Below are positions 1 through 64,000 of a DNA stretch of 64,000 nucleotides, one piece after another. A program made the translations under genes and the position numbers. The notes under the pieces were generated by a model. The model was not told the origin of the DNA. It was given only the letters and a program-made list of their open reading frames with translations, and searched no databases. The stretch is from assembly GCA_004022145.1 (NCBI GenBank), contig RCNU01000027.1; one strand, 5' to 3'. Origin of the DNA: Paecilomyces variotii (lineage: Eukaryota). The first letter of the stretch is position 1, and every line of letters begins with the position of its first letter.

Positions 1-2462
1 TAAGATATATTAAGGGAATAAATAAATAATAGAAAGTTTAAGCTCTAAATATAAAAAAGACTATTAAAACCTATTAAGCTAAGTTTTTTAAAAATAAATT
101 AGGAGAAGATTTAAACCTTAAGATTCTCTAAAAATTATTACTAAATATAGTATTAATAAAAAACTTAAAAAATTAACTAATAACTTAACCTATTATCTTA
201 GGTATATATATACCCTTAAGCAAAAAAAAGAATAATATTAATAATTAAGAAAAGAGCTATAAGAAAGTTCTAGTTTTTCCTTAAAAAAAAAAAAGAAGTT
301 TTTTATTAAAAAGAAATTAAAATATCTTATTATAATAAAATTATAGAATAAAAAGAGATATTTAATTATTCTTATTTTAATAATCTAAATAATTATAAAG
401 ATTTATAAATAAACCCCTTATCTCTGCTAAGTAAATAAGTTATATCTTATATAGAAATCCCCTATATAATAAAATATAAGAAGGAGAAGATTAAATTATT
501 AAAAGATAAATAAGATATTAAGAAGTTATATTAAGTAATACTTATACTAAATCTCCTATCTCTAGGTATTAATATAGACTAGGAGGAGTATATAAAATAA
601 GTACTAAATATTATAATAACAATATATATAATAAAAGAATATATTTTAATCTTAAACTTATATTATGCTATAATTAATAACCCTACTTAGGGTAAACTAT
701 AGCGAAGTATATTTAAAGCTAAAATAGATATATTCTAGGTAAATAAAATTTTTAAAATAATTATACTATTATTAAAAGCTAATATTATAATTAGCTATTA
801 AGTATTAGCTATAAAATATAATCTAGATAGTTCTCTTTAAAAGCTTAAGATATGCCTTATTATATAAGGGTTTACTCAGAAATATAATATTAATTTTAAG
901 TATACCTTTACTTCTACCTTATAATATAATATACTATAAATATTTCTAGCTATTATTATAATAGAGGATTATAAGTACTATATTATAGATATTAATAATG
1001 CCTTTATAAAATTAATATTAAAGGAGAAAATCTATATAATATCTCTACTAAAAATAAATATACTATTAGGAATAATATTAAAAGTTCTTTAATCTTTATA
1101 TAGTTTAAAGCAAGTTATAAGAGATTAAAATTAAACCTGTATAGAAATACTCTAGAAAATAAGTTTTATATAGACTAATATTAATCTATACTTATTATAG
1201 CACTTAAAAAAAGAGATCTTACTCCTAATATATATTAATAATATCTTAATTAGTATAAAATAAATAAAGAATATCTACTAGTTTAAACAAGAGTTTAAAT
1301 TAATATATAAAATAAAGGATTTAAGAAAAATAAAGAAAATTCTTAGTATTTAAGTTATTTAAAATAAAAAGGACTAAATATTAATAATAGATTAATCTTA
1401 CTATATTAAAGAACTCTTATTATAATATAAAATAAGTAAGAAAAAAAATATACTTAGTTAATATCTTATTAAATAGATATAACTTTTTAAAACTATTTAG
1501 CCCTTAAAATAAAAAAATAGATTAAAGAGAGTATTAAAAAATTATTAATAGCTTAATTTATTTAATAATTTTAATAAGACTAAATATTATGTTTATAGTA
1601 GGTAGATTAAGTTAATATTTATTAAATCTATTTAAAAAGCACTTTAAAATACTAAAATTTCTTATAAAATATCTATAATTAATTATATATCTTAGTCTTA
1701 AGTTTAATATAAACTAAGACTAGTAATTTATTAAGTATTTAAACTTAGATTATATAATAAATAAGACTAATTAGATATTAATCTTAAAGAATATTTTTAT
1801 TTTAGTTAATAGCTTAATAAGTTAATTAAATTAGAAATAAAAGTTTATTATAACTTTAATTATAAAAGCTAAATATATAGCTATATATTAAGCTATAAAG
1901 TAGTCTTAATAGTTAGCCCTTTTTTTAAGAGATATAAGATATAGATATTATATTAGTTTAAATAAATTTAAGCTAATAATAAAAAAAGAGTAAGCTTTTA
2001 TTATTAATTCTTTAGTTAAGATCTATAAAGATAATTAAGTATTATTATTACTAATTAGAGATATTTATACTTATAAAAGGTTAAAATATATTAATATTAT
2101 ATATTATTATATATATAATTTATACTAAAAAAATAAGATTAGTATTAAATTTATTAAAATATAAGATATAATAATAAATAATTTTATTAAATTACTGCTA
2201 AAGGCAAATTTTCTAAAATTTTTAAATTAACTAGAATTAATTAACTTAATAAGTTTAAATTAAGAAAAAGTATTATAAAATAGCAGTTAAGACTAATAAG
2301 TTCTAATATAATAAAGATTTTACTTTAAGGAAATTTTTAAGAATAATTTTATTTTAATAAAATTAGGCGGCTTAGAAAAATTATTTCTTAAGCTTTATAT
2401 AAAATCTATTACTCTAAGTAAGAATATATATATATATTTAGTATTTACTATATGCGCTAATA
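1..2462 (+). mobile_element. Ty1/copia LTR retrotransposon, 3' half (RT, RNase H, PPT, 3' LTR), RIP-degraded
   Basis: De-RIPed motifs: KLKARLVARGFTQ-like (~841-880), LVYVDDIL-like (~1225-1248), TEAEY (~1861), RSKHIDV.YH (~2077-2110). A purine tract taagaaaaag (2261-2270, from TGAGGGGGAG) is followed by TATT (TGTT) at 2271. The LTR right end (~2462) is approximate. Confidence 0.85.
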
Positions 2463-3823
2463 CTCTTTCTCCTTAAGTTTATTAGCCCTTTAAGCTATTA
2501 GATTAATCTAGGGAATTTTATCTAAACCTATTCTTTTTAACTAAAATTAATATTACTAAAATTACTATATTTATAAAGCTATTAAAATTCTTCTTCTTCT
2601 TATCTTATTTCTATAGACTAAAGATAATTTTTTTAATTTAATAGAGTCTAAACGCCTCTTAGTAAATATTATTAATTAAGGACTTTTTTCTTAAGATAGT
2701 AGTAATTTATAGAGTTATATTTAAATATATAATAATATTCGCATTTACCTTTAAAAAATAACTTCTTCTTATATATTTTATAAGTAAAGTCTAGAGAGTC
2801 TTTACCTAGAGATAAACTCTAATAATTTATTTAACTATTTAGTCTCCTAGGTAGAAGTCTTATTTGCAGATATAACTAAGACTATTTAAGTATTTTTATA
2901 AGATTTAGCTTAGTTAATAATTTTAAAGCTAAGTTATTAAAATTCTTCTATTATTATATTTATTAGAGATTTAATCTATTAAGCTTATTTAATATAGTAG
3001 AAGTTAGTCTATATTAATATTTTAAATTTAAGTTATTTAAGTATTAGTATTACTATATTAAAGAGCGAGAGAGTTAAGCCTATATTATTTAATTATTCTA
3101 TATTAAGATTTAGTTATAATAATAGCTTACTAGAATATAAAGAGTTTATTTAAAGCTAAGCTATAATTAATAATTTTTTTAATTGCTTTAATATACTTAT
3201 TTATATAGATTAATTTATTAAGTATAATTCTAATAATTTTAATTAGTTTATAGTTTATTTAACTATTAATTTAGCTCTTTACTATTAAGCTAAGCTTTCT
3301 CTATATTTTATAGACTTTAGCTCTATTTTAAAATATAAGTCTCTTAATAAATATATTAATTAAGTTCTTATAGTTTATAGTTTTAAGAATTTCTTTAATT
3401 AGCTAAAGTTAGTTATTAAAGTTATTATTATTAATTAATTATTTAACTATTATAAATATTTTATCTTATATAGTCTCTAGTAATTTTAATCTTTAATAAG
3501 TTATAATTACTAAAGCTATTAAGGGGGTTAATATTAAAAATAAGGTTATTATCTTAGAGAATTAATTTATTTAAGAGTAAAAGTCTATTAATTTAACTCC
3601 TTATTATAGATATTATTTAATTAAAGCTTTAAAGTATTTAGCTTATTTATTTAAAATAGTAATAAGGCTAAGCTAAGCTTATAACCTCTTAAAGCTAATA
3701 AAGATATTAAATTAAAGAACTATTTAAGGGCTAAGCTAAATTAATCTATTTAGCTATTACTCTATTAACTAAGCTAGCTACTAGCGCGAGTAACTACTAC
3801 TAGAGCCTCTAAGGGCACTAAAA
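2463..3823 (-). mobile_element. 5' part (LTR, PBS, gag region) of a second copia family; same family as 34145-42288
   Basis: Colinear with ~39600-42288 once that copy's inserts are removed. LTR 3687-3823 (137 bp). The adjacent gcttataacc reads GGTTATAAGC on the minus strand, the GGTTATGAGC-type PBS of fungal copia. Confidence 0.85.
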
Positions 3824-5412
3824 CTTAATTATAATACTACTAGTATAATTAGCACTATTATCTTTTAGTAAAGCTAAGAGACTAGCTATTTAAGGTAATA
3901 ATCTAAGCCTTAAAAGAAAACTAAATATTAGTATTACTATTTATAGGCCCTTAAATATTATAAATAAGCTTAAGAAGATAATTAAAACTTATAATATTTA
4001 ATTAAACTATAGATTTATTATTATTCCCCTAGATTAATAGATAATAATTCTATTAAAAAAAGGTTAAGAATTAAGTATTCTTAAATATATTAAGATTTAC
4101 TCTCTTAGCTTTAAAAATTATAAAGTTATTAATTAAACCTTTAAAAAGCTATATTAATAAGAAAGAATAAAATATGCTATTAATTATACGCTAAGCAAAT
4201 ATTCTATATTTATTATCTAGTATAATATTAAATATAATAGTAAAATAATTTATAAGAGTAAGGTAGTTATAGATATCTATAGGCTAAACTATATTATTAA
4301 ACTTAATATTTATTCTCTTTTATTATAAGAGAATATTATTATACTTATAATAAGAAAACGCGTTATTTTAATATTTAATATAATATTCTTTTAATATTAA
4401 TAGCGCATTTAATATAACTATAGATAATTATTTATTATATTATATAAAGAATAAGAAATCTTTAATATTACTATTATAGGCTTTTATAATATATTAATAT
4501 ATATTTAATAATAAATAAATTATTATTTATATACTTTCTATAAATTTATAAGAATATATATTAATAATACTATAATTACCTTTAATATAATTAATAATTA
4601 TTATATATACTTATATAAGGTTTTTAAAAAATATAAGAACTAAATTTTAAGCTTAACTCTAAGAAGTCTTTTATAGGATTTCTCTTTATATAGCTATTAG
4701 GTTATTATATTAACTTATTAAAAATAAGTATTATTAATAAAAAGATAAAGGCTATAATTAATATTTTATTTCCTTTTATAGCTTAAGCTTTAAAATTATA
4801 TTTTAGCTTAATAAAATAGTTTAAATAATATATCCTTTAATATATTAAGATTATATAGCTGCTATAAGATTAAAAGATAATATTCTTTTATAATACCTCT
4901 ATAAAAGGTAAGATATAATAAAGTTTTATAAAGAATATAATTCTAGCTATATTTTTATAAGCTAAGATAAATATTTATAATACTATTTAAAAGCACTTTA
5001 ATAATTTATCTTTTCTTATATATTATAATTTAAAGCACTAGCTTTATTTTAATATTAATACTAGTATCTTTAGCTTTAATATTATATTATATTATCTTTA
5101 TAGTAATACTAAGGCTTAATTAAATAATTATTATCTCTTTATAGTTTATAAACCTCTTAAAACTATATTTAACTAATTAAAAATTTAGCTAATTATATTC
5201 CTTTTAAAGTAGCTTAATATAGCTAAAAAAAGATATTAGCTAATAAAAATAAAGGTAATATATTTAGTATAGGCATTATATAAAATATACTATATTATTA
5301 AAATCTATTAGAAGCTATTAATTATTTTTATAGATTATAGTATTATAATTATAATTACTAAGTAAATATCTTTTTAATTAATATCTATAGATTAAATTAA
5401 TCTATACCTTAT

Positions 5413-5578
5413 TATTACAGTGTAGGGGATAAAGAAGTTGTCCTTCTATTAGCTACATAAGGAAGTAACTATATAGCTAAGTCGTTAGCCTAAGGCTCTC
5501 GCACCTTGTATCTTTGTACCTTATTAAGATAGTAGGCAGGCAACGCTAAAGTAGTATTATACGCCCGTATCTATATTA
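5413..5578 (-). repeat. 3' LTR of gypsy copy B
   Basis: Matches 13788-13953 apart from mostly transition differences; termini are RIP-compatible with TG..CA. Confidence 0.92.
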
Positions 5579-5689
5579 ATATGCCCCCTTTAAGAAAAAT
5601 ATCATCATCCTTAATAACAGAATATAGAAATATATATATAGATATAGTATAAGATATAGTTAGATATTCTTATAATTTATCTTCTCCTG

Positions 5690-8600
5690 CGCCTAATTCG
5701 CGGGAACTAATATTATTTATAAAATTGCCTGCGCTTCTATAATTTAGCTAATAGTTCGAGATACTAGTTATACTCCTAGATAAATTCTTAAGTATTAGCT
5801 AAATTCTTAAGATAATACTATATATTATAATAAGCACTATATCCTTTTTAGCGGACTAAATACTTAATAATAGTCTTACCTTAAACTTACCGGATATAAT
5901 AGTTAAATAATATCTCAATCTTATAATAACTAATGCTAGTATTATCCGCGTTAATATATAATAACAAAATATTATTAGAGGGTATAAGATATTTAAAGGG
6001 ATTATTTATATAGTATAGCTCTAAATAAATAATAGAAAAGATATTATAGCATTTTTAATAAACTGAGATATTTAGCTAGTATATAAGACGTCTAATCCTA
6101 TACTTAACTATAAATAGTCCTATATATTATACTAATAATTTCCTGCCAAGAATAGCTATATTAAGGATATTATATTTATAGTATAACCTTAGCAAGACCT
6201 TATTACTAGGGGCGAAATAGATTAGCTAATAATTCTTATTATATATATATTTAGCGTTTATAACAGCTAAGTAAAGTGCTTTACATATATTAAGTTATAA
6301 GGTAAAGTCTTAGATTTCCCTGTTATAGAGGTTTATAGCATTACCTAATTTAATACTATATATTAAATTATATAAAGATCTTATTGTAATAGATAATAGG
6401 CTAGAATTTAATACTAGTTATATTAATAGTAAAACCTTAAGCTAAGCTATAATATCTTCTAGAGCAGCTAGGTAATATTATAGGGCAATCTTAGCTATTT
6501 AATTAATTTATTCCGACTATCTATTAGTCTGCGGGTAATATACTATTAAATAAAATAACTTAGTATTAAGATACTTAAATAAGTCTTTCTATAGATCTAA
6601 TAGAAACTTTAAATTGCGATCTAATAAGATTATTAATAAAATACCCTAATTACTAATCTAGAGTTATTTAAGTAATACTAATGCCCAGTCTTTAGCTATC
6701 TATATATCTTATCCTAGTATAAATATAACTCGCTTTGTAAATTTATAAGTAATAGTTAAGATTTAGTTATATAGCTCTATATCTAGCAATCCTATAATAA
6801 AGTCTATAGTAATTATATAAAAAGAGATATTTAATATAAGGATAAGCTAATAGCTGTTATAAGATATATAATAATATATCTAATTTATTTAGTATAAATA
6901 GCAATGCTTAATATATGTTTTAACTTACTTTATAAGTCTATAGATTATAAAGTTATAAATATTAATAACTATCTAGTAATACCCAGAGTATTTTATATTA
7001 TTATGCGCTATATTAAGAATATCCTTAAGGATTAACTATAGTACGCAGAGATATTATATATTATTAATATTAACTATATAAAAGAATTTATTGCAAATTA
7101 TAAAAGAGAGATATATAGAGTTTATATTATCCTATAATATAATAAAGACCTTAGACTAATAAAGATTAGTTTTATAGCTATTCTTTAATTAAGTCTTAAA
7201 CTTCTCTAATAACTTAATAAGAGTTATATTATATTATAGCTTATCCTTAGTATTATTAGTATATATAGTCCCGAGAAATATAATAGCTAAATAGTATCTA
7301 ATATCTTTTAATATAGGAATATTTAGCTTAATAAAGGGTAATTTAAGATATAATAGCGCGTCGGCAATAATATTATTACATCTTAGCTTATATATAAGTA
7401 TAAGGTTAAATCTCTGTATATATTATAATACTAAGACAAGGTATAGATTAATCTAATCTACTAATATTAATTAGAGAGATATTTATTTAGCAATTATAAT
7501 TATAGCGCTATAGTCTATAAAAATAATTAATAGCATCTGACAGATTTTAATAATATAGTATATCTTGTATAATACCTATATTAAATATATTACCTCTATT
7601 TCTATTAGCTAATATCTCTTTTTAGCTATATTAAGCTGCCTTAAAAGGAATATAATTAGCTAAACTTTTAATTAGTTAGATATAGCTTTAGGAGGTTTAT
7701 AAATTATAAAAAGATAGTAACTATTTAGTTAAGCCTTAGTATTACTATAAAGATAATATAGCATAATACTAAAGCTAGAGATGCTAGCATTAATATTAAA
7801 GTAGAGCTAGTGCTTTAAGTCGCAATATATAAGAAAGAATAAATTATTAAAATATTTTTAAATAATATTATAAGTATCTATCTTAGCTTATAAAAATATA
7901 GCTAAAATTATATTCTTTATAAAACTCTGCTATATTTTACCTTTTATAGGGGCTCTACTAAAAAGCGCTATCTTCTAATCTTAAAGCAGCTATATAATCC
8001 TAGTATATTAAGGGATATACTGCCTAAACTATCTTATTAAGCTAAAGTATAATTCTAAGGCTTAAGCTATATAAGGAAATAGAATATTAACTATAGCCTT
8101 TACTTTCTTACTAATAGTATTTATTCTTAATAAGTTAATATAGCGACCTAGTAACTGCATAAAGAGAAATTTTATAAAAAACTTCTTAGGGTTAAGCCTA
8201 ATATTTAGTTCTTATATTTTCTTAAGGACCTTATAGAGATATATACAGTAATTATTAATTATATTAGAGGCGACTACAGTATTATTAATATATATCTTTA
8301 TAAATTTATAAAAAGCATACAGGTAGTAATTTATTTAGCACTAGATATATATTAATATATTATAAAAGCCTATAACAGCAATATTAAAAATCTCCTATCT
8401 CTTATAGGATATAATTAAAAGGCGGTTCCTATAGTTATATTAAATATATTATTAATACTAGAAGAAGACTGTGTTAAATACTAAAATAAAGTATTTTCTT
8501 GCTATAAGTATAATAATCTCCTCTTATAATAAAAGGAGATAAGTATTAAGTTTAATAATATAGTTCAGCCTATAGATATTTATAACTACCCTACCTTTAT

Positions 8601-11430
8601 AAATTATTATTCTATTATACTTAATATTATACTAGATAATAAATACAGGATATTCGCTTAGTATATAATTAATAGCGTATTTTATTCTGCCCTGGCAATA
8701 TAGCTTATTAAAGGTTTAATTAATAATTTTGCGGTTCTTAGGGCTAAGAGAATAAATCTTAGTATATTTAAAGATATTTAATTCCTAATCTTCCTTTAAT
8801 AGGATTATTATCTACTAATCTAGGGGAATATTAATAAATTTATAGTTTAACCAGATATTATAAGCTCTAATTATTTTCTTAAGCTTATTAGTAATATCTA
8901 AGGGCCTATAAATAATAATACTAATATTAAATTTCTTCTTAAGGCTTAGATTATTGCCTTAAATAGCTAGTCTCTTAGCTTTACTAAGGAATAATAGCGC
9001 TAACTGCGCTAGCAGTACTATAATTAGATTAATATAGAATATATTAGTCTTCTTATATTTATTAACTAGACTTAAGTATATCTTTTATAAAATAGTCTAT
9101 TCCTTATTTATAGTATTAATTGCTTAAATAAAGGTAAAGTTAGCATCTACTAGATAGGCGTACAGACTTATTTCTTAATAGTTAGGCTTAAAGAGATAAT
9201 TATAATTTTCTGTAAGATATCCTTTAAAGTATATTAGGATATATATAAAATTATTTAGTAGTACTACTATTCTATATATAAAATAAACTAATTATAATAA
9301 ACTATAGTTTAGCTTTATAGTAATCTTTAGCAGGATATAGATATCTTTAATAATAGCATAGGCTAAAGTAGTAAGATATATTAATATACTATAGTAACTT
9401 ATTATATTAACTTTAAGTAGAAGATTTATTTTAAGATAATTAACTAAATAGGCTTTAATTTTAAGCTAAAGTATTACTAGCTTAAAACTAAGAATAGCTA
9501 AATAATCTAAGGTAAGTTAAATATAGGCTAATAAGTTATACACTACAGGTCTTATTCTATTAATCTTTATTTTAAATATATAATAGATTTTTACTTATAG
9601 TACAACTTATTTAAGGAATATCTTATTAATTATTATTATAGAATAACCTAAATCTAAACAGGTTAGCTTTACCTTAGTACTACTAGTAATATATGCTTTT
9701 ACTATAGCATAATACTATCTATAAAAGATATATCTAAGAGGAGCTTATTTAACTAGAGACTTAGCAATAATAAGTTATAATATAGCTATAGCTATGCGCA
9801 TAGTAATAAATAATACAACATTGTATAATGTAATATTAGATAATATAATATTAAAGGCTTTAATAATAAAAGAATATAATACTAATTTTTAATAATAATT
9901 AGTATTATATAGATAATTATAGAGTTTATTATTTAACTAAAAGACTGCCTAATATAGCTAGTATTTAAATATAGAAATAATCTATAGTGCGGTATAGTTA
10001 ATATAGGCATTATAATTATCTTTGCTATAGTCTATATACTAAGGATTATTATATTTACCTTAATAATTATCTTAGTAGTAGTAGCTATTATATTTTTTAG
10101 AAAAATTAATTAGATCTAGAGTTTAATTAAGAGATACTATATTATATACTTTTAAGCTAAATATATTATAATCTTATTAATTATAATTCCTATCCGCAGT
10201 ATTTATAGCTTAACTTATTTTAATATTTAAATAAGCTATAGCTTAAGGCTATACTAAAAGATAAGGGCCTTAATTATTATTTCTATACTAGTTTAGCGCC
10301 TAATATTATTAGTTCTAGTTACTATACTATAAGAACTGGCGTAGTTATACTAGGGGTTAGCCTAGATTTTAAGTCTAACATTATTATATTTACGTATTAG
10401 ATTAATTCTATTAGTAGAGTATTATATTCATATAATTAAGATAGTTATAGCCTTAATTTCTAATCTATATAAACTATTATAGGGCTCTACCTCTAGTCTA
10501 ATTAGTATTATTAGTATTACTTTAGTTCTATCTTAGGGAATTTAAGAAGGGAAGATAATAAGAAAAGGTTTAAATATTATTATAGTTATATTGCTAATAA
10601 TAGTATTAATTCTTATCTGCTTACTTTTATTATACTATATAAGCTTCTTTAACTATCTTAATAAATTCGGACACTATAGTATTCTCCTATAGCGCTTATA
10701 TATTATATTTAAAAGATAGGGAAAATCTATTCTATATAGCTAATAATTAACTATATATTTCTCTTATTTTTATAGTATATAATAAATGCAATATTTATTA
10801 AATAAACCCTTAGGGAGTCCGGCTAGCTATAATATCCTATATAATATAATATAAAGACTTAAGCTATTTTATAGCAGTTGCGGTATTAATCTTAAAATAT
10901 TTTATAAGCTATAAGATCTAACCTTCTTTAACAGGACGCGTATATAATATTTTATAATTATATTTAGATAGCTTAGCTGTATATTATTATAAGGCTAAGC
11001 TATATAGTAATGCTTAGATATAGCTTTATATAATAAGTTCTCCTTTTATTATAGCTAAATTATAGATCTAATTAATAAAAATATAAATATCTTTATAATA
11101 AGTATAGCTTCTTATTATTATAATAAAACCTATCTTAATATAGTCCTTATTACTTAGATTAAGATAAAAATATCTTAGCTTTACCTGCTTCTATAGCGCA
11201 CTATTAATTATAGCACTTATTAGTATTCCTAGGGCAAATCTAGTATTTAAGTTTACTAAAGGATTATAGCTAAAAGTTTAATTTTAAACTAGTTACTGTT
11301 ATTAATCTTACTATTATTAATGCTATTATTATTAATATTAGTATTACTGCTACTAGTAGCTAAGTTAGCTATTATTTTAAGCTATATTATTTCGCGCTAT
11401 ATTATTCCGACTTATAAAGTATTTTATCAT
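5690..11430 (-). pseudogene. gag-pol of gypsy copy B, RIP-inactivated
   Basis: RT, RNase H, integrase and chromodomain motifs appear in gypsy order on the minus strand, with many TAA/TAG codons. Boundaries are approximate. Confidence 0.75.
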
Positions 11431-11529
11431 TTAGCAATTTTAGTCTAATATAGCCCTTATATTTTCTATTATTTACTAATTTAATTCCATTATCTGCTAG
11501 AATATCTCTATTAATATAATATTAAAATT

Positions 11530-12560
11530 AGTAGCTGGCAATGCCAGAGATAATAATAACAGGGGTTTGCGTCGAAGTCTTTAGTTCACGGTAAGCCTCC
11601 TCAGCTGAAGGAATTTGATGAGCAGTTTCACCCAGAGGAATATCCCATTGGCTCGAGGAATAATTTTCTTAATATAGATATCTGAACACGCTGTTAGTAA
11701 AAGCGTTTTCGCCATAAGTTCTTCCACTTTGCATTTTATGAAAAGTGTTAAATCGCCTGCGTTGTGTTCTCCGCGGAGGTTTAAAATATTAAACTTCCTC
11801 TTCTATAATTCCGGAATCTCGATAATTGGCCGCAAAAATATAATAAATAATATGCTTTTAAATCTATATGTCAAGTTACAAATCCTATTTAAGAAGTTAT
11901 TTGGATTGCTACATTTATTAACAGTATTGATTATAATACTGGAAGGGAAGTGTTTAAAAAGAAGGCAAAGGACGGTAACTACTTTATTATCTGTAGCCCG
12001 TCGCTGGCCAATTACTTTTTAGTTATAGAGAGTAGATGCTATGTCTATTGCTATAGTCTTATAGTAAAGGCTCTGGAGCAGCTGTACCAGAATAGAGCGA
12101 AATGCTAGGCCTGCGGTGTCTTGACCAATCGGCCTGTTAAAAAAGTAGTATGCAACCATGTTGTGTGGCAGTAGTTATGACGACGCCTGCTGTTTTACAA
12201 GATTGTCAATTACAACTGGGCAGATAGTTATCTTTCTAAATCCTAGTTTTCCCTGAATACTGAGAATAGGCTTTTCGCTGTGTTTATGGAGCCTCCAATT
12301 TTTGTAAAGGGGATCTTCCAATATCTAGTTATATGTACCGGGTTCTCGAAATATAGAAGCCTCTTCATAGAGGTCTTTCCACAGCGGCGCATTGATCCAT
12401 TGGCCGAGCTCTTGGACACGGGTATCTAGCTGTTCAATCTCTTTTTTCTTGTCTTTAAGGGCCTCTTCAGGATCCGCCTTTTGTCTTTCTAGCTTCTCTA
12501 TCCAGTTATCATATTCCTTGATAAACCGCAGTGCCACTTCCTGCGTTAACCTTGTTGCCT
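11530..12560 (-). pseudogene. NACHT-NTPase (fungal NLR/STAND-type) gene fragment inside the gypsy leader
   Basis: One frame continues ORF 12537..12325 through RIP stops: REPGTYN*I.EDPLYKNW, Walker A GKLGFRKI (from GKPGFGKT, 12229-12252), VAYYFF, AFRSILVQLL, Walker B IIINTVNKC (from IIIDAVDEC, 11911-11937), ANGIFLWVKL (~11623-11652). All motif offsets are multiples of 3. Confidence 0.88.
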
Positions 12561-13787
12561 CATACTCCCGGGTTAATAATATTTACTATATTATCAATAT
12601 TTACTGCTAGCTGTATTAAGGCTTTACCTAGATAATATAATAATAGATCTAAGAAAGAATATAATAGGTTAAATAATAAGACCCTTTAATATCTAGCTCT
12701 CTGGCTCTAAAAAATAGAATTCTAAAATTTAAAAACTAAATTAGGTAAGGCTAATTAAGGGGGTATTATAACTAGAATTTATAACCCAGATTACTCCTAT
12801 TAGTGTTTATTTATAATAAAGCTATAGAGGTACTATAAGAATATATAAAACATAGTTTATCTAGCGGCTATATAAGTTTTAATATAAAGTTAGCTAAGTC
12901 TATTATAGCAGACTACTACTTCTAAAAAGCAGAATATTCTATTAATATTACTATAAATCTAAAGAAGTCTTTAATAGTATTATAAAGGATAAATTAATCT
13001 ATCGCCTATAACACAGAAAATATAAATTATCTTGCTTAAAAAAGGTAATACCTATAGCTTAATCTAGAATACCTTAATATAGACTAATAAAATATACTTT
13101 AAAGAGTTATATCCTAAGTAGTAGGATAAGATAAAATTAATAAGATTAATAGTCTTATAGTTAAGCTAATCTCTAAACTAAGAAGTTACTATTTAAAAAG
13201 CTGCTAGACTATATATAAGCTTTAATATCCCTCTAGATAGTATAGGGAGATATTGGCTTTAATCTATCTCCTCTAAAGGCTAGCTTATTATAAAGGCTTA
13301 ACCTTAGCTTCTCTAGGTAAGACACCTAGTAAGGGAGATTAAAGCTAATTTATAATAATACTAGAGATAAAAATAATAAAACTAATAATAAAAATAATAA
13401 AACTAATAATATAATATAGGATTCTGATAATAAAAATAGGGCTTTAAATATAAGTATTCCTAGCTAACCTATAGTATCCCTAGGCGTAAGACGCATAAAG
13501 AAATAGCTTAATATAAATATTTTAATAAAAAATACTAAATTAGGGCTAATAGAGGTAGAACTAAATAATATTAAGATAAATTTTAATAAGAAAGATAAGT
13601 AATATAAAGACTTCTAATAATAACAGATAACTTTATATATAATAAAAAAGAGACTATAAATAACCCGCTAGTATTAAGAGCTAGCTTAAGATAATAATAA
13701 TTAAATAGTATAACAGATTACTATAATAATTTTCAGGATACTCCTAATAATAGTTAAGCCCTAGATAACCTTAATATACTACTAAAT

Positions 13788-13953
13788 TATTATAGTATAG
13801 AGGATAAAAAAGTTATCCTTCTATTAGCTATATAAGGAAGTAACTATATAGCTAAGTTATTGGCCTAAGGCTCCTATACCTTATACTTTTATACCCTATT
13901 AAGATAGCAGGTAAGCAACGCTAAAGTAGTATTATATACTCGTGTCTATATTA
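13788..13953 (-). repeat. 5' LTR of gypsy copy B
   Basis: Direct repeat of 5413-5578, followed by TSD CTTAT. Confidence 0.92.
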
Positions 13954-14417
13954 CTTATTTTAGTATTATAATATATATAGAGATTTAATCTTATATTTAT
14001 ATATAAGCTAAAACGCAATATATTATTATATCTTAAATTATTTTTTATTAAGCTAAATATTCTTATATTAAAAGATATTAAATATTATTTAGCTATTATA
14101 TTTCTTAAGACTATATATATTATTAATACTAAGAATAAGCTATAATATAATATAATTTTTATTAAGTTATTAGAAAAGTTTAAGACTTAATTAAAAAAAG
14201 GCTATAAAACTAATCTTTCTTAATTTAAGGTTCTTACTATATTATAAGATAATATAAACTCTATATATTTTTTTTTATAATTTATAATAAACTCCTTTAT
14301 ATAATTAATATTAATAATATATAATATCTCTATATATTATAGTTAATTCTTAAGGATATTTTTAAAATAGCTTATAATAATATAAAATACTCTAGGTATA
14401 ATTTATAATAAACTCCT

Positions 14418-17400
14418 GGGCATATACCTTAGCCTAGCCGGGGCTAAGCTTAGCCTACCCTAGGAGCTCAGCCTACTCTAGAGCTTATCCTTAGCTGAGT
14501 TAAGCTTAACCTACCTTATATACAGATTAAGTATAAGCTCAGCATAAGCTAATTGCATAATTAATATAAGATTAGCCTATCTAAGGATTAATAATAATAT
14601 TTATATAATAAAACTCTTTAGAATTTATAATATATATATATACAATAGCTAATATAAAACTAAATATTATTACTTTTTCCCTAAATACTTAAAAATAGCT
14701 AAGAATTAAATAACTATAACTAATAGCTAAGTTAATAATATTCTCAGTTAATAGCTGTATAATATTCCTATCTAAATATATTAATATAATTCCTATAAAG
14801 GCCTAGCAGATGCTAAATATATATTTAGTATTTATTATATTTAGACTAAACACTAACTTATTATAAAGCAAACTTATATAGAACTATAACCTTTATAAAA
14901 TATACTTAAACTAGTTTAAAGATATAATAAGTAATTAAAGCAGTATCTATTCTTATATAAAAAGTAAAGATAAAAAATTTAAGATATATTTTAAATTTCT
15001 TCTTTATATAGGACTTAATTAAATATATTCTTTTTATATAAGTTCTAGTAGGGTATATATTAAGCATATTTAAGAGGCTATTTCTTTTATAGGTATTATT
15101 ATTAACTATAATAATATCTTTAAGATTATAATTAATAATATTTAGGATAAATTATTTATTCCTAAATATCTAATAACTTATTTTAATAATATCTTATATT
15201 TTATCTATTAAAAGAATTCTTTACCTTATAATTATTTTAGTATAAATATCTATTAAATATTTTAATAACTTTTATTAAAGGTATATCTATACCTTATCTT
15301 AAGCAGATATTTAATATATTATAAGCATATACTAAGTATAGCTTAAATCTAGTTTAGGCTTTATACTTAAAGTAATTATAAGACCCTATCTCTCCTACTT
15401 TTTTAAAAAATAAAAAAGATAAAATTTAAAGCAAGATATATTATTAGGCATATAAATGCAGCAGTATTAAATATTATAAATATATATTAAAGCATATACT
15501 TAGACAATACTATAAATATAACTATATTAAACTAAATATCTTTAAAATACTTTATAAAGAAGTAGGCTATATATCTAATATTACTTTTACTAGTAAATTT
15601 CTTAAAAGAGAAACTAAAAATTAGTATAATAGATTTCTTTATTTTTAAAATTAATAATTAGCAGGGTATTATTTTTATCCAGAAAATAAAATATAAATAT
15701 ATTTAAATTAAACTCTAATAATCTTTAAATAGTATAAAATAAGTTTAACTCTATATTTAATCTCAGCATATACTAAATATATCTTTAGCCATTAATTACC
15801 TTTATTAATTGCCTATTAGCAAATAATTTTAAATTATAATATACTGCATAAGCTATCTCTATATATATAGCTTAAATTTATATACCTTATCTGCATACCT
15901 TAATAGCTTATAGGATATATAATACTAATACTTCTATTTAATCTACTTATATTTATATTAACTATACTACTTTAAAGTATATAACTTGTAATAAATATTT
16001 ACTCTATATATATTAGGCATATACTAACTATAAGTCTAGGATTTAACTACCCTTAAAATATATCTAAAGTCCTATATAAAGAATATAATATTTTAATTAA
16101 TATTTTTATTCCTTATAATTAGGATTATTTTCTTTTTATCCTTTTTATTTATTAAAAAGATTATATATATTTTCCTTTATTATTAACTAAATTAAGTTAA
16201 GATTTTACTTAAAAACTTATAGATTTAATTAATTAAAAAGATATTCTTATTATAACTATATATATATTATATATATCTTAAGCCTATATTCTATATATGC
16301 TGATTAGATATTTATAGATAAATTCTTAATATCTTCTAAAATATATATATTTAAGCAAAAATATTAAGGTTAAGCTTTAAATTTAATTAGAGCTTCTTTA
16401 AATATTAAGGATAAAATTGCTTATTTAATTTAAAAACAAAAACTTTTATAATACTTATTTAGTTTAGATATTGCTAGTTAGAATCTATTCTTACTATATA
16501 TTTTATATATACTAATACTATATAGGGGTTATATAAGAGTATAAGTTTAATTAATATAGAGAAAATAATAAATAATAAATTCACGCAGTTAATATTAGTA
16601 AAACTAAAGAATATATTATTATTTATTATATAAATGCTTAAGTAAAAATATTTATAAAAGCTAAATATCTTAAAATAGATTTAGCTTATAAGATAATACT
16701 TAAAAATATAAATATCTTTTTAATCTTAAGCTAGAATTCCGAAGTTAGATATATATTTAACTTCTCCTTATTATGCATTTAGCATATACTAACTTTATAT
16801 TAAAGATTAATACCTATTATTATGCTTTTATCTCTCTATAAACTTATTATATATATTTTTAAATATTTAAATTATTATTTCAAACATTATTATAAGCTAT
16901 ATGTTAATATATTTAATAGGCACATATTTTAAATAGAAAAGGGATATAGACTATTATTATAAATATATATAAGAAATAAGCACTTAATTAATATTATCTC
17001 AATAAATATAAAATATATACTAAGTATATTTAGGCTTTAATAATTATTTATATTCTATTTATTCTTCTCTTAACTAGTAAAAATATCTCAAGCATATACT
17101 TATCTTCTACTAAACATATATTAAACATAATTTTTATAAAAAGTTTAAAAAATCCTATCCCCTTATCTATTAACTAAAATATCTATAGGATCTATATTCT
17201 TACTAAAAAATCCTTTAAACTATATATTAATAGAGTAAGGAATATTTAAATACTAAAAAATAGCTTTAAAATAAAATAAAACTATAGATTCTTACTATAT
17301 TATTACAGGAAATATTAAAAATCCCTTTTAAATAATAGAGTTATACTTAAAAGTATACTAGATTATCTAAAAATAGTTACTTCTAAGATAATTATAATAT

Positions 17401-20400
17401 AGGGAGAAACCTATCTTTACTAAGGGCTATTTAACAATATATCTATATTTAATATATGCTTAATATCTATTTAGCATAGATTAAATACTAATAAGGCTAA
17501 TTTATATTTAGTCTATAATAATATATAGAAGATATTATTAAATATTAAGAGCTTTTTAGCTATAATATTAATAATATATAATAAAATTATAGTAATACTA
17601 TATAAATCTCCTAATAAATATAGAGAAATAGTAAGATAAAAGTTTAATATATCTTTAAATATATACTAAACATATCTTTTAAACTAATAAAATTAAAGAG
17701 CTGCTAATTATTAAATAAATTAATCTTATTTACTATTTAATCCTAATAATCCCTATAATATACCTTTAAATAATAATAATAATTAATCTTCTAATAAAGA
17801 TATTAATTTTAAAATTATTTTAATATCTTTATTTAAACCTTCTGCTAAATATATATTAGCTAAAAATAAAATATTTATAGAGTATATATTAAGCAGAAAT
17901 TAAGAAAGAGGTTAATCTAAAAATTCTAATTATTATTAAAGCTAGGTTTAATCTAGAATTAAATAAACTAAGCTAAGCTCTAAAAAATCAGACTTAGATT
18001 ATTATTCTTAATACAGATTAAATATAGAGTATATACTAAATAAAGGTTAAGGAAAGGGTTAATCTAGAGATTCTAGTTATTATTAAAGCTAGGTTTAATC
18101 TAAGATTAAGCAGACTAAGCTAAGCTCTAAAAAATTAGACTCAGATTATTATTCTTAATATAAATTAAATATAAAATATATATTAAATAGAGATTAAGAA
18201 AAAAATTAAAAAAAAGATTAACCTAAAGATTCTAGTTATTATTAGAGCTAGGTTTAATCTAGGATTAAATAGATTAAGCTAAGCTCTAAAGAATTAAACT
18301 CAAATTATATTTCTTAATATAGATTAAATATAGAGTATATACTAAACAGAGATTAAGAAAGGGGTTAATCTAAAGATTTTGGTTATTATTAAAGCTAGGT
18401 TTAATCTAAAACTAAATAGATTAAGCTAAGCTCTAAAAAATTAGACTTAGATTATTATTCTCAACACAGACTAAATATAAAATATATACTAAATAAAGGT
18501 TAAGAAAGGGATTAATTTAGAGATTTTAATTATTATTAAAGCCAGGTTTAATCTAGGATTAAATAAACTAAGCTAAGCTCTAAAAAATCAGACTTAGATT
18601 ATTATTCTTAATATAAATTAAGTATAGAGTATATATTAAATAGAGATTAAGAAAAAGATTAACCTAGAGGTTCTAGTTATTATTAGAGCCAGGTTTAATC
18701 TAAAACTAAGTAAACTAAGCTAAGCTCTAAAAAATCAGATTTAAATTATTATTTTTAACATAAATTAAGTATAGAGTATATATTAAATAAAGGTTAAGAA
18801 AGAGGTTAACCTAAAGATTCTAATTATATTTAAGGCCAGGTTTAATTTAATACTATCCTAATATTTAAAAGGGTTTAAATCCCTTTATTAAATTCAGATA
18901 GCTCTGCTAATTTTAATTTAAAGTATATATTAACTCTATATTTGGCATATATTATCTAGGAGTTAAATATAGATTCTAGATAGAATAGAGCTTATATATA
19001 CTATAATAGAGGACCCTTATTAAAAGAAATAATAAAGACTGATTTTACTATTTAATTAAGAGAAATAATAAAATAAAGGCAATAAGAATTTAAGTAAGAA
19101 AAAGAAGGATTATTATAGTAGTTTATATAATAAATATATATATCTATATAGCTATAGTTATATAATAAATATATATATATATTTCTTTTTCCCCTATAAT
19201 AAGAATAAATAAAAAAATAAAGAATATTATATTATAATTATTTAAAGATATAAAAAAATAATCTTTAAATATAAAAACTTAGTATTAAACTAAAGTTCAG
19301 TATTAATAATCTTTAAATATAAAAGCTTAGTATTAAACTAAAGTTTAATATTAAGCATATATTTAAAGGAGAGTTAAGCTTAAATATCTATATATTTAAG
19401 GCCTCTAAAAACTTATTCTTAAAAGAGAAGATTATAACTTATAAATATAAATTTAATATATACTCTATATATAAAAGAGAAAAACTTATTAATAGACTTA
19501 GTATTATAATTATTAATATTATAAGAATATCTATAATTATAATTATAAGTATAGTTATACTCTAATTTAATTAGTATTTCCTTATTAATAATATATTTAT
19601 TTATATATTTATTATAAGATATAGACTATCTGCACTTTAATAGAGTTAAGGTAAAACCTATATTATAATCTAGTTCAGTATATATATAAAATAAATTAAA
19701 AGGCTATTTATTATTACTTTTATTATTATTATCTTATAATAATAAAATATTTCTAATCTATATAAGGTTAGTATATATATAATATAAACAGGGGTATATT
19801 TATTATATGCTTATAAGATAAGATTAATAAAAATATAGGATACTAGAATAAAGGCCAAGATTAGTTAAAATTAATATTAGGCATATATTAAATATATCTA
19901 AAAAGCCTATTAAAAGTTATAAATTATATATAAATAATAATATAAATAGCAATATAAATAGTAAAGAAGATAGTATATAGATTCTATTTATATATTAATA
20001 TATATTAAACTTACTCTCTAATAAAACTAGCTCCTATAGCTATTTTTAAACTTATTATTAGCGCAAGCTATTTCTTTATAAGATATAATAATACCCTTAA
20101 TTAGCATACTTCCTATATTAAAAGAAATATTAACTTAATATAAGCTCTATATATACTTAAAACTTACTATAATTTATAAATAAAATTAGTATCTTACTAC
20201 TTATTAAGTAAAATATATTTAATTAGCGCATTATATATTATTAATATAGCTTTAATATATATAAAATAGATCTTAAACTTATTATAGCCTAATTATCTTT
20301 TTATCTATAGTTATATTATTAGTCTTTATACTATAATTTAATATTATAGTAGATTAGTATATATTTAATATATATTAAAAATAATAATATACTCGCCCCC

Positions 20401-21399
20401 GGGTATATAGTCCTTATATAGTATTATAACTTTAACTATTAATATATTATATATATATAGAATTTATATTAGACTTATAGCGGGCTATAAATTAATAACC
20501 TTATTATATATAAGTAGGCTATTTATATTTACTTATACCTAGCAACTATAGAAGCTTAATATATATTTAATTAATTTTAAAAAAAAAGACTTATATATTC
20601 TTATTTATGCTTAAGATAGAAGATTTAAGAATTAATATATAAATATTTTCCTTAGCGATAATTATAGGCACTATCTATATTTAGCGCGCTTTTAGTATAT
20701 GCGCAATATCTATTTATTAGATTTTTTATTTTCCTGCTTAGCTATAATATATAAATCTAAGATTTATATTAGATTTGGGTTAAGAACTAGGCCTATTTTT
20801 ATTTAATATATATTTAATATTAAGCAGAGATATACTTATCATAGTAATACCCATAGTTCATTAAATTACCTGCTAATAAAACTATATTATAAGTAAAAAA
20901 TTCTTTTAAATACAGCGGTATTTTTATAGTTATATAATAATAATATAAGAGAATAGACTATAATACTATAAAGACAGGGCGAAGGCATTATTAGGGAGGT
21001 TAAAAATAATATAAATAATATAAAATTTTGTGCGATAGGATTTTAATATTGCTTTAATATATACTTAATAACTGCCTTTATATATACCGCCTTAATAAAC
21101 TGCGCAGAATAATATTAATTCTAGCTCCCTATATATCCTAGCATTACTTTAACCTATACTCAATATATGCTATAATATAATATAGAGCATATGCTATATA
21201 TAGTTCCTAATAAATATAGTTTACTATAATATAATATAAAAACTTTATTATAAGTTATATAAGCTATATATATGCTAAGCCCACCTAAATACTATATTAA
21301 AACTAACTTAGTATCTAAGCTAAACCTAGATTTTTCTTAAGTAGGCTAAGCTTTTTAGGTAGGCTAAGCTTAGCCCCGGCTGGGCCGAGCTATATCCCG
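14418..21399. mobile_element. ~7-kb TIR DNA transposon with 10-bp TSD, superfamily unresolved (Mutator-like or AcademH-like on TSD length)
   Basis: Left end GGGCATATACCTTAGCCTAGCCGGGGCTAAGCTTAGCCTACC; reverse complement of right end CGGGATATAGCTCGGCCCAGCCGGGGCTAAGCTTAGCCTACC. TSD ATAAACTCCT at 14408-14417 and 21400-21409. The host gypsy sequence resumes exactly after the TSD. Confidence 0.88.
17870..18847. repeat. Tandem array, 147-bp unit, ~6.6 copies
   Basis: An anchor motif recurs at 17876, 18023, 18170, 18329, 18476, 18623 and 18770 (spacings 147, 147, 159, 147, 147, 147). Units differ mainly by transitions. Confidence 0.93.
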
Positions 21400-22884
21400 A
21401 TAAACTCCTTTATATAATTAATACTAATAATATATAATATCTCTATATATTATAGTTAATTCTTAAAGATATTCTTAAATAGCTTATAATAATATAAGAT
21501 ACTTTAGGTATTATTAAATAATTGCTAATATTTATAATTTTATAATCTATAGATTTATAAAGTAAATTAAAGTATATATTAAGTATTATTATTTATACTA
21601 AATAGATTAAATATATTATTATATACTTTATAATAGCTATTAGCTTATTCTTATATTAAATATTCTTTTTTATATAATTATTATAGACTTTATTATAAGA
21701 TTACTAGATATAAAATTATATAATTAAATCTTAAGTTATATTTATATTAGGGTAAAATATATAGATAGCTAAAAACTAGGCTTTAATATTATTTAAATAA
21801 CTCTAGATTAATAATTTAGGTATTTTATTAATAATCTTATTAGATTATAATTTAAAGTTTTTATTAAATCTATAAAAAGACTTTAAATATTTTAATATTA
21901 AATTACTATATTAATATATTATCTATAAATAAATAAATAATTAGAATAAATAAATTAAATAGCTAAGATTACTCTATAATATTACTTAACTGCTTTAAAA
22001 GATATTATAACTTAGCTTAAGATTTTATTATTAATATAATTAGTATTAAATTTTAGTTTATTATCTATTATAATAAGATTCTTATATAATTTAATATATA
22101 GTACTTAATTAAGTAACGCTATAAATCTTTATAATAGGGAAATTTAAAACTTTATCTTATAATTTAATATATATAAAATACTTCGCTTAACTGCTATAAA
22201 TATTAAATATATATATATAATAAAATTTATTAGTTAATTTATTTTACTCTTAATAATAAAATCTTACTAGTTATATTATAAATATTATATAATATCTTTA
22301 ATATAACTATTCTTAAAAAGAAGTTATTAATATAATATATAAGACCGCTTATAATTAAGTATAAGATTAAATATCTTATATACTAGTTAGATATTCTAGC
22401 TTATTAAAAATACTATAATATCTTTTCTATTACTTATTTAAGGCTATATTATATAAATAATTCTTTTAAATATCTTATACCCTTTAATAATATTTTACTG
22501 CTATATATTAATATAAAGAATACTAATATTATTTATTATAAGATTAAAATACTATTTAACTATTATATCTAGTAAGTTTAAGATAAGATTATTATTAAGT
22601 ATTTAATCTATTAAAAGAAATATAATACTTATTATAATATATAATATTATCTTAAGAACTTAGCTAATACTTAAGAATTTATCTAAAAATATAATTAATA
22701 TCTTAAACTACTAGCTAAATTATAGAAGTATAAATAACCCTATAAATAATATTAATTATTATAAACTAAGTATAAGAGAAAATAAACTATAAGAATATTT
22801 ACTTATATCTTATACTATATCTATATATATATTTCTATACTCTATTATTAAGGATAATAATATTTTTTCTTAAAGGAGGTATAC

Positions 22885-23045
22885 TAATATAAATACAGGT
22901 ATATAATACTATTCTAGTATCGCCTGCTTACTATCTTAATAAAGTATAAAGATATAAGATATAGGAGTCTTAGGCTAATAACTTAGCTATATAGTTACTT
23001 CCTTATATAGCTAATAGAAGAATAACTTCTTTATCTCCTATACTA
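22885..23045 (+). repeat. 3' LTR of gypsy copy A (last few bases missing or replaced)
   Basis: Reverse complement of 5413-5578 and preceded by a PPT. Confidence 0.85.
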
Positions 23046-26000
23046 TGTTAATAGCTATAAAAGCTCTTAATTATAATATATTATTAAATAGATAAGTTAT
23101 AATAATTTAATTAAAGAATCTATATATTATTTATAATATACTTAAGAGATTATTATAAATTTCTATTATTATTACTTAAATAAACTAAAGCTAGAAAATA
23201 GTCTTAATAAAGCTTAATCTTAAAAAGAAAAGTATTATTATAGTACTAGTATAAGAAATAAATTGCTTAAAGAGATTTACTAGCTAATACTTATATAAGA
23301 TATTATATAACCTTATAAAAATATCTTTAATATATAGCTTAATCTAAATTTAAGCTTTTTAAGCTATATTTTATTTACTAAGCTTACCTATAATAGCTTA
23401 TTCTAGTTTAAATTAGCTAAATAGAGATTCTATAGCTAATCTATACCTTAATAATAAGAATTATTAATAAAGGCTTAGAATAAAGTTAATCTTATTAGCG
23501 TAATATAATACTATAAATTTTTAATAAATGTTTAATAAGCCTTTATAAATAGTTTAAAGACTTTTTATTTTCTTAAAGATTAAAATATAACTATAAATAA
23601 ATAAGACTATATTTAAAACTATAGGCTTACTATTAGTATTTAAAGGTTAATATATTAGCTTAATTTAACCTCTATAGCTTATATAAGAATAATATAAATT
23701 TTAATAATCTCTTAATTCTTATTTTCTTTAACTTTACTTTCTAAGAGATTTCTTCCTTATATAAAATTATTATATAGGAATAGGATTATAATAATAGCAT
23801 ATTATTTTAATATAAAAAGATACTTAATTATAAGAGATTAATTAATAATATTCTTTTTAATAGAATATATATATAGATTTAAGAGAATAAAGAGATAAAT
23901 AATAGATAATACTATATAAATATTAAATAAATAGTCGCGAGATTATAGTAAATATAAAGAAATAGCTTATAAGAAAAGTAGTAATATAATAAAATAAAGA
24001 ATAATAAAATCCCTAGTAATAATATAGCTGCTTATATATAGTTAGCTTATAGAAGCATAATATAGAAATTAAATATATAATTAAGATAGATAAAATACTA
24101 TAATTTTATAGAGAAATATATACTTATTAAACTATTAAAGCTATAAAAATATAAAAGACTATATATATTCTTATTATTTACCTAATTGCCTAATAAATTT
24201 ACTAATATAATTAAAGAGATATTCCTAGAATATTAGCTAAGAGGCTTAAATATAATATAAAGAAATTAAAGATAATATTAATAAGCGCTAAATTTCTAGC
24301 TTAATATTTAGCTTTAACTATTAATAAGACTTAAAATATAATAAGAAAGGTATTTATTACGCTATAGCTTAGATAAAAAAAGAGTATTTACTCTTATTTA
24401 AGAGCTAAGAAAATAATAATAGCTAAATATATAAAGATATATAAGATATTTTAAGATTAATTAAAAATAGAACTAGTTAAACTTATTAAATAAAGTATAA
24501 CTTAAAATAATATAAGATATAAGAAACTATTACCTATAGTAATACTATAGATATTAATTACTTTTATAATTAAAGAATAAGATATAATAATAGCTAAATA
24601 AGAATATTAAATAGAAAAGAAAATAGCAGGATATAAATATTTATAAATAATACTAGCCGTTTAAAAATAACTAGAGAGCTTAAAGGTATAATATAATAAA
24701 TACGCCTTCTCTATTAAAGATATATTAATATCTTATTAATTATAATAGTTTAATATTTACTTCTATTTAAGGTATATATATTAGTAGTTAAAGGTATAAA
24801 TATAATACTTAATTGCATATAAGATTAAACTATAGTATTTTAAACTAAGACTTTAATTTTTAAATTAAAGAGTTAACTAAGATTTATAATACTATTAAAA
24901 ATTACCCTATATTAAAATATTAATAAAAATATAAATATAGAAAAGGATTATTTAAGAAAGGCTATAAATATAGTATAGAATATAATTCTAATATTTATAT
25001 AGCCCTTTATCTATAATAAAATAGTTAGACTTTTATTTTTATTCTAGTTCTTAATCTCTCTTATTCTTAGAATTAATATATTCTTTTAATATTAAACTAG
25101 CTGCTAATAACTAATAATATTAAGATTTTTTATATTTAATCTCTATAAAGATAATACCTAGGGATATTAATAAGATATGCTTATAACTATATATATATAA
25201 GAATAAAACTTAGCAGAATTAATTAAGTTCCCCTATTTCTTAAGATATTATTATTTTTATTCTTAAATATTTAACTATATAAATTTTATATAGTAGTCTT
25301 ATAGTAATTACTATATAATAATAAACTAAGAAAAAGTAGAATTTATATAATATAATAGTTATATCTAATTTATAGACTAATTAAATTAATAGTATTTATT
25401 AATAAAGCTCTTATATTCTATATTATATTTCTCTCTTATTATTTACTATAACCTTTATAATTAGTTAATATTTATTAAAACTTATATAATTATACTAGTA
25501 TAAATAGTAATAATTAAGTTAAGTAATAAACTCTCTTATTTTAATAAATTAATTATAGTATTATAATATACTTATATAATTATCTTATTTTAGCTTATAG
25601 TCTAAGATTATTTTTTTAGTCTATAGGCTATATAGCTACTTATAGGTTAAATCGGCTAAGATAATATAAGAAGTATAATTAAATTAGATAATTATACTAT
25701 AATTAGTTTAAAGGAAGTTTTAAATAAAGGCCCGCCTTATAATTATACAGTATATTTAATATATAGGCATAATATAATAATCTGCTTAATTATATATTAT
25801 AGAATTTATTTTAAAAGAGAAATATATTTATAGTTATTAAGAAAGAATTTATATTATTATAGCTTAAGATTATATATTATAAAAAATAAAGCTTTTTATT
25901 TTAATATTTAAAATAAAGGAAATTAGCAATTAATTATCTAGTAATATATATATAAAGAAAAATAAAAGGTTTATAAGAGGCTATTTATATCCCTTTAACT

Positions 26001-26300
26001 AAGCAGATTATTATTAGTATTTATTTTAATACTACTAAAAGTTAATAATAGCCTTTACTATTACTTATTATATATTAATCTAATATTATTTAACTATAAA
26101 AATAATAGATATAATTTATTATTAAGCTAAAATAAAGGCTATTAATTAATAAAAGATATTAAGTAATTAAATTAAATAGCTATAAAAAAGAATAAAAGCG
26201 CTAAAATAAGCATTTATAATATAATTAATAAATATATCTAGTAAAAGATTATTTAATTAAAAACAATTATTCTTAAATAAGAAGTAAATAATTTTAGTAA
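23046..26300 (+). other. Unassigned RIP-degraded coding-like relic with intron-like segments (probably transposon-derived)
   Basis: Codon-like texture and GT..AG/branch-like segments (e.g. ~24718-24784); no diagnostic motif recognised. Confidence 0.25.
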
Positions 26301-26308
26301 TTTAATAA

Positions 26309-26310
<2 letters not shown>

Positions 26311-26349
<39 letters not shown>
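26311..26349. repeat. (TA)n microsatellite, ~19 units
   Basis: Uninterrupted TA run visible in the sequence. Confidence 0.95.
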
Positions 26350-26351
<2 letters not shown>

Positions 26352-28261
26352 TTAGAGCTATATTCTATAGATAAATTAATAATGCATTAGGTCTAATAAT
26401 ACTTATAAACTGCTACTATCGCTAACTATAATAAACCTTATTACTTAGTTTATTTTTAAATATCTATTTATTAATACTAATATCCTTATATTTATTAAGG
26501 TAAAATATCTCTAATATTAAGTCGCGTATAATAATTAATATACTTTATCTTATATAGCTTTTATATAATTTACTTAATCTATTCCTTTCTTTAAATTCTA
26601 AGATAAATTACTTAAGAGAAAGATAGAATATAATCTGCGCTATATAGCGAGCTATTAAAATATATTTAGTATTATTATTAAATATATATTGCTTTAAATA
26701 AAAGTAAGTCTATAAATAGTAGAGATAAAATATCTTAATATTTAGTATAATTTAGACTTTAACTATTTAAATAATTAAAGATCTTAATTACTTTATTAAA
26801 AATAAGGTAATCTTTATAATATTAAATATTATTAAGCTTTAATTAAGATTAAGAGAATAAGTTTTACTTTATTAGAGCTAATAGTAACTAGTATATAAAG
26901 ACTTAGTTAAATATAAGCAATATATTAATTACTATTATTTTTATAGCCTTTAGCTATAGTTAGCTTTAGCGTAATAGTATATATTCTAGGGATTATTAAT
27001 ATTATATATAAGATTTCTTAAAATAAATTAAGGTAATTCTTTAAAAAAAGCTAATAATTTAATTAACTTTCTTATTCTTATTAATATTCTAATAAAAACA
27101 GATAATTAATCTCTATAGAACTAAAATTAGATCTCTCTTTTTTCTTTAAGGAGAAAGCTAATAAGCTATTTCTATAATCTAATATATTAAGGTTTAATTA
27201 ATTCCCCTAGTTTAATAACTTAATAGCCCTTCTTAATAGTCTTAATAGTCTTAATATTATCTTTATTTTTAATTACTATAAGAAAGGGCTTAATAAAAAG
27301 TATAATATTTACTCTATTTATACTTAATAGAGAAGTATTAAAATCTATATAAGAAGGTTTATAAATTAGCAATTACTTAAGTATAAAGAATTTATAAAGG
27401 TATAAACTAGTAAGTAAAGATTAATTAAGTACTTATTATATATTTTATAACTATAAGTAATAATTAAATTCTAGGAGTAATCTAGGTTATTATAAGATTA
27501 ACTTAATTCTGCTATTATTTAAACTTAATAGTAGATAATAAGAAGTCTTTTTTAATAGATTTCTTTTATTAATTTAATAGCTCTTTAATAGCTTAAAGCT
27601 AAAAATATAGTAAAGATAAAGTAAAACTATAAGTAAACTTATAATATTATTAATTAATAATATTATTTCCTATAAAGATAAACTCGCCTATATATTTTCT
27701 ACTAATAAATAAAGAAAAGCAATATTTTTAATATTACTTTTAAGTTTCTTATACTACTAAATATTAATAAAAGAAATAAGTAATTTAGTATTTTAACTTA
27801 TTAAAGTAAGCAATATATAAAATATATTAAGAGAAGAAAATCTATAAAGATTTATTATTAGAATTAAAAATAATAAAAAGCTATATTAAAATAAATAAGA
27901 CCTCTATAAAAAGTAATAAGAGGGAATTTTTAATATAACCTAGAGTTTTAAACTATTAGCTTAGATAAACTAGTAGCTTAGCTATTAAGCTTTACTAGTC
28001 TAAGTATCTCCTTTTAGTCGATTTTAAAGCTAAAGTGCGATATTCAGTTAATTTAACTACTTAAATATAGCGGTATTCTTAAGTAATTATTTATATATAG
28101 CTCTAGTAAATTTACCTATATTATAGTAATATTCTAATATTTTTTTAATAGTAGTAGCTTCTTTTTTAGTAATAGCTTTCTGCTAGTATATTATTATTTT
28201 ATTTATATAATATTACTTCTTCGCGCGAAGCTTTAACCTCTATCTCTAGTAAATAAGCCGA

Positions 28262-28915
28262 CCTTAGTAACCGAGCTAGAAAATATTACCTTTTAGAATA
28301 ATTACCTAATCTTAATAAATATAAGTCTAAAATTTATAATATAAGAAATTATAGCCTTAGAAAATATTATATTAAAATATAAGCTTAGTTAATTAAAGAT
28401 TATAATAAACTTTCTTAATTTAAATTAATATTATAATAAAATTTAAATCTTAAATTTTATATAAAGATATATTTTAATAAAAATTTCCTATTAAATATAT
28501 TAAAAAAATAAAAAATAAAAAATTTAAATAATATCTATATTTTTTTAAAAATTATATAATATATTATATAAGCTAAGCTTTTAATATATAATAATATAGA
28601 GCTTAAATTATTATATATATTTTTAGAAAATTTTTTAATATATAAATATATAGTTATTTAGGCTTAAAACTTATTATAATAGAAAAAGCGTAATTTAAGT
28701 TTAATATTATTAAAATTTAATTAATTTATAAGTTATTAATATTTTAAATTAAATATAATAAAATTTATATATTAAAATATATTATATTAAAATAGATTAT
28801 ATTAAATTTTTATCTGAAATTACTTAAGTTATATAGAGTTATAAGATAATTATATTAATATATTTCTATATAAAGTTTTTAGCTCAGTTAATAGAGTTAG
28901 CTCGTTTACTGAGGG
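28262..28915. mobile_element. Possible short inverted-repeat-bounded, extremely AT-rich insertion
   Basis: CCTTAGTAACCGAGCTA at 28262 matches the reverse complement of TAGCTCGTTTACTGAGGG ending at 28915. No TSD seen. Confidence 0.4.
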
Positions 28916-28916
28916 T

Positions 28917-30040
28917 AAAGATTAATAATATTTCTCTATTTAAAATAGTAGCTTTAATAAAATAGCGATAATTTTTTTTAGCTAATTCTTTTAAATTAAA
29001 AAATAATTAGTTTACTATAGTAAAGACTAATCTATAATAATATATTAAATATCTCTTTATAGCTTATTTAGCTTAGGCCTAATTATAAATAACTATAATA
29101 AAAATAGATATATTAAGATTTTATTAATAATATTATTAATCTACTATTTTATTTATAGAGTAATTAAAACTTAAAGTTATATATTATTAAAGCTTATAAA
29201 TATAGCAGTAAGTAAGGTAATTAAACAGATAAGCTTATTAAATATTATAAAAGGATTATATAAGATTAACCTTATTATACGCTAACTTGCAGCTATATTA
29301 AACTCTATAAATATTTACTTATAAGCAGTTTATATATAGTTAAGGAACTATTCCTTTAATATAGCTTAAGTACTAAATATAGCGTATTAATAAATACGCA
29401 AATAATATATTTTAGAGAAAGGACTAAATATACTGCTATTAAAAGGCTAGAGAAGATAAGTAATATAAGGTAAAAAATATAGAGTAATAATTTTATACTT
29501 ATAGTAATACTCTATAAAGAGTAATTATATATAGTTTTTATACCTATTTATTATAAGCATGCGCTATTTTCTGTTTATAGGCCTTATATAGTAATTAAAG
29601 ACTTTATATAGCTAATAGAGATTAATCTTATTATTTATCTATTTATTCTTAATAACCTTAATATTAATATAAGAATTCTAGAATTGCTTAAACTATATAT
29701 ATTATAATCGCTTACCTATAAAGATAATAAAGCTAAGCTAGATATTAAAATATATTTAATATAAAATAACTAATTATAGTTTTAGCTATATAATAGTTAA
29801 ATAGTAAGAATAATAAATAATAACTTTTTAGCTATTTATAGTATCTAAATAGAACCTCTTTTTATTTATATTATAGATATTAGATTTAAAGATTCTATAC
29901 TTTTCGTAAGTCTTCTTATATAGCTTAAACTAATATTTAATTATCTAGATTCTCTAGATTTTCTATATCCTTATAATCTTAATCTAAGGTATAGTTAAAT
30001 TTTATTTTAAGCTCTAGATAATAAAGGAGGAATTACTTAT
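28917..30040 (-). pseudogene. pogo/Fot1-type DDE_1 transposase relic
   Basis: De-RIPed minus-strand motifs: DIYNMDEKG (~29855-29880), FIIFAGKRL (~29705-29732), LIMDGHKNH (~29530-29557), PPHTTHLLQP.D..F.P (~29420-29475), ASWRATGLIPYNP (~29253-29293). Confidence 0.8.
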
Positions 30041-30099
30041 ATTAATTAACTCTTAAGGAGTTACCTCTTTTAATAGTAATAAGGTATTATATAGTAGTC

Positions 30100-32700
30100 T
30101 ATAACTAAATAATTAATAAAGGCTATTTTTATAAAGGAGATTAATCTATTTTAAAAGCGCCTTCTTTTTAATAGATAAAAGAATTTATTATTTAGTATAA
30201 GCTTTTATTAGAGAAGCCTTATTATTATAGTAGTCTATTAGAATTAATTTAAGAATATTAAATTTATATACTAATTTTTAAAAAGAATAAGTTAAATCTT
30301 TATATGTTTTTTTAAAGCTCTTTAAATATAATTCTCCTGCGTTAAAGTATTACTTTAATTAGATACTATAGCTACTTATTAGAGGGAAACTAATAATATT
30401 AATAATTTACTAGAAAGAAGTAAAATATATTAAAGATAAAGTAAAGTAATAATAATAATAAAGTAGAGTAGTAGTTAATAGAGGCGATTAACTAAGCTAT
30501 TAGTCTATTCGAGCTAATAGTCTAAAACTCTAAAATAATTAAAGAAAGAGATAGTAATAGTAATAATAATAGTAATATCTCTCTTATAGAGATAATCTCC
30601 TTTAAAAAAAATTAGAATAAAAAGAGTAAGTAAAAATAAGATAATATTTAAGATAAGCTTATAAATTAAACTATACTATTTAGAGAGCTATAGCCTTTAA
30701 AAGGGCTATAATCTTTAAAGCTATAGCTAGAAATTACTGCTTTATTATATATTTTACTAATTATATTTTTTATATAAAGGGTATATTAATATAATATTAT
30801 ATATAATAATTTAAAGAAGTTATTCTCTATTACTAAAATAATCTTAAATAAAAAATAACTCTAAGGAATAAGAGTTTTAAAAATATATATAATTAAAAGA
30901 ATAAGAAGAGTAGAGAAAATAATTAAAATAGATAAACTCCTACTAGATTAAAAGAATTTAAAGTCTTAAGTAATTATCTAAAATTAAAAAAAGGTTTCTA
31001 TCTAATTATTATATATAATTAAACTATATTATAAGAACTATTCTATAAAAGATTATCCTTTAATAAACTCTCTTACTCGCAAGGTAATAATATTTTAAAT
31101 CTTACTTAAGATAAAATAAATAAGCCTCTTTTTATTTCTTACTCTCTATTCTTTATTCTCTACTAATAATACTTATAAGGGGATTAAAAATAAAAGACTT
31201 CTAATAATTATAAAGATACTAATAATAAGTTTAATAATATTCTAAATAGTAATATATATTAAAAATATCTCTATATAAATTCTCTATTTATAGAAAATAT
31301 CTATATTTAAGTACTAAATTTAATAACTAAGAATAACTTAAGAGTAATTAGAGAAATTTAAGATTTCTAATTATCTTAAAAAAGTCTAAATATACCTTTT
31401 TACCTTTAATATAAGGTGCTTATTTATCTTTCCTTAAAAGGGCCTTTATACCTAATAATAAATAAATATAAATAAAATACCTTTATTTTATAAAGGCAGC
31501 TTACTAATAATAAGTACTTAATCTAATTATTTTAAGCAGAGTTATTAATTATTAAAACTATTATTAAAGCCTATTAGCGTAATTATAATACCTAGATATA
31601 ATAAGAATATAAGTATAAGCCTAAATAAATAAATATTAGCAAGCTTAATTTATATATAAGAGAGAGCTAACTCTATTTATATATTTTAAATATATTCTAG
31701 AAATCTAGTTTTACTCTCTTAATACTATAATTAAATTTTCTCTATAGTATTAATTTCTCCTATACTAATATTTTTAAGGAAAAATAAGGCCTATTTATTC
31801 TATAGCCTGCGATAATAGATTAATTATTAAAAAATAAATATTTATTATAAGATTTTATTAAAATATTACTATTAGCTAATATTAAAATCTAAATATTTAT
31901 AAATACTATAAAGGAATTATTCTATAATTTTAATTATACTATACTAGATATTTATTATTATTGGCTAAAGTACTTAAAATACTACTTATTATTATTTCTT
32001 ATCTTAATAATAGCTTCTTACTATTAATATTAAGAAAAGAAAAAAATTTACTAGGTTATTAATTGGCTAAATCTTATAAATAGCCTTAAGTCTAGCTATA
32101 ATTACTTACTGTATTAATAAATATATTATATTAATAATACTTAATAAATATAAATAAATACTATATAATAATATATTGCGTAAATAATATCCTATAACTA
32201 GATCTTATTAAATATTTTACTATATAAAACTAATAATAGTAATAGTATTAATAAAAGATAATAATAAAAAAATAATAATCTTAACTTATTATAATAACTA
32301 TATTTCTAGCTTAATTTCTTAATTATTAATAATAGCTTACTATTAAATAAGACTATATCTATAATATATATCTTATAGCTTAATTAAGCTAGCTAAGATA
32401 AAATAGCTATAATCTTAAAAAATAAATTACTAGAGAATAATATTTACTATTAGCTAATATATTTAATAAAACTATCCTATTTAACTATTAGGAAATAAAG
32501 CTACTATCTGTTAAAAAGGCTATATATTAAGTCTATAGTTATAAAAATAGATAGTATCAGGAGTAATAAGTCTTATTTATTCTAAAAAAGCTACTTTAAA
32601 AGCTACTACTAATTAAGGATAATAGACTTACTATAGAGATATATTATAATAGGTTAAATATTAAGCTTAAGAATATTATTAAGAATATAGAGTAATAAGT
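30100..32700 (+). pseudogene. Possible Mutator (MULE)-like transposase relic
   Basis: Weak de-RIPed motifs in plausible order: FSTD.T.K (~31156), a CxxH-like segment (~31480) and LEHYH..LK..YL (~31857-31900). No TIRs were identified. Confidence 0.35.
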
Positions 32701-32755
32701 TTATTATAAAAAGATTTATATTCCGTGCTATATACATACTATATAGTAGGCTAAA

Positions 32756-33079
32756 ATAGTATCTCCAGTAACGCCCGTTACGACAGGTATAATTACACTA
32801 GAGTTACGCTTTAATAAATTAAAAGCATATCTATTCTCAACCGATCTCGAGTTTAAAAAGGGCCTCGCGGTTATTCTCGGTTATCCCGAGACATCTACTA
32901 CGGATGAGGAGATTAATTATAAAGATAACCTAGTGCTATAGGCTAAATGCTTTTACTTCTCGAGATAAGTCTACTTTCTACTCTAGCCTAGTCTTATAGA
33001 GATCTTCTTATGTAAAGGCTATAATCGGGTATAAACGGCGAGGGACTAGATGCTTACTAATATATTACTTTTTCGGCAG
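32756..33079 (+). pseudogene. 5' fragment (exon 1 plus first intron) of a conserved fungal PEX39/DUF5572-family-like host gene
   Basis: Reads (M)xSPVTPVTT...RFNKLKAYLFSTDLEFKKGLAVILGYPETSTTDEEINYKDNLVL*AKCFYFS(R), matching the YPF..DPEF..GL..ILG.P...LQAKCFYFSR N-terminal signature. Donor ataagt (from GTAAGT) at 32965, branch tactaat at ~33055, acceptor cag at 33077-33079. The family call is from recall. Confidence 0.7.
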
Positions 33080-36000
33080 AATTATTAATATAGTATTAAT
33101 AATACTACTCTTTACTAGTATATATAAATATATTACTAATTAACTTTAAAACTAAGTAATAATATCTAATTATAAGAATCTCTTAATCTAGAATATATAC
33201 TTAGAATTCTAATACTTATAGATTAAGTAGTATACTAGTAATAGCTAATATTAATTAGAGAAGAGCTTAATCTTTAATAAGTAATTTTATATTAATCTAA
33301 ATCTAGCTAAATAATAAAGTTAATTAGCTAATAATATTATTTTAAAAGTAAGATATTAATTAGTTTACTAGCTATTGCAAGTATTTTAAGATATTTTTAG
33401 AATATTACTAACTAGCTATAGATACCTCTTAATTTAATAGGATTTTAGCAGTTTTTTACTCTTTAAAATAGTCTAGTATAATAGTATTATTACGCTAATA
33501 AAATATAATATTGCCTTATTTATACTTACCTTTAAAATTTAAGCAATAAGAATATTATAAGTAATAGAGATTATAAATTATATAGAAACTCTTATATTAT
33601 ACTTAGTATAAATCCTCTATAGCTTTAATCTACTATTTCTCTATATTTAATACTAAAGTAGGCTCCTAGATAAATATAGATAAGAGTATTCTAAGTATTA
33701 AATATATATATAATAAAGGAAATAGAAGAGTAAAGCCTTAATATATTTTGCTAAAATAATAATACCTCTAATAAAGCTTAATTCTAGCACTTTATTAGAG
33801 TTTATCTTAACGCATAGAGATAGAACACTTATTTTATAGATTAATACTAGAGCTAAATTAAACTAAGATACTCTTAAGATAATAATTACTATACTTAAAT
33901 TAATACTAGTCTATTTAATACTTATTTAAAGCCTTAATCTATAAAAATTTATATAATATTAAATAGCTTAGCAGTTAATAATAAAAAAGCCCCTAATATA
34001 TTAAAGCAGTTCCCCTTATCTTAGCCTATTTAATAAAGATAGACGCTTACTATTAGTATCTCTTCTTTTCTATAATAAATATCTTAGGGAAGTATATAAG
34101 GTCTTATAATAATATTGCGCCGGTATATTAATTATATAGACTTATCTTAGAGCTAACGAAAATACTTAATTAAGGAACTATTTAGGGGCTAAGCTGAACT
34201 AATCTATCTAGCTATTACTCTATTAATTAAGCTAGCTACTAGCGCGGGCGACTACTATTAGAGCCCCTAGGAGCACTAAAATACTCTCTTTAATTATACT
34301 AGTAAATAGGTTTAATTCCTTAATTAGGTAATTTATTTAATCCCTTTAAATATTTAGTTTCCTTAACTTTATAAGCTTCTAAAACCTATTAAATTTTATC
34401 TAATTTAGCAGCTTTATTAAGCCGTTTACTAGATTTATTTTACTATTAATTTTCTATAGTTTAATTATATTATTAGCTACTATAGTTTAAATAAAAAAAT
34501 AGTAATTATCTAGCTATTTAGTAATTAGTTTATAACCCTTATTTTTAACTAAAATTACAGTATTCGCTGCGTTAGTTTAAATAGGTATAAGGATCTCTAG
34601 ATCTTATTTAAGACCTAGGATATAGGCTAGCTTTCTTATAAATATAGCTTCTTTTACTATAAAATCTAATATATAAAATTTAGTAATTATTATTAATAGA
34701 GCTATTATTTATTGTTTTTTACTAGATTAGCTAATAAATGCGCTTTTATATAAGATTATAAATACTTTAATTAAAGTCCTATTAAGGTTATCTTAATAAT
34801 TAATATTTATATAAACTTTAATACCTTTATTAAGATTTACTCCTAATTTAATATTATAGTTAAAAGCTTAGTAAATATATTATAGTAGATATTTTACTGC
34901 TTTAATATTTTTATTATTTAAATTATTTACCTTTTATTATAAGTAGTTTATAGCTTAAGCTAAATCTAGCTATATTTTAATTACTAACTAGCTTAACTTT
35001 TTAATAAGGATTTAATATTTAATTTTAATATTCTTATTAGCTAATCCTTCTAAAGTCTTTAATCTATATATAAATATTATAAAGATTTAAATTCTTATTA
35101 GCTTATTATTATAAAAGCTAAAATTAGTTAAAATAGCTAATATATAGCTAGCTTAGTTTATAGTAATTATTTCTTATATTTAATCTTTATTAAGCTTATA
35201 ATCTAAGAAGTTAAAGAGTTTATTAAGAATCTTTATATTAAAGTAATTGCTTAAAGTTATAATAAAAATATTAATATCTTTCTTTATAAATACTGCTATA
35301 AGCATATTATTAATATAAATAATAATATACTATTCTCTATTTAATATAAGAATATAAAGATCTTCTTCTAATAATATAAAGCCTATTTTATAAAGTTTAT
35401 CTATAAGTATTATATTCTATAGGTTAGTAGACTTCTATAGTTTATATAGGGTATAGTAAAATAAATAGATTTAATATTTCTTTATAATAAATCTTATTAG
35501 CTATTATATATAGATTTACTTATACTATATATAGTAATAAGGGTTAAGAATAGTTTAATAGCTATCTTACTTATTACTAGGCTATAATATTATTTATATC
35601 TAATAATCTATTAAAAATTACTATAAATTATTTATTTAACTCTATATTCCTTTAAGAAGCTATTGCTATTAGTCTTAATATTATATATTTATTTCCCTAA
35701 GAAGACTTTAATATCCTTATTATCTAAATAGGGGATTAGTAATTAAGTTTGCTTAACTTTAAGCTTCTATATTTAAGTCTCTATAACTTATTACTAATTA
35801 CTAGCCTATAAAAATTTAATTACTTATTTATAAATGCAAGGGATTTTAATTTTATAAGCTTATATAGATTATAAAGTTAAAGCTAAGATATTATATTATT
35901 TACCCCTTTTAGTCTTTATAACCTTTTTTGCTTAAATTATTTAAATATTATAAGCTTACTTATCTCTTAGCTAAGGCACTAGCTTCTTATATAAGACATA

Positions 36001-37137
36001 TTATCTTTTTTATTAGTTTTTTTATAAATTGCAAGCTAGTTAGATTAATATTATTAGTATCTTTATACTTTATAGGACTAGTATTATAAAATTCTTCTTA
36101 TAATAAATCTAGAGATATTAAGATATCTTTAGATAATACTTAGTTAACTAGTTTATTTATCTAGGTGTTTAGGTTGCTTATAGTAAGTTAGATAATATTT
36201 ATATTTTTTTATCTAACAGTTGCTGTTTAACCTATTATTTAATCTAGAGTATAGGCAATAGAGTTCTAATATATTATTAGATAGTATCTTTAACTATTTA
36301 ATAGATTAGGTCTACTATTTATAGTTAATTCTTAATATATTATCTTAAATTAAGTATTTCTATTCTATTAGTAATTAGCGCTAGACTCTTTAATATAAGA
36401 TTTTTTATAATTATAAGAGTTAACAGATTATTAAAATCTTTAAAAAATATAATATCTCTAGAGTATTTAATCTTACTTATTTTTAAGATTTAAACCTTAT
36501 AGATATAGCTATTATCTCTTTTATATCTAATTAAATATTTAATTCGGGCGTAAAATACTATTTTAAATGCCTATTTCCTGTCTTCTTTAGATATATAGAG
36601 ATATACTTAATAGCCCTAAACTTATAGGTATTTTAAGAAGAGGTTTTTATTTAATATATTAAAATATCTCCTCTATTTTATAATAAAAGGTTTAATCTTA
36701 TTTTTTTATAATAGTCTGTTTATAATATAGTAGTCTTAGTTATAAATAGCTAGAGGTTCTTTAAAAATCTTAAAGCTATTATTATTATATAAATTAATAA
36801 ATTAAAATATTTTCTATAATATTTTAAAATGCTATTATTCTTTAAGGTTTATAAAAATATTAATTTAATATTTAGTCCTTTAGCCTTAGCCTAAGATTTA
36901 AAGTTTAGAAATTTTCTATTGCTATTTATTCTCTAATATTATAGATAGTAGCCTATTAGTAATATATTCTTAATCTCTTTAATAAAGGAGATTATATATT
37001 TTAAAGCTTTATTTTTTTTAATTTTAATATATAAATAAATTATATTCTTATAGCACTGTTTATAATAATATAATTTATATATTTTTAAACTCCTAGTAGC
37101 TTTATAGGCTAAATATTTATATAAAAAAATTCTGCTA

Positions 37138-39042
37138 ATCGGCCCTAAAATCAGGACAGCGCGCAGCGCGGTCCCGCTATCTTAACGCGAATACTTAGCT
37201 TAATATAAATCTGTATAAAATCTATTACTTTTTAAAGCTTTTAAACCTATTAAATCTAACTAATTGCCTAATTAAATATAGTATTATATAGAATAAGATC
37301 CTCTTTAATTAGTCTATATCTTTAAAGCTATCTTCTGCGGCTTAATTACCTGCCTAAACTTAATTATTACTTATTTTTATTTAGACTTTAACTTTTATAA
37401 TATCTCTTTATTACTATTTTTAAAGGTTTATAATTAAATATAATCTATATTATATTTTATTATAATATCTCTATATTATAAAACTCTTTTAAATACTTTA
37501 GAATAGATTTAATAGGCTAGTTATATTCTAGCTAAGGCCTTAAACTTCTTTTATATTTAGTTTATAATATAGGACTAAGTAATATTATTTTTTAGTAGTT
37601 TTTAAAGCCTATTAATAAAGTAATCTAAATTAAATTTAAGCTAAAGTAGATATTATTTAAATTATTTAAATTATTTTATAGTCTTTAATATAGTATTTAA
37701 GATAAATAATCTATTAATAGATTAAGGGGTAATAGGTCTATTATCTATTTTTTAAAGCTTATTTAATATAATATCTAGATTATATAGATAAAGGCTAGTT
37801 TTTATAAATATGCTTTTAATAATAAAGGATTTAAAAGTCTTTAATTATATAGATCTAAGTATTTAAAGAAACTTATATTTAGTTATTTACTAAACTTAAA
37901 ATTATCTATCTTTATATTAAGATTAATAGCTTTATTATAATAATACTTAAATACTTAAAAAATATTAATATCTAATAATTAGATTAAATAACTGGTATAA
38001 GGTATTAATATAAAAAGGAGGATCTTCTTCTTTTTATAATAGTTAAGGACTTTATATATTAAATAAGAGCTATATCTATTATATAAAAAGAGGTAATAAA
38101 TCCTTTATTAATAATAAGCTAACTAATAATTAAAGTATTATATCTATTAATAGGCTAAATAGTTATTTATATATTTAGAATTAGATACTCTAATTATAGC
38201 ATTAATATTTAAGAGCTTAAACTATCTTGCCTAGATATACTTACTAACTAGAATAATAGAGGGGGAAAATATTAATTTATTAGCGCTTATTATTTTAATT
38301 ATAGTAACTCTTTAAGAATTAGTATAATTATTTATATATAGCTTTTTTTATTGTTTTAAGATAATAACTTAATAATTCTTTCTTTCTTTTATTTAAAAGC
38401 TTATTTTATCTATATTATAGAGATCTATAGGTTATATAACTAGACTAACTAGTATTTATTTATAGTAATAATATTAATCCTATATATTATTTAAGTAATA
38501 AGCCTTTTTCTTATCTATATTAAGAGCTTATTGCCTTTATATATATATCTTAAAATATTATTTAAAAAATTATTTAAGCTAATATTTACCAATCTTTAGC
38601 AGAGATATTAAGGAATCTTAATAAGCTTAAGCTAAGATTAAATTTGCGCAACTAGCTACTATTCTTTATATTAAAGATAATCTAATTATATTTAGGCGTT
38701 TAATATACTTATAGATAGTAAGCTCTTAAACTAGAAAGAATAATTAATTAATTAAAAGTCTATTAGACTATAAAACGCGATTATAATAATATAGAAGATA
38801 TAGATAAGATATATTAAACTAATACGCAGCTTATATAATATTAAGTTTTAACTAGTTAGATAATATAGTAAGGGTATATTAGATCCTATTTTTAATATCG
38901 TTATAGGATTTAGATATTATAGTAAATTAAGAATAATATAGAAGGTTAAAATTTAATAAATCTGGATAATTTTATATTAAGCTAGGTATTCGCGTTAAGA
39001 TAGCGAGACCGCGCTGCGCGCGGTCCTAATTTTAAGGCCGAT
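37138..39042 (-). mobile_element. pogo/Fot1-like Tc1/mariner-superfamily element, copy 1
   Basis: TIRs ATCGGCCCTAAAATCAGGACAGCGCGCAGCGCGGTCCCGCTATCTTAACGCGAATAC; TA TSD. HTH-type N-terminus (NIAQAARQFNVPY..., ELAICKYI.RLD) on the minus strand. Near-identical to 50632-52511. Confidence 0.9.
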
Positions 39043-40324
39043 TAGTTATAATATGTAGGGTTAGAAGTCTCTAAATATTAGTTGCTTTATTATTACTATA
39101 TAATATACTTTATAATAGAAGTTTATATTTTTAATAAATTAAATAGCTATAGGATTTAATTTAGCAATAGCTTTAAGCTTTATAATACTAGTATTCTATT
39201 CTCTTATATAGAAGCTCTAATAATATTATTAATATAATAATCTATCTGCAGAGCTTAAGTTATAAAATATCTTTATTCTTATATATATATCTAATAACCT
39301 AATTAGTATTTATATCTACTAGTCTATTATTCTTAGGAATTATACTATATTCTATATAGCGTTTTATTTCAGATTATAAAAAATAGATAATATTTCTACT
39401 TTAATATATATAGGGCATAGATAACGATATTATTTATATAATTACTATTAAGCTCTAGATCTAGTCTAATAATATCTTTATTTTTACTTTTACCTGAGAT
39501 ATTATTAGTATAGTTATATTTATATTATTACTTTTTTTACTAATAAAGTCTCTATATTTAATAAATTAAGACTTATTATTATATATATTTCTATATGCCT
39601 CTAAGTCTATTATTTAGCTAATAAATAAGATAAGTATTATTAAAAATACTATACTTATAAAATTATTAAAATCCTTTTTTTTCCTTATCTTATTTTTATA
39701 GATTAAAGTTAATTTTCTTTTAGTTTAATAAAGTCTAGATACTCCTTAATAGGCACTATTAATTAGGGACTTTTTCCTTAAGGCAATAGTAATCTATAGA
39801 GTTATATTTAAATATATAGTAATATCTGCATTTGCCTTTAGAGTATAGTTTCTTATTATATATTTTATAAGTAAAGTTTAAAGAGTCTTTACCTAGCGGT
39901 AGACTCTTTAATAATTTATTTAATTACCTAGTCTCTTAAGCAAAAGTCTTATTTAGAGATATAACTAGAATAGCTTAAGCACTCTTATAAGATTTAGCTT
40001 AATTAATAGCTTAGCTTTAAAGCTAAATCGCTGGAATTCCTCTATTATTATATTTATTAGGGGTTTAGTTTAATAAGCCTACTTAATATAATAAAGATTA
40101 ATCTAAGCTAATATTTTAGATTTAAGCTATTTAAATATTAGTATTACTGCACTAAAGGGCGAGAGAGTTAAGCCTATATTCGATTTTATTATGCGATCTC
40201 TAAATTTATAATATATTATTTAATTATTTTATATTAGGATCTAGTTATAGTAATAGCTTACTAGAATATAAAGAGTTTACTTAAAGCTAAGCTATAGTTA
40301 ATAATCTTTTTAATTGCTTTAATA

Positions 40325-40745
40325 ACGTATTTCCCTGCCGACTGGACTACCCGACCGACCAGACTACTGCCGTATTACATATAAAATGCCTATTCTCTAG
40401 ACCTGAATATTTCAACAACTACGTTTCTAAAGACTATGAGAGAAGATATATATAAAATATATATTATTTCAAATATATATGCTTAATTTTATCTGTTTAA
40501 ATTCTATAATTCTTTAGGTATTTTCTAAATAATATAATTACCAAAAATTACAGTACTTAATTATATTACCTAGAGAAGAAATAATTTTTGAAATCTGAAG
40601 TTTAAGTATATATAAATATACTGTCCTAAAAAGCTATATATTAAATATTATATATATTAGATTTGTAGTTGTTGAGATATTTAGGTCTAGAGAATGGGTA
40701 TTTTATATATAATACGGCAGTAGTCCAGTCGGCAGGGAAATACGT
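40325..40745. mobile_element. MITE with Fot1-type ACGT TIRs (421 bp)
   Basis: Ends ACGTATTTCCCTGCCGACTGGACTAC...GTAGTCCAGTCGGCAGGGAAATACGT; inverted repeats run ~90 bp; TA TSD. The empty site is visible in the sister copia at ~3190. Confidence 0.92.
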
Positions 40746-40967
40746 TATACTTATCCGCGTAAATTAGCTTATTAAGTATAATTCTAATAGTTTTAATTAG
40801 CTTATAGTCTATTTAACTACTAATTTAGCTCTTTACTATTAAGCTAAGCTTTCTTTATATCTTATAGATTTTAGCTCTGTTATAAAATATAGATCTCTTA
40901 ATAAATATATTAATTAAATCTTTATAATCTATAATTTTAAGGACTTCTTTAACTAGCTAAAGTTAAT

Positions 40968-41855
40968 TGTGTTAGATCCAGCTAGGACTAGACCTCTGAG
41001 GAGTTCTCCTTTTTGGTCGAGTCGTCTAGACTTCCGATATAGTAGCATATCGGTTCTACCCCTAGAACCTCGATAAAAAAGGCTTAGGTTCGATTCCCGC
41101 GTAATATAAATAAAAAAATCTTAAAAGAAATTCCACTAATAATAACCTAACAGCACCTATAAATAGATAGAAATTAGGAGATAAGCCCGGATCTATAGGT
41201 AGAAGACCGAAAGAAATAGATAATTATTCCGACTACTATATAATCTAAGGCACAGAGATTGTTAGTTATTGGCCTCTGCTTATTAAGCCAGGACATGCTT
41301 TTAAGGATTACAGAAGTCCCATTAAGATATTCAGACTACAGAGATTTCTACAAAATCCCCTTATCTGAGGGGGGGTATATTAGATCCAGCTAGGACTAGA
41401 CCTCTGAGGAGTTCTCCTTTTTAGTTGAGTCGTCTAGACTTCTGATATAGTAGTATATCAGTTCTACCCCTAGAACCTTAATAAAAAAGGCTTAGGTTCA
41501 ATTCCCGCGCAATACGAATAAAAAAATCTTAAAAAAAATTCTACTAATAATAACCCAACGGCACCTATAAATAAATAGAAATTAGGAGATAAGCCCAGAT
41601 CTACAGGTAGAAGACTGAAAGAAGTAGATAATTATTCCGACTACTATATAATTTAAGGCATAGGGATTGCTAGTTATTAGCCCCTACTTATTAAGCCAGG
41701 ATATACTTTTAGGGATTACAGAAGTCCTATTAAGATGTTTAGACTACAGAGATTTTTACAAAATCCCCTTGTCTGAGGGGGGGTGTATTAGATCCAGCTA
41801 GGACCAGACCTCTAAGGAGTTCTCCTTTTTAGTCGAGTCGTCTAGACTTCCGATA
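40968..41855 (+). mobile_element. Tandem TRIM (LTR-int-LTR-int-LTR), non-autonomous miniature LTR retrotransposon
   Basis: 72-bp LTRs at 40968-41039, 41376-41447 and 41784-41855 (TG..., ending cgata from CGACA). PBS-like tagtagca (TGGTAGCA) follows the LTR; PPT TGAGGGGGGG precedes the next LTR. Period 408 bp; TSD TTAAT; empty site in the sister copia at ~3410. Confidence 0.92.
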
Positions 41856-42423
41856 TTAATTATTAAAATTATTATTATCGATTAATTATTTAGCTATTAT
41901 AGGTATTTTATCTTATATAGTCTTTAGTAGCTTTAATTCTTAATAAGTTATAACTACGAGAGCTATTAGAGGAGTTAATATTATTAATAGTATTATTATC
42001 TTAGAAAATCGGTCTAATTAGGGGTAAAAGTCTATTAGTTTAACTCCTTATTATAGGTATTATTTAGTTAAAGCTTTTAATTAAATTAAAGCTCTAAGAT
42101 ATCTAACTCGTCTATTTAAAATAGTAATAAGGCTAAGCTAAGCTTATAATCTCTTAAAGCTAATAAAGATGCTTAATTAAGAAATTATTTAAGGGCTGAG
42201 CTGAACTAATCTATTTAGCTACTACTCTGCTAACTAAGCTAACTGCTAGCGCGGGCGACTATTACTAGAGCCCCTAGGGGTATTAAAAACTTATTAATAC
42301 TAGATAGCCTAAGATAAGCCTAAATTAAGTAGCTTATTTTCTAATTTATCTTATATATTAATAATATAATTATCTAGATAATATTTTATAGCATTTCTTT
42401 AATACTAAAGATAGTCTCTTATT

Positions 42424-42938
42424 GGGCCTATACCTCGGCCCAGCCGGGGGCGAGCTCAGCCTACCCTAGAAGCTCAGCCCACCCGAGTATTTTTACCATT
42501 TTTTAAGTGGGCCGAGCTTTTAAACTAAAAACTTTAAAAATTTATTAAAAGTCGAAACCTAAAGATATTTCACTCGAAATTAAATATTTATATAGGTTAT
42601 AACCTATATCTTATATATATAAAAAAAGAAAAATTAAATATCTAAAAATCGATTTTTAAGAATTAAAAAACCAAGAAAGATTTGTAATTTTCGAATTTCT
42701 ATGTGTAATTTACTAACTCTTGCCCTAGCGTACCCAATTAAAATCCTAAAATCCTAATTTTAATATATAATGTAGACTAAAATATAAATTATAATATTTT
42801 TTTATATATTTCTACTATGCCTAAATAGGCTAGGAAAAATCAAAGTTTCTTGGGGTGCGCCGAGATCCCAAATACTTGGGTGGTATGAGCTTTTAGGGTG
42901 GGCTGAGCTCGTCCCCGGCTGGGCTAAGCTATATCCCG
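42424..42938. mobile_element. MITE (515 bp) sharing TIRs with the 7-kb element at 14418-21399
   Basis: Ends GGGCCTATACCTCGGCCCAGCCGGGGG... and ...CCCCGGCTGGGCTAAGCTATATCCCG. 10-bp TSD GTCTCTTATT at 42414-42423 and 42939-42948. Confidence 0.92.
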
Positions 42939-43476
42939 GTCTCTTATTATAATAGTCTAGGCTATATAGAATATATATTATAAAATACAAACTATTAGAA
43001 ATAAAATTTTCTAATTAAATTACTAAGAAAAAACTTAAATTAAAGAAAGGTTTATATTTTTATAACTTTAAATACTGTTAATTATTTTATATAAGTTATA
43101 ATATTTTACTATTTATATACTACTAGGAAAATAGCTATAAGATTCTTAAGCACTATACTATAATAATAAATATATTAATTTAATAATATTAAGATATAGT
43201 ATATAATAATATTTAAATATACTTTTAAAACTGAGAAGCTATTTATTACTATATTTGCTGAATTCTTCTAAATATCTATATATAACTAAGTAACTTAGAA
43301 CTGCAGGCAGAATAATAGTTATTATTAAATAAAATATATAATAACTATTATCTGCTTTCTTTAAACTCTAATATTACTTTAAACTATAGGAAGCTAATAT
43401 AAGTATTTATATTCTTTTTATTAGATAATAGTATAGAAATTAATAGCTGAATTAAATAGTTTTATATTAACTAACT

Positions 43477-45650
43477 TCATATTAACTGCTTATAACTATT
43501 AATCTGCTAGTTTCTTAAAAGACTAAATATAAAAATAGGATTAATTAATAATTTCTTAATATAAGATCTTATTGCTAATACTGCTATACTAAAGTTACTT
43601 ATACTACTACTTAGTCTTATATAAATGCGTTTAAAAGACCTATCTAATAATACTTCTTCTTTTATATTACTTAATATATCTATTTAATATTAGCTTTAAT
43701 AGTATTTCTTACTGCTTCTTAAGTAATAGAAAGTTTTTACCTTTATTAAAAGTAAAGAATTCTATTATAGATATTATATTTAAAGTTTTTAAATAGAGAT
43801 TAGTCTGTTAAAAGAATTCTAAAAGATATATACTTAAAAAAAGGGGTTAGAAAAGTATTTATATTAAAATAAAAACTAAGAAGAATATTATAAGTCTTAG
43901 TTTTTTCTTTTTTTCTTTTTATTAGAATAATACCTTTATCTTTTCTCTACTAATAATCTGCTATTCTATAATATTAATAACCGACCTAGATTTAATAGGT
44001 TATATAGTCTAAAGATATTCTTACTAGTATAGCCCTTATAGAAGATTATTAATTTAGCTAGTTTTAGTCTAAGATATATTGCTTAAGTATATAGTCTATT
44101 ATAATATATAATATTACCTACTTTATATAGTATATAATAAAATAAAATAGAGTCTAAGCTAGTAATTTAAAGAACTTACTATTTAATTATTTAGCTAAAG
44201 AAGAGAGATAGTCCTAATAACTTATAATAAACTAAAATTAAGTTATTTAGCTTTTATCTTAGCTTATATACTAATAATATAATAGATATTATCTTATCTT
44301 ATTAGAATAACAACAGATTTAATTTTAAGATTTTGCTTAAACTAAGATATTACTAATTATTATAACTTAGGTCTTCTCTCTATAATATCTCTTATTCTAT
44401 TATATTCTTAGTTATATATTAATTTATAATTTTCTTATTAATTACTTAATATAATTTATTAGATAGTGCTATAAGTTATAACTTATATCCTAATTATTAA
44501 TAATATTTGCCTCTTCTATTTATATAATTACTCTAGATAAAAAAATCCTTATATTTATTTAGCTAACCTTAGGTCTAATAAAATAACTTCGCCTCTCTTA
44601 CTTATCTTTATTAAATATTAAAAGCTTATTATTAGTCTATATATATTTTTAACTTAAGATAATTATAAATTAGATTCTTATAAGTTCTATGCCTTAATTA
44701 ATTAATAGTACTATTAATATTAGTAATAACTTATTAAATTATTAATAAATATAGAAGTAAACTTATTAGAAGTTATATAGTTACTACCTTTATTAGAATA
44801 TTTAAATATCTTCTAGATTATCTATTATAATTATTTATCCTTTAAGCTAATAAATTATATATAATGCCTTAGTTATTTTAACTGAATAATTTAACTATAA
44901 AGCTATATTAAAGTCTCATATAATTAATATAACTCTTATCTTTATATTTTTACTAATTACTTTCTTTATCTTTAATAAATTATCTTAAGAGATAGAATTA
45001 GTATATTTATACTTATTTAATATTAATTTAGCAAGATAAAGCAATATATTTTGAGAAAAGAGTTAAATATAGATGCTATCTATTAGCCCTTAAGATGCTA
45101 AGTAAATAATTAGTATAAATATACTTATAGTTAATATTAAGATATACTAGACTAACTATATATAAAGCAAATTCTATTATATCTAATATTACACTTTTTT
45201 TTTTAATAAAGATAGCTAAGGCTAATAAGAAACAGAGAGCTAAAAGATAAAATAGCCTTATAAGTCTCTTATAATACTAATAAGTTGCCTTACTATATTA
45301 TATTAACTTTAATTACTTTACTTCTCTAAGTATTAATTTTATTAAGGGCTAATAATTAATTTTATTTATATTTACTATAAGTAGGATTTAAGAGATAAAA
45401 TAATAAAAGTAATTATATAAAATCTGTTTTAATTAGATCCCTATTATAGGCTAACTTAAAATTAGCCTTAAAATAAGTAAATAAGAAATAAGATAGGTAG
45501 ATTTTAAATAAATACCTTTTTTATTCTATAGGGCTAAGAGTTTTTTAGCCTTATATTTAAAATTAAGATTTACTATAGAAGTCCCTGCTTCTTAGCTTAA
45601 AAAATAAAAGATTCTTAATATTTAATCCTTATATAGTAAGTATATACTAT
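43477..45650 (-). pseudogene. Unidentified multi-exon gene relic
   Basis: Minus-strand intron signals (donor GTAAGT ~44180; branch/acceptor at ~43850-43833 and ~45115-45098). A coding-like frame ends in TGA at ~43477, and a GC-richer leader lies at 45670-45780. Confidence 0.35.
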
Positions 45651-48109
45651 TTCTTATTAATATTTCTTATAAGCGTCTCCGGCGGCTATATATACTATAT
45701 AGCCTAGTTGGGGGTAGTAGAAGCGGGAAGAAAAGGCGGTAAGGGTATTAAAGCATAAAGTTTAGGGCGATCGCGTATTTATATATTTAATATCTTATTT
45801 AGTATAGAGAATTTAATCTTAAATAAACTTAATATTACTAAGGCCTTTTAAAGACTTTCTTATATAAAAAATCTTAAGATTAATTAATATTAATATAAGA
45901 TCTATCTCCTCTAGAGCCGGTTTCTAGAGACGCTAAATTTTAGAGACTTAAAATACATATAAAATTCTAGATATAATTATAAGTAATATTAATTATTTAC
46001 TTCTTCTAATATAACTATATATTATTACTACTATAAAGTTATTATAAGACTTATAACTCTTACTAATAAAAGAGATAAAAGAATATATTAAGATAAGATT
46101 TATAAATATACTCTATTTTTAATACTATATACTTAAATATTATAAAATATTTCTAGCTTTAGCAAGAGGTAATAAATAATAAAAGAAGTTAAATAATCCT
46201 AGATATCGATCTATAAGCTAAATACTAGTATATACTAAGTAAAATAATCTTCTTAAATTAATAAAGAGAGCTCTTAAAATTAGTTTAAAAATATTAGCAA
46301 TTAAAAATCTTATATCTAGACTAAGAATTATATTAGCCCTTATCTCTATTTAAAATAATATAGCCTATATCTTATACTTAATAGTAAAAAGATTATATTA
46401 AATTATAATTATAATAAATAAATATAAGGAGCTTATTTAAATAATCTTATATTTATCAGATAATATATATCTCTACTAGAGATAATATATATAGTATATT
46501 AATATATAATATTATATAATCTATACTATTTTTATTCTACTTCTAATAATATCTAGTTTTCTTATCTTAATAAGGAAGCTGATTTAAAAGCAATAATATT
46601 ACTACTTTAGTTTAAAAGTAAGATTAAGAAATATTCTTAAAAGTCCCTCTAATTAAGATTATTCTTCAGACTACTTATATAAAAAAACTATATACTTTTA
46701 TTTAAACCTATATTTCTCTATTATATTCTTACCCGCAAGTAGCTTTAAGATTTTAAATATATATATTTTAGCTATAAAATCTATATATTTAATAATCTTA
46801 AACCTAATTTTTATCTTTAAGAGTATAATTTAATCCTTATTTATTATAACTATTAATACTATATTATCTCTTTATTATATTAAGAATAGTTCTATAGAGA
46901 AGCTATAAGATTTAATATAGATTAAAAGGTTTAATTAATACTTAATAAGCTTAAAGAGTATTAAAGCCTTTTTAGGGTTATAGTCTAGCGGCCCTATAAT
47001 ATTAAGATACTTCTTTACTAGGCGCTTCTTTACTAAATAACTGCCAGTAAACTATAATTAATAGCTTAAGTTTTACTTTTAATTTCTTATTCCTAAAGAT
47101 TAGTATATTAAGCAATATTTAATAAATATAATTACTCTATTATTTAGTTAGTATAAATATAAAGCTAAAAGAATTAGAAGATAATATATATATTTAAAAA
47201 ATAGCTATTACTATAGTCTATAAAGATATTAAATTTATTATAGAAGTAATAAGTTTAATTTATATTAAATATACTCGGTTACTAATAAATTATAGTATCT
47301 CTTACTAATTATACTATATCTTCTAAGGGAACTCTCTCTATAATAAAATATATTATCCTTATAATTTTAAAGTTATATTTAGCATTTTATAATAGTTTCT
47401 AGGCTTATTTAGTAATAAAGAGCTAATTAGTAGAATAGTATAGGGCAATATAATTATATTATTATATATTTAAGTATTATAATAAAATAACTAATCTCTA
47501 AATAGAAAATAGTAAAAGAGAGTTAAGCATTTAAAAACTTATAAGATATATTTTTTTACCTTTAAAAATAGATTAGTAGAAATAATTCCTATACTTATAT
47601 CTCTATCTCAATTACTTAAATTATTAATAGAAGTACTTGGATAATTATTTAGCCTATTAATATAGGATAAGCTCTAAAGCTACATAAAAAGCTTATAATC
47701 TAAATTTTATATAAAGCTTTATATAAGTATTTTTATTTAATAAGTAATAGACTATAATTTAAATACTTTACTAATCTCTATAAACTAAGTTTTATACTAA
47801 TATATATATCGGCTAGTAATAGATATAACCTAAAATACTAGTTTCTAAGAGAATAGGGTAATATTTATAATTTAATAGCTATTAGGCTATGTATTAGGCT
47901 ATAGTTTACCCCTATATATAGGATAGAGAGAGTCTGAATATAAAAAACTATAAGGCAATATTACTGTATATAAGTTAAATAAAATAATTATAAAATATTA
48001 TATAGGCGCTATTTATAGGAGATAATAAGTTAATAAAGATACTCTTTTTTAGCCGTATTAATTATTATAATTTAGAGGTAGTAATAGTATTTCTAGTTTC
48101 TTAACCTTA

Positions 48110-48406
48110 ATTAGCTCTTTTATTAGGACCGCGCTGCGCGCGGTCTTGCTATCTTAACGCTACTGACTATTTTAATATAAATTTCTATAAATATTATTAT
48201 TTTTTAGTTTTTAATTAATTAGATATTATAGAACTAGTATTTTAAATCTAGTTTCTAATATTTCTTTAAGAATTTAGCATTATAGTTAATTAGGAATAAT
48301 CTAGAAAGATTTAAAACGACGTATTTTTATATAGTATTTATTAAAATAGTTAGTAGCGTTAAGATAGTAGAACTGCGCGTAGCGCGGTCTTAATAAAAGG
48401 GCCGAT
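48110..48406. mobile_element. MITE (297 bp) related to the pogo-like family at 37138 and 50632
   Basis: ~70-bp TIRs containing AGGACCGCGCTGCGCGCGGTC and GCTATCTTAACGC; ends ...GGGCCGAT; TA TSD. Confidence 0.88.
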
Positions 48407-49668
48407 TAATTATATTATAAGTACCTTATATTTATTATTTTATTTAATACTAAATTTTAAGAGGCTATAGTAAAAAGTAATAAGTATAATATAAATTAAA
48501 ATAGTTAAAATTAAAATCCTAGGTAATAATAAGATAGCCTTATATATTATTATATATTTTAATACTAAGTGCTGGCACTATAATATAAAGTTAGAGAAAA
48601 ACTATATAAGATAATTAATCTATAAAGACTTAGCTATATTATATTTAGATATATAAATTAATTTAACTTAAAGATATATAATTTAAAATATATCTTATTA
48701 TAGATAATATAATATTTACTAGCTTTTATAATATAAACTAAAATACTTCTACTAACTACTTTAGCTCTATATACTAAGTTATTAATAAAAGCTTTACTAA
48801 TCTTATTAAATAATAAAATAATTAATCTTAAATCCTTATAGCTTTAAAAAAAATAAATAAGCCTTATAAGATTTATCTAGTTCTTATACTTATATAGCAT
48901 AATATTATAGTTTATATTATAGAGTACTAATAGCTTTATAGATAAGAAATAAAGATATATAAACTAATCTAGCTTTAAATCCTAATAGCTTAAGATTAAT
49001 AGATTAGTTAATAATATATTTAAAGTTACTATCTAGATTTTTAAAAAGATTTAAGTCTAATATATTTAAAGAAACTAGATCTTATATAGTAGTAAGAAAT
49101 AGCTGCTAAGGCATTACCTCTATTAATATTAGAGAGAACATTTCATATAAAATATCTATAAAATCTCTTATCTATAGTTATTAAATAGGTAAATCTAAGA
49201 AATAAGATATAATATTTCTGCCTTAGAGTTAATCTACTGCTATTACTATAAAAAAAGAAGAGGTATATATTTATAAGCTATAAATCTAATAGGTAAGTAT
49301 ATAATACAGGCAGTTAAAATTAAAATTAAAGGTAATTAGTAGAAACTTATATTTAGTTATATACTTACCTTAATATTAGTTAAAGAATATAGCAGAGACT
49401 TAATCTTAAAATTAGGCTAGCTATTATAGTAAGAGATAAGTATAAAAATATTAATAAGATATTATAACTAGCGAAGTTTATTAATTTATTATTACCTTAA
49501 ATATTAATATCTTCTTAAGATTTAAATAGATAATAATTCCCTTTATTTAATATTACTCCTATAATAAGTTATATATTTTTAATTATAAAGAAACTATAAC
49601 CTATTTATTTAAAGATAGCTATATCTGTTATAGCGCTAAGAAAGGGTCTTTATACTAATAAGCTAATA

Positions 49669-52600
49669 CTATTACGTCCTAAAGTTTTTATAATTTTCGC
49701 ATTTTACCTGTATTACGCGATTTTATCCTCCTTTTACTAACTACTACCTACTATGCTATAAAGTCTATTAGGTTAAATTAATCTTAATAGTAAGCATAGT
49801 ATCAAATTAAGTCCCTATACCTGTAGTATTATTATAGATAGGATATATAAAGAGGTTATACTAATAAAACTTAGCAGGGATTATAAAATTATGCGATTAA
49901 CTATTATCTTAACTATTAAATAAGATCCTAAATATAAGGACGGCGAATCTTTTCTACAATTTAGATATTTAAAGGTGCTTTTACTAAGGGATAAGTATTA
50001 TATTCTACTTTAAATTAAGCGCGATCTCTTTATTAAATACTAGGTAATATATAATATAACTAGATTAGATTTTTTAATACTATCTTCTTTTAAGCAATTA
50101 AAGAGTTAGGTTATAAAATATTAGTAAGCTAAAAAGCGATTATTACTTACTAAAGAATATACTAAACTATATCTTAAATAAGCTAAAAATATAAGAAATA
50201 GAAAGTAAATAAGTAGTCGCGAATTATTTAAAGTAATAAATATTCTATTAAACTTAGTAAGAGAAAGTAAATTTATTAAAAATTCTACCTTAATTAATTA
50301 AGCGAGAAATAAAAAAACAGTATATTCTATTATTTAAAAAGGGCAAGAGTATCTCTATAATAATTTAAGTAATTATTTAAGGTAGTAAGTATTTAAAAAT
50401 TATATTTATAGTCTAAGATAAGGAATCTAAATATTAAAGATACTCTATAGAGTCCTATCTCTAGGTTTTAGAGAATAACCTCTATTTAATATAGGAACTA
50501 GGCTTAGAATTTATATAAGATAATGCTCTAAATTCAGCTTAAAAGGTTAAGGTATAATTTAAGGAGAATAATATTCCTATTATAGTATAGCCACTATATT
50601 TACTAGATTTAAACCCTATTAAATATACTTAATCGGCCCTAAAATTAGGACCGCGCGTAGTGCAGTCCCGCTATCTTAACGCAAATACCTAGCTTAATAT
50701 AAATCTATATAAAATCTATTACTTTTTAAAGCTTTTAAACCTATTAAATCTAACTAATCGCCTAATTAAATATAATACTATATAGAATAGGATCCCCTTT
50801 AGTTAGTCTATATCTTTAAAGCTATTTTCTGCGGCTTAATTATCTGCCTAAACTTAATTATTACTTGCTTTTATTTAGACTTTAATTTTTATAATATCTT
50901 CTTATTACTATTCTTAAAGGTTTATAATTAAATATAATCTATATTATATTTTATTATAATATCTCCGCGTTATAGAACCCTTTTAGATGCTTTAGAATAG
51001 ACTTAATAGGCTAGTTATACCCTAGCTAAGGCCTTAAGCTCCTTTTATATTTAGTCTATAATATAAGACTAAATAATATTATTTTTTAACAGTTTTTAAA
51101 ACCTATTAGTAAAATAATTTAAATTAAATTTAAGCTAAAATAGATATTATTTAAATTATTTAAATTATTTTGCAGTCTTTAGTATAATATTTAGAATAAA
51201 TAACCTATTAATAGGTTAAGGGATAGCAGGTTTATTATCTATTTCTTAAAGCTTATTTAATATAATATTTAGGTTATATAGATAAAGGCTAATCTTTATA
51301 AATACGCTTTTAATAGTAGAGGATTTAAAAATCTTTAATTATATAAATCTAAATATTTAAAGGAACTTATACTTGCTAAACTTAAAATTGCTTATTTTTA
51401 TATTAAGATTAACAGCTTTATTATAGTAGTACTTAAATACTTAAAAAATATTAATATCTAATAGTTAGATTAAATAACTAATATAAGGTATTAATATAAA
51501 GAAAAGGATCTTTTTCTTTTTATAGTAATTAAGCACTTTATATATTAAATAAGAGCCATATCTATTATATAAAAGGAGGTAATAAGTCCTTTATTAATAA
51601 TAAGCGAACTAGCAATTAAAATATTATATCTATTAATAGGCTAAATAATTATTTATATATCTAGAGTTAGATACTCTAATCGCGGTATTAATATCTAGGA
51701 GCTTAAACTATTCTATCTAGATATACTTACCAACTAAAATAATAAAGGGGGAAAGTACTAATCTATTAGCACTTATTATTTTAATTAGTATAATTATCTA
51801 TATATAACTTTTTTTACCGTTTAAGGGTAATAATTTAATAATCTTTCCCTTCTCCTACTTAAAAGCCTATTTTATTTATATTATAGAGATCTGTAAGTTA
51901 TATAACTAGACTAACTAATATTTATTTATAGTAATAATATTAGTCCTATATATTATTTAGGTAATAAGCCTTTTTTCTATCTATATTAAGAGCTTATTGC
52001 CTTTATATATATATCTTAAGATATTATTTAAGGAACTATTTAAGCTAGTATTTACTGATTTTTAGCGGAGGTATTAAGAGGTCTTAATAAGCTTAAGCTA
52101 AGATTAAATTTATATAATTAGCTATTATTCTTTATATTAGGAATAATCTAATTATATCTAGGTGTTTAATATACTTATAAATAGCAAGCTCCTAAACTAG
52201 AGAGAATAATTAATTAGTTAAAAGTTTATTAGACTGTGAAATATAACTATAATAGCAAGATAGAAGATATAGATAAGGTATATTAAACTAATATATAGCT
52301 TGCGCAATATTGGGTTTTAATTGGTTAGATAATATGGCAAGAGTATATTAGATCCTATTTTTAATATTACTATAGGATTTAGATATTGTAGTAGATTAAG
52401 AATAATATAGAAAGTTGAAATTTAATAAATCTAGATAATTTTATATTAAGCTGGGTGTTTATATTAAGATAGCGGGACCGCGCTACGCGCGGTCCTAATT
52501 TTAGGGCCGATTAGGCAAAGTTTAAAGAATATATCTATTAGCTTAATCTGCATATTAAATATATAACTAAGATTAAAGAAGAAATTAGAAATATATTTAA

Positions 52601-52888
52601 AGAGCTTATTTAAGAGGCGTAAGAGAATCTAAGTTAGGATTATTTTAATAAGTTAGTTAAATTAATAGAATATAGAGTTTAGGCAGTTTTAAAGGCGCAA
52701 GGCTGGTATATAAAGTATTAGAGGTTATTTAAACTAGCTAGCTAAAGAAACACTATTTGAAAATATTATATTAAAATCCTAGGATCCTAGGATTAAAGGG
52801 GTTTAAGTAGGATTTAATTTAAAACTATATATTTTTTATTTAGTAGCGGGCAAGATGTGGATTATTGAATACTTTTAGCATAGTACTA
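49669..52888 (+). mobile_element. Tc1/impala-like DD34E transposon, interrupted by a pogo-like element
   Basis: ATG at 49753. The WPPYSPDLNPIEH|WAK.KE motif spans the insertion point (50588-50631 / 52514). C-terminus AVLKAQGWY(T)KY* ends at 52721. Net length is ~1.34 kb. The TIRs match only weakly, so the ends are approximate. Confidence 0.8.
50632..52511 (-). mobile_element. pogo/Fot1-like element, copy 2
   Basis: Same TIRs and internal sequence as 37138-39042; TA TSD at 50630-50631 and 52512-52513. Confidence 0.92.
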
Positions 52889-54069
52889 TAGCTTAAAAAG
52901 AGAATAACTTAGAGCAAGAGATTTGCCAGTAAAACTTTTAACCGCTTATAATATTAAGGAGTAGTTAAGAGATAAAGGATCTTATAAAAGAATTGAGATT
53001 CCTTTTTTAAATTCTTTTCTTTTCCTTTCTCTAGCTTAAAGTTCTCTTTATATTATCTTACTAGATTAAACCTTTAATAAATCTAATTTAGTCTACTTAA
53101 GCGTAATATTATTTTAAGCTTATTTTACCTATCTTATTTTATTTTTTTTAAGTTTTTTATCTGAGTATATTATACTATCTGTAAAACTTACTTATTATAA
53201 TTAATAAAATACTTAACCTTAAATTAGGCTTTTATTATAATAAAAAAAAACCTATTAATAAATCTAATTACCTTTTTAAGGTAATTTTAGAGATTATAAC
53301 GAGAAGCTTAATTAAGAATTAAAAAAAAGGAATTAATAATTATTATATCTTATTTTATTAATAATAATAAGCTAACTAAGCTCTCTTAAGATAAGTTCTA
53401 GAAGACTCTTAAAGAAATCTTATTAAAATTTAAAATATATAATATTATACTGCTATTACCCTTTTAAAGAGAATCTATAATTTAAAATATATTAAATACC
53501 TGAATAAATATAAAATTAAATATAATTATAATTTTGCCTAATAGCTCTATTAAGAGAAATACTATATAATAAAGGTAGAATAATAAGTTAACTATAGAAC
53601 TTATTTATAAATAAAAAAACTATAAGGAGACTCTTATTAATATAGCCTTTTAGAGTATTTTAAAACCTAGGGGTAAATTAATCTTAATATTTTATTAAAT
53701 TATTTAATCTACTCTTACTTATTATAGACGAAAGGTATAGATACAGTATAGTAGGCTATACTGCCTTTATTCTACCGGGTAATTGGGCATATGTTATATC
53801 TTAGCTAGCTATAGAACTTAGAGAATTTAACTTTCTTACTCCTATAATATCTTATAAGTAGTAGTATATTTTAAGTCTAGTTAGCCTTACTATCTTGCCT
53901 AAGCACAGGTAACTAGTGTTATATATTTTATTATTTTATCTATTGTTTTATCTGTTATTTTATTAGCTTAAGTTTTAAGCAAGTCTATTATAATACTATA
54001 ATAAGTCCTATTATTATATTATATTTAAGTTAAATTTTTTATTACTAGTAATCTAATAATTACCCTATA

Positions 54070-55941
54070 ATATATTTCCCGGCTAACCTAGCTACCTAAC
54101 CAAGCTAGCTACCCTATTAACTTTCTCCGCTATATTAAAATTAATATTATTCAAACACCTACTATACTACTAAAATAGCTTAAATTATTAAAAAATTATA
54201 TCGAGTAAAAGGGCAGACTCCTATTAGCAGTTCAAGCTTTAAAAAAAAATCAGATTTTATTTATGCAAAAAGTAGCATTAATTTTTAATATCCCCCGCTT
54301 AACTTTATAGTCAAGACTTTAAGGATATTAATTTTGCCATAATATACCTAATAATATATTAAGATTAATAAAGCTACAGGAGCAATTGCTTATATAATAG
54401 ATATTATTTATAGATTAATATAGAGCAAATCTGCGGCCTACTTATATTTAAGAAATAGCAAGTCTTTTTATAGACTAAGATAGCGAGATTTAACTAGGCA
54501 AGAATTGGGTATTTTTATTTATTAGATATTATCCTAAGCTAAGAACTGTTTATTTTAGACAGTATACTTATTAGAGAGCTAAATGCAAAAACCTGAAGAT
54601 TATTAAACCCTAGTTTAATATTATCCAGATTAATAGACTGCAATTTAAAATCGCGGATAAAGATATCTATAATTTTAATAAAACTAGATATATTATAGGC
54701 CTTACTGCTACTGCGAAAATTATAACACAAGCTAAATATTATAGGAAGTATTAGGTTATTTAACTAGGGAATTGTAAATAAGTTACTTTAATTAAATATG
54801 TCAATGCTATAGGATAGGCTCTATCTCTATATATCATTTTTAAAGGGAAGACCTATATATAAGCTTAGTACAAGAATCCTAATCTACTAAAGGATTAGAG
54901 GATTAAAATAAGCAATAATAGCTAAACTATAGATAAGATTAGAATATATTGGCTTTAAAATATTTTTATACCTCAGACAGCTTATTAGTTAATTAAAAGC
55001 TATTACCTTCTTATTCTAAATAGGCACGGCAGTTATTTAACCCCTAAATTTAATAAGATATATAGTAAGAATAATATTATTCCTCTCTATATGCTACTAT
55101 ACTTATTAATTTATTATTAACTTTTAGATATTAGCTGCTTTAAACCTTTAAAAGGAATATATAATTACTTAGTCTAGGAGAAGCAAAGACGGGGGTTTAA
55201 TTATATTAATAAGCTTAACTTCCTAAGCATTTACCCTGAAGCTTATATATAGGCATTCTCTTCAGATACTATTAAAAGCGGATTTAGAGCTATTAATATA
55301 GTCCTTTTTAATCTAGAAGAAGTGCTTAGACAATTTATTATTTAATTAGAGACTCCTACTCTATTAAGAACTTAATTAATTACTTCTAATATCTCCCTAT
55401 TTAAGATATTATAAAATCAGAAAGATTTAGAGAAATATAGGACTATGATTTAAAGCTTACTTAGGAGATAAACCTAGAGTCCTACAGCTACTAATCTAGG
55501 TATCTTAGATTATTTTATTTAATAATATAAATACCTAGTAAGCGAAAAAACTCTTATAATATAAGAGATCTAAGATTTATACTTAACTAATAAAGAACTA
55601 TAGTAAAAAAAATAATAATCTATTTATTAAATAGGTCCTATATAAGATTTAAGTATTAAAAAAGATTAAGCTTTTATATAGAGGAATTAGGAAGCAATTA
55701 AAGCTTTTATTAATATAATTAAGGGTTTAGATACTACGCCTATACAGCAGCGCCAGCGAGCGCCACTATAGTATATAAATTGCAGAGTTAGGGGTTATAC
55801 AAGGGTTAGATGCCCTAATTAATATAGCGATTAAATATCGTGAAATAATGCTGTTATTATAGTATAAATTCAAATAGTATTTTATATAGGTAGTTAAAGT
55901 AGCTAGCTTAGTTAGGTAGCCAGGTCGGCCGGGAAATATAT
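54070..55941 (+). mobile_element. Fot1/pogo DDE_1 transposon, full length (1872 bp), inserted in the leader of gypsy C
   Basis: TIR A(C)(G)TATTTCCCGGC(C)(G)ACCT..; TA TSD. Motifs ILDGHGSHLTP (~55013-55045), PHS..LLQPLD.SCF (~55096-55141) and a C-terminal C..C...GH....CP zinc knuckle (~55772-55816). Confidence 0.92.
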
Positions 55942-58900
55942 TATTGCCTACTCTGTTATTATAATAGTATTTTAATTTATAGCTTTTTATTATAATAATA
56001 GGCCCTTAGTTTTTAAAGATTAATTCCTATAAAATATTTTATTTCTTATTAATTTTATTATTATATTTTACCTAATTCTTAAGTTATTTATAATATTAGC
56101 CCTTATTATAGTAGATACAGTATTTTTAAAAAAAAGAATACTATAAATAAACTCCTTTTTATACCCCGTTAAATAAGCAATTAATTAGATTATTTTTAAT
56201 TAGGTAATAAGTACTTTCTGCAGAGCAATAAAAAACTTATTAACCCTACTTTTCTCAATTAGCAGAAGGGATATATTAATATTCTTAAATATAAAGAAAT
56301 AGTTAAGCCTATAAATCTATTAGGATATATATATTTTAAAGTATTATTATTATATATAAGCAGTTAAGCACTATCTTCTTCTATTAAAAACTCTTTTCCC
56401 CCCCTTAAAAGTCCTCTATCCCCTATTAAGAACTTCTCTTCCCCCTAATAAAGTTAACCTTTTATAAGAGAGAGATATTTATTAGAAGTCTTATTAAAAC
56501 TATTAGAATTCTAACTAAAACTAATATAATTAAGTATAAACTTTTACCCCTCTATTTTTAGCACTAGTTAACTGCTACTAGGAAACTTAATCTTATTATT
56601 AATTAAATTAAATAATAATATAAGTAATAATACTAATACTAGACTATTAAATAATAATAAATTAATAACTATAAATACTCTCTTAATAAGGATAATAAAA
56701 GAAATAGCTAAATCTAATAAGATTATAATACAGTTAGCCGAGTAAAATAGGGAGATTCTATACTAACTTAGTAAACCTTAAGACCTAGAAATATATTTAA
56801 ATAGGGAGATGCAAACTAAATAAAGAAATAATATAACTAGTTAGCAGAACAATATTTCTGCTTAATAAAATAATACTATTAATAATATAAACAATAAAAA
56901 TAATATACTATTAAGTTTATATACCTCTAATAGCTTATTATAAAAATAAGAAGAGCTAGGCTTCTTTTAGCTTAATTTTAAAGACTATAAATATACTAAA
57001 ACAGGACCTATTATTACTATTAATAGCTAGATATATTATAGAAATATCTATCTTTTTATAAAATATATTTAGGACCTTATCTCTATAAAGAGAGAAGAGT
57101 AAGTAAGGCTATAAATTTATACCTTATTTAAGGATTAAGCATTTTAGTAATATAATATAGAGCTATCTAATTTTAAGCGAGATAATCTAAGAGAATAACT
57201 AATTAATAACGCTTAAATTCTATTACTATTATAATATTTTAAAATAAATATAGTAATAGCAATATAAGAACTTAAGCAATTAAATTATTTAATAATTAAG
57301 GTTAGGAATAGTATAATACTATAAGTATTTATATAAATAATTATCTGACTCTATAAGGCTATTAATATATCTAGTTTATATAACTAGCTACTATCTGTAT
57401 AGAATAAATTTGCGCCTAGTCTTTATAAAGATATTATTTATCTTAAGGAATATATAATATTAGCGTAATTTATTAACTCTATTAATAATGCCTTTATTAT
57501 TTAATAAGACTAAGCTAATTTAGAGAGGACTTAATTAAGACTGTAATATTAATATAATTATCCTAGTTATTAATATAGCTATTAGACACAGTAATTTTAT
57601 TAGATATTATTTTAGCTATTTTCTGGGAACTAATAATAAGATTACTATTATTATAGTAATTAAAGACAAGCCTTAAGGCTACGCTACGCGTATCCCTTAC
57701 AAACTTTATAGCCAGCTAGTTGATACAGACTTAAAGCTATTACTATTACCTTTTTAGATCTATATTAGTATATAAGAGCTTTACGCTTAGATTTAGATAG
57801 AGAATTTAGAGGTATTAGATATAATCCTGGGGGCCCTAAACCTAAATCCTATAAATGAATTAAGCAGTTATATAATTAAAAGAATCCCTTTATTCTATAC
57901 TTTAAAGCAATTAGCCTTAAGACCTATATAATACTTATAATTTTAGTATTATAGTAGTAATATGCCTTGCTTTAGGCTTCAGAATTTTAATATTTGTATA
58001 TATAGTTATTGTGCATATCTGTACCGGCTTAGTATATACATTTAGCTAATAATATAAGCCGGAGGTTAGCGGGTCTAAGATGTTTTAATGTTCGCACCTA
58101 TAGTTAGTATATATAACTATACTAGCTTAATATAGCTAATTAAAGGACCTAAAAGTTAGCAGGTCTAAAAAGTTTTAATATTCTCACAGATAGTTATTAT
58201 ACGCAACTATATTAACTTAGCATTTATTTTTAGCTAATAAGAGGCCTTAAATCCCTACAGGCTTCTGCACAGTTAGTTATATTGCATAAATATAGAGCTT
58301 ATTTAAGCAAATCTAATTGGCCTAAGAGACTTAAGGGGATCTAATTAGCCTAACGCGCTTTGCGCTTAAGTTTTATAATATTTATTTAGATTTATTTAGA
58401 TAACCCTTTAATTAAATACTATTATTATAATAATAGTCTCTTAATATAAGGCCCGCAGCTAATACTCTATAAGATTAGATAAGATATTATATTAATAAAA
58501 GAGATAGAAGAAACTACTAAAGTAGTTATTTACCTGTCTTCTTTTAATAATTATATAGCTAATCTTAGCAGCTATTTATTATAAGACTATAATTAGCAAA
58601 TACTTAATAATATATATATAATGCGCATATTAAAAAATTATTATAAGAGTTTTTAAATTAGTCTACCCTTATATTACTAGAGTTATCTAAAAATAATAGC
58701 TATAAAGAGGGATTTTATTATAGAATCTATTATATATAGTATAATAAGAGTAACTTTAAGGCTATAGATTTAAAAAATAAGTTATTAAAATATATTAAAG
58801 AGAGAGATAATAATATAATTAATAATACTAGGTATTTTATATATTATATCTAGCTAGAGGCTCCTAAAGAGTATTATATTTATACTTACTTTTTTATATT

Positions 58901-61900
58901 TAATAATAACCTATATTATTATTTTAAGATAATAGAATTTAAATATACTTTATTAAGCAATATATTCTAACTATTATTCTTAATAGTAGAATAAGAGAAC
59001 TAAATAGCTAAAAAAAGGCAGCTTAATAGATTTTAAAGCTAATAATATAGGTATTAAAGGTATCTTAATAGATCCTATATTAGGGGGAATATAAGATTAA
59101 ATATTATTATAATACTCTGCAATAAGATTAAGCTCTAAAGAGGTTAATTAAATTAGTAACTAGATTATTAGGTTAAAGGACTTAATAAGATAGTTTATTA
59201 AGGAAACTATAGGCCAGTTATTTACTATAATAGAATATTATATTATTAAAATAAATAATACTATTATTAATATAATTAATTTTCCCTAAGTTATATTATT
59301 AATAGTATCTAACTATCTATAAGTATAAGCAGGCTATATCTTTAAGAGATAGTATTATACTAGGATAAATACTTATATTACTGGCTTAAAATAGTCTAAT
59401 ATAATCTACCTTAATAATAATTACTTAATAATAGTTATTAATAGATAGTTTTAAAAAAATAAGCACTCTATATTCTGCTTTAAGATATTATAGAGATTAT
59501 AATTTATAATATAGGAGGTATTATCTTATTATCTATATAATTTATCTAGCTTTAGTTAGAGCTACTAATAATAATTAAAGGATAATAAGTTAAAGCAGTT
59601 TTAAATATTAAGATATATCTTATTAATAGCCTTAAAGCTAATATATTTTTAGGAAATAATATTTTAGGCCCTTATAATTTTATTTTTTATATAAGAATAG
59701 GTATAGCAGTTATTAAAGCTTATAAAGAGATAATTTTATTAATTATAATTATAGCTAAACTTAGATATTAAATATTTTATTTACTCTATATCTTATAATA
59801 TATTATTATTCTACTATAATTAAGTATTTAACTTCTTATATAGATAAAAGATACCTTAGGCACTAATAGAGATTATTTTTTTAAACCTTGCTATATATAT
59901 AGCATTATTCGCACATATTATTAATATTAATATTATTTTTATCTAAGTATTTAATATATCTGACTAATCTTAGGCTATTTTAAAAAAGATATACTTAGGC
60001 TTATTAATAAAGCTTTATAATATTAATATATTTTTCCTAGACTTAGTAATAATATCTCTTATATAGTGCTTATAAATTACAATTAATAATCTTATATCTA
60101 AAGCTAAATTTAAGGGCAATAATAGTAATATATTAAATATACTATAAATTAATATTAATAATATTAAATATAATAAAGGTTATATTAAACCTTTATTTAA
60201 GATAATACAGCATCTAAATAAAGAATAGAAGATATTATATAGTTATTATTTATAATAACTAGGATATAATAAAATATCTATAAAATATTATAAATACTTA
60301 TAATATCTAATAAGATAAAAGTTTTATTAATATCTTTAAGGATTAATAGATAAAAATTTTTTTTTAAAAAAAATAAGAATTATAACTCTTATAGTAATAT
60401 AAAGTCTATCTATTAAGATTTATAGATAGAAAAGTAGTTAATAAGATATTTAATAAGCTTTATTAATGAAGTCAGATAAATAAGTATAAGATTATATATT
60501 TAATAGCTATTCTATTTTTATAATCTAAAAAATTATTAAGAAGGATAAATATTAAATATATAAGAATTATATTATTATAGATATTTATTCCTTAAACTAA
60601 GAAATTAAATTAGATATTTATCTAATTCTGCTTTAGGATAATATCCTCGCAATAATTAAAGATTATAAATATATCTTAGTCTTTAATATAGTATTATTTT
60701 TCTATTAATAGAGAGTATTTAGCCCTTATAAAATAAGATTTATAGTTATTATATATTAAAGTTAAAAGATTTTTAATATTATTATTATAAGATTCTATAA
60801 TATATCTCTTTATATATAATAATCAATAGACTTTTATTTATAAAAGCTATATAAGTTTATATAAATTTATATTAATAACCTTATTATTATATCTTAAATA
60901 TTAAGAGAATATAAATAATATCTATATATTATTTTCTCTATTCTTTAAAATCTAAATATTACTCTTAATTCTAAAAAGTTATAAGATTTTATTAATTACT
61001 CTACTTAGATACTATATTAATATATTTAATATAATATACCTCTCTAAAAAATAAAGGCTATTTTAAACTTACCCTTCTTTATAATATTAAAAGATTTTAA
61101 ATACTTTCTTATATTAACTAGATAGTTTAAATAATATATTTTAAGATATATAATTATTGCAGGACTATTATAAGATAAGAAGACTTTATTATTTTAATTA
61201 AGCCCTATAAAAAATAAAATATATAATAAGTTTATTACTAATATAATATTATCTTAATTATTTAAGAAAGAATTATCTATATTTTAGAATATAAAGCAAT
61301 ACTTTAAGGATATTTTTTTTACTTATTTTTCTGCAGACTATTTATTTTATATTAATCTTAATATAGTAGGAGATTTAGAAGTAAATATAAAAAGATATAG
61401 ACTTATAGCTATAGTATATTACTTTTATAGCAATAATAATGTAATAAAAGATAGTAAATATTTATCTATTAATAGCTTATCTGCTAAGGTAACTTTAAAT
61501 TAGCTATATATATAGCTAGTGCTATTCTTTTCTAGATAATTAAATATTATAAAGATAAATTACTAGCTAATTAAGTTAGAAGTTATATATTTTATCTAAA
61601 TGCTGAGAAAGATATAATACTTAATTAAAGCAGCTAAAAATCCTATTATAGTCTATATTAATTATAGCATAATATTAGTAATTATATAATAGATCTCCCT
61701 AAAATTAATATTAATAAAATATATAAATCTATAATTTATCCTTATAAGTTAATATATTTAATAATTTTATTTATGCATTTTTTATAAGCTAGGAAAGATA
61801 AATATAATCCTAGATATACTCTTATATTTACCCTCTATTATAAAGGAACTAGATATACTATTATTAAAAGATATAGGCAATCTTATAGTATTTTATAATT

Positions 61901-62220
61901 ATATAAGGATAAGCTTATATAATATAGCTAGAAGATATCTTAATAGTTTAAAAAGATCCCTATATATAGGTATAAGAGTTAATTATAGGATAGTAAATAA
62001 GGTATATAAGATAATAATAGGGGATTATAACCTAAGATAAATAAGCTATAATGTATATTCTGCCAGCCTTAACCCCTAGGATAATTCTCTAGATAATAGA
62101 GTATAAGGGATAAATAATTTAAATTACTAAACAAATAATAAGGCTATAATAATATAAGATATTTAAAGGTTTAGCCTAGATAGTATTATATATCCTAATA
62201 ATATTAAGTTTACTATATTA

Positions 62221-62581
62221 CTTATTAAAGTTAATCAGAACTTAAAAAATAAGCTTAGGGCTAAATACGCTAAAGATACTAAATAGGCAAGAATTATATA
62301 GATAATATAAATAAATAATAATATAATACTCCCCTATAAAATAGCTAATAGACTCTTATACTTATTAGATTATTATAATAGCTAAATATATCTCTATATT
62401 ACTTATTAAAGTTAATTAGAACTTAAAAAATAGGCGTAGGGCTAAATACGCTAAAGATACTAAATAGGCAAGAATTATATAGATAATATAAATAAATAAT
62501 AATATAATACTCCCCTATAAAATAGCTAATAAACTCTTATACTTATTAGATTATTATAATAGCTAAATATATCTCTATATT
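62221..62581 (+). repeat. 181-bp tandem duplication within gypsy C pol
   Basis: cttattaaagttaat... occurs at 62221 and 62402; the two copies differ by a few substitutions. Confidence 0.9.
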
Positions 62582-64000
62582 CTAAAATCTATAATAGTAG
62601 AGATCTTTTAACTCGCCTATAATAAAGCTAGATATTCTGGTTTTAATAGAATAATAGATTAGCTTAATAAACTTATAATCTATAAAGATGTTAAATTGCT
62701 ATAATAATATATTAAGCACTGCCTTAAATATATAGTAAACTATATAAGATATTATTGCCTATATAGGTCTCTATAACTTATTTTAATCTTATTTATATTA
62801 TTCTATATAATTATAATTAATTTTATATTTAATCTGCTAATCTTATAAAATAATAATTATAATTATTATATATTAGTAATATATAAGTTCTTAAAGTATA
62901 TTATCTTTATTCTAAGTATTATAACCTAAATAATATAATAATAGAGAATTACTTTATTAGATTAATTGGGCTTTAGCAATTAAAGACTTTCTTATAAAAT
63001 TATCTCTAACTGTAATACTAAGTTTCTATTTAATTTATAGTGAGTAATTTTTAATAAGCTTAATATTAAGCTTCTTTATTTTACTACTTATTATCTGCAA
63101 ATAGATAAATAATTAGAAAGAATTAATTAATAAGTAGAAATTGCTCTATAATATCTATTATTAGGACTAAAATATTTAGATAATTAGCTAGTAATATTAC
63201 TAGTTTTTTAAGAAGCTATAAATGCGATAATTAGCATAATAATAAAGTATTCTCTATATTAGCTTATATTTAGTCTTAAGCTACTAATTATTATCAGGTA
63301 GCTAAATAATAATATTTAGAGATAGAGCTTTATAAATTATATTAATACCTAAGAGGTAATTAATATTGCAATAATAAATATAAAATACTATTATAATAGA
63401 TATTATTAGCCTATATAGTTTTAGCCTAGGGAAAGAGTATATTTATATTTATATTAGGGATATTTAATCCTATCTGTAATATTATTTAAATATAAATTAT
63501 CTTAGCAATATATTAGGCTGTTTATAATTAAAAAATATATAAATAAGCTCGCATATTAATTAGATTTACTCCCTTATTAGCATATTTATAATATTATTTT
63601 TATTACTTATCTTAAGCCTACCCTTAATAAAGATAATCCCTTTAGATATATAATGCCTTTATTTAAATCTTTATAATTTAATAATAATAGAATTAGCGAG
63701 TTTAAAATTAAAATACTTCTAAGAAAATATATTAGATATTGTTATAAATAATACTTTATTAAATATCTTATTTAGTAAAAGAGATTTAGGCCAGAATATA
63801 ATATATAGTATAATATTATTGACCTCAAAAATGCTAAGGAGCTTATTAAGGAATATAAGAATTGGCGATAAAAGTAGAGGCTATAAGGTTTATATATATT
63901 TCAGATTATTATATTTTAGACTAAAATTATATAATAAGGAGCTGCAGCATAAATGCTGCTTTATTTTTTTAATTAAGGGCATATGTTATAGATAAAAGGT

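Follow-up and report, generated by a model that had tools for sequence, protein, structure and literature searches.

A RIP-mutated NACHT gene fragment within a nested Ty3/Gypsy chromovirus of Paecilomyces variotii

A nested chromovirus in an AT-rich block

The window that we analysed is a 64-kb stretch of the Paecilomyces variotii genome. It is an AT-rich block of the RIP type, with a GC content of 0.14–0.26 per kb nearly throughout and a composite RIP index of about 1. Near one end lies a Ty3/Gypsy element (E1) that is nested, in opposite orientation, in a second member of its own family (E2), and E1 itself holds a fragment of a NACHT-type gene (Table 1).

Table 1. Features of the nested elements and the gene fragment, in window coordinates.
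Feature	Position	Strand	Remark
E2, left part (same Gypsy family as E1)	3826-5412	+	reverse complement of 7438-9026
Left TSD, CTTAT	5408-5412		last 5 nt of the E2 left part
E1, Ty3/Gypsy chromovirus, complete, heavily RIPed	5413-13953	-	166-bp LTRs; 5-bp TSD CTTAT
E1 3' LTR, 166 bp	5413-5578	-	ends TA...TA, as expected for RIP-altered TG...CA
Polypurine tract AAAGGGGG	5584-5591	-	5 nt upstream of 3' LTR; read from sequence
E1 gag-pol, single frame riddled with RIP stops	5770-11130	-	tblastn with homologues
RT-RNaseH-integrase-SH3-chromodomain	through to 5770	-	part of E1 gag-pol
Zinc-finger/protease region	10035-9520	-	part of E1 gag-pol
Gag core	11130-10426	-	part of E1 gag-pol
Left copy of duplicated target, CAGGGGTT	11560-11567	.	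GGGTT at 11563-11567 exact
NACHT (NPHP3_N) gene fragment, pseudogene	11569-12567	-	residues 225-550 of P0002
Right copy of duplicated target, CCGGGTT	12568-12574	.	GGGTT at 12570-12574 exact
E1 leader, PBS to insertion site, heavily RIPed	12575-13773	-	no homology found; may include gag start
PBS-like TTAGTAGTATAT	13774-13785	-	2 nt after 5' LTR; read from sequence
E1 5' LTR	13788-13953	-	LTR-pair comparison
Right TSD, CTTAT	13954-13958		first 5 nt of the E2 right part
E2, right part	13954-14399	+	reverse complement of 6979-7440

The original prediction described the host as a complete chromovirus flanked by a target-site duplication (TSD), and this was borne out: both LTRs are present, CTTAT occurs on both sides, and gag-pol homology is colinear. 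In a 168-nt comparison of the LTR pair, 143 positions are identical and 25 are transitions, with no transversions and no gaps. As compared by eye to the consensus, the PBS-like sequence resembles a TGGTAGCAGAGC-type site that RIP may have altered.

Searching Pfam directly with E1 identified no pol domain at E < 0.01, and no homology was found for the leader. When 1200 residues of the E1 frame were used as a HMMER query, 943 proteins were returned at E ≤ 1e-3. When 10 of the 150 homologues listed were aligned to the window with tblastn, they matched colinearly, in a single frame that spans 11130 to 5770 (for example, residues 793–1943 of P0007 and residues 224–1462 of P0009). According to Pfam, P0007 and P0009 contain RVT_1, RT_RNaseH, Integrase_H2C2, SH3_Tf2-1, and a C-terminal Chromo domain; an rve domain is found in P0009 only, and below its curated cut-off. 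The order gag-PR-RT-RNaseH-IN-chromodomain is found in E1 by way of these homologues, and by homology E1 can be classified as a complete but RIP-ruined Tf2-type chromovirus.

E2 is continuous across the insertion of E1. Its left part aligns to E1 over 1589 columns, with 1350 matches, 210 transitions, and 25 transversions. Within E1, the homologous site is uninterrupted and reads ...ACCTTGTCTTAG...; a 5-bp duplication of CTTGT, with later alteration by RIP, would fit this.

Several other features of the window are noted here. At 21400-23050, the 3' part and LTR of this family occur a third time, opposite to E1 and about 82% alike, with a flank that is unrelated to that of E1. An apparent 65-bp extension past the LTR, considered as a shared flank of this copy (at 21400-23113), is AT-rich chance similarity. 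A distantly related element at about 56.4–57.4 kb is similar in its gag-leader part to E1 10720-11570, but only after RIP-type transitions are collapsed. There is a tandem array at 17713-18906, within the AT-rich block, with about seven overlapping 300-nt matches, a period of 147–159 bp, and 62–88% likeness. Finally, a second GC-richer patch at 41000-42500 (GC 0.34–0.37) contains a unit of about 150 residues that is repeated about 2.5 times in six-frame translation; we compared all six frames of 40800-43199 to Pfam and found no family match and no recognisable gene fragment.

Identity, donor, and mutational state of the fragment

The original prediction placed a GC-richer island of about 1 kb in E1 and identified it as a NACHT/NPHP3_N fragment in the sense orientation of the element. 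Both parts agree with our results. Over 11494-12610, GC content is 0.383 and the composite RIP index is -0.06, versus 0.22–0.24 and 1.0–1.3 in the flanks. A profile search with the minus-strand frame 12582..11581 (stop codons replaced by X) matches NPHP3_N (PF24883) with E = 5.8e-12 and 46.5 bits, which is above the curated cut-off of 24.8 bits.

To find longer homologous proteins, we searched 2869 candidates and obtained three matches (P0002–P0004), all of them hypothetical proteins from P. variotii, all of 1373–1387 amino acids, and all with PF24809 (DUF7708) and PF24883. The best match is P0002 (1373 amino acids), with 271 of 328 positions identical across its residues 225–547. P0002 has DUF7708 at residues 76–220 and NPHP3_N (NACHT-type) at residues 301–470, where it scores 93.6 bits; Pfam finds these two domains only and no repeat domain. 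The source of the fragment is residues 225–550 of this protein, so the island begins just past DUF7708 and contains a linker, the entire NPHP3_N/NACHT domain, and 80 more residues. The window lacks the complete layout of an NLR-like protein, with an N-terminal domain, an NTPase, and a C-terminal region. When P0002–P0004 were compared to the whole window with tblastn, the sole significant segment was 12567..11575. The other matches had E > 3, which rules out a gene remnant that was split by insertions of transposable elements.

We took the donor locus, the copy census, and the intron comparison from contigs of public sequencing runs. Donor-type contigs fit 11576-12567 only, and beyond each end of this interval their loose ends are donor coding sequence; both breakpoints are therefore exonic. 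Relative to the donor, the fragment has one extra base at 11575/6, and beyond it six further bases (11569-11574) match the donor. A 2883-nt donor contig from run X16 aligns to 11576-12567 without gaps. As regards expression of the island, X16 was the only run examined with the label "RNA?" (itself a guess); its single contig is of the donor type and the element is without cover, from which absence of expression does not follow. Donor-type contigs are colinear with the island and no gap or joint is listed. This stretch of the donor is intronless, so an intron comparison cannot separate the possible mechanisms of capture. We also considered a donor intron in the 43 nt upstream of the homology, but the donor's loose end reads as coding there (LEQSKTLF). 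Over the island, X1 and X2 each have two sequence types only, island and donor. The donor is a single-copy gene that is still intact in the same species. Its GC content is about 0.47, as estimated by adding back the 73 changes described below.

There are two further observations about this gene family. At 11690-11704, opposite residues 511–512 of P0002, the island, P0003, and P0004 have five residues (LMAKT or MERRL-like) that are missing from the P0002 model. The X16 donor contig is gap-free here, so P0002 is an allele or a gene model with a 15-nt difference. Also, one contig from X14 fits 11944-12145 only, and its loose end encodes GSNIVIDAVD, which matches P0003 and P0004; paralogous NACHT genes are therefore present beside the donor in that run.

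The original prediction also described one coding frame with the NACHT motifs. The listed motifs do fall in a single minus-strand frame, but that frame is not open and its Walker A motif is ruined. It has four internal stop codons (starting at 12327, 12177, 12021, and 11805), with a terminal fifth at 11583, close to the 3' end of the homology. Instead of the intact motif (GxxxxGK[ST]), which reads GKPGFGKT in the donor protein, the island has GKLGFRKI.

Nearly all of this decay is due to changes in the RIP direction. We classified 75 differences between the X16 donor contig and the window across 992 nt (another tally gives 77): 24 with A in the window versus G in the donor, 49 with T versus C, one C>T, and one G>T. 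Thus, RIP-direction changes number 73 (7.4% of 992 nt), and two of the 75 differences are of another kind. Among the 35 RIP-direction sites that were listed, 28 are in TpA context (19 of 23 and 9 of 12). All 52 of the amino acid mismatches to P0002 can be derived from the donor codons by C>T or G>A alone, and the stop codons derive from tryptophan, glutamine, and arginine codons by RIP-type changes. These patterns identify the island as a RIP-mutated duplicate. As judged from its sequence, it is a dead copy of about 1 kb of an uninterrupted coding exon.

It had been proposed that the fragment largely escaped RIP. That is true only by comparison with its surroundings: it is less altered than the element around it, and yet it bears the stop codons and the nearly one-directional changes just described. 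Directly to the left of the island, 28 bases could be clearly aligned (by hand) with the least mutated of the element copies listed. The window has eight G>A or C>T changes there, so the element was mutated several times harder than the island. Within the fragment, the amino acid changes peak internally: 30 of the 52 lie between 11775 and 12075, with few at the right edge (silent sites are not counted). On this count, the distribution does not look like simple leakage of RIP from both flanks.

A few positions vary. At 12507, the T of the window stands against C in all four of the runs examined, and the X2 island has C at 11848. These are small RIP-type polymorphisms of the fragment among isolates, or in other words standing variation, with a few further transitions distinguishing one isolate's fragment from another's.

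Insertion site and route of insertion

The true junctions of the fragment are at 11568|11569 and 12567|12568. The right junction reads ...ACTC|CCGGGTTAAT...; on the left, the flank ends in ...AACAGGGGTT, which is followed by a single stray T (at 11568) and then by donor sequence. No bases of the element are missing at this site, and a CCGGGTT-like motif is present on both sides. Because the left copy is imperfect (CAGGGGTT versus CCGGGTT) and the left flank has about six extra AT bases, the duplication is sized only approximately, at 5–7 bp. Microhomology between the donor and the element is 0–1 nt at each junction, as judged by hand on RIP-altered sequence.

Copies of the element without the island run through the site unbroken. 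Contigs from these empty copies jump from 11524-11552 to 12568-12587. Their letters align to 11525-11557 of the window, and the motif ...TATAGCCGGGTTAAT... (in RIP variants) occurs in them once. (We reconstructed the empty-copy sequence by hand from short contig strings, not from full contigs.) There are seven letter variants of the empty site in X1, three in X2, one in X14, and one more. Counting each X1 letter variant without the island as a separate copy gives at least seven such copies in one isolate. Within the window, both plain and RIP-collapsed blastn yielded just the distant relative at about 56.4–57.4 kb as a candidate empty copy, and it is too different at the site.

The original prediction had the island bracketed by a 7-bp direct repeat, CTGCTAG. 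Both copies are where they were said to be (11494-11500 and 12604-12610), but they are 68 and 37 nt outside the true junctions, in element sequence that the empty copies also carry, and they do not mark the boundary. Moreover, some 7-mer is common to a pair of 100-nt stretches at a distance of 1.1 kb at 96% of 2000 random positions in the window, and the CTGCTAG pair therefore has no weight as a bracket.

The insertion site lies 1.2 kb past the 5' LTR, and 438 nt more separate it from 11130, where gag homology first becomes detectable. The island is in the same orientation and the same reading frame as gag-pol. As counted by eye, relatives have 190–265 residues ahead of this gag motif, and the site may thus belong to the N-terminal portion of gag rather than to an untranslated leader. 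The original placement between LTR and gag holds in the loose sense that the island is downstream of the 5' LTR and upstream of detectable gag; it may actually be inside the gag reading frame.

Contigs of the island type are found in X1, X2, and X14, beside donor-type contigs, and differ from the window at 0–6 positions. There is one island-type sequence per isolate, as compared to the seven X1 letter variants without the island. We saw no second locus with the island among the X1 and X2 contigs that cover it, and no allele of the E1 locus without the island in the runs examined. Read depth in X1 is 820–2290 on the flanks versus 64–99 on the island and X2 shows little contrast, where depth is not to be taken as copy number. 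Nine public runs from three studies, all under one organism label, contain 0.47–0.79 of the sampled words of 10900-13960, and a run under a second organism label contains 0.20 of them. The insertion appears to be common to the three isolates examined, in the same mutated state, and to be a singleton.

How did the fragment get into the element? We cautiously favour an insertion at the DNA level, at a staggered break in an element copy that was already continuous, because no element sequence was replaced, a short target was duplicated, and the junctions lack microsimilarity. In this scenario, E1 would have integrated first. Later, a fragment of about 1 kb of the NACHT gene would have entered the resident copy as DNA, and 5–7 bp of target (GGGTT or CCGGGTT) would have been duplicated, with blunt joints, one stray base, and no loss of element sequence. 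The agent of the staggered cut might have been an integrase, a transposase, or another nuclease. RIP would then have changed about 7% of the bases in the fragment while mutating the adjoining multi-copy element sequence much harder. One feature counts against a DNA route: the fragment shares the orientation and frame of gag-pol, which a route through RNA requires and which a DNA route would give half of the time.

It is also possible, if rather doubtful, that the retroelement machinery moved the NACHT module into the element copy, either by template switching of the reverse transcriptase or through insertion, by the integrase of the family, of a cDNA made from mRNA, with the 5-bp duplication that is characteristic of this enzyme. 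If this were true, then a filamentous fungus would offer a natural case in which LTR elements relocate immune-receptor domains.

The first of these two forms, LTR-mediated retroposition, is the template-switch capture that was originally proposed: within the virus-like particle, reverse transcriptase would have left the element RNA for a NACHT mRNA packaged along with it and then returned, and the chimeric cDNA would have integrated as E1. The process is documented in yeast, plants, and animals, as in the Ty1 chimeras of yeast, Bs1 of maize, and retrocopies of Drosophila (PMC5131818, also the source of the comparisons that follow). Such an origin would account for a partial coding segment in sense orientation within an element that has both LTRs and a clean 5-bp TSD. 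Also, the low divergence outside of RIP-type changes, both in the LTRs (0 transversions in 168 nt) and in the island (2 in 992 nt), is compatible with one age for the two. The hallmarks of the process, according to that source (PMC5131818), are replacement of element sequence by the retrocopy, which was seen in all of its cases, and microsimilarity at the junctions, which was seen at 25 of 29. In E1, nothing was replaced and 5–7 bp were duplicated in an otherwise continuous element; microsimilarity is 0–1 nt at both junctions; and there is no second island locus among the contigs examined. Nor did any flanking element in PMC5131818 resemble a continuous element that is interrupted by foreign sequence. 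We consider this origin to be unlikely, and the proposal of template-switch capture is not supported.

Alternatively, the integrase of a retroelement, or another transposition enzyme, could have inserted a free fragment of NACHT cDNA or DNA into the resident copy. The exactly duplicated core, GGGTT, is 5 bp, which is the length of E1's own TSD (CTTAT), and the joints are blunt with all of the target sequence kept. These properties suit such an enzyme, but nothing like an LTR terminus is found at the ends of the fragment, the duplication may extend to 7 bp, and this is a single case, so we view it as quite improbable. Least credible of all is that the assembler mis-joined the island into the element: the region is highly repetitive, and none of the contigs listed bridges the joints between island and element, but the RIP-mutated island-type contigs of X1, X2, and X14 are distinct from the donor and nearly identical to the window, the nine runs contain much of the region, and a RIPed copy must sit elsewhere than the intact donor locus.

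Significance and comparison with known systems

A host-gene fragment that lies inside a retrotransposon and is then degraded by RIP is a known kind of event. The original prediction went further and suggested that such elements could be vehicles for shuffling NLR domains or could produce decoy or silencing RNA. As the fragment is a singleton pseudogene, with a single island-type sequence per isolate beside the seven X1 variants that lack it, it gives no evidence for either role. Its value is of another sort. It is a clean natural marker of RIP dynamics in the Eurotiales: a 1-kb sequence in two copies, of which the copy that is buried in repeats is 7.4% changed and the gene copy is intact. It also illustrates a hazard for annotation, in that matches to NACHT profiles can arise within AT-rich blocks.

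One general mechanism for comparison is filler DNA, or templated insertion at repaired double-strand breaks. As in filler DNA, a fragment from an unlinked locus is joined bluntly or nearly so, with a stray base and without transposon termini. End joining does not usually leave a clean target duplication, however, and the clean 5–7 bp duplication in E1 implies a staggered cut.

Compared to the fungal NACHT/STAND NLR-like genes that combine DUF7708 with NPHP3_N, such as P0002, the island has a complete NPHP3_N segment. It differs in that DUF7708 at the N-terminal end and the last 820 residues of the protein are absent, the P-loop is destroyed, and the frame is interrupted by four stops. In the literature surveyed, which was work on plants and animals without its supplements, no fungal NLR fragment in an LTR element is described; this is a weak negative.

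The LTR-mediated retrosequences in PMC5131818 are similar in that partial host coding sequence, in sense orientation, is flanked by one LTR retrotransposon with both LTRs. They differ from our case in the absence here of replacement, of microsimilarity, and of secondary copies, and in the duplication of the target.

The mutations themselves can be compared to RIP as reported for P. variotii (PMC6300479). There, RIP makes C>T and G>A changes only, with a bias for CpA>TpA, and blocks of about 20% GC derive from Tf2-type retrotransposons. The direction of the changes in the fragment, their bias, and the AT-rich block of Tf2-type elements around it all agree with this description (PMC6300479). The extent does not: in a P. 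variotii cross, a 780-bp duplicate was mutated by 18.1% and 20%, and both copies were hit (PMC6300479), whereas the island is changed at 7.4% of its positions and the donor has retained a full-length coding sequence.
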